A DNA stretch of 64,000 nt. Origin: Candidatus Parcubacteria bacterium. GTDB taxonomy: Bacteria > Patescibacteriota > Minisyncoccia > Phycocordibacterales > Zambryskibacteraceae. Both the position numbers and the translations under genes were made by a program. The notes under the pieces are model-generated. The model was not told where the DNA came from, did no database searches, and saw nothing but the letters and a program-made list of their open reading frames with translations. This document shows positions 1 to 64,000 of the stretch, one piece after another (within the stretch, counting starts at the first letter, position 1; the number at the start of each line of letters is the position of its first letter). The stretch spans positions 31,009 through 95,008 of the forward strand of contig JAIFWP010000003.1 in assembly GCA_019661785.1 (NCBI GenBank), written 5' to 3'.

Positions 1-724
1 CGTGCTTCGCCGAGTCTGTGGGCTCGACGTCAACTGCTTGTACTACGCCCATGAGCTCAGGCCTGAGACCAAGGGTGAGCACCTTGTCGCCTGGCTCGAC
101 CGTTATCTCGCGTGGCAAGTCGAGCTTGAAGGTTCCTCCGCCCTTGCCCACAAGCGTCACCTGAACACCGCCCCTCTCAAGGACAGCTTGGGTCTCCTCG
201 CCGCTCCCAGAGTAGAGAGCGACCTTTGACTCGTGGCTCATGGTCTCGCGCACGAGACCAAGTGCCCCACCCAAAGGAAGCGATGCTCTCTGCCCCACCC
301 TTACCCCCTCGCCCTCACCAGCATCTACCACGAGTATGTCGTAGGGAGTCTCGGGCGGATGTACTAGCACTCCAGCGGCAACTCCTGCCACACTCTCATC
401 ACGACCGTATCGTGAGAGGACCTCGTCCCGGCCGCCTTCGAGAGTGCGGTAGGACAGAAGTAAGGTCTCGTAGGATGAGAGCTCCTGCTTTAGAAGCTCG
501 TTCTCTCTTATAAGAGCGTCTTTGCTTCGTACGAGGTCGATAGTGTTGCGCAGCGTCGTTGAGAACACGTTCTCCGCTCGCCAGACTGGCGAGACAGCCG
601 TGACTATATATGAGCGCAGGAGGACAAAAACTATGATGGCAAGCGCGAGAACAGACGCCACCAAGGTGAGGCGCTTCCTCCCTGCTAGCCCGGGATCAGA
701 TCTTCTGCGGAAGTTCGTCTTCAT
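1..724 (-). CDS. mreC: Rod shape-determining protein MreC (partial, C-terminus runs off the window). The start is uncertain and overlaps the mreB stop by about 29 nt if ATG 724 is used.
   Basis: The minus-strand translation downstream of mreB reads MKTNFRRRSDPG..TLVASVLALAIIVF(TM)..coiled-coil ENELLKQEL..VGKGGGTFKLDLPREITVEPGDKVLTLG, which matches the MreC beta-domain. It is missing from the ORF track because no stop falls inside the window. Confidence 0.6.
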   Translation of the reverse strand, partial: MKTNFRRRSDPGLAGRKRLTLVASVLALAIIVFVLLRSYIVTAVSPVWRAENVFSTTLRNTIDLVRSKDALIRENELLKQELSSYETLLLSYRTLEGGRDEVLSRYGRDESVAGVAAGVLVHPPETPYDILVVDAGEGEGVRVGQRASLPLGGALGLVRETMSHESKVALYSGSGEETQAVLERGGVQVTLVGKGGGTFKLDLPREITVEPGDKVLTLGLRPELMGVVQAVDVEPTDSAKH

Positions 725-1757
725 TTTCTATAAGGATATCTCTAAAGCGCTCGACGTCCTCGAGCACCACTCCGGTGCCGCGAGCCACAGCCGAGAGCGG
801 GTCAGAAGCCACATGTATAGGTATGCCTAACTCCTCCTCAAGGAGCTCCGGAAGGCCTCGGAGGAGCGCACCGCCGCCTGAGAGGAAGATGCCTCGGTCT
901 ATGACATCCGCGAGTATCTCTGGCGGCGTGGCCTCGATGACCTCGCGCACGGCATTCACTAAAGCCTCGATAGAGCCTCCCAAAGCCTCGCGTATGTCAG
1001 CGTCGGTGATGATAACCTCTCGAGGCAAGCCGGTAACTAAGTCGCGGCCCTTGACCCTCGCCTCATACAAAGTGTCGCTTGGGATGAGAGCCGTGGCGGA
1101 GAACTTGACTGCTTCGGCGGTCTTCTCACCAATGAGGATTTTAAATTGGTTCCTCACATACGAGATGATGTCTTGGTTGAAGCGGTCGCCTGCAATGCGC
1201 AGATTCTTCGTCCTCACCATGCCGCCAAGCGAGAGCACTGCGATGTCTGATGTGCCGCCGCCGATGTCTAGCACCATGCTCCCTACTGGGTCATGTATAG
1301 GTAGGCGCATGCCGATGGCTGCGGCCATCGGCTCCTCGATGATGTGCACAATACCCGCGCCGGCGCTCCGCGCTGCGTCCCGCACGGCGCGTATCTCAAC
1401 CGAGGTAATGCCTGAGGGCACTCCGACAATCACCCTTGGGGCGAGTATCTTTCTTGAGTGGCCTTGAGCCTTGCCCAAGAGGTATGCGAGCATCTCCTCA
1501 GTGACCTCGAAGTCAGAGATGACTCCGTCGACAAGCGGGCGGATAGCCTTGATGTGGCCGGGCGTGCGCCCGAGCATGGCCTTGGCCTCCGCGCCGACAG
1601 CTACTACCTGACCTGTCTTCTGGTTTACCGCTACTACCGACGGCTCATTCAAAACTATGCCTCTGCCACGCACATAGACCAAGGTGTTGGCTGTGCCTAA
1701 GTCGATGCCAATATCATGGGAGAAGAGTCTCCGCAGTTTTTCCTTAAACCCGGCCAT
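696..1757 (-). CDS. mreB: Rod shape-determining protein MreB (actin-like ATPase)
   Basis: 353 aa. Actin-fold motifs are present: DLGTANTLVYV, LDIGGGTSDIAVLSLGG and GGGALLRGL. Confidence 0.92.
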   Translation of the reverse strand: MAGFKEKLRRLFSHDIGIDLGTANTLVYVRGRGIVLNEPSVVAVNQKTGQVVAVGAEAKAMLGRTPGHIKAIRPLVDGVISDFEVTEEMLAYLLGKAQGHSRKILAPRVIVGVPSGITSVEIRAVRDAARSAGAGIVHIIEEPMAAAIGMRLPIHDPVGSMVLDIGGGTSDIAVLSLGGMVRTKNLRIAGDRFNQDIISYVRNQFKILIGEKTAEAVKFSATALIPSDTLYEARVKGRDLVTGLPREVIITDADIREALGGSIEALVNAVREVIEATPPEILADVIDRGIFLSGGGALLRGLPELLEEELGIPIHVASDPLSAVARGTGVVLEDVERFRDILIENEDELPQKI

Positions 1758-1761
1758 GGCA

Positions 1762-3015
1762 TTAATCCTTAAGCTCCTGAAGCAAATGCTCGAGGCTCAC
1801 CTCGCTAGTCTTGCCAGTCTCTCGGTCAGTAAGTTCGTAGAGCTTCGACTCGAGAGTCTTCTTGCCAACAGTGATGCGGCTAGGGATGCCTATGAGGTCC
1901 GCGTCAGCGAACTTCTCCCCCGCTCTAGCGTCACGGTCGTCAAAGAGGACTTCAATACCTTCCGCAGTGAGGGTCTTGTAGACCTCATGAGCCAATGCCT
2001 TGATATCGGCATCGTCATGCACCGCGAGTATAAGATGCGCGCGGAAAGGAGCGATGGACTTGGGCCAGACTATGCCCTTCTCGTCGCTTAGAGCCTCGAC
2101 TACCACTCCCATGAGGCGAGTGACGCCAATACCGTATGAGCCGAGATGCACAGGCACGCTCTTGCCCCCCTCGTCCTTGTACATGAGTCCAAGCTGCTCT
2201 GACTTAACCCCGCCAAAATCGAATATGTTGCCAACCTCTGCCGCCGTCTCCTCTACGAGGTCAGCGCGATTCACCCCGAGGTCGCTTAGGACTTCGTCAG
2301 TGAGCACTTCTTTATTGATAGCGATACCCTTCTTCGTATCTACATATATAGTATCCTCGCCGGCAGGCAAGATGGTTTGGAACTCGTGGCTAAACTTAGT
2401 GAAGGCCCCTCCAGAGGCAAAGGTGAGGCGGGTCAGCTCTCCTAGCCCTACTCTCTTGAATACATTGAGGTACGCCTCGATAACCGAATCATAGAACTTC
2501 TTGTGCTCCTCAGGATTAGTGGTGTACGAGTACATGTCCTTCATGAGGAACTCTCTGCCTCGCATGATGCCGCTCTTGGCGCGGAGCTCGTTCCTTAGCT
2601 TAGTTTGGAATTGGTACACATACGCAGGTAGGTCGCGGTAGCTACTGACGAAGTTCTTCATCATGTCGGTGATAGGCTCCTCATGCGACCAGCCAAAGCC
2701 AACCTCCGCTCCGCTCTTGAGTGCAGATTTGAACCAAACATCCACCTTCTCGTCACTCCAGCGATCAGTCTTCTCCCAAAGCTCCTTGCGCTGGAGAGTG
2801 GTCATAGATATCTCCTCCCCGCCGAGCCTGTTCATCTCCTCGCGCACAATGTGCTTTATCTTCTCTAGCACTCTGAGGCCGAGAGGCAAGTAGGCATATG
2901 CTCCGGCCATCTCCTTGTGTATGTATCCTCCTCGTATCAAAAGTTCGGCATTCCTAGAGACCTCGTCCTTGGGCGCATCCTTGCGAGTCTTCGTGAAAAG
3001 CCTGCTCTGTAACAT
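1762..3015 (-). CDS. proS: Proline--tRNA ligase (short bacterial type without the editing insertion)
   Basis: 417 aa with class II aaRS motifs (FKSALKSGAEVGFGWSHEEP..RGREFLMKDMYS) and a C-terminal anticodon-binding domain. Confidence 0.88.
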   Translation of the reverse strand: MLQSRLFTKTRKDAPKDEVSRNAELLIRGGYIHKEMAGAYAYLPLGLRVLEKIKHIVREEMNRLGGEEISMTTLQRKELWEKTDRWSDEKVDVWFKSALKSGAEVGFGWSHEEPITDMMKNFVSSYRDLPAYVYQFQTKLRNELRAKSGIMRGREFLMKDMYSYTTNPEEHKKFYDSVIEAYLNVFKRVGLGELTRLTFASGGAFTKFSHEFQTILPAGEDTIYVDTKKGIAINKEVLTDEVLSDLGVNRADLVEETAAEVGNIFDFGGVKSEQLGLMYKDEGGKSVPVHLGSYGIGVTRLMGVVVEALSDEKGIVWPKSIAPFRAHLILAVHDDADIKALAHEVYKTLTAEGIEVLFDDRDARAGEKFADADLIGIPSRITVGKKTLESKLYELTDRETGKTSEVSLEHLLQELKD

Positions 3016-3047
3016 GGCACTATAGTACCCGAAAAACGGAGGTAAAA

Positions 3048-3344
3048 CTAGGCAGCCAGATCTTTCTTGATATCCAAATCGTTTAGCTTCTCATGGAACA
3101 TATTGCATATCATGTCCCGGTCCGAATTCCATAAGTTGAGCACATCTTTATTGTTGGCTATAAAGTCGTTGAAGAATGACTCAAAATCATCATTATGCTT
3201 TTCAAACCAAACCTTCTCGCATTCGCCGTCCTCATCAAAGGCACATACGCCAGCAAGCAGCGCGCCGCGAATCTCCTCTCTGACTATATTGATATCCTCA
3301 ACTGACTCCCGGCTTTCGCTTGATTTTGGTATTTCGAAATTCAT
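3048..3344 (-). CDS. Hypothetical small acidic protein
   Basis: 98 aa ORF lying co-directionally between rseP and proS. No recognisable motif. Confidence 0.35.
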   Translation of the reverse strand: MNFEIPKSSESRESVEDINIVREEIRGALLAGVCAFDEDGECEKVWFEKHNDDFESFFNDFIANNKDVLNLWNSDRDMICNMFHEKLNDLDIKKDLAA

Positions 3345-3351
3345 AGGGATA

Positions 3352-4059
3352 TTATACCAAGTGGGCGATGTCTCGAACAGTGATTAACACCATAAGGATA
3401 ATGAGGAGAGCGAAGCTCACAAGGTTGAGTTTATTGAAGAGCTCCTTAGACAAACGCCTCTTACGCAGGCGCTCGACTATGACGATGAGGAGTCTGCCTC
3501 CATCTAGAGCCGGTATAGGGATGAGGTTAATGATAGCGAGGTTCACCGAGATGAGAGCGGCGAAGTAGAGTATGTATGAAAGGCCGAGCGACTTGGCCAT
3601 GCCGACGATGGATACTAGGCCGACAGGTCCGACTACGTCCTTCACCTCAGAGCTAAATATGGATGTGATGGTGAGCCAAGTAATCTTCCCTGTAGTGAGG
3701 AGACCATGCCATATGCCAGCAAAGAAGCCATGTTGTACAAAGCTCCCTCCGCTCTCTATGCCATGCATGAGCATGATAGAGAAGAGGAGCCAAGCAAGGG
3801 CGAAATTGGCAAGAACACCTGCTAGGAGAACAAAGGGCTTCCTCTCCCCTTCCTCCTCCATGCGCACAAAGCCGCCAAATGGCAGCCAGTTGAGAGTGAA
3901 GTCAGTATCCTTCCACCTGAAGAGCTTCTTTGCCCTGGGCGGGAAACCGACACCAAACTCCTCGACCTTTACCCCAAGCCTCTTGGCTACGACGAAGTGA
4001 CCCAATTCATGGACAATGACTAAGACAGACAGAATGATGAGGAATAATAAAATTGTCAT
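3352..4059 (-). CDS. rseP: Site-2 protease, M50 family zinc metalloprotease (RseP-like, no PDZ domain)
   Basis: 235 aa multi-TM protein with an HELGH zinc motif near the N-terminus and an LDGG motif in a C-terminal TM helix. Confidence 0.8.
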   Translation of the reverse strand: MTILLFLIILSVLVIVHELGHFVVAKRLGVKVEEFGVGFPPRAKKLFRWKDTDFTLNWLPFGGFVRMEEEGERKPFVLLAGVLANFALAWLLFSIMLMHGIESGGSFVQHGFFAGIWHGLLTTGKITWLTITSIFSSEVKDVVGPVGLVSIVGMAKSLGLSYILYFAALISVNLAIINLIPIPALDGGRLLIVIVERLRKRRLSKELFNKLNLVSFALLIILMVLITVRDIAHLV

Positions 4060-4078
4060 ATGCCGAGCCTGCGAGGCA

Positions 4079-4630
4079 TCATTCAGAGATTTCTTTCTCC
4101 TTCTTTGCTAAGAGCTCTTCGAGCTTCTTGTTCGACTCGTCTACGAGCTTCTGCAAATCTTGCTTAGCGCGGAAAGCATCGTCCTTGCCCATCTTGCTAT
4201 CCTTCTCCTGCTTGTCGACGTCGGAGTGTATCTTCTCGCGCTCGGTGCGGACGCGGATGCGGGCTTCCTCGAGCTTCTGCTTCGCCACTTTGGCAAGCTC
4301 GGTGCGTCGCTCAGCCGTGAGCGAGGGGAAGTTCACTCGTATACCTTTATCGTCCATAGACACCGAGAGTCCTAGGCTCGACTGGCCTATGGCTGTCTCT
4401 ATAGCCTTCGACACTGCGGCATCCCAAGGCACTATGCGGATAGACTGCGGGCCTTCGACATTTATATTGGCTACTTGGCTAATGCTCATCTTGCTGCCGT
4501 ATGCATCGACCTGTATGCCATCGAGGATAGCAGGCATAGCTTTGCCAGTACGAAGACCTGAGTACTCCTTCTTGAGCCACTCCACAGCATTGTCCGCCCC
4601 AGCCTTGAATTGAGAAAAGTTATATGCCAT
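4079..4630 (-). CDS. frr: Ribosome recycling factor
   Basis: 183 aa. Conserved RRF segments are present (MPAILDGIQVDAYGS..LTAERRTELAKVAKQKLEEARIRVR) and frr classically lies near rseP. Confidence 0.9.
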   Translation of the reverse strand: MAYNFSQFKAGADNAVEWLKKEYSGLRTGKAMPAILDGIQVDAYGSKMSISQVANINVEGPQSIRIVPWDAAVSKAIETAIGQSSLGLSVSMDDKGIRVNFPSLTAERRTELAKVAKQKLEEARIRVRTEREKIHSDVDKQEKDSKMGKDDAFRAKQDLQKLVDESNKKLEELLAKKEKEISE

Positions 4631-4694
4631 TTCTGTTTATTATCTTTGAATTTTAGCATGAATTCTGCGTATGTTTATAGGCCTATTTTAGAGC

Positions 4695-4723
4695 TTGACA
4701 AATGGCTATATTTATGATAGTAT
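4695..4723 (+). promoter_or_regulatory. Sigma70-type promoter: TTGACA, 17 nt spacer, extended -10 TGA-TAGTAT. Member of a repeated promoter family.
   Basis: Sequence is cTTGACAaatggctatatttaTGATAGTATataagaag. The stretch TATGATAGTATATAAGAAG is identical to the promoter at 52271. Confidence 0.55.
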
Positions 4724-4784
4724 ATAAGAAGATGTACGGTTCGGGGATTTCCCCCGGAACGGAACTCCTGTACTGGAGCTTACA

Positions 4785-5240
4785 ATGCCGAGCAACGAGA
4801 TTAACCTGAGCAGCTCAGTCCTCACTTCCTTCGAGGTTGTGCGCAAGGCGCTGGAGATTCGCTACGGAGCTCAAATCAGCTTCGTAGGTTCGATGAAAAT
4901 CACGCCCGACGATCCGGACAGAACGCCCGGCTCGAAACGCCAGGTCGTTCTACAGACCAAGTTCGACACGATGAAGGGGACCCTTCGTATCATGGTCGAA
5001 CTGGGACTCAGCGCAATCGTGTTCCTCGAGTATATCGACTGCGCATGGCGCTTCGATTACGCCGAGGTGCGGGTGCAGAATCCGAACGACCAATCGGCAC
5101 GCACCGACGGGAGCTACCGGTACACTGTTTGCTATGCGAAGGAGCGCCAGTATGACACCCATCTGTTTGTCGGAGACCCGCTAGACAACATCAGCTATCG
5201 CGGCCATGATATGAGCGATAGGGTCGAAGTGAAGTGGTGA
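4785..5240 (+). CDS. Hypothetical protein (151 aa)
   Basis: ORF with GGAG 6 nt upstream of the ATG. A strong promoter lies upstream and an intrinsic terminator downstream. No recognisable domain. Confidence 0.55.
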   Translation: MPSNEINLSSSVLTSFEVVRKALEIRYGAQISFVGSMKITPDDPDRTPGSKRQVVLQTKFDTMKGTLRIMVELGLSAIVFLEYIDCAWRFDYAEVRVQNPNDQSARTDGSYRYTVCYAKERQYDTHLFVGDPLDNISYRGHDMSDRVEVKW

Positions 5241-5249
5241 GTGGCTCAC

Positions 5250-5298
5250 GCCGCCCGAGAGTTAGAGTCGCCCGACTCAACTCGGGCGGCTTTCTTTT
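5250..5298 (+). terminator. Rho-independent terminator
   Basis: 10 bp GC stem gccgcccgag/ctcgggcggc with a nested inner hairpin, followed by TTTCTTTT. Confidence 0.55.
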
Positions 5299-5932
5299 AT
5301 AAAACCAGTGCTAAGTGTTCGAGGATAAGCCTCGGCATGGCACCGGAGTCGCGGGCATAGGTGCGGAGTTCTAGGACCTTCTTCTGCATTTCAAGCGGGG
5401 CCCCATCGGCGCGGAGCTTGAGGAGGAGTGAGTCGAGGAATAAGGCCAAAGCACCGGCTCCCCTCTCTTCCTTCTCATCGGCGAACTTCTTGGCGAAGTC
5501 GATACGCTGCTTGAGAGTCTTCGTAAGAAATTTCTCCACCTCTTTGTTCTTGCCTAGTTCGCCTCCGACTCTAACTTGATGCAATCGTGACAGAAGCGTG
5601 GGCAGGAAGACGCTCGACTCCCTAGCCGAGATGAAGAAGTGGGTATTCGCTACTGGGTCCTCAAAGGTTTTGAGGAGCGCATTCTGCGCCTCGGAGGTGA
5701 ACTTGTTTGCATGTATGACGAAGACCTTCCGCGCCTTATCTCCTTTGCCAAAAGCCTTCTCTATAGCCCTGTCACTTAGCTCTCTCGCATCATCTACGCC
5801 AAAGACATCTTGAGAGATGACGAAGACATCCGGATTGCCGACAGGGCTAATGCCAGACTCATCAAAAACATCCTTGAGATACTCGTCTGCTTCATCTCGC
5901 TCACCTATTAGTAGATAGGCGTGATGCTGCAT
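5297..5932 (-). CDS. holB: DNA polymerase III delta-prime subunit (short form)
   Basis: 211 aa. Degenerate AAA+ clamp-loader motifs: HAYLLIG, VFVIHANKFTSEAQNALLKTFEDP, and SRL as sensor-1. Confidence 0.7.
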   Translation of the reverse strand: MQHHAYLLIGERDEADEYLKDVFDESGISPVGNPDVFVISQDVFGVDDARELSDRAIEKAFGKGDKARKVFVIHANKFTSEAQNALLKTFEDPVANTHFFISARESSVFLPTLLSRLHQVRVGGELGKNKEVEKFLTKTLKQRIDFAKKFADEKEERGAGALALFLDSLLLKLRADGAPLEMQKKVLELRTYARDSGAMPRLILEHLALVL

Positions 5933-5954
5933 GTTCTACTTGATTACCGAATTT

Positions 5955-6422
5955 TTAGTGTGGCTTCTCGACCTTCAAGAGTTCAACGTCGAAGATGAGG
6001 GTAGAGTTCCCTGGTATAGGACCGACTGCCTGAGCGCCGTAACCGAAGTCAGGAGCGATAGTGAGGCGTCTCTTGCCTCCGACCTTCATACCAACAACAC
6101 CCTGGTCCCAACCCTTGATAACCTGGCCTGTGCCGAGGACGAAAACGATAGGCTGGCCTCTGTCGTGAGAGCTGTCGAAGACCTTGCCATCAGTGAGAGT
6201 GCCTACATAGTGGACGGTAACGGTGTCGCCAGGCGCAGCTATGGCTCCGCTGCCTACTACTGTATCTGTGGTCTTAACTCCGGTTGGTTGGGTATTCACT
6301 TGTGCTGGGTTAGCTTGTGTCTTAGGGGTAAAAAGGCTCATGAACAGGTTCCCGTAGAAGAGGAAGCCGACTGTGCCGAGAGCCGCTGCCACTCCTATGG
6401 CGATATTTGTATTCTTTTTCAT
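5955..6422 (-). CDS. FKBP-type peptidyl-prolyl cis-trans isomerase (membrane-anchored or secreted)
   Basis: FKBP core [47 protein letters not shown]. The N-terminal hydrophobic segment starts at [10 protein letters not shown]. The ORF track extends the start upstream, but the internal ATG at 6422 fits better. Confidence 0.8.
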
Positions 6423-6456
6423 AATAATCTTAAGAGTATATGTTATTATACCGCGT

Positions 6457-7176
6457 ATGGAGAAAGAACAAAACGTCCACACTCTGACCAAAGAGGAGAT
6501 ACAGGGCGTCGCCAGAGAGCGCGTGGAGGAAATAGCCAAGGAGTTCAAGGCCGGATTCAAGTTCCTCGAGGACTACCCTAAGTCAGTAACCTTCTTCGGC
6601 TCATCTCTCATGAAGGAGGACAATCCTTATTGCCTCTCAGCCCGCAAGCTCGCAGGACGCATATCTACTGAACTTGGATACTCAGTGCTCACTGGTGGAG
6701 GTCCGGGCATCATGGAGGCAGCCAATCGAGGCGCGACTGAAGCCGGCGGCACCTCGCTCGCCATCACTATCAAGCTCCCTACGCCTCAGACCATAAACCA
6801 TTTCATAACTAGTGAGATAGACCCTTACTACTTCTTCGTGAGGAAGGTCTGTCTCGGCTTCTCGGCAGAGGCTTTCATCTTCTACCCAGGAGGCTTTGGC
6901 ACTCTCGACGAGTTCTTCGAGATAATCACTCTTATACAGACAAGGAAGATTGTTGGCGTGCCTCTTATCTGCGTCGGTAGCGACTACTGGAAGTCTCTTG
7001 AGCGCTTCATGCAAGCTGAGCTCCTCTCTCGAGGCACGATACTCCCTGAGGACCTCCTCTTATACAACATCACTGACGACCACGACGAAATACTTGAGAT
7101 TATCAAGAAAGCTCCTATAAGAAACGGTCTGGAATTCCACCTTAATGCTGAAGTGCCTACCTCGCCTACAGTCTAA
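6457..7176 (+). CDS. LOG family protein (cytokinin riboside 5'-monophosphate phosphoribohydrolase-like, TIGR00730 type)
   Basis: Contains [14 protein letters not shown] and PGGFGTLDE. Start placed at MEKEQNV, since the upstream extension is hydrophobic junk overlapping the divergent gene. Confidence 0.8.
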
Positions 7177-7178
7177 AT

Positions 7179-7694
7179 TTACTTAAAGAAGATGGGTACT
7201 GCGTAGTATCGCGCGTTGGCCTCAAGGCCTGAAGGATTGTCATTCATGAAGACGACTGCACCCTCGTTTGAAGTATTGCCGGAGAACACAATCGTACCAG
7301 TGAAGGGTACCGTGCCAGTAGCCTGCATCCAATCCCCCTGCGCGGTAATGGTGCCGCGGCCAAGGACCTTACCGTTCGTGTCTATGACCATGACAGGAGC
7401 CGATGCCTCGAAGTACCATCCGCCCTTGGCTCTGCCCGTAACAGTGAGAGGAGAGGTTATCTTGTCGCCGAGCTTGGGCTTAGTTATCACTATGTCCCCT
7501 GCGCTTGCCTGTGTGCCGACTATAGGGAGTATAGGCGTGCCTTTGACAGCGCCATTGTTGCCAGATGATGGGGTCGAGGTAGCTGTCTGGCCATCATCTA
7601 TAGCATCCACAGAATCTCCCCTCTGGCTGTATATAAGCCATCCCAAAAGCACTACCACTACGAGCGCAACAACCCAAACGACGGATTTTTTCAT
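7179..7694 (-). CDS. Secreted or membrane-anchored protein, GerMN/Gmad2-like immunoglobulin-like domain (tentative)
   Basis: N-terminal TM/signal segment (VVWVVALVVVVLLGWLIY), a Thr/Gly-rich linker, then a beta-rich domain. Confidence 0.45.
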   Translation of the reverse strand: MKKSVVWVVALVVVVLLGWLIYSQRGDSVDAIDDGQTATSTPSSGNNGAVKGTPILPIVGTQASAGDIVITKPKLGDKITSPLTVTGRAKGGWYFEASAPVMVIDTNGKVLGRGTITAQGDWMQATGTVPFTGTIVFSGNTSNEGAVVFMNDNPSGLEANARYYAVPIFFK

Positions 7695-7708
7695 ATGTCT
7701 ATAGACGT

Positions 7709-8947
7709 TTACTTGAATAGATTCTTAACTGCGCCGCCCACGAATTCCTCGGCATAGTCACGGAATTTGTATAGGAGGGGTTTGCCGGCGAGACTCCTCT
7801 TGGGGTCATAGAGTTCCTTGTACTTGCTCCCCCTATCCATTATAAGGTCAGTTAGGATTTTCCCCGATATGGCGGAGTAAGTCATGCCGTTCCCTGAGAA
7901 GGCCGCCGCGACGTATTGATGCTCTGCATATTCGCCAATGAGAGGTAAGCCGTCCGAGGGCTCAAGTATCCCGCCCTGCCACTTGTGCGAGACTTTATAT
8001 TTAAGACCGGTGAAGGTGTCATCGATGAACTCCTTCAAAGCCCTGAAGCTCTTGCCCTCCTCGAAGCCGAGCTCGGCCCTGTGGTCCTCCCCGCCGACTA
8101 TCATGGTCTGCTTGTCCTCCTCATCATCAACGCGGAAGTAGTGGTACGGATTGCGATTGTCCTCGTATAGGCCCACTTCGAGAGAGTCTTTGGGTATCTC
8201 GAGAGCGTATACATAGGTCACATACATACCCTTCTTGAAGTGGGTCGGCTTAGGATTGTTGAAGGGTTCATAGGTTGCGACGACCACGTCCTTAGCCTCG
8301 ACAGACCTACCCGACTTCGTGAGTATGTGCACGCCGCCCGCGCTTGGAGTGAGCTCTGCGGCCTCAGCCTTCTCGTGGAATTTAACGCCATTCTTCTCCG
8401 CAGCTTTTATAAGCCCCCTTAGGAACTTCATCGGGTGATATTTGGCTTGGCCGGGCATTTTCATCGCTCCGGCATTAGTGAAGCCCTTGAGCGGACTCTC
8501 TAAGAGTCCAGCATTGAAGCCGAGTCTCCTTACCTCGGACTCTTCATCGCGCAGAGTCTCAAGCTCCTTATCGTCCTTGGCATAAGTGTGTATTGGCACT
8601 CTCATGAAGTCGCAGTCTACCTTCTCCTCTTGTATGACCGCCTCTATCTGGTCGATAGCCTCGCGGCCGGCAAGCCAGGAGAGTTTGGCCTTCTCGTCAC
8701 CAAACATTTTTACAAGGTCAGAAAGGTCGGTATCGATGACTTGTGTGATGAAGGCTGTGGTATAGAGAGTGGCCGCGCGGCCGAGCTTGTCCGCCTCAAG
8801 CAAAATGACCGACTTGCCCGCCTTAGACAGAAGATACGCTGTCCATATGCCAGCTATCCCGCCGCCGACTATGCAGACGTCTGCCTGAGCGTCCTCGCGT
8901 AGAGGCTCGAACTCTGGCATGTCTTCGATTTCCCAAACGCTAGACAT
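7709..8947 (-). CDS. FAD-dependent oxidoreductase (DAO family)
   Basis: 412 aa with an N-terminal dinucleotide-binding motif VCIVGGGIAGIWTAYLLSKAG. Confidence 0.8.
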   Translation of the reverse strand: MSSVWEIEDMPEFEPLREDAQADVCIVGGGIAGIWTAYLLSKAGKSVILLEADKLGRAATLYTTAFITQVIDTDLSDLVKMFGDEKAKLSWLAGREAIDQIEAVIQEEKVDCDFMRVPIHTYAKDDKELETLRDEESEVRRLGFNAGLLESPLKGFTNAGAMKMPGQAKYHPMKFLRGLIKAAEKNGVKFHEKAEAAELTPSAGGVHILTKSGRSVEAKDVVVATYEPFNNPKPTHFKKGMYVTYVYALEIPKDSLEVGLYEDNRNPYHYFRVDDEEDKQTMIVGGEDHRAELGFEEGKSFRALKEFIDDTFTGLKYKVSHKWQGGILEPSDGLPLIGEYAEHQYVAAAFSGNGMTYSAISGKILTDLIMDRGSKYKELYDPKRSLAGKPLLYKFRDYAEEFVGGAVKNLFK

Positions 8948-8963
8948 AAGTTAAGATGTGGTT

Positions 8964-9713
8964 ATGAAGAAAATAATACTCATAGTACTGGCCCTACTTC
9001 TCATAGTCGGACTAGGGATAGGACTCTCTTTACGACGAGCCGGCGCGCCGACCGTGACACAGGATGAGCTCACAGCCACCTCAACTGCGGCTACGACAAC
9101 TACAGTGGTCTCTCCTTTGCCGAAGCCCACTCCGGGAATCCGGAGTGACAAGGACAGGGCTTGGGACCTCTTTCAAAAGTATCTCCAAGCTGCCAAAGAC
9201 CACGACCTAGCTACAGTGAAGTCTCTCTCCTACCAAGTATCGCCAGACTGCTTTGATGCTGCTAAGACAAAGGAGTGCAACGCTCGCATGGACACGGCCT
9301 ACTACTATGGAAGCGCTATAGAGAAGAGCTCGCTCACGCATGTGGTCGGCGATGCTAAGCAGCTCATACTAGTCGGAGATTATAAGGAAAAGATAGATGA
9401 GGAGGCAATAACCCTGACGAGGCGCATTGTCTATTTTACAAAACAAGATGGGGATATAAAATTCCTCTCCCTGAGCCCGTTTGACGGATTCTTCAAGCTC
9501 ATCGTCGCAGGCTCGGCTGACGCCACCTCAACTACTGAAACTAGGCTCAAGGCTCTCATAGTAGACACAGATATGGATATCGCACCTGATGCCATCGAGA
9601 CCTGTACTGACCCAGGCGCGCCAGCAGATTGTGCAAAAACCGACCCAAATAAAAAAGACTCCAACGGGAACGGATGGTGGGACTCCATAGAAGCGCTATT
9701 CTATAAGAAATAA
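8964..9713 (+). CDS. Hypothetical membrane-anchored extracellular protein
   Basis: N-terminal TM (MKKIILIVLALLLIVGLGIGL) followed by a Thr-rich linker. No known domain recognised. Confidence 0.5.
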   Translation: MKKIILIVLALLLIVGLGIGLSLRRAGAPTVTQDELTATSTAATTTTVVSPLPKPTPGIRSDKDRAWDLFQKYLQAAKDHDLATVKSLSYQVSPDCFDAAKTKECNARMDTAYYYGSAIEKSSLTHVVGDAKQLILVGDYKEKIDEEAITLTRRIVYFTKQDGDIKFLSLSPFDGFFKLIVAGSADATSTTETRLKALIVDTDMDIAPDAIETCTDPGAPADCAKTDPNKKDSNGNGWWDSIEALFYKK

Positions 9714-9739
9714 CGGGAGTAACCCTCTGAGAAGGAACT

Positions 9740-9940
9740 CTAGAGCTCTACTGGGAGCTTCACTGCCCTCGGCTTCTTGAAGAAGTTCAAGAATGCTGCC
9801 CACATAGAGAGCTTTACTGGCTTGTGGCTCTCGGCGTAGCGAGAGAGCACGGCGAACATCTCGCCCTTCTGTCGCGAGGTTAAAGAGACCTTCCTAACCT
9901 TATCTAAACTATTTTCGAACTGTGATTTGTGTATTGTCAT
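9740..9940 (-). CDS. Hypothetical 66 aa protein translationally coupled to the ECF sigma factor (possible anti-sigma or partner)
   Basis: Its ATG immediately follows the TAA of the upstream sigma-factor gene. No TM segment or zinc motif. Confidence 0.4.
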   Translation of the reverse strand: MTIHKSQFENSLDKVRKVSLTSRQKGEMFAVLSRYAESHKPVKLSMWAAFLNFFKKPRAVKLPVEL

Positions 9941-10444
9941 TTATTTTACGTCATAGTGCATAGCCTCTCGTAAGATCCTAAGCCCTCTGTTAATGCGCAC
10001 GGACACAACATTGGCAGACTCCCCTATTATCTCTGCTATCTCCTTGGGCTTAAGTCCTTCTACGCAGCGCAGGTATACCGCGTCGCGGTAGGTCTCGTCC
10101 AAAGCGTTTATCTTCCTCACCAGGTTCTTGGCCTCCGCCTCTATCTCTATGCCGGCGGATGAGGAAAGGAGCTCGTTCTTGTCCTCGGAGCCCTCGATGA
10201 GCATGCTCTCTAAGGAGACTGCCTTCTTCTTCCTATACCAGTCAATGATGAGGTTCCTTGCTACAGCGAAGAGGAAGGCTCTGCAGTTCTTTATCTGCTT
10301 GTCCTTGCAGAGCGTATCCCAGAAGCGCATGAAGGTGTCCTGGGTCAAATCAAGGGCCAAATCATGATCAGAAGTGCGCAAAAGGCAAAATCGAAAGACC
10401 GAGTCGGCCTCTGTTCCATATACTTGTTCGAACTGTTGTTGCAC
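9941..10444 (-). CDS. RNA polymerase sigma factor, ECF subfamily (sigma-70 regions 2 and 4)
   Basis: 167 aa. Region 2 (DLTQDTFMRFW..NCRAFLFAVARNLIIDWYRKK) and a region 4 helix-turn-helix (YRDAVYLRCVEGLKPKEIAEIIGESANVVSVRINRGLRIL). Confidence 0.85.
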   Translation of the reverse strand: MQQQFEQVYGTEADSVFRFCLLRTSDHDLALDLTQDTFMRFWDTLCKDKQIKNCRAFLFAVARNLIIDWYRKKKAVSLESMLIEGSEDKNELLSSSAGIEIEAEAKNLVRKINALDETYRDAVYLRCVEGLKPKEIAEIIGESANVVSVRINRGLRILREAMHYDVK

Positions 10445-10625
10445 TTGGTTCTGAATGGCGATTGAGTCCTTAATCCGCCCAAACAGTCTAGACGGTCGAA
10501 GAGGTCTATTATTACAGGTAAGAGCCCCTCTCTACAAGCGTCATTGGTTGTACAGACAGGGTGTGGCAATAGAGAAGCCTCCACTCTGCTGACACAGCAT
10601 TAGCATTAATTAAATAACAGATAAC

Positions 10626-11318
10626 ATGTCTAGAATTACAAACAGATTTATGAGCATTCCGCTCGGCCTCTCGCTCCTAGCAATGGCAGCGACTGCAAAC
10701 GCACAAGTAGCTCAGCCTATGGTTGGCATCCAGCTCTTGAGCTCAGGACTTACTTCGCCATTGGTTGCATCCTCTACTGGTGCCACCATCGCGCGCCTCG
10801 TCCTCGACACCACAGGATCTCCTGAGGCAGTCAGGATCTCGAGCCTCCCATTCGCACTCTCACTCGGCAACGGCGCAGTAGCCTCGACCCTCACCAACTG
10901 TAGAGTTGCGAACGAGTCGAACTCAGGAGTCAACTTGAGCACCCCAACTGGCTCAACTTCAGGCTTGGTCTCCGGTCTCAACACCGTAACCTTGAGCTCG
11001 CCTCTCGTATTGCAGGCAGGCACCGTTACCACTCTTGACCTCGTCTGCGACCCTTCGGCAGGACTCGTCACTGGCGGTACCTTCACTGTAAGCGTGAACA
11101 CAGCTAACGTAGCAGCTACTGGCAACTCTACTGGTCTCCCAGCAGTCGTTACCGTACGCGGAGCTACTCCAGTAGTTATCCCTCCGGTCATCATCCCTAC
11201 TGTTCCTAACACAGGTGCAGGCGGCGATGCTTCCACGAACGTCGCTCTCCTCTTCGGCGCCATCACCTTGGCAGTCGCAGGTATAGCACTTACCAGGAAG
11301 ACAGCACAGGCTCGCTAA
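10626..11318 (+). CDS. Secreted surface protein with a C-terminal cell-wall sorting signal (VPNTG + hydrophobic segment + RK tail); putative sortase substrate
   Basis: Signal peptide ..AMAATANA|Q, a Ser/Thr/Gly/Val-rich body, and the C-terminus VPNTGAGGDAS-NVALLFGAITLAVAGIAL-TRKTAQAR. Confidence 0.7.
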   Translation: MSRITNRFMSIPLGLSLLAMAATANAQVAQPMVGIQLLSSGLTSPLVASSTGATIARLVLDTTGSPEAVRISSLPFALSLGNGAVASTLTNCRVANESNSGVNLSTPTGSTSGLVSGLNTVTLSSPLVLQAGTVTTLDLVCDPSAGLVTGGTFTVSVNTANVAATGNSTGLPAVVTVRGATPVVIPPVIIPTVPNTGAGGDASTNVALLFGAITLAVAGIALTRKTAQAR

Positions 11319-11397
11319 TAGTAGATTAGCTAAAGCAATGAAAGCGGGCGCCCTTGCTACCAAAATAGAAGGCGCCCGCTTTCGTTATACTACTAAA

Positions 11398-12069
11398 ATG
11401 CAAAGCAACCCCCACAAGTCCTTAGGCATCCTCCTCATAGTCCTTGGAGTTGCCCTAGCGAGCTTCATCATAGTGCGCTCCACTCTCTACGCGCCGGATA
11501 CCGAGCTAGAGCCTCCTATAAACGAGCCCGTAGCCTCGGTCGTGATGGCTACAAGCTCGGTCATTGCGAGCGTCGCTACAGGGACTCCCAAGACCACTCC
11601 TGCTGTGACTGCAGTCCCCTCCCACTACCCTGTGAGACTCTCTGTGCCAAGCGCTAATGTGAATGCTGGTGTCCAGTATGTAGGTATAAAAGCTGACGGC
11701 TCTATGGCCAATCCCTCGAACTTTACCGATGTGGCTTGGTACAAGCGCGGTACAACACCAGGCGAGCCCGGTAGCGCGGTCATTGCGGGACATGTCGACA
11801 ACGCTCTCGCTCTCTCCGGAGTCTTCAAGCATCTTGCCGATACCAAAGTCGGCGACGATGTCTACATAACGCGCAAAGATGGGGTGAAGCTCCACTTCAG
11901 AGTGACCAAGGTAGCCTACTACCCGTACAAGGAAGCGCCCAACCGAGAGATATTCCTCTCTAGCGACGGCAAGGCGCACTTGAACCTAGTAACCTGTGCC
12001 GGCACTTGGATATCCTCCGCCCACTCCTACGACAAGAGGTTGGTGGTCTACACCACGTTAGTGGAATAG
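11398..12069 (+). CDS. Sortase (transpeptidase), membrane-anchored
   Basis: N-terminal TM, then the catalytic His (VIAGHVD), Cys (LNLVTCAG) and Arg (RLVVYTTL). The start is placed after the 12 bp hairpin that follows the substrate gene. Confidence 0.8.
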   Translation: MQSNPHKSLGILLIVLGVALASFIIVRSTLYAPDTELEPPINEPVASVVMATSSVIASVATGTPKTTPAVTAVPSHYPVRLSVPSANVNAGVQYVGIKADGSMANPSNFTDVAWYKRGTTPGEPGSAVIAGHVDNALALSGVFKHLADTKVGDDVYITRKDGVKLHFRVTKVAYYPYKEAPNREIFLSSDGKAHLNLVTCAGTWISSAHSYDKRLVVYTTLVE

Positions 12070-12077
12070 ATAGGGAA

Positions 12078-12120
12078 AGATGAAAGCCCCGCTCCGACCT
12101 AGGTCGGAGCGGGGCTTTTT
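12078..12120. terminator. Bidirectional intrinsic terminator between convergent genes
   Basis: aaaGCCCCGCTCCGACctagGTCGGAGCGGGGCttttt is a 13 bp stem with A-run and T-run flanks. A near-identical copy sits at 57258. Confidence 0.65.
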
Positions 12121-12796
12121 AGTACTCGGCGTTGAGCCGTTGCCAGTTCTCTAAGCCCTTTGGCCAGATTGCTTCGGAGTTCTGCTTGCAAAGCGGGCAC
12201 TCCTCCGGTTTCCAGCGCGGCATGGGGTAGTTCACAAGCGAGACTATCTGCTTGCCTCCCACTTCTTCCAAGCCAGAGCGATTGACGAGACTTGCGACGA
12301 AAGGTACGACCAGGGCTCCTGCGCGCGAAACCGCCTCAGCCATCACCTCGACACTTCCGCCTGAAGTGATGACATCCTCGACGATGAGCACGCATTCGCC
12401 TTTGCGAACTGAGCGCCTCTTGAAGGCCATGGCCGGTTCACCATTCACGATCTCTTTTTCGGCGTATACGTTTCGGCATACAGGTAGGCCACGGCGATTG
12501 GTGACGTGTCGAGACAGATCGTGCGCCAGGGAGACAGCGCCCATCGCAGGACCGACAACGCAATCAATCACCCTGTGATCTAGGTCGTGTCCACGCAGCA
12601 GATTGAGAAGCTCCTGAGTTGCCTGACTCACAAGAGTGGCATCCTCGAGCACCTGCTCGGCGTCGAAGAAGCCATTCGAGTGCATGCCCGACGTCGTGAG
12701 TAAGGCATGTGGCCGCTTGGGGTCTCCATCATGAGCCCAGAACGCTGACATCTTCCGGAACTCGTCTATCCAATACTGTTGGTCGCGAACTCGCAT
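12119..12796 (-). CDS. Phosphoribosyltransferase, orotate phosphoribosyltransferase-like
   Basis: PRPP-binding motif VLIVEDVITSGGS in a 225 aa type-I PRTase fold. Confidence 0.7.
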   Translation of the reverse strand: MRVRDQQYWIDEFRKMSAFWAHDGDPKRPHALLTTSGMHSNGFFDAEQVLEDATLVSQATQELLNLLRGHDLDHRVIDCVVGPAMGAVSLAHDLSRHVTNRRGLPVCRNVYAEKEIVNGEPAMAFKRRSVRKGECVLIVEDVITSGGSVEVMAEAVSRAGALVVPFVASLVNRSGLEEVGGKQIVSLVNYPMPRWKPEECPLCKQNSEAIWPKGLENWQRLNAEY

Positions 12797-12876
12797 CTGA
12801 ACCTCCAGGGTTCGTTAAGGTCTGGCGCTACCTTAGCCCAGCCAGATATTTAAATCAAACGGAAACTAAAACAGAT

Positions 12877-14088
12877 TTACTCTATGAAAGTAAGTGCCTT
12901 ACCCTTCTTCTGTGCACGGCCTGTGCGGCCGATGCGGTGAACATAGTCCTCGTAGGTGGCTGGGAGGTCGAAGTTGATGACGTGAGAGACATCATTGATG
13001 TCGAGACCTCTCGCAGCCACGTCGGTAGCTATGAGAGCCTTGGTCTTGCCCGCCTTAAAGTCGGCGAGAGCCTTCTGTCTCGCGTTCTGGAGCTTGTTGC
13101 CGTGGATGGCCTCAACGGAGACGCCGCTCTCACGGAGGAACTTAGTTAGCCTGTCAGCGCCGTGCTTAGTACGGGTAAAGACGAGTACCTTGTCGAAGTC
13201 CTCTTGTATCAAAAGGTCGAGTAGTATCTCTGCCTTGTTCTCGCCCGGAGCCACGCGGATGACATCTTGGTCGATGTTCTTCGAGGTGTCGCGAGTCTTC
13301 ACTGAGATGCGAGCCGGCATAGTGAGGAAGTCCTTGATGAGCCTCTCTATCTCAGGCGAGAGCGTTGCGGAGAAGAAGAGCGTATGCCTGTCCTTAGGCA
13401 TCTTGTCCATCATGAAGCGCATATCGTTTATGAATCCCATGTCGAGCATCCTGTCGGCCTCGTCGAGGACTACAGTATTGAATTTAGACAGGTCTAGGTT
13501 CCTAGACTCTATGTGGTCCTTCAAGCGGCCGGGCGTGCCAATGACAAAGCTGTGCTTGTGGCGAAGCTCTGATATCTGCTTGCCCATGCCTGCGCCGCCG
13601 ATGCAAACTACAGAGAAGAGTCCTGACCCCTTAGCGAAGGCGCGGAGCTCCTCGTCTATCTGGTATGCAAGCTCGCGGGTAGGGACAACGATGAGCACCT
13701 TGGTCATAGGCGCCTTAAGTATCTTGTCGATGAGCGGTATGAGGAAGGCGGCTGTCTTACCGGTACCAGTGTTCGCAATACCTACGATGTCCTCACCGCG
13801 GAGTATGTGAGGGATGGACTTGTCCTGTATGGGAGTCGGGGTTATGTAGCCCTTCTCCTCGATATTGTTTTTCAAGAGCTCGTCTACGGCAAAGTCCCTG
13901 AACTTGTGCTCAGGTATGTAGACCTCAACCTCCTCAGTGATAACCGCCTTGTTGACGAACTTGGTTATGTCGAAAAAGGACTTCTGTGGGCGTTTGCCGG
14001 CAGGTCGTGAGAATCTATTTGTATGTTGCGATCGACCGTGGAAGGGTCTTCCGCTCTGCGGCCTAAAACCGCGGCTTCTTTCTGGCAT
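12877..14088 (-). CDS. DEAD-box ATP-dependent RNA helicase with an N-terminal Arg/Gly-rich extension
   Basis: Q-motif (TPIQ), motif I (ANTGTGKT), PTRELA, DEAD (VLDEAD), SAT, and HRIGRTGR. Confidence 0.9.
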   Translation of the reverse strand: MPERSRGFRPQSGRPFHGRSQHTNRFSRPAGKRPQKSFFDITKFVNKAVITEEVEVYIPEHKFRDFAVDELLKNNIEEKGYITPTPIQDKSIPHILRGEDIVGIANTGTGKTAAFLIPLIDKILKAPMTKVLIVVPTRELAYQIDEELRAFAKGSGLFSVVCIGGAGMGKQISELRHKHSFVIGTPGRLKDHIESRNLDLSKFNTVVLDEADRMLDMGFINDMRFMMDKMPKDRHTLFFSATLSPEIERLIKDFLTMPARISVKTRDTSKNIDQDVIRVAPGENKAEILLDLLIQEDFDKVLVFTRTKHGADRLTKFLRESGVSVEAIHGNKLQNARQKALADFKAGKTKALIATDVAARGLDINDVSHVINFDLPATYEDYVHRIGRTGRAQKKGKALTFIE

Positions 14089-14159
14089 ATGTGTTAAACC
14101 TCGCTCGTGAGGTTTAAGGCGAGTGCCTAACGTAGTAGATGAATCTAAAACGAAACCTT

Positions 14160-14190
14160 ATGAGTGTTAGTTACTTAGTGAGTATATACC
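14160..14190 (-). promoter_or_regulatory. Candidate sigma70 promoter plus structured 5' UTR hairpin for the DEAD-box helicase
   Basis: Minus strand reads cTTGACAagtaactcctgctggTATATAct. A hairpin aaacctcacgagcgaggttt lies immediately before the ATG. Confidence 0.4.
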
Positions 14191-14211
14191 AGCAGGAGTT
14201 ACTTGTCAAGT

Positions 14212-14883
14212 CTAGTTGCTTGAGATGTTCCACTTCACGCTCTCTGCCATCTGCTCGAGGGTGTCCTCAATCTTGCCTTTGTCGAACTCCTTCACACCGA
14301 GCTCTGGAGGATAATTGCCGATATTCGTCGAGTGGATAGTGTACTCGATAGCGTAACAGTCGCCGTCGAAGATGCCGTGATATACGGTCGAGTCATAGCG
14401 GTTCCCTGCCGCAGCATCACTTTGGTTAAACTTTGTGAATTGGTAACCCGAGATGGTCACTGTGCTCTTGTCAGTAAAGTTGTCATGCACTACGGCGCAG
14501 TTCTTTATCTCAGCGGCATCCGCTGACCTCCCTACGGTGAATCGCGCCTCGGAGAAGTTGGTCCCGGGCATGTAGGACTTGGGTATGCGTATGTCTACCA
14601 AGAGAGTACCCTTGGGTGTCGTAGCATCTACTCTCCACTCTTGGGTAAGGCCTGTGGGAGGAGTCTTTATCTCTGCCTCCGTCGGATGCTTTATGCTCAC
14701 GGTGCCAGTAGGGTCAGTGTAGACCTGCCAGCCTTTGACATTGCCCGTGTCCGTATTGGTCACTCCCCCCTCCACTCCCTGTTGCGTGCTCTCATGGGTG
14801 CTCTTGTGCGTAAATCTGAAGCCATAGTAAACGCCAAAGAAGAGCACTATGAGACCCGCAGTTGTGAGGATGACGTATTTCAT
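14212..14883 (-). CDS. Hypothetical membrane-anchored protein
   Basis: 223 aa with an N-terminal TM segment. No recognised domain. Confidence 0.5.
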   Translation of the reverse strand: MKYVILTTAGLIVLFFGVYYGFRFTHKSTHESTQQGVEGGVTNTDTGNVKGWQVYTDPTGTVSIKHPTEAEIKTPPTGLTQEWRVDATTPKGTLLVDIRIPKSYMPGTNFSEARFTVGRSADAAEIKNCAVVHDNFTDKSTVTISGYQFTKFNQSDAAAGNRYDSTVYHGIFDGDCYAIEYTIHSTNIGNYPPELGVKEFDKGKIEDTLEQMAESVKWNISSN

Positions 14884-15135
14884 ATTTATTTATTGTACTC
14901 TATGGCGCGCTTGGGAACAGGTTCTCCTCCACATCGTCAATGTCTTCCGGCAAGGAAGTTGGCGTATCCTCGGCCTCTCCAGGCCTTGGCAAATCCTGGT
15001 CGAGCTGTTTGTCGCCGTAGAGCTTCTCCGTATTCTTTGGAGAGACTATGGCATTGGCATCAACCTCCGGCTTGTCGTCTTCATTGTTCATCATATTTAA
15101 GACGAAGCGCCTCTGGCGTTATGACCATCACCAGT

Positions 15136-15209
15136 TGGCTGGGAGACAGGGATTCGAACCCCGATTAAAGGCTTCAAAGGCCTCTGTCCTACCATTAGAC
15201 GATCTCCCA
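15136..15209 (-). tRNA. tRNA-Gln (anticodon UUG), CCA encoded
   Basis: Hand-folded cloverleaf: 7 bp acceptor stem, D-arm with GG, anticodon loop CUUUGAA, T-loop UUCGAAU, discriminator G. Confidence 0.85.
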
Positions 15210-15257
15210 ATATATCTAACTTATCAGATTTCCAGCCAATTTAATAGAAAAACTCCG

Positions 15258-15297
15258 AGAGGTATTACCTCTCGGAGTTTTGATTTGTTCGACCAAC
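15258..15297. terminator. Bidirectional intrinsic terminator
   Basis: aaaaaCTCCGAGAGGTattaCCTCTCGGAGtttttg. Confidence 0.6.
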
Positions 15298-15300
15298 TGC

Positions 15301-16653
15301 TCAGGCCCACGCCTTGTTCAAAAGCGTTTCCTCGAGCTTGTCGCGAAGGAGCATGTACACGAGCGGGCTGCGGAGAGCCAGGATCTCGAGTGCGGCCATT
15401 GCTGCATTCGATGGTTCGAGGACAGTCATGACCGGCACCCGGGATGGCGTGCGCAGCGACGACCAGACATCGTCTGGAAAGTCCTTGTAACCAGCTGGCA
15501 CGGTAATCACCGGAATGGTGGTCGAGGCCGACAGAGTCGGACCGGCACCATTCGAGCGACCGATGTAGGCGATAACTACCGCATCGGGTATCTCATGCGT
15601 CAGACGCTGGAGCTCGTCGAGCCCCCTGACCGGCTCCTTGTGAATGGAGCAGACCACCCGTCTGACCTTCACATATTCCCCGGAAGAGATTGCGGCGATG
15701 CCGAATTCACGGATACCATCTATCAGTGGAGCCACATCGTCCTTCGAGGAACCGCACCAGATGATGATCTGCTGAACCGGAAGATTGAATCGGTCCGTTG
15801 CATCGGCGACGCGGCGATACTTCTCTGCCACATCGCTCAGATCGCCGCCTTCACGGTAGACCTGCTTGTCGATGTAGGACCCGTTCTCGAGAACTCGCCA
15901 CGAATCGTTGTCGATGACGTCGGCGAGCAGAAGACCTCCATGCTGGTTCAGGCCAAACTCGACCTTAAAGTCGACGAGCACGCGCCCCTCCAGCTGCCAG
16001 GCCTTCTCGAGGATGAGGAAGGTGCGCCGAGCCATATTGATCATCTTCTCGAAGAGTTTCCACTCCTCCGGATAACCGAACACCTCGTCCTCACGAAGCG
16101 TCAGGAAGGGTTCCTGACCTCGCATTGGCTTGGCCGGATCGTAGAGGGCAATGTTGTCACTGCCGACCACAGGACCCATGAACGGATCGTCGCACGGCAG
16201 ATCATGCTGCTTCCACTTCTTGCCGCTCGTCTTCAGGAAGAACTCCCACACGAGCTTCGGGAAGTGATGTCCCTTGCGCAGGTGCGGCTCCCTCTTGAGA
16301 TACGAGCCGTGCGCTTCGCGCCGGATCACCACTTCGTACGGGAGCATCTTGCACAGCGGGGCGCTGAACGTCGTCTCGTTGACCTGCTCGATGAACGCCA
16401 CCGGAATCCCGCAGGCCCTGAGCAGGCGAAACACGTTGCAGGTTGTACGAGTTGCCCAAGCGCCCTTCCCAGGGATGATGTCGTGCTTGGCGCCGTCGCC
16501 TGCGGTGATATCATCCTTGGAAATGATGTTGACGTCGTCGGTGTCACCTTCGCGCTTGGCAATGATCTTCGTCTTGCCTTCGCTTAGGACCAGACCTCCA
16601 GCACGGGCTGAAGCTTCTGGGCCAGTTGCCACAGTAGTCATGTCTTTTCTCAC
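15301..16653 (-). CDS. Bifunctional SAICAR synthetase (PurC) fused to AIR carboxylase or N5-CAIR mutase (PurE), PAICS-like architecture
   Basis: The N-terminal half carries PurC motifs (KTKIIAK..AGDGAKHD..LVDFKVEFGL). The C-terminal roughly 160 aa carries PurE motifs (IIIWCGSSKDDVAP..SIHKEP..GRSNGAGPTLSASTTIPVITVP). Confidence 0.8.
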   Translation of the reverse strand: MRKDMTTVATGPEASARAGGLVLSEGKTKIIAKREGDTDDVNIISKDDITAGDGAKHDIIPGKGAWATRTTCNVFRLLRACGIPVAFIEQVNETTFSAPLCKMLPYEVVIRREAHGSYLKREPHLRKGHHFPKLVWEFFLKTSGKKWKQHDLPCDDPFMGPVVGSDNIALYDPAKPMRGQEPFLTLREDEVFGYPEEWKLFEKMINMARRTFLILEKAWQLEGRVLVDFKVEFGLNQHGGLLLADVIDNDSWRVLENGSYIDKQVYREGGDLSDVAEKYRRVADATDRFNLPVQQIIIWCGSSKDDVAPLIDGIREFGIAAISSGEYVKVRRVVCSIHKEPVRGLDELQRLTHEIPDAVVIAYIGRSNGAGPTLSASTTIPVITVPAGYKDFPDDVWSSLRTPSRVPVMTVLEPSNAAMAALEILALRSPLVYMLLRDKLEETLLNKAWA

Positions 16654-16811
16654 TCAATGTTCAAGATACGGTGAGCCGTATCAGCTTTTGGGATATCCCA
16701 GTACATCTGGTCGCATACTACTGAAAAAGGGCCCGAAAAACAAGAAACTTAACTGGGTTTGATTTATTGATAAAGAGGGTTAGTATTGCCGGCAGGACAA
16801 CTAGGAGGCCT

Positions 16812-17087
16812 ATGGCAGGAGACATGTACATAACAGAGTGCTGGGTCGACAATAAGCTCGACCCAACGGAATTCGCAAAAGCCTTCGAGGCTCACTTCGA
16901 GGGTGGCAAAGCCGAGGAAAAGCCCATGGTAGTGGATGCGGGAGAGGGTTATCGTCTCTTTCAACTATGGGTAGCCATGGAGAGAGGCGGTGAAGTTCTC
17001 CCCTTCATCGACCAGTACGCGGCAACTCACGGAACGGTGAATGAGCAGAAGCCCTCAGGCACCTTCCCCTTCGCGGCGGGCGCATAA
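16812..17087 (+). CDS. Hypothetical small protein
   Basis: ORF with AGGAGG upstream and a terminator downstream. Confidence 0.45.
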   Translation: MAGDMYITECWVDNKLDPTEFAKAFEAHFEGGKAEEKPMVVDAGEGYRLFQLWVAMERGGEVLPFIDQYAATHGTVNEQKPSGTFPFAAGA

Positions 17088-17118
17088 GCCTCGGACCAAC
17101 GGTCCGAGGCTTTCAGTT
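17088..17118 (+). terminator. Intrinsic terminator
   Basis: GCCTCGGACCaacGGTCCGAGGCtttcagtt. Confidence 0.6.
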
Positions 17119-17134
17119 ATGCATACTTCCGAAT

Positions 17135-17392
17135 TTACCCTGTTGCGAGTTTTATCCAGATAAAGGCGAAGACAGCTACGATGGCTATGCCTGCAATGGT
17201 TCTATATGTGCGGTTAGATATTTTGCTCATTACAAACTTAGTAGTGAGGCTCAAGATTACGAAGAACACCCACGCAAATATAAAGTCTCCTAGTCCCCAG
17301 TTCCATCCGTCTACATACATATTTCCAAAAAGCGGGATGAGCAGTGCGACTGCCGCTACTAGCATGGTCTTTATGATGTATATTCGTGTCAT
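17135..17392 (-). CDS. Small membrane protein (85 aa, 2-3 TM)
   Basis: Hydrophobic ORF whose start overlaps the stop of the upstream gene. Confidence 0.4.
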   Translation of the reverse strand: MTRIYIIKTMLVAAVALLIPLFGNMYVDGWNWGLGDFIFAWVFFVILSLTTKFVMSKISNRTYRTIAGIAIVAVFAFIWIKLATG

Positions 17393-18039
17393 TTCTGTCC
17401 GTACCTTTCTAAGAATTTATCTCTAGATATTTCCACCATCGCGGCGATTTGTCCAGTCTGCTTTATTTCGAAGCCCAGCGCTTCAGCTAGCCTGGGGTAC
17501 TGTTTGGCTATCCAAGTCGCGCCAGTGAGCTTCTCGACATTGGCTAACTTCTCATTGCTCTGCAACTCTTCCGCCAACTTCTTCAGGCCTTGGAAGACAA
17601 GCGTGCGCAGTTCCATAGGATTGTCTGTAATAACCGTCGGGATATGCAACTCAAGATGTGATCCATGTTCCCCGCTTAGTTTATACGCAATAGCCTGATT
17701 AATAGGTTCCAGGTTCAGAGAATCGACGAATCTCTCGCCCACCCTCTGGCCGAAGTCCTCTGCCTCAAAGTGCGATGCTAAGAATTTAATCGTAGTATCT
17801 ACTATAAGGTCCAGTGCATCGCTTTCATCGACTTCCAGAGATTCTAGTTCAGTAGTGAGCTCTGCATAGTCTTTTCCTGCTGGCAATATACCCATAAGCG
17901 AGGAGATGAGGAAGCTCTTGATACTCTCCTCATCCTGTTTCAAGTTGAGTGTCTCCGCTAGCTGTCTGCTTATGATTTTGGCATACAAAGCAAATTTTCT
18001 CTCGTTCTCTTCGTTTAGATTTAATCGTTCTGGATTCAT
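17389..18039 (-). CDS. Hypothetical protein in the dnaX operon (start/stop overlap with dnaX)
   Basis: 216 aa with an ATGA overlap with dnaX. It does not look like YbaB or RecR. Confidence 0.5.
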   Translation of the reverse strand: MNPERLNLNEENERKFALYAKIISRQLAETLNLKQDEESIKSFLISSLMGILPAGKDYAELTTELESLEVDESDALDLIVDTTIKFLASHFEAEDFGQRVGERFVDSLNLEPINQAIAYKLSGEHGSHLELHIPTVITDNPMELRTLVFQGLKKLAEELQSNEKLANVEKLTGATWIAKQYPRLAEALGFEIKQTGQIAAMVEISRDKFLERYGQK

Positions 18040-19061
18040 GGATTAATACTCTCACTTAGAGCTATCTCAAGCGGGAGTTCGGGGATAGTGCTGCGGCCGG
18101 AGGCCTCGGCAGCGTCGATAAACTTGAGCAGGATGTCAGCGGTGAGGCTCTTGTCCGCTTTCCCTGCTAAGTCCTTCATAAAGTTGAAGTCATCTTCAGA
18201 CGTCTCGCCGAGGATGTAGTCGTCGAGCCCAGCCTTGAGTCGGATAAGGAAGAGGTAGCGCAAGTTCTCAAGTATGAGCCGAGCAAAGATCTTCATGTCG
18301 GCATTGCTCTCCCGCGCCATTGCAAGAGCCTGCATGCCCCTCTTCAAGTCGTGCTCGACGATGGATGCCAATACATCGCGGACTAGGCCCGCGCGCGGAG
18401 CGCCAGTGACTCTCTCAACTTCTTCTCTACTTACCTGCTTCTCTTGTGAACTCGAGAAGATTTTATCGAGGATGCCGGCAGTATCGCGGAAGGAGCCATC
18501 CCCTAGCAAGGAGACGAGCTCGGCCGACTCTGGGTCTAGCTTCCTCCCCTCTTCCTTAGATATATGCAGAGCGAACTCTCTTAGGATTTTCTGGTTTGGC
18601 CGCTTGAAGACGAAGGCCTGGCACCTGCTCTGCACTGTATCAGGGACCTTCTCTAGCTCGGTTGTAGCGAGTATGAATATGACATGCGCTGGCGGCTCCT
18701 CAAGGGTTTTGAGGAAGGCGTTCCAAGCGCCCTTCGAAAGCATGTGAGCCTCGTCGAGGATGTAGACCTTATACTTCGACTCGAAGGGCAGTGTGTGCAC
18801 GGCCTCGTTCAAAGCCCTTATCTCATCCACGCCGTTCTGCGAGGCGGCGTCTATCTCATAAATGTCTGAAGCCGAGGTACCGAGCTCAGAGGCAAAAATC
18901 CTCGCCACCGAGGTCTTGCCTGTACCGCGCGAACCAGCAAAGAGGTATGCGTGCGCCATAGTACCGAGCTTGACCTCATTGCTCAAGACCGAGACGATGG
19001 ACTCTTGGCCCACGACATCCTTCCACGCCTTGGGGCGATACTTGCGATATAGGACCGACAT
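18036..19061 (-). CDS. dnaX: DNA polymerase III subunit gamma/tau (short form)
   Basis: Walker A (GSRGTGKTS), Walker B (ILDEAHML) and sensor/Arg finger (SRCQ). Confidence 0.9.
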   Translation of the reverse strand: MSVLYRKYRPKAWKDVVGQESIVSVLSNEVKLGTMAHAYLFAGSRGTGKTSVARIFASELGTSASDIYEIDAASQNGVDEIRALNEAVHTLPFESKYKVYILDEAHMLSKGAWNAFLKTLEEPPAHVIFILATTELEKVPDTVQSRCQAFVFKRPNQKILREFALHISKEEGRKLDPESAELVSLLGDGSFRDTAGILDKIFSSSQEKQVSREEVERVTGAPRAGLVRDVLASIVEHDLKRGMQALAMARESNADMKIFARLILENLRYLFLIRLKAGLDDYILGETSEDDFNFMKDLAGKADKSLTADILLKFIDAAEASGRSTIPELPLEIALSESINP

Positions 19062-19128
19062 GGCAAAAGTATATAAGAAAAAACCCCACGAGACGAATCT
19101 CGCAGGGCCTTTGTTTTCCTCCGCCTTG

Positions 19129-20427
19129 TCAGGGCGTTACCCAAGCCCAGGTGGCCTTGAGTGTGGCGTTGGTGAGCGAAGCCTGGACGCTAATGAGAGA
19201 CGTCCCGGATGCTATCGACACCACCTTGCCGTGCGGTCCGACTGGCCAGTTGAAGCCGCTCACGTTCTGGAATCCATCCGTCGCGTTGACGTCGTGGATC
19301 TCAGGGTGAGTGCTCGACCAGAACTCCTTGTCACCGCAGGTTGCCCCGCCGGACAGGTTGCACGTTGCGAGCGTTGTAACGGTCGCATTGAGCGCGATGT
19401 TACCCCCATGCGGCGTGTAGTCGATGGAAGGTCCGCCAGTAGTGCACGGCGTGTTGGTAACGACTATCGGCACCTGCACCGAGATGCCCCCGGCCGAGAC
19501 TGTAGCTGTCGCGTTTCCTACTGCGACTCCTGTAAACGTCCAGCTCCCGCCGGAACCACTCACCGTAGCCACTGTCGTTGGAGATATGGTTACAGTTACC
19601 GGTATCGTTGGTGCCGCGCCGTTGACAGAGACCGCGAAGGTCTGCGTGTTCGTGCACCCTGTCCCGATATTGATGTTGATACTCGTCGGGAGTGTCTGTA
19701 TCTGGATGCCGGATGTGACATTTACGGCCTGCACCGTGCAAACCGTGGTACTGCCTGTAGCGCAGAAGGTGACATTGACTGTCCCTACTCCTACTCCGCT
19801 TTCCTGGCACGTGCTCGTGTTGACGATAGCCACGATGCCCGAGTTAGCACTCGTACAGGTGAAGCTGCCCGCCGCCGTACTCGTCGTATTGTCCGAGTAG
19901 TGGACTGTCACCGTCGGAGTCTTCACCGTGCCGACTGGATACGTATCCGGATTCGGCTGAACGGTGATGCTCGTCGGGGTCTTGCCCGTGGGGACAATCC
20001 CATTCACCTGAACAGTGAAGCAGAACATGATGGTCGGCGCGGCATCGATGATGTCGCAGACCTGAGCCGTACCCGCACGGATAGCCGTGACGAGTCCAGT
20101 GGTCGTGCCGACCATCACCACCGTGGTGTCCGAGGACGTCCAGTGGTGCGCCGTCGAGACGCAGCCCCTCGGGTTCGTTGTGATGGAGTCCGAGAGCTGG
20201 GCCGTCTCCCCCACGTTGAGGATGAGTATCCCGCCCGAGAGCGCCTTCGAGGAGTTCTCGAAGATGGTGGCCGAACAGTTGCCGTTCGTGGTCTGGCTGG
20301 TGATCTGGCCCACCGGCACACCGATAGAGCCCTGCGAATCGCTATCTGAGATAGCCGTTATCTGACAGCCCACGAGTGTGAGCACGGTAGCGGCCAAGGC
20401 CGCTCCGAAACACAGCTTTGCCCGCAT
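19129..20427 (-). CDS. Cys/Thr-rich surface lipoprotein with repeated bacterial Ig-like (Big_2-like) domains
   Basis: Signal peptide with lipobox LTLVGC, then roughly 400 aa of Thr/Val/Ser/Cys-rich beta repeats. The ORF is visibly GC-richer than its neighbours. Confidence 0.65.
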   Translation of the reverse strand: MRAKLCFGAALAATVLTLVGCQITAISDSDSQGSIGVPVGQITSQTTNGNCSATIFENSSKALSGGILILNVGETAQLSDSITTNPRGCVSTAHHWTSSDTTVVMVGTTTGLVTAIRAGTAQVCDIIDAAPTIMFCFTVQVNGIVPTGKTPTSITVQPNPDTYPVGTVKTPTVTVHYSDNTTSTAAGSFTCTSANSGIVAIVNTSTCQESGVGVGTVNVTFCATGSTTVCTVQAVNVTSGIQIQTLPTSININIGTGCTNTQTFAVSVNGAAPTIPVTVTISPTTVATVSGSGGSWTFTGVAVGNATATVSAGGISVQVPIVVTNTPCTTGGPSIDYTPHGGNIALNATVTTLATCNLSGGATCGDKEFWSSTHPEIHDVNATDGFQNVSGFNWPVGPHGKVVSIASGTSLISVQASLTNATLKATWAWVTP

Positions 20428-20533
20428 AGTTTCTGCCTCTGAATCTGGGTTGACCTACATTAACTGACGAGGAACATGGGTTTCCTTACCCATTCCTAGC
20501 ACAGGAGACGCACCGTGTCAAAACTCCTTACAG

Positions 20534-21472
20534 CTAAGCTCGGCCCAAGTAGTGGTCTATTATTTGAGCCACATTTTCGGCATTTGGAGCTTCCATAAGC
20601 CTCACGCGGAGTTCGACTGCCCCGTCAAAGCCGTTCACATAAGCCTTGTAGTGCTTCTTCATGATGTTGAAGCTCTTAGTATCCCCAAGCAGTTCCTCGA
20701 ATAGCTTGGTATGCTCGACCATAACATTTAACTTCTCCTCTAAGGTCGGTGTACGCTCGCTAAAGAGCCAAGGATTGCCAAAGATTGCCCGGCCTATCAT
20801 GACGCCGTCCGCTCCTGTCTCTGCCGCCTTATCCCTTGCCTCGGCTAAGCTCCTAATGTCGCCATTGCCCAGTATCAAAGTCTTAGAGCCAAGCCCATTG
20901 CGTATCTCTACAGCACGCTTAACTCTCTCCCATCTGGCGGGGACCTTTGACATATCCTTCTTGGTCCTTGCATGTATGGTGATGTGGGCCAAGTCCTCCT
21001 TCAAGAGCTCAGGCAGCCACTCCTCAAGCTCATCCTTATTGAAACCGAGACGCGTCTTCACCGACACAGGTAGACCGCCCGCTCCCTCTATAGCCGCGTG
21101 GATAACCTCTCTCGCAAGCTCGGGTGTTTTGATGAGGCATGCACCGGCGCCTTGGTGGACCACGTTGTCCTGCGGACAGCCCATGTTGATATCCACTCCG
21201 TCAAATCCTAAGCTCTTCGCGAGCTCGGCGGCCTTCCGCATGTTCTCAGGACTTGAGGTGAAAAACTGCGCGATTATTGGGCGTTCCGCTTCTGCGAACA
21301 CGAGATCTTTCAAAAGTTTTTGCCTCCCCTCTTCAGGCGCGAGCGCCAAGCCATCTGCCGAGACGAACTCTGTGTACATCAAATCAGGCTTGCCATACTT
21401 GGCAATAATCCTTCTATAAGCCGCGTCGGTGACATCGGCCATGGGTGCAAGGACAAATATCGGCTTGGTCAT
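20534..21472 (-). CDS. dus: tRNA-dihydrouridine synthase
   Basis: TIM-barrel FMN motifs LAPMADVTD, INMGCP and catalytic K (VSVKTRLG). Confidence 0.9.
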   Translation of the reverse strand: MTKPIFVLAPMADVTDAAYRRIIAKYGKPDLMYTEFVSADGLALAPEEGRQKLLKDLVFAEAERPIIAQFFTSSPENMRKAAELAKSLGFDGVDINMGCPQDNVVHQGAGACLIKTPELAREVIHAAIEGAGGLPVSVKTRLGFNKDELEEWLPELLKEDLAHITIHARTKKDMSKVPARWERVKRAVEIRNGLGSKTLILGNGDIRSLAEARDKAAETGADGVMIGRAIFGNPWLFSERTPTLEEKLNVMVEHTKLFEELLGDTKSFNIMKKHYKAYVNGFDGAVELRVRLMEAPNAENVAQIIDHYLGRA

Positions 21473-22281
21473 CTGTAGAAGACTTTGTTATCGAAACGCA
21501 GGTCAATATACTGCATAGCTCGGATATCCGCCATCTTGAGACCAGAGTTCCTTATGAAAGACTCCAAATTTACGAGTATCGGCTCTAAGTCTTTGGCCGA
21601 TCTCCACTTCACGACTGGACCTAATTTCTGAGTGAGTTCGTACTCATCTCCGCTCCTATTTAAGACTTCGGGCTCAATCCCAAGACTCTTCATGCCTGAC
21701 AGGAACTGCTCAATAGAATTTAAATCTTCTGGCTTGAAGAGCTCTGTCCCTATGGGCGAGTTTAAGGCCGGAGAAGTCGTATAAGTCATATATACGTCAG
21801 GCGAGAAACCGGGCGCCAGGGCAAAGATGTATCCACTCTCGTCTAAGAAGTAGCACTTGTCCACTCCCTCTATCTCGCAATATAGAGCATGAGGCTGTCT
21901 CTCGGTAACAGAGACTTTCAAAGAGTGTGGATTGGCAAGAGAGACATCGACGCTCAAGAGTCTAGGCACAGCACTCAAGAGATCGTTCTTCATCTTGGTC
22001 TTGGCATAGAGGAGTGCGCTATCCTTAGGTATCACCGTGAAGTAATAGCCAGAGAGATCGTTATAGATGACAGTCTCCAAATCCTCGCTCTTCGTGACCT
22101 CGTTGCCCATGATGTTCACTTGGCTTATGCGGACTTGGGGACTCCGCAGGAGGAGCACTGGCCCGACAAATATCACCAATATGACTGCGACTATGGCTAT
22201 GGCCCAAAGCCACCTCATCACCATCTTCTGCTTGTGGAACTCAGGAGAGCGTATGGCCTCTCTGCTGCCGACTAATTTCAT
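21469..22281 (-). CDS. ftsQ: Cell division protein FtsQ/DivIB (POTRA domain)
   Basis: N-terminal TM, then POTRA and beta domains. ATGA overlap with dus. Confidence 0.65.
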   Translation of the reverse strand: MKLVGSREAIRSPEFHKQKMVMRWLWAIAIVAVILVIFVGPVLLLRSPQVRISQVNIMGNEVTKSEDLETVIYNDLSGYYFTVIPKDSALLYAKTKMKNDLLSAVPRLLSVDVSLANPHSLKVSVTERQPHALYCEIEGVDKCYFLDESGYIFALAPGFSPDVYMTYTTSPALNSPIGTELFKPEDLNSIEQFLSGMKSLGIEPEVLNRSGDEYELTQKLGPVVKWRSAKDLEPILVNLESFIRNSGLKMADIRAMQYIDLRFDNKVFYR

Positions 22282-22309
22282 CTTGGAAGTATATCAAAAC
22301 AAACTCCCC

Positions 22310-22699
22310 CTACGACTGCGTAGGGGGATCGGGTGCCTCTGAGAGTGACGGCTCTGGCGATGGCGATGTCTTACTCCGCTTCTGCTTCGGCTTCCTCGCC
22401 TGGTCGATGAAAGTGAGGGCTATCACTACCACCCACCCAATGACCGAGAAGAAGAGCGCCAAATTCAGAAAGTCGGGGAACGCCGTGAAGAGCCCTGCGG
22501 CAAGGACGAGAGCAACCATAATGCTGACCCATCTTGCCACTCTAGACTGGCTCGACAGCAAGGCGACGAACACGAAGGCCAATGCCTGAACGGAGAGCCA
22601 GCGAGCCTTCACAAACGGGTCGTCAGGGAGCGTGAGAGTCATGGCGAAGGACAAAATGGCCACGAGATACACAACCCAGCGGTATATCCGATTTTTCAC
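22310..22699 (-). CDS. Hypothetical membrane protein
   Basis: 129 aa, 3-4 TM helices, Pro/Ser-rich tail. Confidence 0.45.
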   Translation of the reverse strand: MKNRIYRWVVYLVAILSFAMTLTLPDDPFVKARWLSVQALAFVFVALLSSQSRVARWVSIMVALVLAAGLFTAFPDFLNLALFFSVIGWVVVIALTFIDQARKPKQKRSKTSPSPEPSLSEAPDPPTQS

Positions 22700-22762
22700 A
22701 TGAGTCTCCCGATGAGGTGGACGTGCGCGTAAGTGTCTATGCCCACTATGCCGAAAACTGAC

Positions 22763-24028
22763 CTACTTTGTCAAACGAGTTTTGCCTCCCATATAAGGCA
22801 CCAATGCATCGGGGATCTTAATAGAGCCGTCAGCCTGCTGGAAGTTCTCTATGATAGCTATGAGCGGCCTGCCTGAGAGAGCTGTGTTGTTTAAAGAGTG
22901 GGCATACTTCAACTTGCCGTCGGCATCCTTGTATCTAATGCCTAGGCGCCTGGTCTGGAAGTCGTGGAAGTATGATGACGAGTGCGTCTCACGGTAGGTC
23001 TTCTCTGACGGCACCCAAGCCTCGATGTCGTACTTCTTGACCTGACCGAGGCCTAGGTCGGCGCCGCAGTTGACCACGACTCTATAAGGTATGCCGAGAG
23101 CCTGCATCATCTCCTCCGAGTTGAGCGTTATCTCCTCATGGAGACGCACAGACTCCTCATGCGAGGCCTCGCACAGAAGGACCTGCTCGAATTTATAAAA
23201 CTCGTGGACTCTTATGAGGCCCTTAACATCCTTGCCATGACTCCCTGCCTCGCGCCTAAAGCATGGTGAGAAGGAGAAGAACTTCTTGGGCAAATCTTTT
23301 TTATCTAAAGTCTCGTTCATGTAGTAGCCCATAGTCGCAACTTCGGCCGTGCCAGCTAAGTACTCTCCGTCTTGCGTCTTGTATAGGTCTTCCTCGCTCT
23401 GGGGTATCATGCCTGTGCCAAGGAGCGACTCCTTGCGCACCAAGGATGGCACCATCATAGTAGTAAAGCCTCCCTTCTTCCTGAAGAAATCATTTACGAA
23501 ATTCCAAAGAGCGAACTCGAGCTCGACGCCAGCGTTCTTCAAGAAGTAGCCACGGAAGCCCGCGACCTTAGCGCCGCGCTCAAAGTCGACCATGTCTAGG
23601 TCGAGCATTAGGTCCGAGTGCGATTTGGGCTCGAAGTCGAACTTGGGTATCTCTCCCCACTGCCTAATCTCCATATTGTCCGCATCGCTCTCGCCCTCAG
23701 GCACAGAGATGTCGGGAACATTGGGCACTTGGAGCATGAGGGCTTGCCACTCCTTCATCACTTCCTTGAGCTCTTCCTCACTCTTAGACAAATCCTCTTT
23801 GACGAATTTCATCTTTTCGAGAATCTGCGACTTCTCCGGTCCTGTGGCGCGGACTATCTCTTGGCTCGCTTGGTTCTGCTCGGCCCGCTTCTCCTCTACC
23901 TTGGTCTGGAGAGCGCGGCGCTTGTCGTCAATAGCAATGAGGGTCTCGACGTCGAAGTTGATGCGCTTCTTCTTCGCAGCCATCTGTACAAGCTCCTTCT
24001 GCTCTCTTATGAATTTAATATCTAACAT
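22763..24028 (-). CDS. serS: Serine--tRNA ligase
   Basis: N-terminal coiled-coil arm plus class II core (FRREAGSHGKDVKGLIRVHEF..). Confidence 0.9.
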   Translation of the reverse strand: MLDIKFIREQKELVQMAAKKKRINFDVETLIAIDDKRRALQTKVEEKRAEQNQASQEIVRATGPEKSQILEKMKFVKEDLSKSEEELKEVMKEWQALMLQVPNVPDISVPEGESDADNMEIRQWGEIPKFDFEPKSHSDLMLDLDMVDFERGAKVAGFRGYFLKNAGVELEFALWNFVNDFFRKKGGFTTMMVPSLVRKESLLGTGMIPQSEEDLYKTQDGEYLAGTAEVATMGYYMNETLDKKDLPKKFFSFSPCFRREAGSHGKDVKGLIRVHEFYKFEQVLLCEASHEESVRLHEEITLNSEEMMQALGIPYRVVVNCGADLGLGQVKKYDIEAWVPSEKTYRETHSSSYFHDFQTRRLGIRYKDADGKLKYAHSLNNTALSGRPLIAIIENFQQADGSIKIPDALVPYMGGKTRLTK

Positions 24029-24050
24029 TCCCTAATAGTATAATACAGGG

Positions 24051-24911
24051 ATGCAGGATATTCGAACTTTGAAAAAAACCGACTGGCCGGAACTCCTGCA
24101 GGAGATTAATGACCCGCCGGAGAAGCTCCGCCTCTGGGGCAATCCTCCTATAGAAGGCAACAAGCTCCTTGCTGTGGTCGGCTCGCGCAAGTACACCTCG
24201 TATGGCTCAGAGGTTTGCGACTCTCTTATACAAGGGCTCGTTGGTTACCCTATTACCATAGTCAGCGGCCTTGCTCTCGGCATAGACGCCATCGCGCATC
24301 GTGCCGCGCTCCGCGCCGGCCTCCAGACCATAGCCATCCCAGGCTCTGGTCTCTCGACTACAGTCCTCCACCCTCACTCACACAGAGACTTGGCTGGAGA
24401 GATTGTCGATGCTGGCGGCGGACTTATGACTGAGTACGACGATGAGATGCCCTCAGGCGCATGGGCCTTCCCCCGCCGCAACAGGATTATGGCCGGCATG
24501 TGCCACGCTACACTCGTCATCGAAGCGGAGAAGAAGTCCGGCACCCTCATCACCTCTCGCCTAGCTACCGAATATAATAGAGAGGTTGGCGCTGTCCCTG
24601 GCCCTATCACATCCTCAACCTCCGAGGGCCCGCACATGCTTATACGCCTTGGCGCGGCGCTCATACGCGACTCTCACGACCTGCTAGAGCTCCTAGGACT
24701 CCGCAGTGAGGGTCATGACACTCTATTTAATACCGACGACCTCACAGATGAGGAAAGGGTCTTTATTAAGATACTCGACAACCCCTGCGAGCGGGATGTC
24801 CTCATCCGCACCTCGAAGTTTGATATCTCCAGGGCAAATGCAGTCCTATCACTACTAGAAATCAAAGGCCTGATTGTTGAACAACTCGGCGAAGTACGAA
24901 AGACATTTTGA
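24051..24911 (+). CDS. dprA: DNA processing protein DprA (Smf)
   Basis: Rossmann-like DprA motifs VVGSRKYTSYG and GLALGIDAIAH. Confidence 0.85.
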   Translation: MQDIRTLKKTDWPELLQEINDPPEKLRLWGNPPIEGNKLLAVVGSRKYTSYGSEVCDSLIQGLVGYPITIVSGLALGIDAIAHRAALRAGLQTIAIPGSGLSTTVLHPHSHRDLAGEIVDAGGGLMTEYDDEMPSGAWAFPRRNRIMAGMCHATLVIEAEKKSGTLITSRLATEYNREVGAVPGPITSSTSEGPHMLIRLGAALIRDSHDLLELLGLRSEGHDTLFNTDDLTDEERVFIKILDNPCERDVLIRTSKFDISRANAVLSLLEIKGLIVEQLGEVRKTF

Positions 24912-24968
24912 GCACTTAGTCTGCGTTTAAATTTGCAATAAAAACGTATCCATAGTATTTGTTACGTG

Positions 24969-27137
24969 ATGCGATTAGTTATTGTTGAGTCTCCGTCGAA
25001 AGCGAAGACGATAGAAAAATATCTTGGTAAGGACTTCCGCGTGGTCGCCTCTGTGGGCCATGTGCGCGACTTGCCTAAGTCTCAGAAGGCCGCCATCGAC
25101 ATTGAGGCTGGCTTCGTGCCGCACTATGAGGTGAGCAAGGGCAAGGAGGCTGTCATAGCCGAGATAAAGAAGCTCGCAGCCAAAGCTGAGGAAGTAATAC
25201 TCGCTACCGACCCCGACCGCGAGGGCGAGGCCATAGCTTGGCATATAGCCCAAGCTGTGGGGTTGAAAAATCCTAAGCGGAGCACCTTCCACGAGATCAC
25301 CAAGGAGGCCGTGGAGGAGGCCATAGCTCATCCAAGACAGATTGATGAAAACTTGAAAGAGGCTCAGGAGGCTCGCCGAGTCCTCGACCGCCTCGTAGGC
25401 TACGACCTCTCGGGCCTCATATGGAAGAAGGTGCGCTACGGCCTCTCTGCTGGACGCGTGCAGTCCCCGGCTCTCCGCATATTAGTAGAGCGCGAGCGCG
25501 AGATACGTGCCTTCAAGCCGGAGACCTTCTGGAAGATAGTGGCCATTTTGAATAAGTTGGGTTTCGAATGCTCCATAGAACCGCGAGACAAGAAGGAGGT
25601 GGACAGAATACTCTCTGAGGGCAAGAGCGGCGACTGGCGTATCACAGATGTTAAGGAGAGTGAGGTCAAACGCGCTCCCCGACCGCCCTTCATCACCTCA
25701 ACTCTCCAACAGGCGGCATCGTCACGACTTGGCTTCGCACCATCACGCACTATGGGTGTGGCGCAGAAGCTCTATGAGGCAGGACACATCACCTACATGC
25801 GTACAGACTCCTTCAACCTCGGAGCACAAGCCAAGGCCGACATAGCAGGAGTCATTAAGAATAAGTTTGGTGAGCAATACTACGAGTCACATGCCTTCGC
25901 CAATAAGTCGAAGAACGCTCAAGAGGCTCACGAAGCTATCCGCCCTACACACATGAGCACGCTGAGTGCCGGCTCAACAGACGAGCAGAAAAGTTTGTAC
26001 AAACTAATCTGGAGCCGCACCCTCGCCACACAGATGAAGGATGCTATCGTCATGCGCACCAAGGTTGTAGCGAATATAGATGGCTCTTCAATACCAGACT
26101 TTTGGTTGAATGGTTCCAGGATACTCTTTGACGGTTGGACCAAGGCCGACCCTGCTGCACAAGGCGAGGATGTCATCCTCCCAGCCCTGAAGATTGGTGA
26201 GAAGCTCAAACTAAGCGACATCGTCGCTGAGGAGAAGCAGACCGAGCCGCCTCCACGCTACTCCGAGGCAGGGCTAGTGAAGGAGCTTGAGAAGCGCGGT
26301 ATAGGCCGCCCATCGACGTACGCATCCATCATCAAAACCGTGGTCGACCGCGGCTATGTGGAGAAGTTGCAAAAGGCCTTGAAGCCGACCGACGTAGGTG
26401 AGGTGGTCTCCGGATTCCTCGAGGAGAATTTTGATAAGTACATCTCGGACTCCTTCACCGCTGAGATGGAGGACGAGCTCGACGAGATAGCCGAGGGCAA
26501 ACGCACATATCTCAAAACCCTGACAGACTTTTATAAACCTTTCCACGCAGATGTGAAGAGCAAGGACAAGCTCGCCAAAGCTACTGACCTCGGCGCGGCT
26601 CCCGCAGAGTTCAAGTGCCCTGTCTGCGGCTCGGACATGATAGTAAAGCTCGGACGTGGAGGACGCTTCCTCTCCTGCTCGCGCTTCCCCGACTGCACAG
26701 GCGCTCTTACTATTAATGGCGAGGAGATTAAGCAAGACACTCCTATAGGCACTGACCCTGAGTCTGGACTGCCTGTGTATCTTAAGACCGGCCGCTTCGG
26801 CCCATATGTGCAAATAGGCGCAGATGACAAGAAGAAGAAACTTAAGGCCAAGAAAGCCAGCGTACCAAAAACTAAGGATCTCGGCAGCCTCACACTCGAG
26901 GATGCTCTTGTCTATCTAACTTTGCCGAGGAAACTTGGCAAACACCCTGAAACAGGAGAGGACATCTCCGCCAATGTAGGACGCTTCGGCCCATACATCG
27001 CACTTGCCTCCAAGCCCAAACCCGACTTCCGCTCTCTTAAAACAGATGATGTATACAAGATTACTCTCGAACGTGCGCTAGAGATTTTGAAAGAGCCCAA
27101 GAAACAGCGCGGTTTCGCACGGAAAGCGAAAAAATAG
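24969..27137 (+). CDS. topA: DNA topoisomerase I with C-terminal zinc ribbon
   Basis: Toprim (VIVESPSKAKTI), active-site region and C-terminal CPVCGSDM..CSRFPDC. dprA-topA linkage is common. Confidence 0.9.
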   Translation: MRLVIVESPSKAKTIEKYLGKDFRVVASVGHVRDLPKSQKAAIDIEAGFVPHYEVSKGKEAVIAEIKKLAAKAEEVILATDPDREGEAIAWHIAQAVGLKNPKRSTFHEITKEAVEEAIAHPRQIDENLKEAQEARRVLDRLVGYDLSGLIWKKVRYGLSAGRVQSPALRILVEREREIRAFKPETFWKIVAILNKLGFECSIEPRDKKEVDRILSEGKSGDWRITDVKESEVKRAPRPPFITSTLQQAASSRLGFAPSRTMGVAQKLYEAGHITYMRTDSFNLGAQAKADIAGVIKNKFGEQYYESHAFANKSKNAQEAHEAIRPTHMSTLSAGSTDEQKSLYKLIWSRTLATQMKDAIVMRTKVVANIDGSSIPDFWLNGSRILFDGWTKADPAAQGEDVILPALKIGEKLKLSDIVAEEKQTEPPPRYSEAGLVKELEKRGIGRPSTYASIIKTVVDRGYVEKLQKALKPTDVGEVVSGFLEENFDKYISDSFTAEMEDELDEIAEGKRTYLKTLTDFYKPFHADVKSKDKLAKATDLGAAPAEFKCPVCGSDMIVKLGRGGRFLSCSRFPDCTGALTINGEEIKQDTPIGTDPESGLPVYLKTGRFGPYVQIGADDKKKKLKAKKASVPKTKDLGSLTLEDALVYLTLPRKLGKHPETGEDISANVGRFGPYIALASKPKPDFRSLKTDDVYKITLERALEILKEPKKQRGFARKAKK

Positions 27138-28091
27138 TTATATAGAAAAGTTTTTGACGGAGTAGAGGTCTTCTTCTGGCGCTTCCATAGCCTCTTTAGA
27201 GCCCTCGGCCATGTCGACCTTCTCCTCCTCGGTTGGCGGTACTATGTCGGCAACTTTCTTCGGCATTGTGAGCTCGTGCTTAGAGAGCTTCTCTAACAGA
27301 GTCAGGAGGTCTCCCTTGGAGAAGAAGTCTATGGTAATCTTGCCGCCATCATCCTTCTTCTCTATCCTCACGCGGGTGCCAAGAGTGTCCTTGAACTTCT
27401 CCTCCAAGTCGACAAGGTCTGGGTCCATGAGCTTGCGCGCCTTCTCGAAGGCGATGCGACGAGCGATGCCCTCGGCCTCGCGGACGTTAACTTTTTTGAA
27501 TAAAATCTCCTTGAAGAGGGTCATCTGCTCCTCTGGCCTGTCGACAAGCATCATAAGCGGACGTGTGTGGCCCTCCGTCATCTTGCCCTCAGCGAGAGCA
27601 TTCAGCATCTCGTCCGGGAGCATGAGGATGCGGAGAGTGTTAGAGACATACTCACGGCTCTTGCCCACCTTCTTGCCAATCTCCGCATGCTTGAAGCCGA
27701 ATTCTTTAGCCAACTTCTCGAAGGCCCTTGCTCTGTCAACTGGATTCAAGTCCTCTCGTTGGATGTTCTCTATGATGGCTAGCTCGAGCTTCATGAGGTC
27801 GGTCTCCTCTCCTGAGCGCACTTGGGCTGGCACCTGAGTGAGACCCGCGAGCCTTGCCGCTCTGAGACGCCTCTCGCCGGCTATGAGCTCATACTGGACA
27901 TCTATGCCGCCCTCTGGCTTCTCCGTCTCCTTGCGGGTCACCACAAGGGCCTGGAGGACTCCGTACTGGCGGATAGAGTCAGCGAGCGAGCGGAGAGCAA
28001 GCTCATCAAATTCCCTCCTCGGCTGGTATGGGTTTGGATGTATCTTCTCGACCTCTATCCAGAAGATGGCATCGTTGTAGATCTGAGACAT
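27138..28091 (-). CDS. parB: ParB/Spo0J-like partition protein (no parA partner in the window)
   Basis: ParB box GERRLRAARLAGL plus HTH. Its stop abuts the topA stop with no gap. Confidence 0.8.
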   Translation of the reverse strand: MSQIYNDAIFWIEVEKIHPNPYQPRREFDELALRSLADSIRQYGVLQALVVTRKETEKPEGGIDVQYELIAGERRLRAARLAGLTQVPAQVRSGEETDLMKLELAIIENIQREDLNPVDRARAFEKLAKEFGFKHAEIGKKVGKSREYVSNTLRILMLPDEMLNALAEGKMTEGHTRPLMMLVDRPEEQMTLFKEILFKKVNVREAEGIARRIAFEKARKLMDPDLVDLEEKFKDTLGTRVRIEKKDDGGKITIDFFSKGDLLTLLEKLSKHELTMPKKVADIVPPTEEEKVDMAEGSKEAMEAPEEDLYSVKNFSI

Positions 28092-28134
28092 GCATAGATT
28101 TTAACACTGTTTTAATGTAAGTTGGTAGGTACAA

Positions 28135-28215
28135 GCCGGAGTGGCGGAATGGTAGACGCGCACGACTCAAAATCGTGTATCGCAAGGTGTGAGAGTTCGA
28201 GTCTCTCCTCCGGCA
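28135..28215 (+). tRNA. tRNA-Leu (anticodon CAA), long variable arm, CCA not encoded
   Basis: Acceptor GCCGGAG/CTCCGGC, anticodon loop CUCAAAA, T-loop TTCGAGT. Confidence 0.85.
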
Positions 28216-28218
28216 CAG

Positions 28219-28815
28219 ATGTTAAATAACGCTATGCATAATTGGCACTCCATCCTAGGAGCTATCTCGGGTATCATGGCCATGCTGGCTGTAATTCCTT
28301 ATATAAGAGATATCTTCAAAGGACAAACTAGGCCGAACATATTTTCCTGGGCGCTCTGGGTACTCTTGTTATCAATTTCTATAGCAGCACAAGTAAGTGC
28401 TGGCGCCTCTTGGTCTCTATATCTCCTTATTGGAGACTTGATTGGTACCTCTACGATATTCTTCCTGTGCATTAGTGGTTATGGCTACAAAGAATACGGC
28501 CGTGTTGAGTGGATATGCACAGCTCTGGCTATTATCGCTATCGTGTCATGGCAGATTACCAGCCAGCCAGTGTTGGCCATTATCTTTTCAGTAATTGCAG
28601 ACTCCTTGGCCTCAGTCCCAACTATCATTAAGGCTTACAAAGACCCTTCGTCTGAGCATTCTGCGCAATGGCTCATCATCGCAAGCGCGGCTGTCTTGGC
28701 TGTAATCTCCACTACCATATGGGATGCATCTAACCTCATCTTTCCTATCTACTTATTCTTAGTGAATGGATCTATAGGATTAATTTCTCTTATTAGAGGG
28801 AAATCTACTACATGA
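28219..28815 (+). CDS. Hypothetical polytopic membrane protein (start uncertain; the track's upstream start overlaps tRNA-Leu)
   Basis: 5-6 TM helices. ATGA overlap with miaA. Confidence 0.45.
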   Translation: MLNNAMHNWHSILGAISGIMAMLAVIPYIRDIFKGQTRPNIFSWALWVLLLSISIAAQVSAGASWSLYLLIGDLIGTSTIFFLCISGYGYKEYGRVEWICTALAIIAIVSWQITSQPVLAIIFSVIADSLASVPTIIKAYKDPSSEHSAQWLIIASAAVLAVISTTIWDASNLIFPIYLFLVNGSIGLISLIRGKSTT

Positions 28816-29672
28816 AAAAGGTTTTAGTCATAGTTGGACCTACCGCAAGCGGCAAAAGTGACTTGGCTGTGAAGCTGGCTCAGAAGCTCAATGGCGAGGT
28901 TATCTCTGCTGACTCACGCCAGGTCTACAAAGGCCTCAATGTTGGCACGGGCAAGATTACGAAGAAGGAAATGCGGGGCATTCCCCACCATATGCTTGAT
29001 GTGGCTGACCCAAAGAAACCATTTGCGGTATCCGAGTACAAGATCCTAGCCCTGAAAAAGATTGAGGAAATCTTGGGTAGAAATAAATTGCCGATAATAG
29101 TCGGCGGTACCGGCTTCTACATAGATGCACTCAGGATGAGCCTGCCTGAAGTCCCGCCTAATCCAAAACTGAGGAAGAAGCTCGCTCTAAAATCAGTTGA
29201 GGAGCTCTCCCTTATACTCGGCGAGCACAAGGTTGCGGATAGGAACAATAAAGTTAGGCTCATAAGGGCTATCGAGATAGTAGAGGCCTTAGGCCATATC
29301 CCTAAGATTAAAGCTGAAAACAAATATGACTTCGTATTTGTTGGATTGAATCCCAAAGACTTATACAAGAGGATACTTGAGCGCTTGGCCAAACGACTTA
29401 CTCCCATGGTTAAGGAAGCCCGGAAGCTTCACAAACAAGGCCTCACCTACGAGCGCATGGAGGAGCTTGGGCTCGAGTACCGATACCTAGCAAGACTTTT
29501 GCAAAAGAAGATTACCCAAAAGCAATTTGTGGACGAGCTCTATGCAGAAACTAAAAAATACTCGAAGCGCCAGATGACCTGGTTTAAGAAGAACAAAAAT
29601 ATTACTTGGTTCGGCTCCTCGAAGAGCGCTCTCGCCACCACTCCAAAGCTATTGGCAAGAGTGAGACGATAA
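28812..29672 (+). CDS. miaA: tRNA dimethylallyltransferase
   Basis: P-loop GPTASGKS and ADSRQVY. Confidence 0.9.
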   Translation: MKKVLVIVGPTASGKSDLAVKLAQKLNGEVISADSRQVYKGLNVGTGKITKKEMRGIPHHMLDVADPKKPFAVSEYKILALKKIEEILGRNKLPIIVGGTGFYIDALRMSLPEVPPNPKLRKKLALKSVEELSLILGEHKVADRNNKVRLIRAIEIVEALGHIPKIKAENKYDFVFVGLNPKDLYKRILERLAKRLTPMVKEARKLHKQGLTYERMEELGLEYRYLARLLQKKITQKQFVDELYAETKKYSKRQMTWFKKNKNITWFGSSKSALATTPKLLARVRR

Positions 29673-30204
29673 CAATACCGACCACAAAGTACGACAAGTA
29701 GTCCTTTATCTGCGGGAAAGCTTGTCCTAGGTAGTAGCCGAGGAGAGTTACGATAGTCGACCAGAGCAAGCTCGATATGAGGCTGTAACGGAGGAAACGG
29801 CTCATATTCATCCTTGCTACACCGGCTGCGATAGGCGCGAAGGTGCGTATGATGGGCACGAAGCGGCCAAGGATAATAGCGAGCGCGCCATGCTTATCGA
29901 AGAAGGCTTCAGTCCTCTGCATATGCTCCTCTTTAAGGATTCTCCGGAAGAGCGTGTAACGGCTCAGCCGCTCGATGTATACGCCAATGAAGTATCCTGC
30001 GACGCCGCCCAGGAACCCAGCTACAAATATGAGCGGTATAAGCAAGTATAAATTGAAGCCAACTGTGGCCGCTAGGAGACCCGCGGTAAAGAGGAGTGAG
30101 TCCCCCGGCAGAGCGAAGAAGATGCCCGACTCAAGGAAGACTATGATGAAAACACCGATATATCCGTAGGTCGTAAGGAGATGTGTGGGGTCAAAGAGTG
30201 ACAT
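29602..30204 (-). CDS. DedA family (SNARE-associated/TVP38) membrane protein
   Basis: DedA signature FLESGIFFALPGDSLLFTAG..ILGRFVPIIRTF. It overlaps miaA convergently by 71 nt. Confidence 0.8.
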   Translation of the reverse strand: MSLFDPTHLLTTYGYIGVFIIVFLESGIFFALPGDSLLFTAGLLAATVGFNLYLLIPLIFVAGFLGGVAGYFIGVYIERLSRYTLFRRILKEEHMQRTEAFFDKHGALAIILGRFVPIIRTFAPIAAGVARMNMSRFLRYSLISSLLWSTIVTLLGYYLGQAFPQIKDYLSYFVVGIVIVSLLPIALEWWRERSSRSRTK

Positions 30205-30351
30205 GGGTGATGAAGGAATCGGTCACAGGTCCTCGCGTACTGCGAGGCCTGCGACCCCGCCTCGCGCCGTCGCGCTCCGGCTTTCGATTCCTTATCGCCG
30301 CGCGCTGATGTTCCACTCATAAGCCGTTATAGGCTTCTTCGTGGATCATTG
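30205..30351 (-). repeat. tRNA-Trp-associated element: spacer, conserved core (GAAAGCCGGAGCGCGACGGCGCGAGGCGGGGUCGCAGG), hairpin, ACCUGUGACC, then a duplicated 3' end of tRNA-Trp
   Basis: Coordinates 30205-30227 repeat the last ~18 nt of tRNA-Trp (CGATTCCTTCATCACCCA versus the tRNA's CGATTCCTTCATCGCCCG). The core is shared with the elements at 62899-63014 and 40416-40503. Confidence 0.6.
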
Positions 30352-30422
30352 CGGGCGATGAAGGAATCGAACCCTCGCCAGCGGTTTTGGAGACCGCTGT
30401 TCTACCACTAAACTAATCGCCC
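30352..30422 (-). tRNA. tRNA-Trp (anticodon CCA)
   Basis: Acceptor GGGCGAT/ATCGCCC, anticodon loop CUCCAAA, discriminator G. Confidence 0.85.
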
Positions 30423-30467
30423 TTACGAGGCATATTAACACAAAAGCGCCTTTCGGCGCCTTTGGAC

Positions 30468-30641
30468 TTAAGCCTTCTTTTCTTTATAGATCGTGTGCTT
30501 GCGAGCTACCGGATTGTATTTCTTGAGCTCGATCTTCCTCTCGACGGACTTCTTGTTCTTGGTCGAATAGTAGGTGTGGCCCTTGCCCACTCCCTTCTCA
30601 TCTCCGACGGAGACCAGCTTTATGAGGTGTAACTGTGACAT
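30468..30641 (-). CDS. rpmG: 50S ribosomal protein L33
   Basis: 57 aa ending [34 protein letters not shown], which matches the L33 consensus. It is below the ORF-track size cutoff. A terminator GGCGCCgaaaGGCGCtttt follows it. Confidence 0.8.
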
Positions 30642-30692
30642 AGGGTATTAGAATAACTTACTTTACGAATTTTGCAAGTGGGCCCAAATGCG

Positions 30693-33407
30693 CTAAGATG
30701 ACCCCATTGCGTCGGTGGTAGAGTGGTCAAATACAACAGACTGTAAATCTGTCGCCCATTGGGCTTCGTTGGTTCGAATCCAACCCGGCGCACTCACATC
30801 GAAGGTAAATTCCCCACCCTTCACATCCACGACGACTGTGCCTCCGGAGAGAACCTTGTTGCCTATCATCATAGTGGCCACAGGGTTCAAAATCTTCGTC
30901 TGTATCAAGCGCTTGAGCGGCCTTGCTCCGTATTGCGGATTGTAGCCCTCCTTGCTCAAGGCCTCTAGCACGGCAGGGCTCACTATGAGCTCAATCTCCT
31001 TCTCTGCCAAGCGCTTCTTGATAGAGTCTATCTGGATGTTCACTATCTCCTTGATAGTATCTTGGCGCAGCACGTCGAAGACCGCTATCTCGTCGAGACG
31101 GTTTAGGAACTCCGGTCGGAACTGGTCTTTGAGCGCGTCGAGGACCTTCTCCTTTATGTTTTCATAATTCTCCCTCTCTCCACCCTTAGAGAAGCCGATG
31201 GACTGCATCTTGTCTATATAATTGGCGCCGACGTTCGACGTGAGGATGATGATAGTGTTCTTGAAGTTCACTACTCTGCCCTTGGCATCGGTAAGCCTGC
31301 CGTTGTCGAGCACTTGGAGGAGGATGTTGAAGACCTCTGGGTGCGCCTTCTCTATCTCATCGAAGAGGATAACCGAGTATGGCCTGTGGCGCACAAGCTC
31401 GGTGAAGTTGCCCGCATCCTCGAAGCCTACATAGCCAGGTGGCGCGCCAATGAGCTTCGACACAGAGTGCTTCTCCATGAACTCGCTCATATCTACGCGG
31501 AGGAGCGCCTTCTCGTCGTCGAACATGAACTCGGCCAAGGCTTTGGTGAGCTCTGTCTTGCCCACTCCGGTAGGACCAAGGAACATGAAGGAGCCGATAG
31601 GACGGTTGGGGTCTGAGATGCCAGCACGGCTCCTCTTCACCGTATCAGCAATCTTCTGCACAGCCTCGTCTTGGCCGACGATGCGGCGTCTTAGGAACTC
31701 TTCCATCCTGCCGAGCTTCTCTGCCTCTTCCTCAAGCATTCTTGATACTGGTATGCCGGTCCAGCGCGAGACCACATCGGCTATGTCTTGCTCGGTTATC
31801 TCTTCCTTCAATATGCGGCGCGAGCTTTGGAGCTTCTTCAGGCGCTTGCTCTTAGTGTCGAGGTCGCGCTCGAGCGCTGGTAGGCGCCCGTAACGAAGCT
31901 CGGCCGCTCGCGAGAGATCGGCTCGCGCCTCGGCTGCCTCGGCCTCTAGCCTCGTGGCTTCGAGAGCTTTCTTTATCTCCTTGATCTCGCCTACGGTCTC
32001 CTTTTCGTTCTTCCACTTCAGGTCTATCTCGGAGGTCTTCTCCTTGAGGTCGGCGATATCCTTCTCTATGACTTTAAGTCTTGCTGCGACTTTGGCACTC
32101 TTCGACTCCTTGCGCAGAGCCTCGCGCTCAATCTCCAATTTAACAACCTTAGAGTGAGTCTCCTGGAGCACAGGGGGCATGTTCTCAAGTGAGATTTTGA
32201 GGAAGGAAGCTGCCTCGTCGATGAGGTCTACAGCCTTGTCTGGGAGGAAGCGGTCTGTAATGTAGCGCGAAGAGAGGTTCACTGCGGCCTTGATAGCATC
32301 ATCGGTGATGTGCACGCCGTGGTAGAGCTCGTAGCGCTCTTTGAGTCCTCGGAGGATAGTCATGGCATCCTCGACGCTTGGCTCGTTGACGTAGACTGGC
32401 TGGAAGCGGCGTGTAAGGGCAGGATCCTTCTCTATGTGCTTCTGATACTCGCGTATGGTAGTGGCGCCGATAGCTCTCAGCTCGCCGCGAGCGAGAGGCG
32501 GCTTTAACATGTTTGACGCGTCGACAGAGCCCTCAGCTGCACCAGCGCCGACTATGGTGTGTATCTCGTCGATGAAAAGGATTATCTTGCCCTCGCTCTT
32601 CTCTATCTCTTTAATAATATTCTTCAAGCGCTCCTCGAACTCGCCTCGGTACTTGGTGCCGGCTATGAGGAGCCCCAAGTCGAGAGAGACCAGCTCTTTG
32701 TCGCGGAGTGACTCGGGCACATTGCCATTCGCCATCCTGAGAGCGAGACCCTCGGCAATAGCAGTCTTACCTACTCCAGCCTCGCCAATGAGTATTGGGT
32801 TGTTCTTCGTCCTTCTAGAGAGTATCTGTATGATGCGTGAAATCTCTTGGTCGCGTCCTATAACAGGGTCGAGCTTGTTAGCCTTAGCGAGCTTAGTGAG
32901 TGAGCGAGTGTATTTGGAAAGGGATTTGAACTTCTTCTCCTGCTTGGGCTCGGCTGGGCCAGCGTGCTTCAACTCCTCGACGAGCTTCACCACAGTCTGT
33001 CTATCAATCTTGAACTTAGTCAGGAGCTCGCGCGACTCACCTTGTACCTCAAGGACTGAGAGGAAGAGATGCTCTGTAGAAACAAATTCGTCTCCAAGTC
33101 CCTGAGCCACCTTGGAAGAAGACTCTATGATATGAGCTAGCTCTGGAGTGAGATATATCTGATATGAGGGCGAGAGGGTTTGGCTGGCTTCAGGATTCTC
33201 TATAGCCTCAAGCACTGAGTCAGTAAGTAGCAGAGTATCGACATCCATCTTGTCGAGTATGGAAATGACCATGCTCTCCTCTTGGAGGATAAGCGCTGCG
33301 AGGAGATGCATCGGGTTTACATGGTTCTGCCCACGCTCAATAGCGAGCTCATGAGCTCGGCGTATGGCCTCCTTGGCTTTGGTCGTGAAATTGCTGAAAG
33401 GTTGCAT
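30693..33407 (-). CDS. clpB: Chaperone ClpB (AAA+ disaggregase with M-domain). The annotated 3' end reads antisense through tRNA-Tyr, so the true stop is uncertain.
   Basis: Two Walker A/B modules ([10 protein letters not shown].., [10 protein letters not shown]..), a long coiled-coil insertion and Clp N repeats. The last ~30 residues are the reverse complement of the tRNA. Confidence 0.85.
30709..30792 (+). tRNA. tRNA-Tyr (anticodon GUA), long variable arm
   Basis: Acceptor GCGTCGG/CCGGCGC, anticodon loop CUGUAAA, T-loop TTCGAAT. Confidence 0.85.
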
Positions 33408-33430
33408 GGCTTTGTAGTTATGTATGAGCT

Positions 33431-34213
33431 CTACTGATGAGCCGAGATGAAGCGCGTGAGCGACGAGACCACAGTGTAGGTCCCCGCAGGCAAAGTGAGA
33501 TCAGTGTTTGAAGTCTTCAACCCGACGAGCTCGCCTGAGAGGTTCAAGAGCGCGCCGCCCTGGAGCTCACTGCCAGCAGAGATGTCTGTCGAGGCAAGTC
33601 CAGTCGAGGCGTCGAGTGAGAGAGTCCTACCTACAGCCACCGCAGTCCTGTCTTGGCCTTCTACCGCTATGACTGTCTGGCCAAGTTTAGGATCTGCCTT
33701 AGAGAAGACGGCTGGGACGAGGTCTTTTAGTTTGGCATCATCGGTAATCTTGAAGAGTACTAGGCTCCCTGTATCGCTTACGGCTGAGAGATTAGCTCCC
33801 GCTGTCGTGCCGTCTGAGAAGACTACTGTATATGTGCCGGCATTGCTCAAGTCGCGCTTGTCGGAGAGTATGAGGCCTAGCTTGCTGACCACTACACCGA
33901 GAGCGTAGAAGGAACCTGCCGGAGACTTGATGCGGACTACGGACTTAGTGCTTGAGTCCACGGCTCCGACGATGGCATCGCCTTCCTTGACTATGGTCAC
34001 CTCGCGCACAGTAGCAGGAGCGTTAGTGCCCGTGCTTGGGGCCACTCTCTCTACCGTACGCTCGACAACCCTGTCGATAGTCTGGGTGATGTTCTGCGGC
34101 GCCTGAGCCAGGAGAGAAGTCGTGATGATACCAGTCGCTATAGACGTGATGAAGCTCACTAAGAGCGTCAGGAGAACGATTTGGGTCTTTGTGAGATCTT
34201 CCATCGTCGTCAT
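33431..34213 (-). CDS. Membrane-anchored trypsin/HtrA-like domain protein, probably catalytically inactive (Ser replaced by Gln)
   Basis: N-terminal [19 protein letters not shown] aligns to GNSGGPLvNlnGEvIGI of HtrA but has no serine nucleophile. Confidence 0.45.
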
Positions 34214-34218
34214 AAAAT

Positions 34219-35214
34219 CTATTTTATCACGATTTTTTGCAAAATACTAATCACCTCCCTCACCTCAATTTCGCTCGTCTTTGGGCCAAAGGAGAACCGT
34301 AAAGCCTCCTTGTCAGGCTCATCCTTAGAGCTCGCGCATGAGCTCCCTGTTGAGACAGCGACACCCTTCTCATCAAGCTTAACGGCTAGGAACTCGTGAA
34401 GCTCGCCGGGGAAACTAACACTCACTATCGAGGGCAGGCTCTCGGCTGTAGAGTTCACCACTGCGCTTGGTAACTTCTCAACCTCCTCGATGAAGACTCT
34501 TTTAAGATCTGCGAGCCGCTCATACTCAGCCTCACGCACTCTCACTGAGGCCTCAAGGTCATTAACAAATTCGAGAATTGCCGAAACATTTTCTGTCCCA
34601 GCGCGCAGTCCTCTCTCCTGTCCGCCGCCGAAAATCAGAGGACGTATCTCTACTCTCGGCCTTACTACTAGTACCTTGTCGAGAGTTAGGAGGTCGACTG
34701 GGAGCTTGTTTATGTTTATCTCAAGGAGCCCGAAGCCCGCAGTCGCATCGGTGTGTATATAAGGATACTGACTTCCGCGCTTGTTGCGTAAAGCGGCTAT
34801 CTGTCTAGCGATCTTTGGTACAGGGTTAACTCTCCCTGTCTCGTTGTTAGCATATATAAGAGAGACAAGCACCGTATCGTCTTTTATCGTCTCAATAATT
34901 TTGTCGACAGGGACAATGCTCAATGTAGAGCCCCTGCGCTCGGCCTCCCTAGCAGCTTCGTACACTGCTGGGTGCTCCTCGTCAGAGATGATGATATGGC
35001 CCTGCTTTACTCCAAGGATTGCTAAGTTGTCGGACTCTGTGCCGCCTGATGTAAATATGATATCTCTAGTCTGGCACTCTAAAATGCGAGCGACTTTCTG
35101 CCTCGCATCCTCGAGCGACTTACGCGCCTCGACACCCTCCTTGTGTATGCCAGACGGATTCCCTACCCCACCAGCATAGTCGAGGAAAATCCGTTTCTTC
35201 TTGAAGAGATTCAT
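34219..35214 (-). CDS. Cysteine desulfurase / class V aminotransferase (IscS/NifS-like, short)
   Basis: PLP-fold motifs IFTSGGTESDN, HTDATAGFG and TLDKV (Lys). Confidence 0.75.
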   Translation of the reverse strand: MNLFKKKRIFLDYAGGVGNPSGIHKEGVEARKSLEDARQKVARILECQTRDIIFTSGGTESDNLAILGVKQGHIIISDEEHPAVYEAAREAERRGSTLSIVPVDKIIETIKDDTVLVSLIYANNETGRVNPVPKIARQIAALRNKRGSQYPYIHTDATAGFGLLEININKLPVDLLTLDKVLVVRPRVEIRPLIFGGGQERGLRAGTENVSAILEFVNDLEASVRVREAEYERLADLKRVFIEEVEKLPSAVVNSTAESLPSIVSVSFPGELHEFLAVKLDEKGVAVSTGSSCASSKDEPDKEALRFSFGPKTSEIEVREVISILQKIVIK

Positions 35215-35279
35215 GAAGACAATCTATCATGTTGAGCTGATTAGATATAGAGCCATATTTGTGATAAAGTACCCACACT

Positions 35280-36776
35280 ATGAAGGTAGCTCGTCCTCCG
35301 GTAGTAAGTCTTTTGGGCCACGTCGACCACGGCAAGTCGACGCTTCTTGACTATCTCCGCCAGGTCAACACTGTCGACAATGAAGCTGGGGGCATCACCC
35401 AACACGTTGCTGCATACGAAGTCAGGCACAAGCGCGACGATGGCACCGAGGCGAAAATCACTTTCCTCGACACTCCGGGCCACGAAGCCTTCCACGCTAT
35501 CCGCGCTCGCGGAGCTCGCGCGGCTGATATTGCTATCCTTGTCGTATCTGCCGAGGACGGAGTGAAGCCGCAAACCATAGAGGCGGTTAAGTGGATACGC
35601 GCGGAGAAGATACCCATGCTCGTTGCCATGACCAAGGTCGACAAGCCGAGTGCCGACATAGAGCGCGTGAAGCAGTCTCTCGCGGAGAACGATGTCTACG
35701 TCGAGGGATACGGCGGTGATGTGCCCTTCGTGCCAGTGTCAGCCAAGACCGGCGCAGGCGTGAAGGATCTCCTCGACATGATCCTCCTCCTCTCAGAGCT
35801 CGAACATTGTACCGGCGAGACAGACAGATGGGGCTCAGGAGTCATTATTGAGAGCAGACTTGATGCGAAGAAAGGCATTACCGCAGTGGCTGTGGTAAAA
35901 GATGGCACCGTGAAGGTGGGCCAAGTAGCTGCCTCTATAGGTGCCGTAGCGCCACTGCGCTTCATACTCGATGCTGAGGACAAGCAAGTGGACGAGCTCA
36001 CCTTCTCCTCCCCAATACAGATCATCGGCTGGGACAATCCACCACTCTCCGGAGCAACCTTTGAGATATTCGACGACAAGAAAGCAGCTCAGTTCTATGC
36101 CGACTCTGAAGCTGCCAAGTACGCTGTGGCCCCGAGACAGACTCGTGAGACGCCTATAGACGAGAACATGGCAACGCTCCCTATCATCATCAAGGCCGAT
36201 GCAGCAGGCAGCCTTGAGGCAATTGAGCACGAGCTAAAGAAGCTTAGCCACGAGCGCATTGCTATTAAGATAGTGAACTCCGCTGTCGGCACCATATCTG
36301 AGGGAGATGTGAAGACCTCTATGACGACTCCTGGCACTATCATCTTCGGCTTCAATACTAAGATAGACCCGCAGGCCGGAGCCTTGGCTGAGCGCACTCT
36401 CGGAGTGACGATAGAACTCTACGAGATTATCTACAAGCTCACCGAGAGAGTGGAGGAGCTGCTTAAGGAACAGGAACCTAAGGTAGAAACCGAAGAGGTG
36501 ATGGGCCGAGCCAAGGTGCTGAAGGTCTTCTCTAAGACGAAGGACAAGCAAGTCCTCGGCGCACGAGCCGAGAGCGGCATGCTTGAGAAGGGCTCAACAC
36601 TTAAGATTATGCGCCGCGATGAGGAAGTCGGCCGCGGCAAAGTGAAGGAGCTCCAGCAGTCTAAGGTGGATGTCGAGACCGTCTCTGAGGGCAACGAGTT
36701 CGGCGCCCTTGTAGAGTCGAAGGTCGACATAGCACCGGGAGACTACCTTGAGCGCATCGTCACTGTCACTAAATAA
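35280..36776 (+). CDS. infB: Translation initiation factor IF-2 (G-domain to C-terminus; no long N-terminal region)
   Basis: G1 [10 protein letters not shown]3 DTPGH, G4 TKVD. Confidence 0.9.
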
Positions 36777-36779
36777 ATT

Positions 36780-37109
36780 ATGAACGGAGTAAAACGAGAG
36801 AAGATAGAGGAGATACTGCGCCACTTGGCGGCGGAGTTCATATTGCGCGAGGCCACCTCCGCCTCGCTCATAACCGTTACAAGAGTTGCACTCTCTGACA
36901 CAGCCAAAGTCGCCAATATATACTTCACCACTCTCCCCGACTCCGAGGAGGATACAGCGCTCAAATTTTTACAAAGGAAAGCCCCTGAGTTTAAGGACTA
37001 CGCTCGTGACAACTCACGCGTAGGCATGCTCCCAGAGCTCCGCTTCCAGATAGACTACGGCGAGAGGAACAGGCAAAAGCTAGACGACCTTAGCCGAGGC
37101 CTTGAGTAG
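36780..37109 (+). CDS. rbfA: Ribosome-binding factor A
   Basis: 109 aa KH-like RbfA fold (ITVTRVALSDTAKVANIYFT). It sits immediately after infB, as is typical. Confidence 0.85.
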   Translation: MNGVKREKIEEILRHLAAEFILREATSASLITVTRVALSDTAKVANIYFTTLPDSEEDTALKFLQRKAPEFKDYARDNSRVGMLPELRFQIDYGERNRQKLDDLSRGLE

Positions 37110-37883
37110 ATTCTCAAACAGAGAGTAAACCGTCATCGGCCCGACTCCACCGGGTACAGGGGTGATAGCCCTTACAAGGCCTTTGACCTTTTTATAATCC
37201 ACGTCGCCGACAACCTTCTTGCCAAGGACGGTGATGCCGACATCGATGACTACCTGGTTTTTATTAACATGTGCCGGACCTATGAGACCAGGCTTCCCCA
37301 CCGCGACTATCAAGATGTCGGCAGTCTTCGTCTTCTTAGCCAAATCCTTGGTTTTATCGCTAAGTAGGGTGGCATGAGCTCCAAGGTCCTTAAGAGCCTT
37401 GTGCGTTGGTCTGCCCACGAGCTCTGAGTCTCCCACTATGACAACCTTCTTTCCAGTAACAGCGATTTTATAATACTTGAGCAAAGTAAGGATGCCCTGA
37501 GTGGTAGCCGGGGTAAAGCTCTTCCCAGTCAGGCCGTCCACATCTTTGCTTGGGTCTATGGCGCGGACGATCTTGAAGGAATCAAGCCTGGCCGGTATAG
37601 GCAGCTGGACCATGATGCCATTTATACTTTTGTCTGAATTATATCTGCGGATATCGGCCACAATCTCCTTCTGCGAAATGTTTTCTGGATACTTTTTGTG
37701 CAGTGCTACCGCACCAACTTTTTTGGCAAATAACATCTTCTTCTTTATATATGAGTTCGACTCCTTCAAGTCCCCCACTTGCACGATAACAATCTTCGGC
37801 ATGAGTCGTGACTTGCGTATCTGCTTTATGAGATCAAGGGAGAGCTTGTCTCGGAGTTTCTTGCCATCTAACGTTACTGACAT
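37080..37883 (-). CDS. folD: Bifunctional methylenetetrahydrofolate dehydrogenase/cyclohydrolase
   Basis: Contains YIKKK, VQLPIP, DVDGL and VIVGDSELVGRP. It overlaps rbfA convergently by 30 nt. Confidence 0.9.
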   Translation of the reverse strand: MSVTLDGKKLRDKLSLDLIKQIRKSRLMPKIVIVQVGDLKESNSYIKKKMLFAKKVGAVALHKKYPENISQKEIVADIRRYNSDKSINGIMVQLPIPARLDSFKIVRAIDPSKDVDGLTGKSFTPATTQGILTLLKYYKIAVTGKKVVIVGDSELVGRPTHKALKDLGAHATLLSDKTKDLAKKTKTADILIVAVGKPGLIGPAHVNKNQVVIDVGITVLGKKVVGDVDYKKVKGLVRAITPVPGGVGPMTVYSLFENLLKASAKVV

Positions 37884-38009
37884 AGGGGTTTTAGATTGGA
37901 CAAGAATGTAGCATATCTTTTGACAAAATGCTATAAAAGTTCTACTTTTGGATCAGACGGAGCTGAACCTTCAGCCAGAGACATCCACCATAAGCCCTAG
38001 GGCAAACTC

Positions 38010-39029
38010 ATGAAAAAGAAACATGCATCAAAGGAGTCCTGGGGGCTCGGACGGCTACTCAGGAAGATCGCCCCGAAGATTGGCGCGACGGTTGTCCTCG
38101 AACCTGAGTGGGAGGTCGTAGGCCAGATTGCCTTCAAGAACGGTCGGCGTTCGTACTTCCGCTACAACACGCTCGACTTAAACCCGATGGGCAGCTCGGA
38201 GATAGCCAAGGACAAGGACTATGCCAACTTCTTCATGAACGGCATGGGCTACCCTACAGTGCCAGGGAGCAAGGCCTTCTACTCCGAGGAGTGGGCCAAG
38301 GCCATCGGCTCTCCTAGCCGCAGCATCGACGCAGCATATCATCATGCACAGAAGCTCGGCTTCCCTGTCATCGTGAAGCCGAACAGTGGTAGCCAAGGTG
38401 CTGGAGTCATGCTCGTCCACAACAAGCATGAGTTCTACAAAGCCGCGCGAGCCGTCTTCAAGCGCGACAGAGTCATGCTGGTGCAGGAACAACTCCATGG
38501 CAAAGATTATCGACTGGTCGTACTCGACAAGAAGGTCATCTCGGTCTACGAGCGCATCCCGCTCTCGGTCGAAGGCAACGGCAAGTCTACAATCGGACAG
38601 CTCTTGAAGAAGAAACAGGCGCTTTTCATTGAGCTCGGCCGCGATACGAAGATCAAGGCTAAAGATCCGCGCATAGCCGCGAAGTTGAAGCACCAAGGTC
38701 TGGGACTACGTTCCGTATTGCGGAAGGGCCAGAAGATTTTCCTCCTCGACAATGCCAACCTGTCTACTGGAGGAGACTCCGTGGATGTTACCGACAAGGT
38801 GCATCCTGGGTTCAAGAAGCTCGCAGTCGAGATTACTCGCAACATGGGTCTGCGGCTTTGCGGAGTGGACTTCATGGTTGATGGAGACATCAGTGAGAAG
38901 CCGGGCGCGTACTGGGTGCTTGAGATTAACTCTGCCCCTGGTCTCGACCACTACTCAAGGATGGGCAAGGCCCAGGAGAAGATTGTCGAAGGCCTCTACC
39001 TCGAGGTCCTGAAGCACATGGAGCGCTAG
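38010..39029 (+). CDS. ATP-grasp ligase (RimK / cyanophycin-synthetase / MptN-CofF-like)
   Basis: ATP-grasp motifs FPVIVKPNSGSQGAGV, VEGNGKSTIGQL and VLEINSAPGL. Confidence 0.7.
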   Translation: MKKKHASKESWGLGRLLRKIAPKIGATVVLEPEWEVVGQIAFKNGRRSYFRYNTLDLNPMGSSEIAKDKDYANFFMNGMGYPTVPGSKAFYSEEWAKAIGSPSRSIDAAYHHAQKLGFPVIVKPNSGSQGAGVMLVHNKHEFYKAARAVFKRDRVMLVQEQLHGKDYRLVVLDKKVISVYERIPLSVEGNGKSTIGQLLKKKQALFIELGRDTKIKAKDPRIAAKLKHQGLGLRSVLRKGQKIFLLDNANLSTGGDSVDVTDKVHPGFKKLAVEITRNMGLRLCGVDFMVDGDISEKPGAYWVLEINSAPGLDHYSRMGKAQEKIVEGLYLEVLKHMER

Positions 39030-39096
39030 CCTTTGGCAAGGCCAGCCTCGATGCCGGAGTGTTCCAACACTCCGGCATTTTCTATATACTGGTCGC

Positions 39097-39585
39097 ATGG
39101 TAGAGAAACAATACTCATGCGTTATCTCATATCTGCCGCTAGAGAACGAGCCCGACTATACGCACACGGCTTTCCCGCTATCCATTGGTCCAAACTACTT
39201 GGAACTCTCTAGCGACAAAGGGAGCGACCCTTATGCATGGGCGGAAAAGTGCGTATCCACTTTTAGCAAAGACGTGCCTTGCGTGCTTGTGCCTGGTACC
39301 CGCTTCGACATGAGTGGCACTCGACACGGCAAAGGCGGTGGCTGGTATGACCGCTTCCTATCTAAAATACCTTCTCATTGGACTCGCATAGGCATCGCTC
39401 ATAAGCGTCAGCTCTCAGACCAGAAACTCCTAAGACAAGCATGGGACCAACCCGTAGACTTGTTAGCTATATATGATGGTTCATACTGGAGCTTGATCGA
39501 AACGCACGCACGCACGGATGTGCGAGATGCGAGAATCGAACTCGCGCCCGATGCTTGGGAAGCACCAGTTCTACCACTAAACTAA
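39097..39585 (+). CDS. 5-formyltetrahydrofolate cyclo-ligase family protein
   Basis: Signature GKGGGWYDR. The stop overlaps the 5' end of tRNA-Gly on the opposite strand by 9 nt. Confidence 0.65.
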
Positions 39586-39591
39586 TCTCGC
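39521..39591 (-). tRNA. tRNA-Gly (anticodon CCC)
   Basis: Acceptor GCGAGAT/ATCTCGC, anticodon loop UUCCCAA, T-loop TTCGATT. Confidence 0.8.
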
Positions 39592-39593
39592 AG

Positions 39594-39676
39594 TGCCCGG
39601 GGTGAGACTCGAACTCACAAGGCCTTGCGGCCAAAGGATTTTAAGTCCTTCGTGTATACCATTCCACCACCCGGGC
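39594..39676 (-). tRNA. tRNA-Leu (anticodon UAA), long variable arm
   Basis: Acceptor GCCCGGG/CCCGGGC, anticodon loop CUUAAAA, T-loop TTCGAGT. Confidence 0.8.
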
Positions 39677-39678
39677 AG

Positions 39679-39750
39679 AGGCCTAGGGCGGAATCGCACC
39701 GCCGTATAACTCTTTTGCAGAGAGTTGCCTTACTACTTGGCGACTAGGCC
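39679..39750 (-). tRNA. tRNA-Cys (anticodon GCA)
   Basis: Acceptor GGCCTAG/CTAGGCC, discriminator U, anticodon loop CUGCAAA. Confidence 0.75.
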
Positions 39751-39834
39751 GTCCGCTCTACATTATCACAATTTCTTTTGATTACCTGAGCTTAATCTGT
39801 TACCCTCAACAGAGACTTCTTTCAGGAGACATTT

Positions 39835-40260
39835 GTGTCGCATACTCAATCGAGGGGCATCTACCGCCCCAAGCATTGGCACGCTGCTGCTGTGGCTGTA
39901 GAAGCGGGGCTCCATGCTCGCTATGGCAAGACATGGGAAGCTACCAAGTATCCCATCGGCGCTCTGGCCTCCATAGGACGCCTCTTCTACTGGGCGCTCG
40001 AAGGTCTGAAGCAGGCTGCCGGCGAGGAGACTCACTCCAAGATGCCAAGCATGGCTGGCACAGCGTGCGTCAGAACTGTGACAGCAGTGATGGAAGGGAT
40101 GGGACGCAAGGCCACTTCGAGGAATATCGGCAAGCTAGCCCTCGGCCATCATGACCTTATCCGGCGGATACAGCAGAACTACCTCATCACGGGGTCTGAC
40201 GCCGAGCGCCGGAGGTTGAGACAGTTCCTGCAAAAGCTCATAGAGCTTGGTGAATCGTAG
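39835..40260 (+). CDS. Hypothetical protein (GTG start; low confidence)
   Basis: 141 aa GC-rich ORF with no recognisable motif. Confidence 0.3.
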   Translation: MSHTQSRGIYRPKHWHAAAVAVEAGLHARYGKTWEATKYPIGALASIGRLFYWALEGLKQAAGEETHSKMPSMAGTACVRTVTAVMEGMGRKATSRNIGKLALGHHDLIRRIQQNYLITGSDAERRRLRQFLQKLIELGES

Positions 40261-40342
40261 CCGCGAGCAATCGCGGCTTCATCATTCACTTTTCATAATT
40301 TGTATTGAAAAAAAGCCAGTTTCTTGAGATACTCAACTGCAC

Positions 40343-40415
40343 GCACCCTTAGCTCAGCTGGTAGAGCAGATCCCTCTTAAGGATAAGGTCGTTGGTTCGA
40401 TCCCAACAGGGTGCA
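40343..40415 (+). tRNA. tRNA-Lys (anticodon CUU)
   Basis: Acceptor GCACCCT/AGGGTGC, anticodon loop CUCUUAA, T-loop TTCGATC. Confidence 0.8.
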
Positions 40416-40503
40416 CAAGTGCGGGGCACTTGTGCAAGCCGGAGGCCGACGGGCCGAGGCGGGGTCGCACAAATCCCGAGCACGGGATTATGTGTGACCA
40501 CAT
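40416..40503 (+). repeat. Third copy of the tRNA-associated conserved element, here filling the tRNA-Lys to tRNA-Leu spacer
   Basis: AAGCCGGAG-GCCGACGGGCC-GAGGCGGGGUCGCA-caaAUCCCGagcaCGGGAUua-UGUGUGACC. The core is conserved and both hairpins are maintained by compensatory changes relative to the other two copies. Confidence 0.55.
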
Positions 40504-40587
40504 GGGCGGGTGGTGAAATGGTAGACACGCCAGTTTTAGGAACTGGTTCCGCAAGGAGTGGAGGTTCAAGTCCTCTCCCGCCCACCA
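40504..40587 (+). tRNA. tRNA-Leu (anticodon UAG), CCA encoded
   Basis: Acceptor GGGCGGG/CCCGCCC-A-CCA, anticodon loop UUUAGGA, long variable arm. Confidence 0.85.
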
Positions 40588-40690
40588 CATAGTTTGTATT
40601 TGACTTTTTTATATTTCGTGATACAGTCGAGCTAGTACCGGTCTTTAACACTGCTACACACTTATATGCGGCTCGTCCGCGGAGGGAGGG

Positions 40691-41977
40691 ATGGGAACCA
40701 TCGTATTGTTTCTGATTCTGCTCGGTATCTCCTACTTTGCCGTAGGATGGTTCGTGCGGAGATGCGCAAGAAGGATGCTGCCATCGGGCAAGAAGGATGC
40801 GGAAGGCAACGAAATTATGGTGCCGAAGCCTCTCTTCTGGTACTTCCAGCCGGCCAACACCACTGCTTACCAGCAGAAGGCAGGCAACGATGCCGACTCA
40901 ATCGGCAAAGGCTCGAAGGCCACACCAGGAAAAGGGAGCGGCATCCTGCATGTCACCCACGAAGTGCCGGGCAAAATCCTCGACAGGAGCGACCCCGACA
41001 ACACCAAGTGGACATTCGTTGACCGCGCGGCAGGCCAGTTTGAGACAGGCCACAGGAGTCGCAGAGGGCTCTTCTACTACCTCTACGGCGTGCACAGCCT
41101 GGGTCCGTGGAACGAGCTCCGCACCGTGAAGGTGCGCGAAGTCCGCCTCACTATCGACGAGGACGAGCTCAAGGCCTATCGCAAAGACATGGCGAAGTGG
41201 GAAGAAGGCGGCAAAGAAGGCCCAAAGCCCAAAGAGCCGACCTACCAGGAGCATGTCAAGGACTACGAAACCCTCTTCCCCTACTACTCACGCGAGCATG
41301 GGGTTGCGGTTCGGAAGTCCGAGACGACGGGCGCTTACCCGCTCGATGTCTACAACAATGTCATCTACGAGGAGACCCACCCAGTCAAGGCCCGGCTCGA
41401 AGTGGCCGACCCCAACGCTACGCTCGCCGAGTTCGTCGAGCAAAGCGTCAACACTGAGACGGGTGGTCACGTACCAGAGTACTTCGTCTCCGAGAAGCTC
41501 GTGAACGAGACTACCACTCTCACTTTGAGGGAGCGGAAGGCGGCGTTCATCGATACTGTTACGGCAGAAGTCGCCAAACAGGCTCTCGAAGGCATCGGAC
41601 TCAAGGTGAAGAAGTTCATCCTCTACTCCATCGACATGGACGAGGAGATGCGGAGGCTCCTCGAGCTTCAGCAGACGACGGAGCGAGAGGAGCAGGCACG
41701 GATACTCACCGCCAGACGCGAGGTCACGGTCGCAATCCAAACAGCTCGCAAAAGAGCCGTTGAGGCTGCAGGCGAGCGGCGAGCGGAAATCGAGTTGAAC
41801 ACGGCCGAAGCTGACCGTGTGGCGAGAGTCATCCTGCCTATCGCGCGTGAACCCCGGGCAGCCGCTGTACGATTCTTCGAGGCTTACGAGAACAACAAGA
41901 CAGTAACCTCATTCGCCATGGGTGGGGACTTGTCCAAGATGATGCCTGACAACATTATCGTTCCAGTGAGCAAGTAG
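40691..41977 (+). CDS. Membrane-anchored protein with a C-terminal coiled coil; SPFH/band-7-like (tentative)
   Basis: N-terminal TM and a C-terminal Ala/Arg/Glu-rich coiled coil. GC-richer than the window average. Confidence 0.4.
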   Translation: MGTIVLFLILLGISYFAVGWFVRRCARRMLPSGKKDAEGNEIMVPKPLFWYFQPANTTAYQQKAGNDADSIGKGSKATPGKGSGILHVTHEVPGKILDRSDPDNTKWTFVDRAAGQFETGHRSRRGLFYYLYGVHSLGPWNELRTVKVREVRLTIDEDELKAYRKDMAKWEEGGKEGPKPKEPTYQEHVKDYETLFPYYSREHGVAVRKSETTGAYPLDVYNNVIYEETHPVKARLEVADPNATLAEFVEQSVNTETGGHVPEYFVSEKLVNETTTLTLRERKAAFIDTVTAEVAKQALEGIGLKVKKFILYSIDMDEEMRRLLELQQTTEREEQARILTARREVTVAIQTARKRAVEAAGERRAEIELNTAEADRVARVILPIAREPRAAAVRFFEAYENNKTVTSFAMGGDLSKMMPDNIIVPVSK

Positions 41978-41993
41978 CAGTTTGCATTACTAG

Positions 41994-42024
41994 GGCCGGG
42001 AGACCTCGTCTCCCGGCCCTTTTG
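41994..42024 (+). terminator. Intrinsic terminator
   Basis: GGGCCGGGAGAcctcgTCTCCCGGCCCtttt. Confidence 0.65.
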
Positions 42025-42025
42025 C

Positions 42026-42053
42026 TTGACAATACATTTTATAATGATATAAT
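42026..42053 (+). promoter_or_regulatory. Sigma70 promoter TTGACA-N16-TGa-TATAAT
   Basis: cTTGACAatacattttataaTGATATAATccc. Confidence 0.55.
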
Positions 42054-42100
42054 CCCAAAAGACTTTCAACCAACCGTTCATCTCATCTGTGGAGGTTCCT

Positions 42101-43063
42101 ATGTGGTTCAGAAAAAAGGATGCGGGGCCCAAAAGGCTCATGCCGAGGGGGCCCAAAGCCAAAAAGCCGAAAAGCCGCTTTAGGCTCTGGATGTCCGACC
42201 TTCCCTCGCGTGCAAGCACGAGGCTCGGGAAGAGCGCTGCATCGGCGAAGATCTTCTTCGCCGCTCGGTGGGCAAAGCTCGTGCCTTGGCTCAAGAGCAA
42301 GGCTCGCGTGCCAGACACAGGCCTGCCTGTCGGGATTATCGTGCAAGGCGTAGTAGCCATTGTAGTCGTCGCTATCCTGTGCTGGAAGGCGAGCGCGGCA
42401 ACCACGCACACGTGGGATAGCCTCAAGGCAATTCGCTGGCCCGTTCTGTCCCTGGCTTGGATTAGCGGAGTCGCCGTCGTACTCATGGCCTTGCTACTTA
42501 TCACTCTTGTCGTCATGAGACGCCGAGAGGCTAAGACAGCCCCAGCGCCGGAAGGACGTCCGTCTGCATCTACGTCAGGAACTCCCCCGCCGAAAAAGAA
42601 GAACGCGGGCAACGCACTCATTAACTTGGCGTTCAGCCTCGCAATCGTGGCGGCGCTCGTCTTCTTCGGTGTCCGCTTCTGGCAGATTTATCCAGAAGAG
42701 AAGCAGAAGGACAGGGAGTCGAAGGAGCGAATCGCCATTGCAGAGAGAGACCGAGTGGTCGGCTGCAAGACGAACGCCTGGGTAGACGGCTGCTCTACCC
42801 GTCCGAGGAAGTTCACCCGCATGATTTATGCGAGCGAACCGACCGAGGTCATCATGAATCCGGGTGACAAGCTCGTGTGGGTGGTCGACATCGGCCGCTG
42901 CAATGACTTGCTGACCTCGGCGCGCATGGAGGGCGAGTACAAGATCAGATCTTTCCGTACCAGACCGGGTGTCGACTCGCTGCAGGTGACCTTCCTCCTG
43001 CAGAAGACCGATGAACCTGAGAACCGCAAATGCGGCAAAACACCTACGACAGACATGTCGTAG
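42101..43063 (+). CDS. Hypothetical membrane protein (3 TM), Lys/Arg-rich N-terminus
   Basis: Start at MWFRKK with GGAGG upstream. No known domain. Confidence 0.45.
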   Translation: MWFRKKDAGPKRLMPRGPKAKKPKSRFRLWMSDLPSRASTRLGKSAASAKIFFAARWAKLVPWLKSKARVPDTGLPVGIIVQGVVAIVVVAILCWKASAATTHTWDSLKAIRWPVLSLAWISGVAVVLMALLLITLVVMRRREAKTAPAPEGRPSASTSGTPPPKKKNAGNALINLAFSLAIVAALVFFGVRFWQIYPEEKQKDRESKERIAIAERDRVVGCKTNAWVDGCSTRPRKFTRMIYASEPTEVIMNPGDKLVWVVDIGRCNDLLTSARMEGEYKIRSFRTRPGVDSLQVTFLLQKTDEPENRKCGKTPTTDMS

Positions 43064-43095
43064 GTGTTTTTCTTTCCATTTATCTCCTTGTCAGC

Positions 43096-43362
43096 TTACT
43101 GGCTTAGGTATGCAGGATCTTTGAGGCCGAAGGTGCCAAGGACAACGTGGATGAGACCGTAGGCGCTAAACATGATGAGCATGCCGATGAGGCCGTAGAC
43201 TATTTTCTTTTTGCCCGTGTCTCTCTCTGCACCATCTCCGGCAGAGCGGATGAACTGGAAGAGCCCAATGAAGAAGACGACGAAGGCTATGCCAAACAGG
43301 AGAAGGATTATCGGGTTAAGGATAGCGTCGTTGAACTTGTTCAGGAATGGAGTTATATCCAT
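43096..43362 (-). CDS. Small two-helix membrane protein, paralog family member 1 (TrbC/VirB2 pilin-like; no signal peptide)
   Basis: Shared core FIGLFQFIRSAGDGAERDTGKKKIVYGLIGMLIMFSAYGL. Confidence 0.55.
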   Translation of the reverse strand: MDITPFLNKFNDAILNPIILLLFGIAFVVFFIGLFQFIRSAGDGAERDTGKKKIVYGLIGMLIMFSAYGLIHVVLGTFGLKDPAYLSQ

Positions 43363-43373
43363 CTCCCAGTAGA

Positions 43374-43751
43374 CTAGTTAACTGTAGGGTTGATGCCAGG
43401 AACAGTAGGAAGCGAGCCGGATGAACCGCCAGTGCCGATACCAAGCGAGCTAGCTACGAACTTGACGAGGCCCCAGACTGCGACCATCACGAAGAGGGTG
43501 ACGATGCCGTAAATCATAATCTTCTTGCCCTCTTCCTTAGCCTCTTCGTTGCCTGCATTGAAGATGAACTTCATGAGACCCCAGAAGAATCCGAGGAGCG
43601 CAAGACCTACTACTATAGGAAGTGCTGTACCTACCCATCCAGCGACCGTGGTCATGAATGCGCTAAGGCCGGTCGTAGTGTTGGTAGTGGTTATCTGTGC
43701 CATGGCCAAACCCGGAGCGAGAGCGGCAAGAGCGATAATAATCTTTTTCAT
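43374..43751 (-). CDS. Small secreted/membrane protein, paralog 2 (signal peptide plus two hydrophobic helices; TrbC/VirB2 pilin-like)
   Basis: Signal peptide ..GLAMA|Q, core LLGFFWGLMKFIFNAGNEEAKEEGKKIMIYGIVTLFVMVAVWGLVKFV. Confidence 0.6.
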   Translation of the reverse strand: MKKIIIALAALAPGLAMAQITTTNTTTGLSAFMTTVAGWVGTALPIVVGLALLGFFWGLMKFIFNAGNEEAKEEGKKIMIYGIVTLFVMVAVWGLVKFVASSLGIGTGGSSGSLPTVPGINPTVN

Positions 43752-43872
43752 TAACTCTGTACTTGTTATTTGTAATATACCCTGTGGTATCCCTCAATGA
43801 TACGCCCTTTTGGGCCAAATGCTACGCCTGAGCTGGCTGACCTGTGGACTATTAAGCTTGGCTTTAGACCAC

Positions 43873-44181
43873 CTACTTCGAAATAGGCACCTGGATAATA
43901 CCCGACACAGTGCCGCCAGTGCCGATGCCAAGCGACTCGGCTACGAACTTGACGAGGCCCCAGACTGCGACCATCACGAAGAGAGCGATGATACCCCAGA
44001 GCATGACACGCTTGCCCTCCTCCTGCGCCGACTCATCGCCCGCCTTGAAGACAAACTTCATGAGTCCAAAGAGGAAGGCTAGAAGCGCCAAAGCTACTGT
44101 AAGCGGTATAGCTCGGCTGATTATGGTATTGGTTGCCTGTATGGCTTGGAGTATGCCGGTTGCTGCTAGTTGGTTGAACAT
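43873..44181 (-). CDS. Small membrane protein, paralog 3
   Basis: Core LLAFLFGLMKFVFKAGDESAQEEGKRVMLWGIIALFVMVAVWGLVKFV, about 75% identical to paralog 2 over this stretch. Confidence 0.6.
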   Translation of the reverse strand: MFNQLAATGILQAIQATNTIISRAIPLTVALALLAFLFGLMKFVFKAGDESAQEEGKRVMLWGIIALFVMVAVWGLVKFVAESLGIGTGGTVSGIIQVPISK

Positions 44182-44468
44182 TATTTTGAATGAGGTAATA
44201 AAGGTATCCCTAGTGACTTAGGCAAAGCAAGGCTCGTGTAAGCAAAGCTCAATATCCCCCACAGTGAGACCATGACGAAGAGTCCTACAAGGCCCCAAGT
44301 CATGAGACCCTTACCTTCCTCAAGGGCCTTCTCATCCCCACTTTTGAATATAAATGCCGCCAAGCCCTTGAAAAAGATGAGGAGCGACGCTCCGGCGATG
44401 AGCAGAAGCAAGGGGTTAATGATACCTATGAACAGGTTCACAAGCTCCTTCACGTTCGTGGGTGTCAT
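44181..44468 (-). CDS. Small membrane protein, paralog 4
   Basis: Core LLIFFKGLAAFIFKSGDEKALEEGKGLMTWGLVGLFVMVSLWGIL. Confidence 0.55.
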   Translation of the reverse strand: MTPTNVKELVNLFIGIINPLLLLIAGASLLIFFKGLAAFIFKSGDEKALEEGKGLMTWGLVGLFVMVSLWGILSFAYTSLALPKSLGIPLLPHSK

Positions 44469-44469
44469 C

Positions 44470-44850
44470 TTATTTTAGAGAGTTAATGGTGTTCTGCAGT
44501 ACAGTCGTGATAGCGGCCGCACCCAAGAGCACCGCCGTGCCTATGGCCGCGTATAGGAGAGCGGCCTTGGCAGTCTTTATCTGGCCCTCATCGCCGCCAG
44601 CCGTAACGAAGAGGAAGCCGGCCCAGATAAAGGCGACCACGGCGAGGACCGAGCCGATAGGAATGATGATTTTGTTTATGATAGCAGTGAAGAGGTCTGT
44701 CAGAGTGTTGCCTGCTCCCTTGAATGGATTCTCTAGCTTAGCTCCCACGTTTGAGTCAGAGCCTGAGTCAGCATGCACGGATACGAAGGACAAGAGCGAG
44801 AAGCAGATGAGGATGCCGAAGAGATATTTTTTCATCTGTTTTTGCATCAT
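44470..44850 (-). CDS. Small secreted/membrane protein, paralog 5 (signal peptide)
   Basis: Signal peptide ..VSVHA|D, core VVAFIWAGFLFVTAGGDEGQIKTAKAALLYAAIGTAVLLGAAAI. Confidence 0.55.
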   Translation of the reverse strand: MMQKQMKKYLFGILICFSLLSFVSVHADSGSDSNVGAKLENPFKGAGNTLTDLFTAIINKIIIPIGSVLAVVAFIWAGFLFVTAGGDEGQIKTAKAALLYAAIGTAVLLGAAAITTVLQNTINSLK

Positions 44851-45179
44851 GGAGCGCCAAGGATAGAGTATCCCTTATTCAAAAGCGCGTTGGTAATAGT
44901 ATATACGATGAGCCAGGCCGCCAGTATCCACACATAGCCGATAACCACCTTCATGAATATGCTCTTGGCCTCCTTTAGAGCTCCCGGGTCCCCGCCCGAA
45001 GTAAGGAGCTTGAAACCCGCATAGGCGAAAACTGCTGTCGCAAGGAGAGTAGAGATAATGACTAGGTCTTGTATCAGATTCTGCGACAGGAGAATGAGCT
45101 TCGCGTATGTACACGGATCTGCTTTCGTCCCATTGCACACTATGAGGTTAGCCCAGCCTGCAGCAAGATTGTTAATCAT
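44847..45179 (-). CDS. Small membrane protein, paralog 6
   Basis: Core AVFAYAGFKLLTSGGDPGALKEAKSIFMKVVIGYVWILAAWLIV. Confidence 0.55.
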   Translation of the reverse strand: MINNLAAGWANLIVCNGTKADPCTYAKLILLSQNLIQDLVIISTLLATAVFAYAGFKLLTSGGDPGALKEAKSIFMKVVIGYVWILAAWLIVYTITNALLNKGYSILGAP

Positions 45180-46456
45180 TTTATAAGAGCGCTAAGAGCA
45201 CTGTTCGCTACATTCACTGCCTCCTCGACTCTCGCGCGACCCGAGGTCACAGACTCAGCCATGGTACCGAATATGGCCTTAGACTTGGCCGGGTTTGGGT
45301 CGAGCCAACCTCTCGCTTGGAGACCAGCGCCGTAGAAGACGAACCCAGCCTGGTCAACAGGTTTAGCAGAGAGAAGGTCTCGTCGAGCAGGTACATATGA
45401 GGACCCGGTAGTGAGGCCCGCTACACCCGACTTGCTTACGAGAGACAATGCGCCTTGCAGTGCTGTAGCAGGATCCTTGCTGCCACGAGAGATAGCTACT
45501 CCGTAGAGCCTGCCGAATGTGATGGCCTTGCCAGAGACTCTCGACTGCGGCACTGGAGCGATAGAGAGATTCAAGGTCGGGTTCTTGGCCTTGAGCACAG
45601 GCAGCTCGCTTGCGAAGCCGAGATACATGGCGGACTTGCCAGAGGCGAAGCTAGTATCAGCTGCGAGGAGAGAGCGGTTCCAAGTATTGAAGGATTTGGT
45701 CGGGTCAGAGAATTGGGTATAGAAACTAAGTGCCGACTGAGCCGGGCTCTCTACGGTGTTGGCGCCTTGGTTCATGACAGCGACTAGAGACTGTCCCGAG
45801 TACGCAGTTATAGGCGTACCCGCCTGGAGCATAAGGAGAGAGAGTATCTCCTTCTCATGGGGGATGTTCTTGACCTCACCGAGCGCTATGGCTGAAGAAG
45901 TAATGTTGCCCGCTCCATCCTTAGCGGTAAGCTTATTTATATATTCATATATCTCGTCCCAATACACGAGAGGCTTGGCGAGAGAAGCCTTGGAGAAGAG
46001 GTCTCTGTTCCAATACAAGACCATAGGGTCCACATATAAAGGGAGAGCGTAAGTGCCGCTCCCTGCTTGGAAGAGCTCTCCCTCCTCTATGAAGGTCGAG
46101 ACAAAGTCAGAAGGCGTCACGCTCGAGCTCGGTATAAGTAGAATCCTGCTCTTCTCTGTAAGCAGGCTCTCGACAGGGATGATGACGAGGTCTGGACCTC
46201 TGCCTTCAGCCAAGGCCTCAACGAAGTCAGTGTCGAGAGAGTCGGCGGACTTCTCTGTATAGTTGAAGGTAACTGTCTCGCTCTTGTCGAGCCCAGTGCC
46301 GGCAAGGAGATTGTCGAAGTCATAACTAGAGAGCGAACCCCAGACCGAAAGGTTGATCTGTGCGGTACTGCTCCCCTTCGAACGCGAGAAGAGGATAACA
46401 GCCAATATGATGAAGGCGCCGAAGACGATAAGGAGCCCTACTTGGAACTTACTCAT
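45176..46456 (-). CDS. Extracellular solute-binding protein (ABC transporter substrate-binding, family 1-like), membrane-anchored
   Basis: N-terminal TM anchor, roughly 400 aa periplasmic-binding-protein fold. Confidence 0.6.
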   Translation of the reverse strand: MSKFQVGLLIVFGAFIILAVILFSRSKGSSTAQINLSVWGSLSSYDFDNLLAGTGLDKSETVTFNYTEKSADSLDTDFVEALAEGRGPDLVIIPVESLLTEKSRILLIPSSSVTPSDFVSTFIEEGELFQAGSGTYALPLYVDPMVLYWNRDLFSKASLAKPLVYWDEIYEYINKLTAKDGAGNITSSAIALGEVKNIPHEKEILSLLMLQAGTPITAYSGQSLVAVMNQGANTVESPAQSALSFYTQFSDPTKSFNTWNRSLLAADTSFASGKSAMYLGFASELPVLKAKNPTLNLSIAPVPQSRVSGKAITFGRLYGVAISRGSKDPATALQGALSLVSKSGVAGLTTGSSYVPARRDLLSAKPVDQAGFVFYGAGLQARGWLDPNPAKSKAIFGTMAESVTSGRARVEEAVNVANSALSALIK

Positions 46457-46461
46457 TAACT

Positions 46462-47004
46462 CTATTGTAGAGGCTTTTTGAAAATGAGGCCATAGTGGTG
46501 TTCCCCAGCCTCGAACTTCCTCTCGAAGTTGAGCCCGAGAGTGATAAAGAGCTCTTTGGCCTCTGTCTCGCTTGTAGGCTTCCTGTCACTTGCCTTTAAG
46601 GTGTCCGCGAGGAACGACAAGTCAGCCCACTCAACCACGCAGACCTTGCCTCCAGGGCGCAAAATGCGCACAGCCTCTCTTACCGCGCCCAGCTTGTCGC
46701 CTAGCTGGAAGAGGATATTGGAGAATATCACTCCATCGACGGCTCCATCTCGGAGCTTAGTGCCATGCGGCTTCTCTATGTCGCCATGGACGACCTCTAT
46801 GTTGCCGCGACCGCTCTTAAGAGCCTCACTTTTGAGCTTAACGAGCATATCCTCGCTTAGGTCTATGGCATATACGGCGCCGCTCTCGCCAAGAGACTTC
46901 GAGAGAGCGACAGCATAGTGCCCCGCCCCGCTGCCGAAGTCGGCCACCTTCTGCCCCGGCGTAAAGCCGAATTCCAAAACATTTCTCTCCGGATCAGTGA
47001 ACAT
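46462..47004 (-). CDS. Class I SAM-dependent methyltransferase
   Basis: Motif I VADFGSGAGHYA, post-I acidic residue (AIDLSE), motif II/III. Confidence 0.8.
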   Translation of the reverse strand: MFTDPERNVLEFGFTPGQKVADFGSGAGHYAVALSKSLGESGAVYAIDLSEDMLVKLKSEALKSGRGNIEVVHGDIEKPHGTKLRDGAVDGVIFSNILFQLGDKLGAVREAVRILRPGGKVCVVEWADLSFLADTLKASDRKPTSETEAKELFITLGLNFERKFEAGEHHYGLIFKKPLQ

Positions 47005-47153
47005 ATATTAATTGTATCCTACTTCGCTCTCGCTACGCAGAACAAGTCAGATATTTGACAAGCATAGATAATAAGGATACAGTGAGCTGAGTAAGCACAA
47101 GCGTGGACACACGTCTTCACTTGGAGTCACCCGAACCTTTAGGAGATTTGCAG

Positions 47154-47618
47154 ATGAGAATGATACGCATTAGCGCAGTGCTCGGCTGCTTGGCAGCTCT
47201 CTCGCTCGCGGCACCCGCCGTGGCGCAGCAGAAGGTCTCCATGACGCTCCAGGCGCGCGAAGCCAGCAGTCAGGGCCTCGGAGGCCCCTCGGCCCTCATG
47301 TCGCTCTACGCGACGCCGGATAGCGCAAGCGGCGTCACCCGCGTGGTGAGCGTCGCGAAGGGCAAACCCTACACCCTCGACATGCGGCCGACCGGCGCGA
47401 ACCTGTGCCAGGTCTGGAATCCTGACCCCAGGGTTCAGAACTGGAGCAACATCGCGCTCGAGAACGGCGCCTACCACTCGAGGCAGATCGATAAGACGCA
47501 TTCATGGTATGGGAAGGACATCAACATGCGGTGCGGCGTCGCCCATGAGAACGAGCTCACTCACGCAATCGAGTTCTCTCAAGTCGCCGTCGCGAAGCTC
47601 ACCTTCGTAGCCAAGTAG
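47154..47618 (+). CDS. Hypothetical secreted protein (start at MRMIRIS; GC-rich)
   Basis: Signal peptide MRMIRISAVLGCLAALSLAAPAVAQQ and a strong downstream terminator. Confidence 0.5.
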   Translation: MRMIRISAVLGCLAALSLAAPAVAQQKVSMTLQAREASSQGLGGPSALMSLYATPDSASGVTRVVSVAKGKPYTLDMRPTGANLCQVWNPDPRVQNWSNIALENGAYHSRQIDKTHSWYGKDINMRCGVAHENELTHAIEFSQVAVAKLTFVAK

Positions 47619-47649
47619 CGGAGCGAAGAAGGCGGAGAGCGGAGCTGTC

Positions 47650-47690
47650 CCCGGCACACACTTGTGTGTGCCGGGGATTTTCTATATTAC
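47650..47690 (+). terminator. Intrinsic terminator
   Basis: CCCCGGCACACACttgtGTGTGTGCCGGGGattttct. Confidence 0.7.
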
Positions 47691-47830
47691 TAAAAGAAAC
47701 TGAAGAATTATCTTGCGTCACGGAAAGAGCCGAAAGGATTTTCGAGCCTCTCGCAGCGCGACTGGCGCGAGAGAGCGAAATTTTCACCAGAAAATTATCG
47801 CGAGGCTAAGAAAATCTTTTCGGCTCTGAA

Positions 47831-50290
47831 CTACAAGCAGATAAGCGAAGCCAAACTATCCCCTTCTCTCAATTTCATAATCCTGACTCCCTGAGTCGAG
47901 CGGCCGAGCACTGGCACTTCATTCAAATCCACTCGGACCACTTGAGACTTCTTCGATATAGCTATGACCTCAGACTCTTCCTCAGTCACTAGCTGCGAGG
48001 CCATCACCGGACCGGTCTTGGCTGTAACCTTCGAGGTCAGTATCCCTGAGCCTCCCCTGCCCTGTGTCTTATATTCGCCAAGATCAGTGCGCTTGCCGTA
48101 GCCGTTGCCAGAGATGACGAGGAGGCAAGCACCCTTCCACTTAGGCTTTATGATATGCGCTCCAACTACCTCATCCTTCTTATCGAGCTTAATAGCTCTA
48201 ACACCGCCAGCAGCACGACCCATCTCGCGGATGTCCGAATCCTTGAAGCGTATAGACATGCCCTCCTTGGTTACTATAGATATGTCGTCCCCCTTCTCCG
48301 CATGTCCGACAGCCATGAGCTTATCTCCGGCATCTAGGCGGATAGCGATGATGCCGCTAGCCCTTACATCGTGGAAGCTCTTGGCCGAGACGCGCTTGCC
48401 TGTGCCGTTCTTAGTCACAAGCACTAGCGAGCCCTCAATGTTCTTAAGCTCCTTCGGCATGGCGAGGATAGACGTCACCTTCTCGTCATCTGAGAGCGAG
48501 ATGAAGTTCATAATGGACTTACCCCTCGTAGCGCGCTTACCCTCCGGTATGTCATACATCTTTATCTGATAGGCCTTGCCCTTGTCGGTGAAGAAGAGAA
48601 GGTCCGAGTGCGTCGAAGCCGTGAGGAATATGGTGACGAAGTCCTCTTCCTTAGTATCGAGGTCGATGACGCCCACGCCTCCGCGCTTCTGTCTCTTGTA
48701 CTCATGAGGGTCTGTGCGCTTCACATATCCACCGCTCGTGAGGACGAGTGCTTGCTCCTCGTCAGGTATTAGGTCCTCGACTGATATAACCTTGGCTCCG
48801 CCCTTCACCACCTTGGTCCTGCGCTCGTCACCATACTTAGTCTGGATGTTTACTAGTTCGTCTTTCACCACGCTGCGAATCTTTTTTTGCGAGCCGAGCA
48901 AGTCCTTGAGTTCTGCAATGAGAGCTTGGACCTCCTTTAACTCGTCTTCTATCTTCTTCCTCTCAAGGCCGGCAAGCTTCTGCAAGCGCATCTCAAGAAT
49001 GGCGTTGGCCTGTAGCTCGCTAAACTTAAACTCCTTCATGAGCGCAGCTCTCGCATCGTCAACGGTCTTCGAGGCGCGTATGAGCTTAACAATGGCATCG
49101 ATATGGTCGAGGGCCTTCTTGAGTCCAAGGAGTATATGTTCGCGAGCCTCGGCTTGCGCAAGGTCGAAGGCCGAGCGGCGTCGCACCACCTCCTCTCGGT
49201 GCTTTATGAATTCGACAAGCATCGACTTCAAGCTCATGGTCTGCGGCACGCCGTCGACGAGGGCAACCAAGTTCACATGGAAGGTCTCTTCAAGCTGAGT
49301 ATGTTTATATAGAGCGTTCAAGACCTTCTGCGGCTGGCTGCCCTGCTTTAAGTCTATGGCGATGCGGATATCCTTGGTCGACTCGTCCCGGAGACCCTTC
49401 ACGCCTTCGATCTTCTTCTCTCTCACGAGGTCGGCAATCTTGCCTATGAGGTCGGCTTTGTTCACCCTATAAGGAATCTCGGTGATGATAATCTGATTGC
49501 CGCCCTTAGTCTCCTCCACAATCTCCGCCACTCCACGCATGAGGATGCCTCCGCGGCCAGTAGCATACGCGTGAGCAATGTCCTTCTGATTGAAAATGAT
49601 TCCGCCTGTTGGGAAGTCAGGACCCTTCACAAACTCCAAGAGGTCCTCAGTAGTAGCCTCAGGATCATTAATAAGCATGATGGTCGCGTCTATGACCTCG
49701 TTCATGTTGTGCGGAGGGATGTTCGTAGCCATACCAACGGCAATACCAAGAGTGCCGTTTAGGAGCAGGTTCGGCGCTGCTGAAGGCAAGACGACGGGCT
49801 CCTTCTTCGTCCCGTCGTAGTTGGGTCGGAAGTTCACCGTATCCTTCTCTATATCCGCAAGGAGCTCGCCCGCAACGCGAGACATCTTGGCCTCGGTGTA
49901 ACGATATGCGGCTGCGCCGTCGCCGTCTATGGAGCCAAAGTTACCCTGGCCGATGACAAGCGGATAGCGCGTAGCAAAGTCCTGCGCGAGCTTGACCATG
50001 GCGTCATATACAGACGCGTCGCCGTGCGGGTGGTACGAGCCGAGCACCTCTCCGACTACCGTAGCGCTCTTACGAGTCTTAGCCGAGGCCGAGAGGCCTA
50101 TCTGGTTCATGGCAAAGAGGATGCGGCGATGCACCGGCTTCAACCCATCTCGCACGTCAGGCAAGGCGCGGTCGGTGATGACCGACATAGCATAGTCGAT
50201 GAAGGACTCCTTCATCTCTGTCACGATGGACCTCGAGACGACCTTGTCCTGCCTGCCGGCAGGGATGTTTGTATCTTTAGTTTCCGCCAT
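47831..50290 (-). CDS. gyrA: DNA gyrase subunit A (type IIA topoisomerase A subunit)
   Basis: Catalytic Tyr region [13 protein letters not shown] region, and C-terminal beta-pinwheel repeats. Confidence 0.88.
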
Positions 50291-50549
50291 TGGTGAGTAT
50301 CTTGGTTAAGGAGAGCCAGCTAGACTCAATGCCGTGGAAGATGTTCTGGAAAGGAGTGACGCCTGAAGTTGGCACTGCGGCGAGATTCACTGCAGTGTCG
50401 GCGCTCTCTACAACCTTCGAAGGAGCAGCAAACATGATAGCCGACCAGAAAGCGAAGATAACCAAGGTCGTGCTACCTGCTGTGAGCAGAGCAAAGCGCT
50501 TCTTGTGGTGAAGGGGCTTCTTGTGCAACTCCATTATATATTTCTTCAT
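50277..50549 (-). CDS. Small membrane protein (90 aa)
   Basis: Single TM ORF overlapping the gyrA start by 14 nt. Confidence 0.35.
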
Positions 50550-51100
50550 TCCTCTTTTAGCACTACTATATCACCCTCCTTGCCCTCAAGATCCTTCTTC
50601 TTCACTACGAGTTTGTCGAGATGCTCGCCGTCCTCGCCAGCTTCCTTCAAGAACTTCTTTAGGCTCTCGGGCGAGTAGCTTATAGGTATGATGAGCGACG
50701 GCTCAAGAGAGACAGCGAGCTTGTATGCAGGAGCCGCCTCTAGCGTATCGACTGGCACGAAGAGGATATCGATGTCCTCTAAATTTTCTATTGTCTCTGC
50801 ATTTAAAGCAGGATTTGAGAGCGAACCAAGAAAACACAAATTCAATCCTTCAAAATTTATAAGATAGACAGTATTTATCTTCCCATCCTTGCCCTCAGAG
50901 AGAAAACCTTTAACCGAGATGTCCTTAACCTCGTACTCGCCAGGACCCGAAATGACGAAGCCCTTGCCCTCGACTGCAGAACCCCCAGTGCTCATGAGAG
51001 TGAGGTCGGCGTTGCCTCGGTTCGAGGTAGGGTTCACCGCAAGAGACAGGTCTCCTTGGGAAATCTTCACAGATTCCCCGCCCTGATAGCTGATTATCAT
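50546..51100 (-). CDS. MBL-fold metallo-hydrolase-like protein (degenerate)
   Basis: Beta-lactamase-fold-like pattern of short beta strands with Asp/His positions. Weak call. Confidence 0.4.
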   Translation of the reverse strand: MIISYQGGESVKISQGDLSLAVNPTSNRGNADLTLMSTGGSAVEGKGFVISGPGEYEVKDISVKGFLSEGKDGKINTVYLINFEGLNLCFLGSLSNPALNAETIENLEDIDILFVPVDTLEAAPAYKLAVSLEPSLIIPISYSPESLKKFLKEAGEDGEHLDKLVVKKKDLEGKEGDIVVLKEE

Positions 51101-51171
51101 GGCCCTATTTTAGCATATTTCCCGAGTTTCCGCCACCACAAATAACCTTATTCTTAGGCTTGATTTAATCC

Positions 51172-51200
51172 TTGACAAATAGGCTTAATTATGATAGTAT
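51172..51200 (+). promoter_or_regulatory. Sigma70 promoter of the TTGACA-N17-TGATAGTAT family
   Basis: cTTGACAaataggcttaattaTGATAGTATagaaggag. Confidence 0.55.
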
Positions 51201-51257
51201 AGAAGGAGAATCGGAGATGTGCGCAGTTCCCCACAACCAAGCTACAAGGAGGACGGG

Positions 51258-51692
51258 ATGCCCGCAAACAACAAAGGTTGGGCCCAGGCGATTGGCTACC
51301 TCATCGCCTTTGTGATGATGATGATCGGAGCTGGAGCCCTAGGCAGATACATGCATGGCCGCGAACGCGACCAGGCAGAGCGGGACAGCGCGCGAAAGTC
51401 CGCTGCCACCGACTCAGTCGTCGGTATCCGCGTCATCTGCGGGAAAGTGAAGAGCTTCGAGCGCATCACCTCCCACGAGTTCCCTGTCGTGCACATTATG
51501 ATGGAGAACGGCGATACGTACCGCCTCCTCGGCGATGTCGGGACGAACATGCCTCCCGTGCTCAGCCCGAGCGTCATCAGGTACATGGTGCCTGAGTGGG
51601 TGGAGGAGCATTCCTTACTGCACGCAGGCACCGGCGGGGTAATCCTCACCATGATGCCAGTTCGGAACTGCGACCAGCACAAAAAGAAGTAG
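51258..51692 (+). CDS. Hypothetical small membrane protein (144 aa, one TM)
   Basis: Start at MPANNKGW with AAGGAGGA 5 nt upstream. The track's GTG start at 51219 is an over-extension. Confidence 0.5.
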   Translation: MPANNKGWAQAIGYLIAFVMMMIGAGALGRYMHGRERDQAERDSARKSAATDSVVGIRVICGKVKSFERITSHEFPVVHIMMENGDTYRLLGDVGTNMPPVLSPSVIRYMVPEWVEEHSLLHAGTGGVILTMMPVRNCDQHKKK

Positions 51693-51706
51693 ACACGCAG
51701 CTTTAC

Positions 51707-51736
51707 GCCCCACTCTCACCGGTGGGGCTGCTTTTT
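51707..51736 (+). terminator. Intrinsic terminator
   Basis: GCCCCACtctcaccGGTGGGGCtgctttttt. Confidence 0.7.
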
Positions 51737-51752
51737 TATAACTTTTATCTCT

Positions 51753-51781
51753 ATTGACAATAGATAGATACTATGATAATC
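51753..51781 (+). promoter_or_regulatory. Sigma70 promoter (same family; -10 is TGATAAT)
   Basis: aTTGACAatagatagatactaTGATAATct. Confidence 0.5.
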
Positions 51782-51840
51782 TGGTCCCAGAACCAATGTA
51801 GTCCTAGTCTCACGCAGTCCCCCATCCGCACGGAGGATTC

Positions 51841-52165
51841 AATGATTCGCAAGTTCGCCACATCGATCGCACTCGCAGTTCTCTTTCTCGTCGCCGGCCT
51901 GTCTTATTTGAAGGCGCAGGGCGTCGAGCCGGAACCCTGCCTGAAGGCCATCAAGGTCTCAGAACTCCAGAAGAATGGCAAGCGCACGATCACCATGGCT
52001 TGGCCATCCGATACGACGAAGACCAGAACAATCGAGCGCAAGAATCGCCGCCCGACCATCGTCGTCGGCAAGTTCTACTGGCTGACCTACGACGGCGACC
52101 GTATCCAGGATATCTACCAGGGCAAGGGCTGTCCGGCGACGAAGTCTGGCAGCGTGAAGAAGTAG
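51841..52165 (+). CDS. Hypothetical small secreted protein (108 aa)
   Basis: Start at MIRKFATSIALAVLFLVAGLSYLKA with GGAGG upstream and a signal peptide. Confidence 0.55.
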
Positions 52166-52229
52166 CTTGCGGTTCCCCCACCGCGTGAACCCCTGATCCC
52201 GACATGAATCGTCGTCGGGACGGGGCATA

Positions 52230-52255
52230 AACCCAGGAAACTCCTGTGGTTTTTT
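52230..52255 (+). terminator. Intrinsic terminator
   Basis: CCAGGAaactCCTGTGGttttttt. Confidence 0.55.
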
Positions 52256-52270
52256 TCATCTTTAAAATCC

Positions 52271-52299
52271 TTGACAAAAAATATATAGTATGATAGTAT
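52271..52299 (+). promoter_or_regulatory. Sigma70 promoter (family member; 19 nt identical to the 4695 copy)
   Basis: cTTGACAaaaaatatatagtaTGATAGTATataagaag. Confidence 0.6.
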
Positions 52300-52305
52300 A
52301 TAAGA

Positions 52306-52839
52306 AGGTTGATAAATCACTTGGCAAAGCCTTGCGGCTGAGCTAGTGTAGTCATAGGCAAGATGTACCCTGAATTTGTCCCCTCTCGTACGATCGGAGG
52401 AGCTCTAGGGGCCGTGATTGTGCCGACGTAAGGGTCCTCGCACGAGGAACCAAGCAAGGCGCTAATGGCTTACTTATAGCTCAAGTTCGATACAGAGCGG
52501 ACCGTTCGTCCCTGCTTTGCTCGATGTGCAAGGCAGCGCCTTCGTTCACCCCCACTGCGAGGCCTCACGGCAACATGCAGACAAGACGATGGTGAAGCAT
52601 CGATAGGTTAAGGGCAATACCTTAAGCCCCAGCGCATGAGTGGTGAGACAGAGGGATTAAAACCCCTGCCGCGTAACCACACCCTGAGCTGAAGGCCGTC
52701 GGATCGCTAAAAACGCCGGCCACCGATTGAGAAGACGAATAGTCAGTAGCACGGGTCTGTCCCGCGGCCGCCATCCTCATGGTGGACGGCCGCGGGACAG
52801 AACCCCAGCAGTTACGCATGTTGCGTAGCTGTTTTTTTT
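52306..52839 (+). ncRNA. Candidate structured non-coding RNA, about 535 nt, family unassigned
   Basis: A consensus promoter lies 7 nt upstream. No plus-strand ORF longer than 35 codons in any frame. Multiple GC-rich hairpins, including a perfect 14 bp stem CUGUCCCGCGGCCG/CGGCCGCGGGACAG. It ends in an intrinsic terminator GUUACGCAugUUGCGUAGC followed by U8. Confidence 0.55.
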
Positions 52840-52944
52840 ATGTTAATTTACGCAGGTTCCTTACTAGAACCCGCTCTCCGATATCCCCTCTCGCCTAGGC
52901 AAACACTCTGAGGCTCGAGGACCGGAAGCGGCTTTAAACTCAAA

Positions 52945-54120
52945 ATGGCATTATTCGGCAGGAAAAAGGCTCCCGTCGCAGAGGCGTCGGACGAGCAGGT
53001 AGAGGTTAAGCAAGCAGTCAAAGAGAAGGTAAAGAAAGAGATCGCGGCGCCTGAGGCAGACAACTCCCTCATGGGCTCGCTTGTGGCCAAGTCTCCTAAT
53101 CCTCCCAAGGTGGACGATGTGGTCGAGGGTCCAGTGCTCTCTATAGACAAGGGTGCTCTATACATTGACCTTCCTCCCTTCGGCACAGGTATCATCTACG
53201 GACGCGAGTTCATGAACGCGCGCGACATTGTGAAGCGCGTCAATGTGGGCGACACCGTCGCGGGCAAGGTGGTCGGCATGGGCGGCAAGGATGGATACAT
53301 AGAGATATCTCTCAAGGAAGCTCGCCAGGCTCTCATCTGGAGCGAGGCTGAAGAGGCTATCCGCGACAAGCGCATATACGAGCTTGCTATCACCGACGCC
53401 AACAAGGGCGGACTCATACTTAACTGGCAAGGCATACCTGGCTTCCTCCCCGCTTCTCAACTCAAGCCAGAGCACTATCCTCGCGTTTCTGACGGCGACA
53501 AGGACAAGATACTCGACGAGTTGCGCAAGCTCGTAGGAGAGAAGCTGTCCGTCACTATCATCGGTGCTACTCCTAAGGAGGGCAAGCTCATCTTCAGCGA
53601 GAAGAGCCCAGAGTCGAAGAATAAGGAGAACATCATCGCCAAGTACTCTCTCGGCGACGAGCTCACTGGCGAGGTCACTGGACTCGTAGACTTCGGAGTC
53701 TTCGTTAAACTCGAAGAGGGACTCGAAGGCCTCGTGCACATCTCGGAAATTGACTGGGGCCTTGTAGAGAACCCTAAGGCCATGTTCAAAATCGGCGAGA
53801 AGGTGAAGGTCAAGATTATCGAGATTAAGGACGACAAGATATCTCTCTCCATCAAGGCCTTGAAGGAGAACCCATGGAAGGAGGCTTCGGAGAAGTATCA
53901 CAAGGACGAGGTAGTGGACGGCGTCATCATCAAGTACAACAAGCATGGAGCTCTCGCCTCACTCGAGGAGGGCGTCGCGGGTCTCGTGCACGTCTCTGAG
54001 TTCGGCTCTGAGGATAAACTAAGGGAGAAGCTAGAGATGGGCAAGACCTACAGCTTCAAGATAACCCTCTTCGACCCTAAGGAGCAGAAGATGGCACTCT
54101 CGTTCGTAGATAAAAAGTAA
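52945..54120 (+). CDS. rpsA: 30S ribosomal protein S1 (four S1 domains)
   Basis: Repeated S1 OB-fold motifs (G.V.G.V..G.FV). Confidence 0.88.
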   Translation: MALFGRKKAPVAEASDEQVEVKQAVKEKVKKEIAAPEADNSLMGSLVAKSPNPPKVDDVVEGPVLSIDKGALYIDLPPFGTGIIYGREFMNARDIVKRVNVGDTVAGKVVGMGGKDGYIEISLKEARQALIWSEAEEAIRDKRIYELAITDANKGGLILNWQGIPGFLPASQLKPEHYPRVSDGDKDKILDELRKLVGEKLSVTIIGATPKEGKLIFSEKSPESKNKENIIAKYSLGDELTGEVTGLVDFGVFVKLEEGLEGLVHISEIDWGLVENPKAMFKIGEKVKVKIIEIKDDKISLSIKALKENPWKEASEKYHKDEVVDGVIIKYNKHGALASLEEGVAGLVHVSEFGSEDKLREKLEMGKTYSFKITLFDPKEQKMALSFVDKK

Positions 54121-54133
54121 ATCGATCTTTGAA

Positions 54134-54170
54134 AAGCCCCGCAACTAAGTAGTTGCGGGGCTTTTCGTTT
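54134..54170 (+). terminator. Intrinsic terminator
   Basis: aaAGCCCCGCAACTaagTAGTTGCGGGGCTtttcgttt. Confidence 0.7.
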
Positions 54171-54226
54171 TATGTCTATATATAGACAGAACAAGCTCAC
54201 ATACACCACCCTTGCTAGGAGAGGCC

Positions 54227-54661
54227 ATGCCGTCAGCCACCAATATCCGACATGCGGATATGGAGCGCGTGACCCTGGCGCTCCTCTTACTACTCACGTT
54301 CAACCGAGAGAAACCGGGTTGCTACCCAGAACTCGACCTCGAAGGGTTCCTCGAGGCTTTGGACCAGGCGCTCGTCATCCTTGAGCGCAGCAACCCAGGC
54401 ACCGCTTCACGCATCAAGCTCGACAAGCCCGATCGGGAGACCTTCATCCAAGGCATCCTCGAGCACTACAGCAATGTGGTGAGCATCGGCAAGTGGCGAG
54501 GACAGCTCCTCATCCGCTTCAAGGCTCAGTCCGGACAGAACATCCGCAAGATACTGGGATATATCCAACTGGACCAAGCTTGGAAGATCGAGATAGAGCA
54601 CGCTTGCGAAGGAGGCCTGCGCATCTATCGCGGTCTCGTGAATCCGCCAGACACTGGGTAG
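54227..54661 (+). CDS. Hypothetical protein
   Basis: ORF with GGAG upstream. No known domain. Confidence 0.4.
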   Translation: MPSATNIRHADMERVTLALLLLLTFNREKPGCYPELDLEGFLEALDQALVILERSNPGTASRIKLDKPDRETFIQGILEHYSNVVSIGKWRGQLLIRFKAQSGQNIRKILGYIQLDQAWKIEIEHACEGGLRIYRGLVNPPDTG

Positions 54662-54716
54662 AGCACTCTTCCGGAAGACGGCTAACGCCTCGACTAATCC
54701 TCGGGGCGTTTCCTTT

Positions 54717-55208
54717 TTAATTATTGAACTCTGTCATCCCCTTTTCATAGCCTTGGGCCACTATGACCTCGACGGCATCGGCTACTTTTTTGAATATTTT
54801 CTTCAGTTCGAGCATTTCCTTCGGGGTGAACTTGCCGAGGATGTGCTTATCTACATCTGTTTTCTTCCCTATGCCTATGCGGATGCGGATGAAGGCCTTG
54901 GTCTTCACCGCATTTATTATAGACTCGACGCCCTTGTGCCCGCCTGAGCCTCTGTCGTATGAAATCTTCATGGTGCCTAGCGGCAAGTCGAGGTCGTCGT
55001 AGATGACTATGAGCTTTTCTGCTGCCTTCTTGCTCTTTATCGCCTTGGCTACGCCAGAGCCTGACTTGTTCATGAAAGTATCCAGATGAACTACCTTCAA
55101 CTTTGGTATTTCGCGCTTTTCCACCACCTCTAGAGCCAGCCGGCCCGTGTTGTGGCGGGTCTCGGCATACTCAGCACCCGGATTTCCGAGTCCGACAATT
55201 GTGTACAT
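54717..55208 (-). CDS. pth: Peptidyl-tRNA hydrolase
   Basis: Start at MYTIVGLGNPG. Contains HN.G and D..LP.G motifs. Confidence 0.9.
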   Translation of the reverse strand: MYTIVGLGNPGAEYAETRHNTGRLALEVVEKREIPKLKVVHLDTFMNKSGSGVAKAIKSKKAAEKLIVIYDDLDLPLGTMKISYDRGSGGHKGVESIINAVKTKAFIRIRIGIGKKTDVDKHILGKFTPKEMLELKKIFKKVADAVEVIVAQGYEKGMTEFNN

Positions 55209-55238
55209 GTGGGAAGTATAATACAATGTCCGAAAATT

Positions 55239-55793
55239 ATGCAGCAAGAAACGAGCTTCTGGAGGGAATTAGTCAAGCTCGCCGTCATAACGGCGGTAGT
55301 TGTCATCCCCTTCAGGCTCTTCGTGGCTCAGCCCTTCGTCGTAGATGGAGCATCCATGGATCCGACCTTCGCCTCGGGCCAATATCTCATCGTTGACGAG
55401 CTCTCGTACCACTTTGAGACCCCTCCCAGAGGCTCGGTCATCATCTTCCGCTACCCTAAGGACGAGTCCAAGTACTTCATAAAGCGCATCATCGGCTTGC
55501 CGAACGAAACGGTGAAGCTCGAGCACGGCAAAGTGACTATAGTGAACAAAGAGCATCCCGAAGGTTTCGCTCTCGACGAGCCTTATGTAGAGCTCACTAA
55601 GGACGATACATCAAGCTACAACCTCTCTGATGGCGAGTACTTCGTCATGGGCGACAACCGCGCAGGCAGCGCCGACTCGCGCTACTGGGGACCGGTGCCA
55701 ACGAGGGATATCATCGGCCGGCCAATACTACGCCTCTGGCCGCCAAGTCTCTGGCCGGGCAAATTTACCGAACCAACAAATGCGCAAAACTGA
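55239..55793 (+). CDS. lepB: Signal peptidase I
   Basis: S26 boxes: VDGASMDPTF, KRIIGLP, GDNRAGSADSRYWG. Confidence 0.85.
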   Translation: MQQETSFWRELVKLAVITAVVVIPFRLFVAQPFVVDGASMDPTFASGQYLIVDELSYHFETPPRGSVIIFRYPKDESKYFIKRIIGLPNETVKLEHGKVTIVNKEHPEGFALDEPYVELTKDDTSSYNLSDGEYFVMGDNRAGSADSRYWGPVPTRDIIGRPILRLWPPSLWPGKFTEPTNAQN

Positions 55794-56874
55794 GTTCGAC
55801 AAGCCTCTATGGATTGCGGCGCACTTCGGCTTCACGCCGATAGAGGCTCCTATAGTCGGAGATCTTGACCTGCGCATGACTGCCGACTGCGAGGAAAATA
55901 CAAAGAGCTTCTGCAATGCGCCTGAGAAAGCCGCCTTCCTCCGCACATATCTAGAGAAGAAATATTCAGACCTCCCCCATCCCTTGGCCCTCTCTTGGCG
56001 CAAGGCTCGTGACTACTCTCTTGAGCTCATAGGTTATCCGACGGGAGTAGCCGAGGCCAAGCTCATACGCACCTCTCTCTCGATCCTCTCCGAAGATCAC
56101 AAAGAAGGCATGACCGTCGAGATAAACTCTATAGGAGACAAGGACTCTGTGGCATCCTACGAACGCGAGCTCCACAACTTCGTCAGGAAAATTGCCGGCA
56201 ACCTCTCCGCCGAGATGAAGAAATTATTTAAAGAAGACATCTTCGCCGTGGCCAAAGTGAAGGACGAGGTAGTGAAAGGCGCTCCGCAGTCCATATCCTT
56301 CCTCTCGGGAGGGAGCCGAGAGCGTTTCAAGGACGTGCTCGAGTACCTTGAGGCGCTTGGGGTAGAGTACCGCTTCGCTCCAGACCTCGTGGGAGTCAAG
56401 AACCTCTGCTCAGAGACTCTCTTTGCCATCCGAGACAGCGAAGGCAGGCTCCTCGCCGCCGGATACCACTACTCGAGGCTCGGCAAAAGATTTGGCATCA
56501 AGAAGGAGGTCTCGCTCATTGGCGCAACTATATATGGCGAGAAGAAGCCCAAAGACCCTACTGCGAAGATTTACAAAGAGGCGCCGAAGCCTAAGTTCTA
56601 TCTCCTCCATCTTGGCCGCGAGGCCCGCATGAAGGCCCTCTCTCTCATCGAACTCCTGCGCGAGAACAAGGTCCCCATATACCACTTCCTCGGACGAGAG
56701 AAGCTCGGTGCCCAGATGGAGCTCGCCGACAAGCTCCGCACCCCATACCTTATGATTGTCGGACAGAAGGAGGCTCTCGACCACACTGTCACTATCAGGA
56801 ATGTTGCCAGCCGTGCCCAGGAGACAGTCCCCTTCGCCACCCTGCCTCAATACTTGAAGCACTTGCCTTTTTAG
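55780..56874 (+). CDS. Histidyl-tRNA synthetase-like protein with degenerate catalytic motifs (HisZ-like paralog)
   Basis: It aligns to HisRS along the catalytic core (MTVEINSIGDKDSV versus VTLELNSIGSLEAR) and has a class IIa anticodon-binding domain (KFYLLHLGREARMKALSLIELLRENKVPIY..). It lacks motif 2 FRYERPQ/GRYRQF. Confidence 0.65.
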   Translation: MRKTEFDKPLWIAAHFGFTPIEAPIVGDLDLRMTADCEENTKSFCNAPEKAAFLRTYLEKKYSDLPHPLALSWRKARDYSLELIGYPTGVAEAKLIRTSLSILSEDHKEGMTVEINSIGDKDSVASYERELHNFVRKIAGNLSAEMKKLFKEDIFAVAKVKDEVVKGAPQSISFLSGGSRERFKDVLEYLEALGVEYRFAPDLVGVKNLCSETLFAIRDSEGRLLAAGYHYSRLGKRFGIKKEVSLIGATIYGEKKPKDPTAKIYKEAPKPKFYLLHLGREARMKALSLIELLRENKVPIYHFLGREKLGAQMELADKLRTPYLMIVGQKEALDHTVTIRNVASRAQETVPFATLPQYLKHLPF

Positions 56875-56921
56875 CCAACTTGTGTTAATGTTGAGCTAGA
56901 ACCCCAGCGGAGAAATCCCAG

Positions 56922-57239
56922 ATGGCAGATAGGCTCGACTTCGTGATGAACGACAGGCTCGGCTATGGCCGTCTCCTGACGCCGGACGGCAAGTCTCGCA
57001 TCGTGCTTTCAAAATGCATGGGCAGGGAGATGGTGAGATACTTGCTCGAGAGGAAGGAAGCGGGCGATGCAGAAGCTCGTAGCACGCTCGACAAAATCGA
57101 CGCCGCGACGAATCTCGACGAGAGAATCGCACTGGGCAAGAGTCTCATCGGGGTGAAAGGTCCCATGGGCCGTGCCGAAGTCGTGTCCGGACTCATGAGC
57201 CTCAACACGATGGACAGCCCTCGCCTGTTGCCAAACTAG
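56922..57239 (+). CDS. Hypothetical small protein
   Basis: 105 aa ORF followed by a strong terminator. Confidence 0.4.
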   Translation: MADRLDFVMNDRLGYGRLLTPDGKSRIVLSKCMGREMVRYLLERKEAGDAEARSTLDKIDAATNLDERIALGKSLIGVKGPMGRAEVVSGLMSLNTMDSPRLLPN

Positions 57240-57257
57240 CGCTCCTCGCCTCCCCCA

Positions 57258-57295
57258 GAGCCCCGTTCCGACCTAAGTCGGAACGGGGCTTTTTG
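57258..57295 (+). terminator. Intrinsic terminator, twin of the one at 12078
   Basis: gaGCCCCGTTCCGACctaaGTCGGAACGGGGCttttt. Confidence 0.7.
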
Positions 57296-57353
57296 ATTTA
57301 CTGGCCCTTGCCACAGCGACAATGATGTGCTAGATTATCCACTCATGTTAGGA

Positions 57354-57605
57354 ATGACAAACGTCGAAGTGGTCAAAGGACCCAACGAGAACAACTTAAG
57401 CGTCCTTAGACGCTTTCAAAAGCGCGTCCAGGGTTCCGGAGTCCTTATGAAGGTCCGCTCCAAGCGCTACAGCGAGCGCGTCAAGAGCGAGAATGTGAAG
57501 CGAGCCAAGACCCTCGCCTACCTGAAAAAGAAGGACGAGATGAACGAGCTCGTGAAGCTCGGCAAGGTCAATGAACTCCAAAAGTTTGGCCGCAAAAGGA
57601 GATAA
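57354..57605 (+). CDS. rpsU: 30S ribosomal protein S21
   Basis: LRRFQKRVQGSGVLMKVRSKRYSE..KRAK matches the S21 consensus (LRRFKR..GVL.E.RRR.YEKP...RKR). Confidence 0.7.
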   Translation: MTNVEVVKGPNENNLSVLRRFQKRVQGSGVLMKVRSKRYSERVKSENVKRAKTLAYLKKKDEMNELVKLGKVNELQKFGRKRR

Positions 57606-57987
57606 CAGAGACGATAACAAGGGCGCCAAGATAAGCGACGAGTTAGTCGGGCTAGCCAAAGATGCTGTCCTCGGCAACGCGTACGAGCTCTCTCTCGTCT
57701 TCTGCGGCAACAACCTCTCTCAAGAACTGAATCGTACCTACAGAGGCAAGGACAAGCCGACTAACGTACTCGCCTTCCCGCTATCGAAGACCTCAGGCGA
57801 GATATTCATAAACACCGAGCATTTGGACGGATTCAGAGTCGAGGAACTGCTTGTCCACGCACTCCTCCATTTGAAAGGAATGCTCCACGGCGCTAAAATG
57901 GAGAGCGAGGAAAAACGATTTTTAAAATTACTCTTTAATGGCACGACCACTCTCAGTCGGGATAGACATAGGCAGCCAAAACGTTAA
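57571..57987 (+). CDS. ybeY: Endoribonuclease YbeY
   Basis: Zinc-binding H..H.LHL.G..H motif (VHALLHLKGMLHG). Confidence 0.75.
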   Translation: MNSKSLAAKGDNRDDNKGAKISDELVGLAKDAVLGNAYELSLVFCGNNLSQELNRTYRGKDKPTNVLAFPLSKTSGEIFINTEHLDGFRVEELLVHALLHLKGMLHGAKMESEEKRFLKLLFNGTTTLSRDRHRQPKR

Positions 57988-59140
57988 GGTCGTCATCGCC
58001 CATGAGATAGAGGAGAACGGGCGCATAGTGCCAAAGGTCATCGGTCAGGCCACTGCTGAGACCAAGGGCCTCCACAGGGGCTATATATTGAATCCCTCTG
58101 AGGCCTCTAGGAGCGTCCGCTTAGCCATAGACAAGGCGGAGAAGGCCGCAGGGGTCACTGTGAAGCGCGCCTTCGTCTCAGTAGGCGGAGTAGGCCTAGG
58201 GAGCGCCGTAGCCTCTGGCTCGGTAGCTATAGCAAGGGCTGACCTCGAGGTCACCAACCTCGACCTGGAGAGCGCCCAGGAGGCTGCCGAGGCCGCCATC
58301 CCCGAGGCGCTCATTTTAAACAGGAAGGTCATCAACACTATCCCCCTCCTCACGCTCCTAGACGGCAAGCCTGCTCTTGGGCGCATTGAGGGCATGAAGG
58401 CTGGCAAGCTAGAGGTTAAAGTGCTTTTCATAACATGCCTCGAGCATCACTTGGAGGACCTTATACGCGTAGTAGAGGGAGCCGGAGTCGAGGTGGTCGA
58501 CGTTGTAGCCGCACCCATAGCTGCCTCCTTCGTGACTCTGTCTAAGAAGCAGAAGCGCGCCGGCTGCGCACTCATAAATATTGGAGCCGAGACACTCTCA
58601 CTCGTTGTCTTCGAGAACTCGAACCCCATCTCGCTCGAGGTCTTCGAGATGGGCGGAGCCGACGTGACGAACGACATGGCTCTCGGCTTGAAGATATCCC
58701 TTGAGGAAGCTGAGTCCGTTAAACTCGGCTCCTGGACTCGGAGCGACTATCCGAAGAAGAAGATTGAGGACCTTATCGGACGCAGATTGTCTGACATGTT
58801 CGACCTCGTGGCCGCACACTTGAAGAGGATAGGCCGACACTCTCTCCTCCCCGCCGGTATCGTCATCACTGGCGGCAGCGCCGGACTTGCCGGACTGCGC
58901 GACTTCGCCGTTGAGGTGCTGAAGCTCCCTGCTAAAGTGGGCGAGATCCACTTCGGCGAGGAGGAGAAGTATGCTACCAAAGACCTCCCTTGGTCGGTCG
59001 CCTACGGGCTAGCTATAGTGGGCTTCAACTCCGACAATGAGCAGGGTCTCGTGGGCCAGAGAGGTATGGACAAGCTCGCCGAAGGCGGCAAGAAGGGTCT
59101 CCGCACCCTCACCCACTGGTTCAACAAGTTCATACCCTAG
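57938..59140 (+). CDS. ftsA: Cell division protein FtsA
   Basis: Actin-like ATPase (VGIDIGSQNVKVV, INIGAETLSLVVF, ITGGSAGLAGL). Confidence 0.9.
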   Translation: MARPLSVGIDIGSQNVKVVIAHEIEENGRIVPKVIGQATAETKGLHRGYILNPSEASRSVRLAIDKAEKAAGVTVKRAFVSVGGVGLGSAVASGSVAIARADLEVTNLDLESAQEAAEAAIPEALILNRKVINTIPLLTLLDGKPALGRIEGMKAGKLEVKVLFITCLEHHLEDLIRVVEGAGVEVVDVVAAPIAASFVTLSKKQKRAGCALINIGAETLSLVVFENSNPISLEVFEMGGADVTNDMALGLKISLEEAESVKLGSWTRSDYPKKKIEDLIGRRLSDMFDLVAAHLKRIGRHSLLPAGIVITGGSAGLAGLRDFAVEVLKLPAKVGEIHFGEEEKYATKDLPWSVAYGLAIVGFNSDNEQGLVGQRGMDKLAEGGKKGLRTLTHWFNKFIP

Positions 59141-59269
59141 GCCGTCTTACGAGACCCCGCTTTCCAAAAACCGATTTGACTCTGTTGTCAACGGTTTCTT
59201 TTTTATTTGCGTTTGTGTACTATGTTTGCACCTCAAATTTAGAGGCGACATTCTCACTAAATCATACTT

Positions 59270-60448
59270 ATGCCACAAGTCAAACCTGATATAGAATCCT
59301 TCGCCCGCATCAAGGTCATCGGTGTCGGAGGCTCCGGCGGCAATACGGTAAACCACATGATCAACTCCAAGGTCCGCGGAGTCGACTTCATTGCTGTGAA
59401 CACGGATGCTCAGGATCTCCATAAATCCCTAGCTAAAAGAAAGGTTCATGTAGGCAAGAACCTCACACGAGGCCTCGGTGCTGGCATGAATCCAGAGCTC
59501 GGCAAGCGCGCTGTTGAAGAGACCAAGGAAGAAATACAGGAAGCTATCAAGGGTGCGGACATGGTCTTCGTCGCTTGCGGCATGGGTGGAGGCACCGGCT
59601 CCGGAGCTGCTCCCGTCATCGCCCGCACCGCGAAAGAAAATGGCATTCTCACAGTGGCTGTTGTGACAAAACCATTCTTCTTCGAGGGTGTCCAGCGCAT
59701 GAAAATCGCCGAGCAGGCCATCGAGGAATTGAAGGGCGCCGTCGATGCCATCATCATCATCCCTAACGACCGCCTGATGGCGACTATCAATAAGGATACG
59801 AGCGCCAAGAACGCCTTTGCCATCTGCGACAACATCTTGAAGGAGGCTGTCGAGGGCATCTCGGACCTCATCACTATGCCGGGCATCATCAACATCGACT
59901 TCGCTGACATCAGAGCCGTCATGGAGAATGCGGGTGCCGCACTCATGGGCATCGGTACCGGCCAAGGCGACAAGCGTGCCGAGGAAGCCGCCCGCGCTGC
60001 CATCTCCTCCCCTCTCCTTGAGATATCAATTAACGGCGCTAAGGGTGTACTCTTCTCCATCGCCGGCGGAGACGACCTCACCATGTTCGAGATACAGGAT
60101 GCTGCCAAGGTCATCACTGAGTCGGTGGATCCTAATGCCAAGATTATCTTCGGCACAGTCCACGACGAGAAGCTCAAAAAGGGCGAGGTCAAGGTCACGG
60201 TCATAGCAGCCTCCTTCCCTGAGAACGCTCAGCGCAAGGTCACAACCCTCTTCGGCAAGGATGCAGCGAATGAAGCTGAGAAGTCGAAGATGTTCAGCTC
60301 CTTCAGCACCTCTAAAAACGAGAAAGGCGAGAAGTCAGAAGAACTCCCCCTACCACCAAAGAAGGAAGTTGTGGTAGCTAAGATAGATAATGAAGAAGAC
60401 GACTGGGGCGCAGTTCCCTCTTTCCTACGCCGTTCAAAGTTGAAGTAA
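59270..60448 (+). CDS. ftsZ: Cell division protein FtsZ
   Basis: Tubulin signature GGGTGSG, T7 loop NIDFADI. Confidence 0.95.
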   Translation: MPQVKPDIESFARIKVIGVGGSGGNTVNHMINSKVRGVDFIAVNTDAQDLHKSLAKRKVHVGKNLTRGLGAGMNPELGKRAVEETKEEIQEAIKGADMVFVACGMGGGTGSGAAPVIARTAKENGILTVAVVTKPFFFEGVQRMKIAEQAIEELKGAVDAIIIIPNDRLMATINKDTSAKNAFAICDNILKEAVEGISDLITMPGIINIDFADIRAVMENAGAALMGIGTGQGDKRAEEAARAAISSPLLEISINGAKGVLFSIAGGDDLTMFEIQDAAKVITESVDPNAKIIFGTVHDEKLKKGEVKVTVIAASFPENAQRKVTTLFGKDAANEAEKSKMFSSFSTSKNEKGEKSEELPLPPKKEVVVAKIDNEEDDWGAVPSFLRRSKLK

Positions 60449-60470
60449 GCTGCCAGCTTCTTTCTACTAC

Positions 60471-60510
60471 GGCACAAAAAAGCTCCATTCTTTGGAGCTT
60501 TTTTGTGCTT
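60471..60510. terminator. Bidirectional intrinsic terminator (15 bp perfect palindrome)
   Basis: GCACAAAAAAGCTCCattctttGGAGCTTTTTTGTGC. Confidence 0.7.
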
Positions 60511-60563
60511 TGACAAATGCTCACAGAGGAGTAGGGTTGAGTCAGACCCCACAGGAGCAAAGC

Positions 60564-60992
60564 ATGATAATCGACCGTGCGATACGGTACTTCCTCGCTG
60601 GACCGTTCCTCATCTGCGCACTCGGCATACTCTTGCCGAGAGAGGCTATGGGCACCGTGATCTACGCGGCTATCATCCTCTCGTGCTCCATGTTTGTCGT
60701 CTGCGGCTTCGGACTCGTGAGCCTGGGCTCGGAGAAGAAGAAACTCCTGAGCCTGCGCGCGACGGCAAGCATCCTTGGCACGACCTTGTCCATGGGCATC
60801 ATGCTCATGATTGGGCTCGGCACTGCCTGGGCGGGAGCGGCTCGCGTGCTGGACTCAAGGATGGAGCAGACGTTCTACATCTCTCCGTTCGTCTCCTGGC
60901 CCATGCTCTGGGCAGGCACGCTGCTCTACGGCATAACCCTGTTCAAGCTGTACCTGGACAAGCCCCCGCGGCTGACGATTGAGCACCGCTAA
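60564..60992 (+). CDS. Hypothetical membrane protein (4 TM)
   Basis: Start at MIIDRAIRYF with GGAG upstream. Confidence 0.45.
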   Translation: MIIDRAIRYFLAGPFLICALGILLPREAMGTVIYAAIILSCSMFVVCGFGLVSLGSEKKKLLSLRATASILGTTLSMGIMLMIGLGTAWAGAARVLDSRMEQTFYISPFVSWPMLWAGTLLYGITLFKLYLDKPPRLTIEHR

Positions 60993-60993
60993 G

Positions 60994-61038
60994 ACGGCGC
61001 TCCGACACATTACATAGTGTCGGAGCGCTTTTCGTTTT
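60994..61038 (+). terminator. Intrinsic terminator
   Basis: GGCGCTCCGACACattacataGTGTCGGAGCGCttttcgtttt. Confidence 0.65.
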
Positions 61039-61067
61039 CCAAATAGCCTGTGGTATCCTTATGTCCT

Positions 61068-61988
61068 ATGTATGAACTCATTATCGTTGGAGGAGGCCCA
61101 GCCGGAGTAGCTGCCGGAGTTTACGCCGCTAGGAAGCGCCTTCGCACCCTGCTCATCACAGAGAGCTTCGGCGGACAGTCCATAGACTCTATGGGTATAG
61201 AGAACTGGATAGGCACAGTGAACATCTCCGGCCCAGACTTAGCCAAGTCGCTAGAGACTCATATAAGGACTTATGCCGAGAGCACAGTGGATATCAAGAC
61301 CGGCATAAGGGCATCAAAGATAGAGAAGACTGAAGGAGGCTTCAAGGTAGAGGTCGGCGGCGAGACCCTTGAGACTAAGACCATCCTCATAGCCACAGGC
61401 TCCTCAAGGAGGAAGCTCGAGGTGCCTGGCGGCAAGGAGTATGAGAACAAGGGTATAACCTACTGTGCTTCATGCGATGGACCGCTCTTCTCCGGGGCTG
61501 ATGTGGCTGTGGTCGGCGGGGGCAATGCTGGCTTCGAGACGGCGGCGCAGCTCTTGGCCTATGCCAAGTCAGTCACTCTATTGAACCGCTCGGACAAATA
61601 CAAAGCCGACGAGATGACCGTGGAGAAGGTCCTCGCCCACCCCAACATGCGCGCGATACCAAACGCCATTCCTAAAGAAGTCCGCGGGGATAAGTTCGTG
61701 AACTCTCTTATATATACTGATGCCGTAACTAATGAAAAGCACTCACTCCCTGTGACAGGCATCTTCGTGGAGATTGGACTCATGCCAGCTACTGAGGTGG
61801 TGAAGGGTATCGTTGAGTTGAATGAGCGCAACCAAATTGTGATAGACCCGCGCACTCAGAGCACTCGCACAAATGGCATATGGGCCGCCGGGGATGTCAC
61901 TGACACTCTGTATCATCAGAACAACATCGCCGCCGGAGACGCCGTGCGTGCTCTCGAAGATATATATCTGCACTTGCGAGCTAGGTAG
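61068..61988 (+). CDS. trxB: Thioredoxin-disulfide reductase
   Basis: FAD motif IIVGGGPAG, redox CASCDG, NADPH motif VVGGGNAGFE, and C-terminal GDV. Confidence 0.85.
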   Translation: MYELIIVGGGPAGVAAGVYAARKRLRTLLITESFGGQSIDSMGIENWIGTVNISGPDLAKSLETHIRTYAESTVDIKTGIRASKIEKTEGGFKVEVGGETLETKTILIATGSSRRKLEVPGGKEYENKGITYCASCDGPLFSGADVAVVGGGNAGFETAAQLLAYAKSVTLLNRSDKYKADEMTVEKVLAHPNMRAIPNAIPKEVRGDKFVNSLIYTDAVTNEKHSLPVTGIFVEIGLMPATEVVKGIVELNERNQIVIDPRTQSTRTNGIWAAGDVTDTLYHQNNIAAGDAVRALEDIYLHLRAR

Positions 61989-62005
61989 CTTATAGAAAAT
62001 GCAAT

Positions 62006-62042
62006 AAAAAAAGAAAGGGCGGGCATCTCACGATGCCCGCCC
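62006..62042 (-). terminator. Intrinsic terminator for the minus-strand gene
   Basis: GGGCGGGCATCgtgaGATGCCCGCCC followed on the minus strand by TTTCTTTTTTT. Confidence 0.6.
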
Positions 62043-62060
62043 GTTGCCGCGTTAGCGGCC

Positions 62061-62762
62061 CTACTTGCCAGTGCCGCTGCTGCTGCTGCTCTTTACCCTG
62101 ATGTTGATGCAATACGGCTGCCGCCAGTCCCTGTTGACGAACATGCCTTCAGCCATGCAGGCTGCTCCAGCCAGGGCTCCCCACTTGGCCAAGCCCTTCC
62201 AGTGAATACCGCCGCGGTCCGTGAGAGTCTTCGTCACGTACACCGTGTCGTAGTGGGTCTGCCATACGATAGTGGTATCGTGGACGAAAACCGGGAACGG
62301 CACGCTGTCGATGCGCGCTATCTGTCTCTCCGTTTTCACGACAGGCACGTTCTGTGACGGCTGAGCAACTCGAGTAACGGCCGACTTGGTGCCCACCGGT
62401 CGAGGTGTTGGCCTTGGCGTCGAGACTACAGGCAACTTTGCCGGCCCTTGCGTGAGATTCTGCTGAGCAAGCTGGAGCGCAACGATCTTCTTTTTGAGCG
62501 AGTCAGCCATGGTCTTGCAGGCCACCGCGCAGGCCGAGCCATTCTCATATGCCGTGACCTTCTGTCGAAGCGAGTCTGCAACCCTCTGGAGTGCTCGCTC
62601 CTGCTTGCACTGAGCCCCGAAGACGGCGCAGTAAGCAGAAGTATGTTTCTCCTCTTCGGCCTGCTGTGCCTTCTTGCTTGTGTCCTGAGCCCAGGTGTTG
62701 CTCGCTCCGATCACCGAAGCGAGGCACATGACGGCCGCCCAAACGTGAGTTCGGAGTCGCAT
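62061..62762 (-). CDS. Hypothetical secreted protein (signal peptide, Cys pairs, Pro-rich linker)
   Basis: Signal peptide MRLRTHVWAAVMCLASVIGASNTWA|Q. GC-rich. Confidence 0.5.
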   Translation of the reverse strand: MRLRTHVWAAVMCLASVIGASNTWAQDTSKKAQQAEEEKHTSAYCAVFGAQCKQERALQRVADSLRQKVTAYENGSACAVACKTMADSLKKKIVALQLAQQNLTQGPAKLPVVSTPRPTPRPVGTKSAVTRVAQPSQNVPVVKTERQIARIDSVPFPVFVHDTTIVWQTHYDTVYVTKTLTDRGGIHWKGLAKWGALAGAACMAEGMFVNRDWRQPYCINIRVKSSSSSGTGK

Positions 62763-62898
62763 TTCGATACCTCTGGTTGAGTTCCTATACTAGTGAGAAG
62801 ACCTTTCCGGGGCTCACCTTATCACGCCAAATGGCATGTGTAAATAGCCCTAGATTCCTTGTATATAAACGTATCGATGAGGTGCGACTTACCTACAA

Positions 62899-63014
62899 AT
62901 TGGCGGAAGAGGTGAGATTTGGTCACAGGTCTCGGCTTGCTAGCCAAGCCTGCGACCCCGCCTCGCGCCGCCGCGCTCCGGCTTTCAAATCGTCCTCGCA
63001 AACGGGTTTTGCTG
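62899..63014 (-). repeat. tRNA-Ser-associated element: conserved core plus hairpin plus ACCUGUGACC plus a duplicated tRNA-Ser 3' end including CCA
   Basis: 62901-62923 = CAAATCTCACCTCTTCCGCCA repeats the last 18 nt of tRNA-Ser. The core GAAAGCCGGAGCGCGGCGGCGCGAGGCGGGGTCGCAGG is about 95% identical to the copy at 30205-30351. Confidence 0.6.
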
Positions 63015-63101
63015 CGGAAGAGGTGAGATTTGAACTCACGGTAAGGTTGCCCCTACGCTGGTTTTCGAAACCAGTGCCTTAAACCACTCAGCCACTCTTC
63101 C
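63015..63101 (-). tRNA. tRNA-Ser (anticodon CGA), long variable arm
   Basis: Acceptor GGAAGAG/CTCTTCC, anticodon loop UUCGAAA, T-loop TTCAAAT, discriminator G. Confidence 0.85.
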
Positions 63102-63155
63102 AAGGCCATAACTCTAGCATTTTCGGCGAAAAATGTTAATATTTGCCCTGCTTAA

Positions 63156-63227
63156 GGCCCTATCGTCTATCGGTTAGGACACGAGCTTTTCAAGCTTGGA
63201 AGCCGGGTTCGACTCCCGGTAGGGTCA
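63156..63227 (+). tRNA. tRNA-Glu (anticodon UUC)
   Basis: Acceptor GGCCCTA/TAGGGTC, anticodon loop UUUUCAA, T-loop TTCGACT. Confidence 0.8.
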
Positions 63228-63236
63228 TCGCAACAT

Positions 63237-63848
63237 ATGAAGAAGCTTACGATTGCAGTTGATATTGATGATGTCATTGCGGCAAGTGCGCCGGCCTTTA
63301 TTGCATATAGTAATGAGAAATTTGGTACGCATTTAACGGTTGATGATTATCACGAACGATGGGGTGATGTTTGGAAAGTTGAACAGGAAGAACTCATTAA
63401 GCGGGCACACGAATATCATGAATCTGGAGACCATGCGAAATACGGAGTCATAGATGGAGCCAAAGATTCTCTTAAAGAACTCAGGAGGAATTTTAGACTA
63501 ATAGTATTGACTACTAGGCGCAATTCTATCAATCAATTGACAAGGGATTGGATAAATAAATTTTATCCAGATATTTTTGACGACTTTGTCTTTACTGGAT
63601 TTTATGATGACCCAACCGTTGGCGGCGCGCACATGACTAAGGCCGAATTGGCCCGAGGAGTAGGCGCACAGTACTTAATTGATGACCAGCTCAAGCACAT
63701 TTTAGCTTCTGCTGAGATTGGCATAAAAGGGTTGCTGTTTGGAGATTATTTTTGGAATAAAGCTGACCATCTTCCGACTAATGTGGAAAGAGTGAGAAAT
63801 TGGACCGAGGTTCTTGAGTATTTTGGAAGAGAAATTAACCCACTTTAA
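63237..63848 (+). CDS. HAD-superfamily 5'(3')-deoxyribonucleotidase-like protein
   Basis: Motif I DIDDV at the N-terminus and a NT5C-like fold. The ORF is noticeably AT-richer than the rest of the window. Confidence 0.65.
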   Translation: MKKLTIAVDIDDVIAASAPAFIAYSNEKFGTHLTVDDYHERWGDVWKVEQEELIKRAHEYHESGDHAKYGVIDGAKDSLKELRRNFRLIVLTTRRNSINQLTRDWINKFYPDIFDDFVFTGFYDDPTVGGAHMTKAELARGVGAQYLIDDQLKHILASAEIGIKGLLFGDYFWNKADHLPTNVERVRNWTEVLEYFGREINPL

Positions 63849-63880
63849 TCTCGGTCAATTTTGTTGTAAAGTAGTCAAAC

Positions 63881-63953
63881 GCGCGGTTAGCTCAGTTGGT
63901 AGAGCATCCCCTTGACGTGGGGAGGGTCAGAGGTTCGAATCCTCTATCGCGCA
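63881..63953 (+). tRNA. tRNA-Val (anticodon GAC)
   Basis: Acceptor GCGCGGT/ATCGCGC, anticodon loop UUGACGU, T-loop TTCGAAT. Confidence 0.85.
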
Positions 63954-64000
63954 CAGATGAGACATGTTCTAGCAAGATGGGAATGGTTTCTAGTATTAAT

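Follow-up and report, generated by a model that had tools for sequence, protein, structure and literature searches.

A conserved CphA-G/GshF-class ATP-grasp ligase encoded among folate genes in Patescibacteria, and its possible role in tailoring the folate cofactor

What does an ATP-grasp ligase do when its gene lies between folD and a gene of the 5-formyl-THF cyclo-ligase (MTHFS) family? This arrangement occurs in the window, by which we mean the whole 64-kb stretch of Candidatus Parcubacteria DNA analysed here. Folate metabolism is among the best-charted of pathways, and a slowly evolving ligase is nonetheless embedded in its clusters. We therefore considered the gene layout, the structural class and active site of the ligase, its neighbourhood in relatives, and the functions that these might support.

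Gene layout of the folate locus

The order folD, ATP-grasp ligase, MTHFS given in a preliminary description of this DNA is real; the coordinates were confirmed and all three products have Pfam matches. The features of the locus are:

37080..37883, minus strand: folD, encoding the bifunctional methylene-THF dehydrogenase / methenyl-THF cyclohydrolase, 267 aa (Pfam)
37884..38009, no strand: divergent spacer of 126 bp between folD and the ATP-grasp gene (by position only)
38010..39029, plus strand: stand-alone ATP-grasp ligase gene, CphA-G / GshF structural class, 339 aa (HMM, PDB, Foldseek)
39050..39079, plus strand: hairpin, 13-bp stem, in the gap separating the ATP-grasp stop from the MTHFS-like start (terminator-like scan)
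39097..39585, plus strand: short MTHFS (5-formyl-THF cyclo-ligase) family gene, 162 aa (PF01812)
39520..39591, minus strand: tRNA-Gly(CCC) (ARAGORN; Rfam tRNA model, 65.5 bits)

Both domains of FolD score well above the Pfam cutoffs (PF02882, 1.9e-49; PF00763, 1.5e-28). Its best NCBIfam matches are all FolD (2e-66), yet they fall under the equivalog cutoffs (224 vs 423), as is common for divergent CPR proteins. The 126-bp spacer is the presumed site of the folD and ATP-grasp gene promoters; neither a consensus promoter nor an Rfam riboswitch was found within it. Downstream, the hairpin has a weak T tail in the terminator-like scan. The tRNA-Gly(CCC) is the first in a minus-strand run of three tRNAs and lies outside the folate unit, though within 37080-39591; position 39591, where the preliminary description ended the neighbourhood, is the end of this tRNA. 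Neither FolC nor FolC2 was found within the 64-kb window. The source genome carries a PurC-PurE fusion, which indicates that it makes purines.

The third gene appears to belong to the MTHFS family, as had been proposed, but in a short form that is missing helix 1. PF01812 is matched at 48 bits (cutoff 27) over model positions 117-183 only, the C-terminal half, and TIGR02727 at 62 bits, under its cutoff of 84.9. In PDB alignments the N-terminal 25-30 residues (helix 1) of canonical MTHFS are missing from 18 of 18 CPR homologues. The canonical MTHFS loop reads G-x-G-x-G-Y-Y-D-R; the protein in the window contains [11 protein letters not shown], and the loop motif [10 protein letters not shown] is invariant in an alignment of 18 CPR homologues. 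The conserved part of the ORF stops near 39514, and the rest is a 3' tail that runs antisense through the overlapping, opposite-strand tRNA-Gly(CCC).

Structural class and active site of the ligase

The label given to the ATP-grasp protein in the preliminary description, RimK/CphA/MptN-like, proved too broad, in that its CphA part stands and its RimK/MptN part does not. The ligase passes two Pfam cutoffs (PF08443, 57 bits against 21; PF07478, 54 bits against 24), and its best NCBIfam match is TIGR02068, cyanophycin synthetase (3e-48), a match that lies within the G domain, covers model positions 234-458 of 862 and reaches 164.5 bits against a cutoff of 850. The GshAB ATP-grasp module NF002688 follows at 1.5e-44 (152.6 bits vs cutoff 425) and the N-acetylglutaminylglutamine synthetase model at 2.7e-29. 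Matches to MptN (NF040720; 5e-12, 45.5 bits vs equivalog cutoff 350), CofF (TIGR04443; 2.6e-8, 33.3 bits vs equivalog cutoff 300) and the RimK S6 ligase model (6.9e-7) are at the generic ATP-grasp level only, and the RimK-family models score far under cutoff (TIGR00768, 65 vs 143; NF007764, 29 vs 331). Identity with MptN, CofF or RimK was rejected on these cutoffs.

Structural comparisons agree. The PDB sequence matches 7wac, 3ln7 and 8fxh lie at 1e-26 to 1e-28; when a profile of the family is used they improve to between 1e-44 and 1e-48. An AF2 model (pLDDT 77.6) matches ATP-grasp structures; the top 18 Foldseek matches are all CphA1, CphA2 or GshF, and RimK structures rank after every CphA and GshF match (1e-10 vs 1e-22). 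Fold and catalytic residues place the protein in the ATP-grasp superfamily of carboxylate-amine ligases, and HMM, PDB sequence and fold evidence together assign it to the CphA-G/GshF class rather than to the RimK-like family that had been suggested, or to MptN/CofF.

The closest match in sequence, profile and fold is the G domain of CphA1/CphA2 (7WAC, 7LG5, 7TA5, 8FXH; family profile 1e-47, Foldseek 1e-20 to 1e-22, TM about 0.65). The two have a common module layout, including the G-omega insertion with its ANLSTGG large loop, and the CphA catalytic residues K220, K261, R309, R323, N394, D431, E450 and G456 are all kept. Unlike CphA, the ligase is a stand-alone protein of 339 aa, without the primer-anchoring N domain or the Mur-like M domain, and its gene keeps to a folate setting instead of one of cphB or nitrogen storage. 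The GshF/GshAB ATP-grasp module (3LN6, 3LN7; Foldseek 2e-21) matches at a level equal to that of CphA, but the ligase has no GshA domain, and gshA was not seen in its neighbourhoods. Where the ligase has Gln in the P-loop GshF has Tyr or Phe, and at the position of CphA Arg458 the ligase has Asp and GshF Met or Tyr. A glutathione synthetase module of the GshF/GshAB kind was rejected on the missing GshA domain, the P-loop Gln and the NF002688 score.

Across 84 sequences of the family, K69, K123, R168, R182, N250, D287, E305, N307 and G311 (ligase numbering) are invariant. The ATP-grasp signature is thus intact, with the ATP-phosphate lysines, the Mg-binding Asp and Glu-x-Asn, and the acyl-phosphate Arg all kept. 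The residues with which CphA1 G and GshF activate an alpha-carboxylate are likewise invariant, and the G-omega large loop (ANLSTGG, R182, N250) is of the type found in amino-acid-adding enzymes. The specificity positions are distinct: Gln129 stands for CphA His267 in 77 of 84 sequences and Asp313, in the motif PGLDHY, for Arg458 in all 84, while the counterpart of CphA Glu215 is an acidic Glu/Asp64 in 78. Ngg activates a C-terminal alpha-carboxylate and adds an amino acid to it. CphA1 G and GshF each do the same with a C-terminal backbone alpha-carboxylate; in CphA1, Arg458 binds the alpha-carboxylate of the incoming Asp, Glu215 contacts the primer Arg side chain and His267 is a P-loop residue (PMC9427784). 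By analogy with GshF, the ligase presumably likewise joins an amino acid to a C-terminal alpha-carboxylate. Because Arg458 is replaced by an invariant Asp, however, the enzyme may use a nucleophile other than a usual acidic amino acid positioned as in CphA. The ligase is also strongly basic (median pI 9.9; FolC2 9.8, FolC 9.4), which is compatible with a polyanionic substrate. From its sequence the protein is predicted to be an active ATP-dependent carboxylate-amine ligase, and we put this forward, jointly with a role in folate metabolism, as a tentative assignment.

Homologues are publicly named cyanophycin synthetase (NCBI) or D-Ala-D-Ala ligase-like (JGI). Despite these records, and despite TIGR02068 being the best HMM match, either function is scarcely credible. 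Only the G domain is present, N and M are both missing, and the CphA-specific His267 and Arg458 have become Gln and Asp, so that domain content and signature residues effectively refute cyanophycin synthetase. A CphA split into separate G and M genes is excluded because the adjacent Mur-type ligases are true FolC (TIGR01499, 300-313 bits, cutoff 163) and not CphA M domains (44-52 bits for CphA). A D-Ala-D-Ala ligase was rejected on the Ddl models (TIGR01205, 50 bits vs 246; NF002378, 55 bits vs 243) and on the absence of mur and fts families from the recurrent neighbours in more than 80 ligase loci.

Conservation and folate linkage across Patescibacteria

A search for homologues returned 3130 at E<=1e-5; among the 120 listed, 119 non-identical proteins are 70-76% identical to the ligase. 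The family is largely confined to Patescibacteria. Its median identity between species is 64%. In the same genome pairs ribosomal protein L11 reaches 61%, NusG 72%, and the folate-cluster neighbours MTHFS, FolC2, DHFR and GlyA 43-53%; the conservation of the ligase is exceptional among CPR metabolic enzymes. Homologues below about 40% identity occur in unrelated contexts, one by MetRS/TatD and another by MoaA. In the literature we found no experimentally established function for the family and nothing linking an ATP-grasp enzyme to these folate genes.

That the ATP-grasp gene keeps company with folate genes is no chance feature of this one locus. In a sample of 80 species-level Patescibacteria loci (HMM recount), a folate or thymidylate-cycle gene lies within about 8 kb of the ligase in 47 and within 300 bp in 36; the other 33 have no folate gene in reach. 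The adjacent genes are FolC2 (21 loci), MTHFS (11), FolD (6), DHFR (3), FolC (1) and RibD_C (1). As a rough guide, adjacency by chance would be about 2-3%, if some 800 genes per genome include 8-9 of this kind. When every ORF lying up to 3.5 kb from the ligase gene in 84 loci was clustered without bias, CofE-type FolC2 ranked first (33 loci), with short MTHFS (17), DHFR (12) and dCTP deaminase (10) later, and FolD, ThyA and RibD_C reductase (8 each) and GlyA (6) further down; a second check confirmed what these clusters are. The best NCBIfam match of the neighbouring FolC2 is TIGR04132, 'putative folate metabolism gamma-glutamate ligase', and a FolC2 of this type complements an E. coli folC mutant (PMC1971073).

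Spacing is operon-like: for the step FolC2 to ATP-grasp the gap is 0-139 bp, for ATP-grasp to MTHFS -3 to 82 bp, and for FolD to ATP-grasp -13 to 77 bp. ATP-grasp-MTHFS is the tightest pair and is kept down to 46% identity. Co-directional, convergent and divergent arrangements with folate genes all occur, so the linkage is conserved among relatives though order and orientation vary; the absence of conserved linkage that the preliminary description had allowed for is clearly false over the 80 loci. Its refutation called for a folC elsewhere in the genome as well, and this is suggested through relatives only. The partner may be FolC2 or the unrelated FolC: one has displaced the other non-orthologously, yet the link to the ligase is kept. 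In the reciprocal view, among 41 metagenome loci centred on FolC2 and adequately flanked, 8 have the ligase within 700 bp, where a rough estimate of chance adjacency is about 0.3%. Seen from FolC2, the ligase is thus adjacent at only about 20% of loci.

Other genes also occur in these clusters, namely Dcd, dCMP deaminase, PurL, ABC-F and an L11/NusG/SIMPL block. The presence of Dcd, dCMP deaminase and PurL means that 'folate' is perhaps too narrow a label. Near-identical clusters exist with the ligase (loci L127, L132 and L137) and without it (L134 and L139), which marks it as an accessory or mobile gene.

A possible role in the folate pathway

Recurrent adjacency to folate genes across species suggests that the ligase probably modifies a folate cofactor. 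The preliminary description had suggested that it may be a non-orthologous folate or pterin glutamate ligase in an organism that may lack FolC; such a stand-in would be a DHFS/FPGS. The absence of FolC and FolC2 from the window is consistent with this, as are six large folate clusters that have the ligase and no FolC2 within 8 kb (L013, L018, L054, L057, L074 and L082); the ligase roughly fills the slot of FolC2 in some gene orders, and the reaction would be within reach of ATP-grasp chemistry. In relatives, however, the ligase has FolC-type enzymes for neighbours, and this argues against a substitute: FolC2 or FolC is present in 35 of the 80 loci and is the commonest adjacent gene (22 of 80), a pattern of co-occurrence and not of mutual exclusion. 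Moreover, close relatives of known function form alpha-peptide bonds and FPGS forms gamma bonds, and a FolC missing from a 16-kb neighbourhood is a poor guide to a whole genome. Replacement of FolC is improbable. We tentatively favour instead a ligase that works in folate salvage and one-carbon metabolism beside FolC2 or FolC.

The alternative that we take most seriously, while considering it unlikely, is that the ligase merely travels with these genes and acts on a small non-folate acceptor, for example a dipeptide, an osmolyte, a thiol resembling glutathione or some intermediate of a nucleotide pathway. Its nearest families make glutathione, N-acetylglutaminylglutamine and cyanophycin, and the nucleotide and ribosomal neighbours, the clusters without the ligase and the unrelated contexts of distant homologues all fit such a role. 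Yet a folate-tail ligase, of one or the other of two unrelated types, ranks well ahead of every other neighbour, and the linkage has outlasted much reshuffling of gene order and orientation, for which inherited synteny alone can hardly account; no GshA, Ngg partners (GNAT, AsnO) or CphB were seen near the ligase. Protein modification in the fashion of RimK, with residues added at the C-terminal tail of a ribosomal protein or of another conserved one, would suit the basic pI, the L11-like conservation and the SecE-NusG-L11 block that adjoins the ligase in 11-12 loci. We regard it as distinctly improbable, given that the RimK-family scores are so low, that the L11/NusG adjacency is a single syntenic block with folate genes included, and that the operon-like coupling is to FolC2, MTHFS or FolD and not to ribosomal genes.

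It is very improbable that the ligase turns formate, or some other one-carbon acid, into an acyl phosphate for transfer to THF, in the manner of PurT/PurP, and thereby feeds the neighbouring MTHFS and FolD, and equally so that FolD, the ATP-grasp enzyme and MTHFS form a formate-assimilation route. The window has exactly these three genes in a purine-making genome, the ligase and MTHFS are the tightest pair, and loss of the amino-acid-binding Arg (R458 to D313) would fit a nucleophile other than an amino acid. Against this, sequence and large loop are of the kind seen in enzymes that add amino acids, there is next to no similarity to PurT/PurK (PF02222, 21.8 bits, cutoff 27), the dominant partner is FolC2 and not MTHFS or FolD, and a 5-formyl-THF route would waste an ATP.

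Returning to a ligase that acts alongside FolC2 or FolC, these comparisons allow us to suggest, again tentatively, that it adds an amino acid to the folate glutamate tail much as CofE and CofF act in F420. Folate as substrate, the carboxylate used and the amino acid added are each what we infer. The ligase would phosphorylate a free carboxylate on the glutamate tail of folyl(poly)glutamate, probably the terminal alpha-carboxylate since its relatives all activate a C-terminal alpha-carboxylate, and would then join to it an amino acid, most simply L-glutamate. The tail built by FolC2 or FolC would thereby be extended or capped, as CofF caps the gamma-glutamyl tail made by CofE. The short MTHFS paired with the ligase in the window would recycle or salvage 5-formyl-THF, and FolD may also be a partner.

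MptN adds glutamate to H4MPT. With tetrahydrosarcinapterin (MptN) and F420 (CofE and CofF), the likeness is one of functional analogy and not orthology: a CofE-family gamma-glutamate ligase stands beside an ATP-grasp ligase, and the product is a glutamyl-tailed one-carbon or redox cofactor. CofF and MptN are RimK-family, whereas the ligase is of the CphA-G/GshF class; folate would be the cofactor here, and genes for F420 or methanopterin were not seen. That the ligase is related to known cofactor alpha-glutamate ligases only through the ATP-grasp superfamily was counted against a folate role. FolC (Mur-type DHFS/FPGS) and FolC2 (CofE-type; Chlamydia CT611) share the pathway neighbourhood of the ligase and, like it, are ATP/GTP-dependent and form an amide from a carboxylate; its fold is unrelated to theirs, it co-occurs with both, and its relatives make alpha and not gamma bonds. 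A further parallel is provided by MyfA/MyfB, ATP-grasp glutamate ligases that build the polyglutamate side chain of the C1 cofactor methylofuran (PMC8141765), although MyfB is MptN/RimK-like and so from another ATP-grasp clade, with another cofactor. By analogy, MptN, CofF and MyfA/MyfB are a precedent for ATP-grasp glutamate ligases that finish the tails of C1 and redox cofactors.

A more specific form of this proposal, which we consider possible but rather doubtful, is that Patescibacteria carry a folate, undescribed in bacteria, in which the ligase adds an alpha-linked residue after the gamma-tail that FolC2 or FolC has made on salvaged folate. This residue could be glutamate or a non-acidic one, the latter being conceivable because of the Arg-to-Asp change at the nucleophile site. 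Alpha-linked distal glutamates have been recorded in E. coli folates, according to the passage of PMC1971073 that cites Ferone 1986. A bolder variant has the ligase and the N-terminally truncated MTHFS acting as a two-protein unit on 5-formyl-THF.

For this family, the widespread misannotations 'cyanophycin synthetase' and 'D-Ala-D-Ala ligase-like' are corrected, and its members are placed, across a very large bacterial radiation, in clusters of folate-salvage and thymidylate genes. If the ligase acts on folate, it would bring a new reaction to the pathway and probably a new form of the cofactor, and would help to explain how ultra-small, host-dependent bacteria retain and tailor scavenged folate. 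It would also supply a concrete gene family for an old, gene-less report of alpha-linked folylpolyglutamates. Should the added residue prove alpha-linked, alpha-carboxyl-linked folate tails would have their first assigned gene, and CofE/CofF and MptN of archaea a convergent counterpart.

The folD, ATP-grasp and MTHFS genes of the window

All three genes of the folD/ATP-grasp/MTHFS trio claimed in the preliminary description are present, with a hairpin and a tRNA gene among them.

37080-37883, minus strand: folD, 267 aa, with both FolD Pfam domains
38010-39029, plus strand: ATP-grasp ligase (hereafter the ligase), 339 aa
39050-39079, plus strand: hairpin (13-bp stem, 4-nt loop; GATGCCGGAGTGT-TCCA-ACACTCCGGCATT) between the ATP-grasp stop and the MTHFS-like start
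39097-39585, plus strand: MTHFS (5-formyl-THF cyclo-ligase) family gene, 162 aa, with the family loop motif
39520-39591, minus strand: tRNA-Gly(CCC), antisense to the 3' end of the MTHFS ORF

Over its final 66 bases the MTHFS ORF is antisense to the tRNA gene. Alignment indicates that the conserved MTHFS protein stops near 39514 and that the tail at 39514-39585, missing from all 17 homologues, is therefore peculiar to the window. A separate case is the C-terminal tail of a ClpB ORF (30693-30793), which is antisense through tRNA-Tyr (30709-30793, plus strand). At the N-terminal end of MTHFS, the canonical first 25-30 residues are absent in 18 of 18 CPR homologues adjoining the ligase, and the N terminus of the window copy is even shorter than those of the others; the invariant 10-residue loop is retained in all 18. 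The missing N-terminal helix 1 presumably bears, in the canonical enzymes, conserved Lys/Arg residues contacting ATP. Of the pairings between the ligase and its neighbours, the one with MTHFS is the closest-spaced (-3 to 82 bp); it is also kept in a 46%-identity homologue, and the two proteins may be functional partners.

The hairpin has a weak T tail and might act as a terminator or attenuator, or affect mRNA stability. THF and ZTP riboswitches were sought at 36-41 kb of the window (E ≤ 1) and in eight related loci (gathering score); both searches returned tRNAs only. Three further features of the window were recorded.

15301-16653, minus strand: PurC-PurE fusion (SAICAR synthetase and AIR carboxylase)
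40691-41977: SPFH/Band-7 protein, within the skewed 40-42 kb stretch
43096-43362, 43374-43751 and 43873-44181, minus strand: three tandem type IV secretion pilin paralogues (PF18895)

The pilin trio lies just past five clustered tRNA genes (39520-40587) and the 40-42 kb stretch, which has higher GC and AT skew; the pilin/tRNA/Band-7 region may be an integrated element. The PurC-PurE fusion recalls the eukaryotic PAICS arrangement, and its presence shows that this small genome keeps purine synthesis, a pathway that depends on folate, in part.

Family, fold and active site of the ligase

By HMM, the ligase matched best the G domain of cyanophycin synthetase (CphA) at 3e-48, then the GshAB/GshF glutathione-synthetase module at 1.5e-44 and N-acetylglutaminylglutamine synthetase at 2.7e-29; the MptN, CofF, RimK and Ddl models matched at a generic ATP-grasp level only. 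The ligase missed the cutoffs of all these curated models. PDB sequence and profile searches repeated the CphA/GshF-first ranking. In a structure search with an AlphaFold2 model (pLDDT 77.6, pTM 0.74), ranks 1 to 18 all went to CphA2, CphA1 or GshF (E 1e-15 to 1e-22, TM 0.52-0.67); Ddl and RimK structures came next, clearly set apart at ~1e-10. HMM scores and fold ranking thus rule out membership of the RimK/MptN/CofF group, and of the RimK/CphA/MptN-like label first given to the gene, the RimK/MptN part does not hold in any specific way. Given that the CphA N domain, the CphA M domain and the GshA domain are all absent, and that the specificity residues are its own, the ligase represents an uncharacterised subfamily of its own within the CphA-G/GshF class.

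Alignments placed its residues on the structure of Trichodesmium CphA1, and PMC9427784 supplied the role of each residue there. K69, K123, R168, R182, N250, D287, E305 and G311, which correspond to CphA K220, K261, R309, R323, N394, D431, E450 and G456, respectively, are invariant in 84 family members. With all catalytic residues invariant, the ligase should be active and catalytically competent. In contrast, where the P-loop has His267 in CphA and Tyr/Phe in GshF, the ligase has Gln129, and at the position of CphA Arg458 (Met/Tyr in GshF) it has an invariant Asp313 within an invariant PGLDHY motif. In CphA, Arg458 grips the incoming aspartate by its alpha-carboxylate (PMC9427784). Asp313 in place of Arg458 does not fit a glutamate or aspartate nucleophile held in the CphA manner.

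Distribution and genomic neighbourhoods

A large protein search returned 3130 relatives. The best 120 of these comprised 119 non-identical proteins at 70-76% identity to the ligase, and among the 120 matches listed all with an organism name were from Patescibacteria. The window comes from a Patescibacteria (CPR) bacterium, and an identical copy of the ligase is on record from 'Candidatus Parcubacteria bacterium'. Re-searching from a 46%-identity outlier again found Patescibacteria alone. Among 50%-identity representatives, searched exhaustively, 370 clusters reached E ≤ 1e-30; most of these proteins are stand-alone, with lengths of 320-360 aa. The median identity of the ligase between species was 64%, compared for the same genome pairs with 46% for FolC2 (a CofE-type folate gamma-glutamate ligase), 43% for the short MTHFS, 53% for GlyA, 52% for DHFR, 61% for ribosomal protein L11 and 72% for NusG; its metabolic neighbours overall lay at 30-53% in the species-level loci (L008-L087). 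Though metabolic-looking, the ligase matches core informational proteins in its slow rate of evolution.

Some distant homologues from the protein-cluster search are longer. P0194, P0207, P0220, P0222, P0235 and P0254 (~620-650 aa) each carry a tandem pair of ATP-grasp domains of the ligase class; P0190 and P0260 (1100-1500 aa) have an additional acylphosphatase domain, P0190 also LPG_synthase_C; and P0264 (1491 aa), left out of the Pfam scan, has three matched stretches. These tandem and multi-domain proteins look like multi-step peptide-building enzymes. None of the Pfam-scanned multi-domain relatives is fused to a folate domain; all are tandem ATP-grasp repeats, in some cases joined to acylphosphatase or LPG_synthase_C.

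We evaluated genomic context in 80 loci from 80 species-level genomes by label-free clustering of every ORF up to 3.5 kb from the ligase. The commonest neighbour was a CofE-type ligase (PF01996; 33 loci), followed among folate and nucleotide genes by short MTHFS (17), classical DHFR (12), dCTP deaminase (10), FolD (8), ThyA (8), a RibD_C-type reductase (8), dCMP deaminase (7), PurL (7) and GlyA (6). Recurrent non-folate neighbours were an ABC-F ATPase (15 loci) and a SIMPL-NusG-L11 block (11-12 loci). Pfam upheld these cluster identities. When folate neighbours were recounted with HMMs built from the ORF clusters, at least one folate/thymidylate-cycle gene was present in 47 of the 80 loci, a conserved linkage that supports the folate link first suggested for the gene. 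In 36 of the 80 such a gene lay within 300 bp of the ligase, against a rough chance expectation of 2-3%.

For the CofE-type neighbours, TIGR04132 ('putative folate metabolism gamma-glutamate ligase') was a closer match than the CofE model. They are of the FolC2 type, a Chlamydia member of which complements an E. coli folC mutant (PMC1971073). In other lineages a genuine Mur-type FolC (DHFS/FPGS), above the TIGR01499 cutoff, adjoins the ligase. Viewed reciprocally, 8 of 41 FolC2-centred metagenome loci had the ligase within 700 bp. Spacing between ligase and neighbour is operon-like (0-139 bp), and gene order and orientation vary. The window layout, with folD divergent from ATP-grasp-MTHFS, is seen again in one locus (L020), and another (L012) reads folD/ATP-grasp/FolC2. 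Two unrelated partner types, varied order and orientation, operon-like spacing and the reciprocal view together argue that the association is more than inherited synteny. The ligase family is strongly and conservedly associated with folate salvage and one-carbon genes. A split cyanophycin synthetase, formed by the ATP-grasp protein and an adjoining Mur ligase, was ruled out, as these Mur ligases are bona fide FolC.

A possible role on the folate tail

N-acetylglutaminylglutamine synthetase probably activates a C-terminal alpha-carboxylate and extends it by an amino acid, as do the other two relatives. The CphA1 G domain and GshF each activate the backbone alpha-carboxylate at a C terminus by phosphorylation, after which an amino acid is joined to it (PMC9427784). 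Archaeal cofactors offer precedents: in F420 synthesis CofE gamma-glutamylates and the ATP-grasp enzyme CofF then adds an alpha-glutamate cap, and MptN acts on H4MPT (family-model names), with MyfA/MyfB as the methylofuran case (PMC8141765). Given this chemistry, the folate setting and these precedents, we tentatively propose that the ligase is a folate-tail amino-acid ligase. FolC2 or FolC would act first; the ligase would then phosphorylate a free carboxylate of the folate glutamate tail and join an amino acid to it. What the analysis shows is the fold, an intact catalytic site, specificity residues of its own, the high conservation and the linkage to folate genes; that the substrate is folate, and which carboxylate and amino acid take part, we infer. 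To our knowledge, no gene has been assigned to the addition of alpha-linked distal folate glutamates. Such linkages are reported in E. coli folates (Ferone 1986, as cited in PMC1971073). Our literature search found no paper tying an ATP-grasp enzyme to MTHFS or to Patescibacteria folate metabolism.

The proposal has weak points: the replacement of Arg458 by Asp313, the roughly 40% of loci that have no folate gene near the ligase, and the dNTP and purine genes that also occur within its clusters. Action on a non-folate small molecule is a conceivable, if unlikely, alternative. As a guide to function, distant homologues (34-46% identity) have mixed contexts, with MTHFS adjoining in L090, a SecE-NusG-L11 block beside L091 and unrelated contexts in L088 and L089 (<40% identity). 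On the non-CPR contig of L089 (6001-8020), the homologue, at 34% identity, and a MoaA-type radical SAM gene of molybdopterin synthesis overlap at the stop codon of the latter, the lone case of another pterin-related context.

That the ligase substitutes for FolC, as the preliminary description had suggested as a possibility, is improbable. The 64-kb window itself contains no FolC, FolC2, DHFR, ThyA or GlyA; however, FolC2 or FolC adjoins the ligase wherever context is informative, so both enzymes coexist. Modification of a protein tail is very improbable, and activation of formate or a one-carbon unit feeding MTHFS and FolD is highly improbable. A true CphA or Ddl is scarcely credible for a protein of this domain content and with these signature residues.

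Near-identical SIMPL-NusG-L11-(RibD_C)-FolC2-[ATP-grasp]-dCMP deaminase-DHFR-ThyA clusters differ in whether they hold the ligase: L127, L132, L137 and L167 have it, whereas L103, L134 and L139 lack it. The ligase is therefore either accessory or relocatable, and these loci form a natural presence/absence comparison for its function. The family, misnamed 'cyanophycin synthetase' in public records, is a very conserved, CPR-specific and unstudied ATP-grasp subfamily.

Follow-up and report, generated by a model that had tools for sequence, protein, structure and literature searches.

A folded element behind tRNA-Lys as a probable member of a family of tRNA-end insertions in Patescibacteria

Introduction

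Two tRNA genes of the window (the whole 64-kb stretch of DNA that was analysed), those for tRNA-Trp and tRNA-Ser, are followed by a short folded element and then by a partial duplicate of the tRNA. A preliminary description placed a third copy in the spacer between tRNA-Lys and tRNA-Leu, where the element is followed by a complete tRNA of another kind. This locus raises two questions: what the element is, and to which of the two tRNAs it belongs. We conclude, with good confidence, that the spacer is a genuine member of a family of insertion elements of tRNA ends and that it is anchored on tRNA-Lys.

The spacer between tRNA-Lys and tRNA-Leu

The gene for tRNA-Lys(CUU), to which copy 3 attaches, lies at 40343..40416 on the + strand (ARAGORN; Rfam tRNA, 66.1 bits), and that for tRNA-Leu(UAG), a neighbour outside the element, at 40504..40587 on the same strand (ARAGORN; Rfam). 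The spacer between them has 87 nt, or 88 nt if position 40416 is counted. The CCA is encoded in tRNA-Leu; it is not encoded in tRNA-Lys, whose end, ...GGGTGCA-C, is continuous with the element. As had been described, the spacer opens with a palindrome that overlaps tRNA-Lys: a hairpin of 10 bp, seen both in the sequence and in the fold, extends over 40413..40435 (+) as GCACAAGTGC / GGG / GCACTTGTGC. Its first four bases are the last four of tRNA-Lys, and its 3' strand adjoins the conserved core. It is the counterpart of the a'-loop-a hairpin of other copies, and the same layout is found in L003, L094, L082, L109, and L212.

The conserved core (64 nt, 40436..40499, +) starts 19 nt past tRNA-Lys on the same strand and reads AAGCCGGAG-GCCGACGGGCC-GAGGCGGGGTCGCA-CAA-ATCCCGAGCACGGGAT-TA-TGTGTGACC, in agreement with the sequence first quoted for this spacer. 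It is delimited by its fold, by covariation, and by covariance model R1 (84.8 bits, E 7e-25). After an initial AA comes the helix P1, in which GCC at 40438-40 pairs with GGC at 40458-60, followed by an internal loop GGA/GA and an apical stem (40444-47 / 40452-55) closed by the loop GACG. A GG dinucleotide separates P1 from P2, a helix of 16 bp at 40463-40499 with a wobble G40467.U40495, a bulged A40490, and the loop AGCA. The region folds at -56.9 kcal/mol, with z = -8.5 relative to shuffled controls. A linker of 4 nt, ACAT (40500..40503, +), then leads to tRNA-Leu. The last C of the core, this linker, and the first bases of tRNA-Leu make up CACATGGGCGGGT, which by eye matches CACAAGTGCGGGG just past tRNA-Lys at 10 of 13 positions and may be a short flanking repeat, although the likeness is short and imperfect. 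Besides this similarity running into tRNA-Leu, the only direct repeat right after the core is CACA.

The region has a GC content of 0.66 in a genome of lower GC, and the likeness of the three window copies could be a fortuitous one between GC-rich sequences. Yet the pattern AAGCCGGAGN{8,16}GAGGCGGGGTC, i.e., AAGCCGGAG-N(8-16)-GAGGCGGGGTC, was found 3 times in the window, whereas 100 shuffles gave an expectation of 0.00, and the covariance-model search that had been suggested as a check on chance similarity gave many further instances, with hundreds of homologues and strong covariation. These results refute a fortuitous likeness, which retains a negligible probability. The alignment of the three copies has the invariant blocks expected of one modular element, and its two hairpins are kept by compensatory substitutions, as proposed from the window alone and now seen also in the covariation of the family. 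The third copy had been called more divergent than the others. It does have the lowest score, but with 84.8 bits against 91.9 and 89.3 under a model built from 99 copies its divergence is only mild.

Comparison with relatives ties the element to tRNA-Lys. The locus L212, where the SPFH protein is 56% identical, has the same tRNA cluster. After its tRNA-Lys(CTT), a hairpin begins in the terminal GCA and is followed by a diverged core, with a longer P1 whose basal helix has flipped from GCC/GGC to GGC/GCC and a P2 that retains GGUCG...GUGAUC; tRNA-Leu(TAG) is another 95 nt beyond the element. In L213 (55% identical), tRNA-Lys ends with ...GCGCACCA and the SPFH gene follows after 88 nt, without element and also without tRNA-Leu, which makes this locus a less clean empty comparator. 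Other copies of the sub-type of copy 3 have the next tRNA 30 to 708 nt away, or none. In view of L212 and L213, copy 3 most probably belongs to tRNA-Lys, and the 4-nt gap to tRNA-Leu is incidental. This replaces the earlier notion of tRNA-Leu as the partner of copy 3. The more general proposal that the element always sits 5' of a tRNA T-arm/acceptor module fails as well, since about 70 of the 100 listed copies are tied to a same-strand upstream tRNA, which ends 11-90 nt before them. A metagenome search for empty sites with the tRNA-Lys 3' end as query returned two unrelated tRNAs only.

The other copies in the window

The two other copies are on the - strand. The carrier of copy 1, tRNA-Trp(CCA), is at 30351..30422 (ARAGORN; Rfam). 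Its spacer (30284..30350) contains a conserved hairpin module, AAUGAUCCAC-GAAG-hairpin-AUGA-GUGGAACAUCA, which is also present in L209, L211, L031, L069, and L001 and in many Ser, Trp, and Met copies, and then an arm, GGCGATAAGGAATCGA, antisense to positions 55-72 of tRNA-Trp. The core follows at 30222..30283 (89.3 bits). Past it, the 17-nt direct repeat CGATTCCTTCATCaCCC (30205..30221), in all likelihood the displaced original 3' end of tRNA-Trp, adjoins the start codon of DedA at 30204. The carrier of copy 2, tRNA-Ser(CGA), is at 63014..63101 (ARAGORN; Rfam), and the copy itself (62922..63013) consists of a short spacer hairpin, the antisense arm GCGAGGACGATTTGA, and the core at 62922-62984 (91.9 bits). 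Repeat comparison identified behind it a perfect 19-nt direct repeat of tRNA-Ser C56-C74, CAAATCTCACCTCTTCCGC, at 62903..62921, followed by CA; this is most probably the displaced original, CCA-encoding end of tRNA-Ser. The partial modules at these two loci had been read as remnants of whole tRNAs or of att cores. The second part of this reading holds, as they are att-like direct repeats of C56-C74, but they are not what is left of extra whole tRNAs.

A diverged relative without linkage to a tRNA lies at 47727..47826 (+; 21.5 bits, E 1e-4), between convergent ORFs and past a terminator-like hairpin. It has a closing stem of 17 bp and P1-like and P2-like hairpins, and lacks the GGGGUCG...GUGACC part. 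Similar variants occur in L068, L080, L018, and L066.

Fold of the core and covariation

All three window copies share one fold of the 64-nt core. P1 has the basal helix GCC/GGC, the conserved internal loop GGA/GA, an apical stem of 4 bp, and a loop of the GACG type; the dinucleotide GG links it to P2. This second helix, of 16 bp here but of variable length among copies, is capped by an AGCA loop; it has a G.U wobble close to its base and an A bulged out of the 3' strand. In most copies the flanks of the core are also paired, as P0, and close a three-way junction. The unpaired bases of the junction and of the loops are nearly invariant across classes.

The helices are well supported by covariation. 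In alignment A2 (99 copies), 91.8% of the cells are paired, compared with 74% in column shuffles and 34-44% when the partners are slid, and there are 500 double-sided changes against 144 expected. In alignment A3, made of 93 model hits including divergent variants, double-sided changes affect 28 of the 29 pairs, although these counts lean towards structure because the alignment was fitted to the covariance model. The P1 basal helix, invariant in the seed, is found there with GC, AU, UA, and CG pairs. Within P1 and P2 there are 61 G.U against 10 A.C, and the P2 wobble is G.U in 97 of the 99 copies. This excess and the near-universal wobble indicate that the folded strand is the tRNA-sense one, as RNA or as ssDNA. 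The mismatches of distal P0 have no such strand bias (G.U 24, A.C 35) and look neutral, so that within P0 only the 6-8 bp beside the junction look constrained and can be claimed as functional.

Several known motifs were compared with this fold. For an HDV-like fold, threaded by hand, the helix order suits P2/P3/P4, but GGCGGGG finds no 5' strand to pair with as P1. The hammerhead core strands CUGANGA/GAAA are absent. Of the three junction strands, one is AA, one is GG where GAA would be needed between P1 and P2, and the third has no nucleotides; a GAUGAGA-like stretch occurs in one sub-family only. Nor is a K-turn proposed for P1, as a 3-nt bulge and tandem G.A would need a longer loop than GGA/GA. 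The CGC triad with G.U recalls group II domain 5 by resemblance only, and the bulge spacing differs.

Distribution of the family

The exact-pattern scan, with one genome per species, returned at least 120 loci, of which ~100 are real; the remaining ones are chance matches in GC-rich actinomycetes. Among the matches listed, almost all real copies are from Patescibacteria, namely Saccharibacteria, Paceibacterota/Parcubacteria, Nomura-, Kaiser-, Taylor-, Campbell-, Taga-, and Berkelbacteria, and WWE3. The window itself comes from a MAG of Candidatus Parcubacteria. The two listed outliers, one MAG labelled Elusimicrobiales and one Nanoarchaeia, are both perhaps binning errors. Covariance model R1, built from 99 copies, identified 142 copies in 100 loci of up to 8 kb, ~40 of them in flanks and beyond those of the pattern scan; the copies thus cluster. 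Searches of Rfam 15 with the whole window at the gathering score, and with three copies at E up to 10, returned tRNAs and noise only, and a literature search that included the literal core sequence found no description of the element. It represents a widespread family of Patescibacteria with no match in Rfam 15 or in the literature searched.

Cores with at most 2 differences over ~72 positions are found in different classes and at different tRNAs. One such pair is formed by L053 (Saccharibacteria, Leu) and L076 (Paceibacterota, Ser), and further near-identical pairs are L001/L002, L035/L119, and L084/L109. Because the stems are free to vary, this near-identity across classes points to recent horizontal spread. 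The exact core pattern had 0 matches in 2.9 million viral contigs. A relaxed pattern gave 85 loci in these contigs, with support by the covariance model that was strong only for L128 and weak for L145. A phage origin was set aside on these results, which leave one strongly supported contig.

Anatomy of the unit

The whole element has ~90-135 nt and no protein gene. The isoacceptors used are Ser, Leu, Val, Arg, Gly, Glu, Asp, Tyr, Trp, Ala, Thr, Pro, and Met, and tmRNA genes are used too (L054, L104, L115, L120). A direct repeat of the upstream tRNA starts right behind the core, and always at C56, which is preceded by ...GGTT in the tRNA and by ...GTGAC at the end of the core. The repeat usually ends at C74 and is perfect for at least 18 nt in ~45 copies; the left flank of the insertion is always GGTT, GGTG, or AGTG. 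The arm right before the core is the reverse complement of the repeated tRNA segment. This antisense arm follows the T-loop variant of the local tRNA (AATCGA, ACTTGA, ACTCGA, or ATTTGA) and often forms the distal strand of a longer palindrome that spans the spacer hairpin (L040, L078). Glu copies have a small additional hairpin within the arm.

Tandem units occur in L113, L054, and L029, and the arrangement in L113 defines the repeating unit as C56..C74 - spacer - antisense arm - core, with three hairpins and one junction. In the commonest form, the unit lies between U55 and C56 of the T-loop, and the tRNA stays intact because the first strand of the 5' hairpin is a replacement copy of C56-C74. 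In a second form, that of window copy 3 and of the five loci with the same hairpin layout, the 5' hairpin begins in the last bases of the tRNA and a short repeat lies past the core. A third form has a hairpin with a GAAUACUUGGA loop in place of the target-derived one. Elements of this form lie within dead duplicates of tRNA-Ser or tRNA-Glu or, in antisense orientation, beside 5S rRNA, and an intact gene is present nearby; two copies are antisense to the host 5S rRNA gene.

Evidence for insertion

The L33 - tRNA-Trp - DedA - MiaA locus is syntenic in relatives of the window, whose DedA is 65-71% identical. In L208 the site is empty: tRNA-Trp ends with ...GCCCGC, and the ATG that follows without any spacer is the start codon of DedA. 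Three other loci are filled. L209 (90 bits) has the element, a perfect 19-nt repeat, 4 nt, and ATG; L211 (91 bits) has the element and then a decayed repeat; and at the tRNA-Trp locus of the window (89 bits) the element is followed by the repeat at 30205-30221, directly against the ATG (30204). The contrast between L208 and the filled loci argues that the downstream partial tRNA is the ancestral 3' end. The element itself is most probably an insertion, by which this end was displaced, the unit carrying its own replacement. The single empty Trp site could alternatively reflect a precise loss through recombination between the repeats, rather than a site that never gained the element. A CCA follows the downstream repeats in ~11 of 48 cases (counted by eye), against a background of 29 of 124 among the element-free tRNAs of these loci, and 6 of 71 for the upstream tRNA copies. 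These counts agree with the downstream repeat being the native end.

A repeat of the tRNA 3' segment that starts in the T-loop, together with a regenerated tRNA and the use of tmRNA, is the classic signature of tyrosine-integrase islands. The copies could accordingly be scars of integrase-driven elements (prophages, islands, CIMEs) that lost their cargo, with the core as a leftover of an attP arm. The flanking direct repeats and the regenerated tRNA of such islands are indeed present here. Against this reading, neither an integrase gene nor a cognate element was found in the 2.5-kb flanks of ~100 copies or in the viral contigs, where the exact pattern is absent and the relaxed one has a single strong match supported by the covariance model, and no integrase or cargo was found between the repeats or nearby for ~140 copies. 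Independent deletions would not leave an identical 64 nt at unit length, and strand-specific compensatory evolution is unexpected for a double-stranded protein-binding site. We consider an origin as integrase scars very unlikely.

Mobile element or host RNA

An all-against-all comparison of the ORFs within 2.5 kb of ~100 copies revealed no recurrent protein family, and the neighbours are assorted housekeeping genes. No Y1 HUH transposase (TnpA/RAYT) was found near the copies. As no transposase, recombinase, or reverse transcriptase is tied to the element, its mobility is inferred from comparative patterns only.

The absence of linked mobility genes is also what one would expect of a structured RNA that serves the host in tRNA trailers and spacers, by a role in processing, stability, or insulation. 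Such an RNA would be made as part of the tRNA transcript, from which RNase P and RNase Z would excise it, and the repeats would be a mere trace of its origin; an insertional origin is compatible with it. Copies at the same tRNA in related genomes (window, L209, and L211; L021 and L091) differ by compensatory changes that keep the structure, a pattern that a resident RNA function explains no less well than selfish mobility does. The near-invariance of junction and loop bases across classes and the selection specific to the tRNA-sense strand are in line with it too, and so is the setting of copy 3. Promoter-like sites at the Lys-Leu locus are found only at 40305-40333, upstream of tRNA-Lys, and at 40600-40627, downstream of tRNA-Leu, and no terminator-like site (GC-rich hairpin and U-tract) was found in 40417-40503. 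From these positions we infer that copy 3 would be transcribed inside a Lys-Leu precursor and freed by RNase P and 3' processing.

Other observations argue against a host function. The element is present on only some tRNAs (3 of the 12 in the 64-kb window), and its presence at the same locus varies between relatives. There are tandem, degenerate, and orphan copies, and others in dead tRNA copies or antisense to 5S rRNA, and near-identical cores are found in different classes. Some spacer hairpins of other copies have U-tracts, and in many copies (L040, L078, L073, L098) such a terminator-like hairpin with a U-tract lies between tRNA and core, which would limit co-transcription. Overall, we regard a host-serving RNA as possible but rather doubtful.

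A tentative mechanism

If the family consists of insertion elements, as we think, the mechanism that we tentatively favour is a guided strand-exchange step at the three-way junction. The unit would fold as a single strand, either as ssDNA or as RNA transcribed along with the tRNA. Its junction-proximal arm would pair with C56-C62 of the T-arm of the target, so that the U55-C56 bond would come to lie in the three-way junction, next to the 3' end GUGAC of the element, where the strands would be exchanged. The reaction would be catalysed by an enzyme acting in trans that recognises the conserved junction or, with lower probability, by the RNA. Between genomes, the element could spread by recombination in conserved tRNA sequence, with the upstream tRNA and the 19-nt repeat as arms. 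Patescibacteria are naturally competent.

Two other routes were considered. Snap-back replication, in which the arm is copied from the target at insertion, was rejected, as it predicts repeats that run through the spacer hairpin, whereas most of them extend no further than C74. A route by retroposition, with a processed tRNA-like RNA that bears a CCA tail, is disfavoured, as it predicts a near-universal downstream CCA and the observed rate is about that of the background. It is also conceivable, but unlikely, that the mobile unit needs no protein of its own. It could then represent a ribozyme class that reverse-splices into T-loops, in which the three-way junction would cut and join between GUGAC and C56, or a folded single-strand 'star', the excision and insertion of which would be carried out wholly by housekeeping enzymes for tRNA-shaped substrates.

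The element could also be a new small ribozyme that cleaves and ligates at the P2/P0 junction (GUGAC/C56) and moves in two steps, reverse splicing into T-loops and then reverse transcription, with unit-length or circular RNA arising from tRNA-element transcripts. The compact three-way junction, with its invariant purines, the invariant G.U, and a P2 of variable length would suit such a molecule. So would the substrate-like arm, whose pairing partner lies immediately 3' of each of the two junctions, and the tandem units (L113, L054), which would yield multimeric transcripts. HDV-like theta ribozymes are known to sit directly 3' of tRNAs in phages. Yet no ribozyme family of Rfam matched three different copies at E up to 10, the hammerhead and HDV-like topologies could not be threaded by hand onto the helices, and no reverse transcriptase was found near any copy. 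Moreover, a processed, tRNA-like RNA intermediate should have left CCA enriched at the downstream repeats, which is not seen, and the two copies antisense to the host 5S rRNA gene speak against this reading as well. We also count against it that group II introns are reported to be absent from Patescibacteria (PMC13011429). With these points taken together, such a ribozyme seems quite unlikely.

Implications

Although genomes of Patescibacteria are tiny, with very little DNA to spare, a folded insert of ~100 nt is present at many of their tRNA and tmRNA genes. This insert accounts for the partial tRNA 'genes' and the odd GC-rich spacers that annotation pipelines produce in Patescibacteria, and its covariance model and defined boundaries make it a ready marker of horizontal exchange among CPR lineages. 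It is also a very small system for the question of how a sequence without genes targets the T-loop and yet keeps the host gene working. If the junction were catalytic, or recognised by housekeeping enzymes, DNA or RNA would have a new way to move; if the element served the host, it would be a widespread new step of tRNA expression in a major bacterial phylum. A mobile unit free of proteins, if true, would be a minimal, structure-only parasite of the T-loop, the 'most conserved sequence in biology'.

Comparison with known systems

Integrative elements of tRNA and tmRNA genes, such as tyrosine-integrase islands and prophages whose crossover lies in the T-loop, and their derivatives without genes, the CIMEs, resemble the element in several respects. 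They insert in the 3' part of the gene, the repeat spans the T-loop to the 3' end, a replacement 3' end is supplied so that the gene survives, and the displaced end becomes an attR-like repeat. In contrast to them, the element has ~100 nt in total, its core of three helices covaries in a strand-specific way, the att segment recurs in inverted form beside this core, and the exact core pattern is absent from phage contigs.

REP/REPIN sequences (which depend on RAYT), the IS200/IS605-derived PATEs, Rickettsia palindromic elements, Correia elements, and MITEs are likewise short, non-coding, multi-copy, and rich in hairpins; they depend on functions provided in trans, and one strand carries the structure. 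Unlike REPINs, PATEs, Rickettsia palindromic elements, and MITEs, the element strictly targets the 3' regions of tRNA and tmRNA genes and regenerates the gene, its hairpin sequence derives from the target, and it lacks terminal inverted repeats of fixed sequence. Elements of the IS200/IS605 type insert 3' of a fixed short target without duplication, whereas here the left flank is confined to three short sequences and a repeat of the target lies behind the core; this insertion rule fits only if the element itself carries the target repeat.

The folded single-strand sites of recombination, integron attC and the forked hairpin of the CTX-phage attP(+), share with the element a stem that imitates a double-stranded target, wobble and bulged bases that mark the strand, and, at one end after insertion, an inverted copy, a loop, and a target copy. 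The differences are that the 'loop' of the element is a conserved two-hairpin domain and that the unit has only ~100 nt. Xer/dif-like arms and the R/L boxes of IntI (RYYYAAC/GTTRRRY) are absent from the consensus of the element. The theta ribozymes are, like the element, compact structured RNAs right 3' of a same-strand tRNA, and the length of P2 varies as that of their P4 does. The helix order of the element nonetheless rules out their nested double pseudoknot (P1, P1.1, P2, P3, P4), and no Rfam model matched at E up to 10. Each of these four kinds of system has at least one defining trait that the element lacks.

Finally, tRNA genes of Patescibacteria contain group I introns, which lie in the anticodon loop, have hundreds of nucleotides, and are self-splicing (PMC13011429). 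They are in the same phylum and are also selfish or structured RNAs in tRNA genes without harm to these genes; the element differs from them in that it has 64 nt and a hairpin, is located in the T-loop or past it, and is preceded by a complete tRNA. Set against all these systems, the element looks akin to two known kinds, the small structured repeats and the integrative elements that target tRNA genes.

Encoded tRNA 3' ends and the spacer module

In the genomes that carry the element, most tRNA genes do not encode a complete 3' end. Across the roughly 100 Patescibacteria loci retrieved by the core-pattern scan (L001-L120), most of them read C-A-A or C-A-N after the discriminator, not CCA. C74 is encoded in 115 of the 124 tRNA genes but the full CCA in only 29 of the 124, which suggests that the 3' end is encoded in part and then completed by a CCA-adding enzyme. 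Directly after C74 starts a second conserved module, found in the spacers of the Ser, Trp and Met copies of the element. It is a hairpin of the form AAUGAUCYRC-RAAG-(5-7 bp hairpin)-YGMG-YRGR-WUAUCAUU, located at 30300-30349 (-) of the window in copy 1, the one at tRNA-Trp. The module is also present in L209 and L211, the filled relatives of the tRNA-Trp/DedA locus, and in five loci of the scan (L001, L031, L069, L103 and L006).

At the empty tRNA-Trp site of another relative (L208:1429-1503), the last base of the tRNA is followed directly by the ATG of DedA, with a spacer of zero. In the window (30202-30221, -), the corresponding ATG lies directly 3' of the displaced tRNA-Trp fragment. With the start codon abutting the tRNA or its fragment, DedA has no room for a ribosome-binding site of its own except within tRNA-derived sequence.

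One relative with a filled copy 3 locus (L212:189-1358) keeps the tRNA cluster of the window, Gly-Leu(TAA)-Cys-Lys-Leu(TAG). However, its Lys-Leu pair is inverted with respect to the SPFH gene, and an ORF with a weak match to HNH_3 is inserted between tRNA-Leu(TAA) and tRNA-Cys.

Other host genes and genomic contexts

The element is also carried at the 3' side of tmRNA (ssrA) genes, in L054, L104, L115 and L120; in L054 it is in tandem, and SmpB is close by. A dead copy of tRNA-Glu(TTC) lies between two cores in L059:2400-2900 (-), its D-loop, anticodon loop and T-loop broken by GC-rich hairpin insertions, and an intact tRNA-Glu is found a short way downstream. In L112:4500-4960 and L028:400-900, the core is antisense and adjoins a 5S rRNA gene, while its other flank is a degenerate partial 5S copy. 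Among the contexts seen, only at these 5S rRNA genes do the folded strand of the element and its host gene run in opposite directions.

In the viral collection, the only copy with strong support from the covariance model is a tandem pair with a P1 enlarged to around 45 nt (L128:2850-3319). The contig that bears it is 34.7 kb long and was assigned to viruses; it may belong to a phage that genuinely carries the element, or it may be Patescibacteria sequence put in the wrong class. Another tandem pair, 3' of a tRNA-Ser, occurs on contig JAQVLH010000114.1 (L113), from a bin of Candidatus Nanoarchaeia, a DPANN archaeon; this assignment reflects either a binning error or a cross-domain transfer.

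A diverged relative without tRNA

One diverged relative of the element in the window (47727-47826, +) has no tRNA next to it. It has a closing stem of 17 bp (strands GAGCCGAAAGGATTTTC and GAAAATCTTTTCGGCTC) and hairpins resembling P1 and P2, and lacks the GGGGTCG...GTGACC part. It is flanked by convergent ORFs, and a terminator-like hairpin shortly precedes it (around 47648-47690). Since similar short variants recur in L068, L080, L018 and L066, they and the window relative may represent a sister family of the element.

Follow-up and report, generated by a model that had tools for sequence, protein, structure and literature searches.

CPR/Patescibacteria have small genomes in which a large fraction of the genes is without a known function. 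The dependence of these bacteria on other cells is most likely mediated by their small surface and secreted proteins. Two candidate genes of this kind, here called P1 and P2, lie back to back with a non-coding unit (the ncRNA) in the gap between a hydrolase gene and rpsA of a Candidatus Parcubacteria bacterium, within the 64,000-nt stretch of DNA that we analyzed as a whole (the window). Does this adjacency reflect a membrane protein, a secreted protein and an RNA that work together, or is the gap a site that holds different genes in different genomes? We consider it reasonably probable that these are lineage-specific accessory cassettes in a hyperplastic hydrolase-rpsA slot of this Parcubacteria clade, three of them independently transcribed here. 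The locus is an example of a variable slot and not a conserved three-part module with an ncRNA.

Two insulated protein-coding units precede a non-coding unit

The features of the locus and its flanks are as follows.

50546-51100, minus strand: MBL-fold (Lactamase_B_3) hydrolase gene, left conserved flank (Pfam PF13483, E 1.1e-15)
51167-51208, plus strand: unit 1 promoter, -35 TTGACA at 51172-51177, extended -10 TGATAGTAT at 51192-51200
51246-51253, plus strand: unit 1 Shine-Dalgarno (SD) sequence AAGGAGGA, 4 nt before ATG 51258
51258-51692, plus strand: P1 ORF, 144 aa (NCBI hypothetical protein KW800_02640)
51707-51737, plus strand: unit 1 intrinsic terminator, hairpin 51707-51728 followed by a T6 run
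51754-51782, plus strand: unit 2 promoter, TTGACA (51754-51759)-N14-TGATAATCT, a perfect match to the extended -10 pattern
51832-51836, plus strand: unit 2 Shine-Dalgarno sequence GGAGG, 5 nt before ATG 51842
51842-52165, plus strand: P2 ORF and reading frame, 107 aa
52232-52256, plus strand: unit 2 intrinsic terminator, weak, an interrupted 7-bp stem followed by T7
52266-52307, plus strand: ncRNA unit promoter, second copy of a 42-nt promoter repeat
52306-52840, plus strand: structured non-coding transcript unit, ~535 nt, with a 21-bp hairpin and then a terminator hairpin and T8 at its end
52820-52944, plus strand: rpsA promoter and conserved structured 5' leader, right boundary of the variable slot
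52945-54120, plus strand: rpsA, ribosomal protein S1, right conserved flank (Pfam S1 domains, E 4e-41)

Two back-to-back, insulated monocistronic units had been described here by a first-pass annotation made from the sequence alone, and that description holds. Each unit has an extended -10 promoter, an SD sequence, a short ORF and a terminator, every element lying at the position originally given or no more than 1-2 bases from it, and the promoter-to-terminator non-coding unit reported next in line is also present. The hydrolase gene is transcribed divergently from the slot.

In unit 1, a 17-nt spacer separates the -35 element from the -10 hexamer TAGTAT (51195-51200), which has a TG upstream, and the 5' UTR is unstructured, folding worse than its shuffled counterparts (z +2.1). 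The ORF of 51258-51692 encodes a protein of 144 aa with one predicted transmembrane (TM) helix, as first annotated, and has a coding score, measured as codon-usage log-odds per codon, of 0.37, with negative scores in the off-frames. An automated ORF track starts this gene at GTG 51219, which the first-pass annotation had called a mis-start. We agree and place the start at ATG 51258, because the 13 codons between the two positions score only 0.06, the GTG lies only ~12 nt from the expected transcription start, and the NCBI gene call is likewise 144 aa; the SD sequence points to the same ATG. From its N-terminus, P1 is predicted to have a TM helix (~residues 9-29) and a charged helical stalk; its C-terminal domain is predicted to be beta-rich, with Cys61 and Cys138 bracketing it. 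The charges on either side of the predicted TM helix are nearly balanced. The unit 1 terminator hairpin has 8 bp, 6 of them GC, followed by TGCTTTTTT (-16.2 kcal/mol, z -3.1), and together with the unit 2 promoter it forms a composite terminator/promoter junction.

The unit 2 promoter was missed by a general promoter scan because its -10 element is TAATCT. Its gene has a coding score of 0.48, again with negative off-frames. NCBI calls a protein of 130 aa from ATG 51773, a start that falls within the promoter -10 region and carries a coding score of -0.23; ATG 51842 is therefore the better start. The resulting P2 has 107 aa and not the 108 aa first reported, while the signal peptide noted at that time is borne out: a Sec-type signal, MIRKFATSIALAVLFLVAGLSYLKAQG, is predicted, with the tripartite layout MIRK / FATSIALAVLFLVAGL / SYLKAQG and a hydropathy of 2.11 for residues 4-18. 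Mature P2 is very basic (K+R 20 vs D+E 8 in the whole protein), beta-rich and ~80 aa long, and the protein has cysteines at positions 33 and 97. The stem of the unit 2 terminator, 5+2 bp at 52232-52249, is weak when taken alone (~-10.8 kcal/mol, z -0.3). Two 3'-UTR hairpins (52169-52225) precede it, and the complete 3' UTR has a z of -4.0.

As predicted from these features, a near-consensus extended -10 sigma-70 promoter would drive each gene, a strong, unstructured ribosome-binding site would support its translation, and an intrinsic terminator would close the unit, with promoter and terminator activity read from consensus. With a promoter, a strong ribosome-binding site and a terminator of its own, each unit would be expected to be expressed strongly and independently of its neighbors and of rpsA, and we infer high expression of units 1 and 2. 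P1 would be anchored by its single N-terminal TM helix and P2 exported by its Sec signal peptide. Both proteins would be extracytoplasmic, and in each a single disulfide probably closes a small beta-rich domain. At the cell surface the two proteins may serve in contact with a host or partner cell, or in evasion of recognition by phage or host.

The pattern TTGACA-N14-TGNTANNNT occurs perfectly four times in the 64 kb, three of them inside the 1.1 kb of this locus. With up to one mismatch allowed there are 10 matches against 0.6 expected, a number reached in 0/100 shuffles. The promoters of unit 1 and the ncRNA unit are copies of one 42-nt repeat (79% identity), of which a near-identical form is found at the promoter at 4695.

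The gap upstream of rpsA is a variable slot between conserved flanks

To place the locus in its clade, we compared it with 80 related loci. The flanks are strongly conserved: across the 80 relatives rpsA keeps 65-87% identity, it is syntenic with the hydrolase gene in 65/80 related Parcubacteria genomes, and the order gyrA, 90-aa ORF, hydrolase gene, rpsA is kept in 58-65 of the 80. The hydrolase gene and rpsA are 1845 nt apart here, and 67 to 4913 nt apart among relatives. The cargo within is non-homologous and different in each genome, consisting mostly of small envelope proteins. Matches between the island and any of the 80 related loci are confined to its first 20 nt, its promoter element and the leader of rpsA; tblastn, blastn and nhmmer recovered no homologue of P1, P2 or the ncRNA among them.

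At the right boundary of the slot, rpsA has a promoter of its own (TTGCGT-N17-TAATTT, with TG), and its 5' leader (52856-52935) is kept in at least 11 relatives, with 18 predicted pairs, 7 of which show compensatory changes. Near the left boundary, the first promoter of the slot is orthologous, spacer included, in six relatives (L012, L014, L025, L026, L028 and L033), where it lies ~70 nt from the hydrolase gene. The genes behind it there encode LysM proteins, a secreted protein of 292 aa, a membrane protein of 157 aa or a coiled-coil protein of 100 aa. The cargo would turn over fast from one related genome to the next, with the flanks and the slot's first promoter staying fixed. Cargo ORFs are enriched in envelope proteins: 22/26 candidates from 16 genomes have an N-terminal hydrophobic segment vs 29% of all ORFs of 85-175 aa.

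In five relatives (L001, L007, L008, L011 and L031), small envelope-protein genes in the slot stand beside a non-coding unit made up of a promoter, 260-500 nt and a terminator. Four of these five units are predicted to be highly structured (z from -4.6 to -6.7). The six positional non-coding units, including the one described here, show no similarity in pairwise blastn, and no Rfam family was found in the slots of seven relatives. What recurs in relatives is a type of content, namely small envelope proteins, often with an unrelated structured non-coding unit by rpsA, and not particular sequences.

The ncRNA itself shows no coding signal in six frames. Its fold z is -6.9 overall and, once the 3' hairpins are removed, only -2.3 for the remaining body. 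It matches no Rfam family, either at the gathering threshold or with the limit relaxed to E<=10, and exact-pattern scans for its segments gave 0 matches in IMG/VR viral contigs and 0 in JGI metagenome contigs. A GGGGCCGUGAUUG...CGACG string made tmRNA a candidate identity, which we rejected as ARAGORN and Rfam were negative and no T-arm/acceptor pairing was visible by eye. RNase P was rejected on a negative Rfam result.

The three units are unlikely to form a functional module

One alternative is that the two proteins and the structured RNA are encoded side by side because they act jointly, perhaps as a surface or secretion device in which the RNA is a regulator or the cargo. The units are neighbors with a common promoter type, the promoters of unit 1 and the ncRNA being 42-nt repeats, and the pairing of envelope-protein genes with a non-coding unit in five relatives leaves some room for a functional association. 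However, the non-coding units and most of the proteins share no sequence similarity, and the order and number of units vary between genomes: the non-coding unit is mid-slot in L008 and L011 and missing in L004, L013 and many short-gap relatives. Each unit is insulated by its own terminator, the best complementarity between the ncRNA and the P1 or P2 mRNA is only 20 nt at 75%, with no extended pairing, and the same promoter type serves an unrelated cytoplasmic ORF 47 kb off. We see no evidence of joint action of the three units and regard such a module as improbable.

The first-pass annotation had left the functional linkage of the trio to be judged by its conservation, and on that count the linkage is not supported at the sequence level, since P1, P2 and the ncRNA are absent from the 80 related loci despite 65 sets of syntenic flanks. 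Nor were P1 and P2 present elsewhere in protein sets of 5.8 and 1.84 billion. Adjacency of insulated units at such a slot, then, does not mean shared function.

Comparison with phage and pangenome elements

Cassettes of this build are familiar from phages. Morons, described by Hendrix and colleagues, are promoter-gene-terminator units inserted between phage genes. The units described here are similar in being self-contained transcription units, by consensus, between two unrelated conserved genes, and in that moron cargo is frequently a membrane or secreted protein. They differ in having no prophage context, no PHROG or phage DNA match and host-like codon usage.

A cellular comparison is offered by flexible genomic islets, the hot spots of gene replacement that lie amid conserved core genes in bacterial pangenomes. 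They share with our slot the conserved syntenic flanks, content that varies in length and identity, and an envelope-protein-rich cargo without mobility genes. Unlike them, the slot is very small (0-5 kb) and lies directly upstream of an essential ribosomal-protein gene, and it has a conserved anchoring promoter, individually insulated cargo genes and cargo without detectable homologues.

The literature we searched does not describe such cassettes in CPR, and the closest analogue found was a study of promoter-early stem-loops, or PeSLs (PMC4122927). PeSLs are elements of the hyperplastic regions of T4-like phages (Arbiol et al. 2010; Comeau et al. 2014). They combine a stem-loop, a near-consensus sigma-70 promoter ~15-25 nt on, an SD sequence and a short, often ORFan gene; they occur serially between small genes, in variable regions that interrupt a conserved core; and the content of relatives differs by insertion, deletion and replacement. 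All of this is similar to what we observe, and the PeSL-type layout is present at two junctions, 51707-51845 and 52232-52299, the second of which has no SD sequence because it leads into the non-coding unit. Here, however, the setting is a CPR chromosome (gyrA, rpsA, pth, tRNAs) without phage similarity, and the repeat is confined to the promoter part (42 nt, 79%), with unrelated stem-loops in the window. The nearest relatives share no island sequence. By analogy with PeSLs, the terminator/promoter junctions may have a role in recombination, and turnover of the cargo may proceed by recombination either in the conserved flanks or at these repeated junctions.

These likenesses raise the question of whether the units are moron-like cassettes of phage or mobile origin, recently acquired and inserted upstream of rpsA. 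Besides the promoter-gene-terminator build and the resemblance to PeSL-flanked ORFans in T4-like hyperplastic regions (PMC4122927), two further points speak for this idea: P1 and P2 are ORFans, and their GC3 (0.78 and 0.79) is >2 SD above that of core genes (0.674 +/- 0.046, maximum 0.74). Against it, the island has no DNA match in 50,697 phage records (blastn), a 24-mer of the ncRNA is not in IMG/VR, and no PHROG family was matched; nor did we find any integrase, transposase or phage gene within ~10 kb or any flanking direct or inverted repeat, the promoter repeat being the only one. The codon log-odds of both ORFs are also host-like (the core-gene mean is 0.43 and the lowest core value 0.23), and the promoters resemble the clade's own rpsA promoters. 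A recent foreign origin is thus quite doubtful, and we retain the reading of accessory cassettes that belong to the clade's own variable slot.

P1 and P2 are ORFans with a marginal likeness to other slot proteins

We searched widely for relatives of P1 and P2. A word-index homology search of 5.8 billion proteins returned only self matches, exact look-up of both proteins in public assemblies returned nothing, and no conspecific genome or contig was found in public assemblies or JGI metagenome contigs. Neither protein had a meaningful match to a family in Pfam, NCBIfam, PHROG or PADLOC or to a PDB sequence. AlphaFold had been suggested at the outset as a check, and AlphaFold2 did yield models of both proteins, each from a 5-sequence alignment. 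The P1 model has a helix at residues 6-50 followed by six strands (pLDDT 56), and the P2 model a helix at residues 3-24 followed by four strands (pLDDT 50). At this low confidence, we assign no fold to either. In Foldseek searches of the PDB, the P1 model had no match at E<=0.001 and the P2 model had none at all. The best, non-significant matches of the P1 model were OB-fold/AB5 B subunits (E 0.02, TM ~0.47).

The B subunits of AB5 toxins, such as cholera toxin and LT, are small, lectin-like OB-fold proteins of ~100 aa with a signal peptide, in which one disulfide joins the N- and C-terminal parts. P1 is similar to them in these structural matches and differs in having no sequence similarity, and the pLDDT of its model is 56; we take the OB-fold/AB5 B-subunit likeness as a lead only.

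A different kind of relationship is suggested by slot proteins of four relatives (L004:8828, L011:8269, L013:4457 and L001:8737), initially chosen by eye for a profile, which we call candidate 2-Cys proteins. Both cysteines align in all six proteins when P1 and P2 are included. The shared pattern consists of an N-terminal anchor or signal and a beta-rich domain of ~65-80 aa between two cysteines, with C-G-x-V near its start, an aromatic Y-x-F strand and the second Cys <=14 residues from the C-terminus. P1 (C61/C138) and P2 (C33/C97) fit this pattern, a partly circular result, since these six proteins are the source of the pattern. It fits 9/597 ORFs with an N-terminal hydrophobic stretch, and 6/9 are the six slot proteins themselves.

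An unbiased all-against-all BLASTP of the 26 cargo proteins gave L004:8828 as the best match of P1 (E 0.025) and L013:4457 as that of P2 (E 0.010; pairwise 3e-4), and matched the L004 and L011 cargo proteins to each other with an E of 8.6e-6. With the four-relative profile, hhalign returned P1 at a probability of 67% (P 5e-5) and P2 at 2%. In an hmmsearch of 5,201 ORFs with the four-relative model, P1 came second among non-members (E 0.2) and P2 was not retrieved. P1 and P2 show no similarity to each other by BLASTP. A search with the six-member alignment found its own members only, each a singleton cluster, and an exhaustive profile search with HMMER, run over 1.84 billion representatives, recovered only the five input proteins. 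From these sequence comparisons, the likeness of P1 and P2 to the 2-Cys slot proteins of the four relatives is marginal.

The properties of P2 call to mind another possibility, that it is a Sec-exported, cationic, bacteriocin-like antimicrobial and P1 its membrane immunity protein. Mature P2 is small (~80 aa) and strongly basic with two cysteines, and its gene adjoins a small membrane-protein gene. However, known bacteriocin/immunity pairs are usually co-transcribed, whereas P1 and P2 sit in separate insulated units with the membrane protein first. The locus does not have the make-up of a class II bacteriocin/immunity pair. No bacteriocin or immunity family in Pfam or NCBIfam was matched, no processing/export gene or transporter was found nearby, and P1 is closer to the exported 2-Cys proteins of relatives than to an immunity protein, all of which makes this pairing very unlikely. 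Least plausible of all is that the ORFs are chance products of a 54% GC region, as might be argued from the lack of homologues everywhere searched and from several overlapping ORFs of similar length in other frames, given that in-frame codon log-odds equal those of core genes while overlapping alternatives and antisense frames score at or below zero, strong SD sites stand at the right spacing, the N-terminal signal or anchor begins exactly at the SD-supported ATG, promoter and terminator closely bracket each ORF, and the NCBI pipeline calls both genes too; we conclude from their host-like codon usage that P1 and P2 are real genes.

Variable gaps as possible expression sites, and other insulated units of the window

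As lineage-specific cassettes in a variable slot, the units show where one clade keeps its envelope genes, namely in short, variable gaps that interrupt a backbone whose gene order is otherwise kept, and in what form, each gene with a near-consensus promoter, a strong ribosome-binding site and a terminator of its own. Alone, this is ordinary flexible-genome architecture. In practice it offers a rule for locating accessory, probably highly expressed surface genes in such genomes, and a supply of strong promoters and terminators, of natural origin, as parts for a group with scarce genetic tools.

A more speculative extension, built on the PeSL analogy and rather unlikely in our estimate, is that the rpsA gap and similar gaps elsewhere in the genome are dedicated, promoter-anchored expression sites that swap self-contained cassettes by recombination at terminator/promoter junctions, with P1 and P2 belonging to one 2-Cys family. 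The cargo of such sites would be fast-evolving surface proteins and recurrent but unrelated, highly structured RNAs of 260-540 nt, and P1, P2 and the four 2-Cys proteins would be extremely fast-diverging, disulfide-closed and possibly OB-like binding domains. If true, cells would have their own version of the hyperplastic regions that PeSLs drive in T4-like phages, and genome-reduced, probably host-dependent CPR bacteria would have a route of surface diversification. The locus would gain in importance if junction-mediated cassette exchange or a real family of 2-Cys binding domains were shown.

Insulated units had at first been thought unusual for this genome. The clustering of their promoters is indeed beyond chance, while their supposed rarity is not upheld: at least five further promoter/ORF/terminator or ORF/terminator units occur in the window, those at 4695-5293, 42026-43070, 47055-47678, 54212-54710 and 56922-57292 having the same build. 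Where relatives allowed a comparison, such units proved equally lineage-specific, and the link between insulation and lack of an orthologue held for 5/5 units compared. Copies of the promoter repeat are found at 4690-4731, 51167-51208 and 52266-52307 (79% over 42 nt), their stem-loops sharing no sequence. Three further insulated orphan units of the window (47103, 54212 and 56922) are absent from all relatives, with their flanking genes present in 27-74 loci. The gap between rpsA and pth is variable as well, ranging from 6 to 2988 nt.

Three self-contained units between a hydrolase gene and rpsA

The island lies in ordinary chromosome of a metagenome-assembled genome of Candidatus Parcubacteria (CPR/Patescibacteria; contig of 114,758 bp), and no integrase, transposase or phage genes were found in its neighborhood. 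It consists of three self-contained units in a variable slot that is bounded on the left by a conserved promoter and on the right by the conserved rpsA promoter and leader. All of the promoters, SDs, ORFs and terminators that the first-pass annotation had listed were found in the sequence, as was its ncRNA unit. Its signal-peptide protein with a GGAGG SD also stands, with a length of 107 aa in place of the 108 aa proposed.

Features of the island and its surroundings (window positions)
Farther upstream on the gyrA side: T4SS-pilin-like genes, solute-binding protein, methyltransferase
47831-50290, minus strand: gyrA
Between gyrA and the hydrolase gene: 90-aa ORF
50546-51100, minus strand: MBL-fold hydrolase gene (Lactamase_B_3), left of the island
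51172-51200, plus strand: unit 1 promoter, TTGACA-N17-TAGTAT with TG upstream
51246-51253, plus strand: unit 1 SD, AAGGAGGA, 4 nt ahead of ATG 51258
51258-51692, plus strand: P1 ORF, 144 aa
51707-51728, plus strand: unit 1 terminator, 8-bp GC-rich hairpin then T6, -16.2 kcal/mol
51754-51782, plus strand: unit 2 promoter, TTGACA-N14-TGATAATCT
51832-51836, plus strand: unit 2 SD, GGAGG, 5 nt ahead of ATG 51842
51842-52165, plus strand: P2 ORF, 107 aa
52232-52256, plus strand: unit 2 terminator, weak, with two more hairpins ahead
52271-52299, plus strand: unit 3 promoter
52306-52840, plus strand: unit 3 transcript (ncRNA), ~535 nt, no coding signal in any frame; 21-bp hairpin, then terminator with T8, ending at 52840
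52945-54120, plus strand: rpsA, ribosomal protein S1, right of the island
Beyond rpsA: 149-aa orphan ORF, then pth, then a HisRS-like gene

The perfect extended -10 pattern, TTGACA-N14-TGNTANNNT, occurs four times in the 64 kb, three of them in the island; allowing at most one mismatch gives 10 matches against 0.6 expected. The 5' UTRs of units 1 and 2 are unstructured (z +2.1 and +0.7). Some 6-8 kb upstream of the island, the minus strand encodes two small paralogous T4SS-pilin-like proteins (43374-43751 and 44847-45179; PF18895, E about 1e-10).

The slot is variable among relatives

We compared 80 loci from species-representative genomes, collected with S1 as bait and mostly from Zambryskibacteria-like Parcubacteria (65-87% S1 identity). 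In 65 of the 80, the hydrolase gene is the divergently transcribed neighbor of rpsA, and 58 have gyrA. The gap from the hydrolase gene to rpsA is 1845 nt in the window and 67 to 4913 nt among relatives, many of which have a nearly empty slot. Neither P1, P2 and the ncRNA nor the 151-aa protein encoded at 4785 gave a tblastn, blastn or nhmmer match in these loci. Within the island, matches to any relative are confined to the promoter element, the rpsA leader and the 20 nt that adjoin the hydrolase gene.

The hydrolase-side promoter is recognizably the same, spacer included (TTGACAAAnAGGnTnAAgTATGmTAgGAT), in six relatives (L012, L014, L025, L026, L028 and L033), where the cargo behind it comprises LysM proteins (378-403 aa), a 292-aa secreted protein, a 157-aa membrane protein and a 100-aa coiled-coil protein. 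Slots of more distant relatives hold what looks, by its sequence, like a methyltransferase gene (230-254 aa). An N-terminal hydrophobic segment is present in 22 of 26 candidate cargo ORFs from 16 genomes, against 29% of all ORFs of 85-175 aa. With this variable content the slot is a hyperplastic site, and judged by the hydrophobic N-termini its cargo is predominantly small, predicted envelope proteins.

The coiled-coil protein (~100 aa, no signal peptide, MDxxTKKM...) is the first slot cargo at L025:9273-9575, L026:2719-3021 and L033:9403-9702, with pairwise E of about 1e-14 to 1e-17; its promoter is the conserved element that P1 uses in the window. The rpsA 5' leader is conserved and structured. 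In the window it spans 52856-52935, ~7 nt past an extended -10 promoter that begins at about 52820, and further examples are L003:9914-9995, L005:422-504, L006:2429-2507, L012:9958-10037, L026:3458-3537, L028:9914-9992 and L032:9904-9982. Its order is GTTCYTTAYTAG..CCCGYTTCYGTTAYCCC, a variable stem, a GGCAAMCAYT loop, the returning stem and GGACCGGAAGCGGC. RNAalifold on eight sequences gave 18 pairs, 7 with compensatory changes, and Rfam returned no match at E<=10; it may be a novel leader through which S1 of Parcubacteria regulates its own expression.

P1 and P2 may belong to a fast-evolving 2-Cys family

P1 (NCBI hypothetical protein KW800_02640) has an N-terminal transmembrane helix at about residues 9-29, a charged segment predicted to continue the helix, a beta-rich C-terminal part and exactly two cysteines, C61 and C138. 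P2 (KW800_02645) carries a typical Sec signal peptide, MIRK / FATSIALAVLFLVAGL / SYLKAQG, ahead of a strongly basic, beta-rich mature part, also with two cysteines (C33 and C97). Neither has a family in Pfam, NCBIfam, PHROGs or PADLOC or a sequence match in the PDB, and among 5.8 billion clustered proteins each found itself only. AlphaFold2 models were of low confidence (pLDDT 56 for P1, 50 for P2) and gave no significant Foldseek match. The top, non-significant matches of P1 were OB-folds, notably AB5-toxin B subunits (E 0.02, TM about 0.47), a likeness that is only a lead. Judged by these searches, P1 and P2 are new ORFans.

The slots of L004, L011, L013 and L001 contain plus-strand ORFs of 120-128 aa that share the layout of P1 and P2: the N-terminus is an anchor or signal, a beta-rich domain begins with a Cys (often as C-G-x-V), an aromatic Y-x-F strand is present, and another Cys stands at most 14 residues from the C-terminus. 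Both cysteines align in 6/6 proteins, P1 and P2 included, 63-77 residues apart. Statistical support for a family is marginal. Between the L004 and L011 proteins the match is solid, with E 8.6e-6 in a set of 26 proteins and, by reciprocal phmmer, 0.006 among 5,201 ORFs. When the 26 proteins were compared without bias, P1 matched L004:8828 best (E 0.025); aligned by hhalign to the four-relative profile, it reached a probability of 67% (P 5e-5), and hmmsearch with the four-relative model ranked P1 second among non-members of the 5,201 ORFs (E 0.2). P2 has no match to that profile, nor do P1 and P2 match each other; the best match of P2 is L013:4457, which spans all of its mature domain with a pairwise E of 3e-4, or 0.010 in the 26-protein set. 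The family profile recovered nothing but its own members from the 5.8-billion and 1.84-billion collections, every member a singleton cluster. On these comparisons, P1 is probably a diverged positional homolog of the L004 and L011 proteins, there is an even chance that P2 is related to L013:4457, and paralogy of P1 and P2 is a more doubtful proposition. Both perhaps belong to a 2-Cys family that is tiny and evolves very fast.

The non-coding unit and the proposed trio

Rfam gave nothing for the ncRNA up to E<=10, and searches of the 80 loci, IMG/VR and JGI metagenome contigs found no homolog. The whole unit folds with z of about -5.2 to -6.9, to which its two 3' hairpins contribute much; the body alone (z -2.3) is similar to the P1 and P2 mRNAs (-2.2). 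Five relatives have non-coding units in the same slot, usually adjoining rpsA and built of a promoter, 260-500 nt and a terminator.

Non-coding slot units of relatives (positions in each locus)
L011:8779-9168
L008:8637-9127
L031:9479-9841
L007:9416-9822
L001:9643-9893

Whole-unit fold z is -4.6 to -6.7 in four of the five and -2.1 in L001. The six units, that of the window included, have no common sequence, and those of the relatives belong to no Rfam family. Structured RNAs that evolve rapidly and cassettes in decay are two candidate explanations among others.

The first-pass annotation had raised the question of a functional linkage within the trio of P1, P2 and the ncRNA. At the sequence level the trio is not conserved, being absent from the 80 related loci, which argues against linkage; the kinds of content, envelope-protein genes plus a non-coding unit, recur loosely. 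No complementarity linking the ncRNA to the P1 or P2 mRNAs was found, and sequence comparison gave no evidence tying the two genes to the neighboring RNA. The sole support left for a trio is the recurrence of non-coding units in the slots of relatives, and we consider joint action quite unlikely.

Codon usage and the origin of the genes

The foreign, moron-like origin of the units that one might propose draws on the GC3 of P1 and P2 (0.78-0.79), more than 2 SD above core genes. However, similarity to phages was not found, and despite their high GC3 the insulated orphan genes have host-like overall codon log-odds; we judge such an origin improbable. Across the insulated orphan genes (51258-52165, 47103-47618 and 4785-5240), GC3 is 0.74-0.80, which equals or exceeds the highest values of 24 core genes (0.674 +/- 0.046, maximum 0.74). 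That P1 and P2 form a bacteriocin/immunity pair is very improbable.

P1 and P2 are real genes, because a codon-usage model built from 24 long genes in the window gives them core-like log-odds (0.37 and 0.48; core mean 0.43, minimum 0.23) and gives zero or less to every alternative frame and overlapping antisense ORF; that the ORFs are non-genes is extremely improbable. The earlier shift of the P1 start from GTG 51219 to ATG 51258 holds: the coding score is only 0.06 over 51219-51257, the GTG lies ~12 nt from the expected transcription start, and NCBI also has 144 aa. The NCBI start of P2 (ATG 51773, 130 aa) falls inside the -10 element of its own promoter, and the extension (51773-51841) has a negative coding score; a start at the SD-supported ATG 51842 yields 107 aa and makes the signal peptide N-terminal.

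Insulated units elsewhere in the window

The first-pass annotation had called such a row of insulated units unusual. The local density is real, with five plus-strand units in succession from 51.2 to 54.7 kb, a terminator closing each, but units of this type are characteristic of the genome in general, and several more occur in the window, which has ~15 strong terminators within its first 60 kb.

Further insulated units and terminators (window positions)
4695-5293: promoter nearly identical to the ncRNA promoter, 151-aa ORF, terminator
42026-43070: unit of the same build
47055-47678: unit of the same build
54130: own terminator of the rpsA unit
54212-54710: unit of the same build
56922-57292: unit of the same build

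The promoter of the 4690-5293 unit has TATGATAGTATATAAGAAG in common with the ncRNA promoter and a spacer similar to that of the P1 promoter, followed by a 5'-UTR hairpin and a strong terminator (5264-5293). Its ORF (4785-5240; coding score 0.28, GC3 0.74) lacks a signal peptide, and the protein has no family in Pfam, PHROGs, NCBIfam or PADLOC. The monocistronic ORFs 47103-47618, 54212-54661 and 56922-57239 have their own terminators, no Pfam family and no homolog in any of the 80 loci; their flanking genes are present in 27-74 of the 80. Among relatives, rpsA and pth lie 6 to 2988 nt apart. These orphan units thus show the pattern seen in the hydrolase-rpsA slot. An insulated unit seems to predict a lineage-specific gene in this genome.

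A flexible islet of accessory cassettes

The island is a flexible islet in a CPR genome and of ordinary significance; it carries accessory cassettes that are lineage-specific and encode small, predicted envelope proteins. Consensus promoters, open 5' UTRs and strong SDs would allow each gene to be expressed strongly and autonomously, and the terminators would shield rpsA and the neighbors from read-through. The products of P1 and P2 would be extracytoplasmic, with the cell surface as their probable site of action, and their extreme divergence could reflect rapid turnover or diversifying selection.

Phage morons have the same promoter-gene-terminator layout as the island units, and the architecture of the island resembles known phage hyperplastic regions. 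PeSL elements flank ORFans in such regions of T4-like phages and have been proposed to mediate cassette exchange (PMC4122927). Like them, the island junctions consist of a stem-loop, 15-25 nt, a near-consensus promoter, an SD and an ATG. In the island the repeat covers the promoter part alone (42 nt, 79%), and breakpoints cannot be placed, so junction-mediated exchange in the slot is an analogy. Such exchange is no more likely than replacement by homologous recombination within the conserved flanks. That the slot is a PeSL-like cassette-exchange site diversifying surface proteins and structured RNAs in CPR bacteria is, by this analogy, an unlikely though conceivable extension.

The terminator stem past rpsA (54134-54163, AAGCCCCGCAAC...GTTGCGGGGCTT) has 12 bp identical to the stem of the L001 terminator at 9862-9893, which lies ahead of rpsA, and occurs in none of the other 79 loci. 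There is a small hint here that terminator modules might move between slots or genomes.
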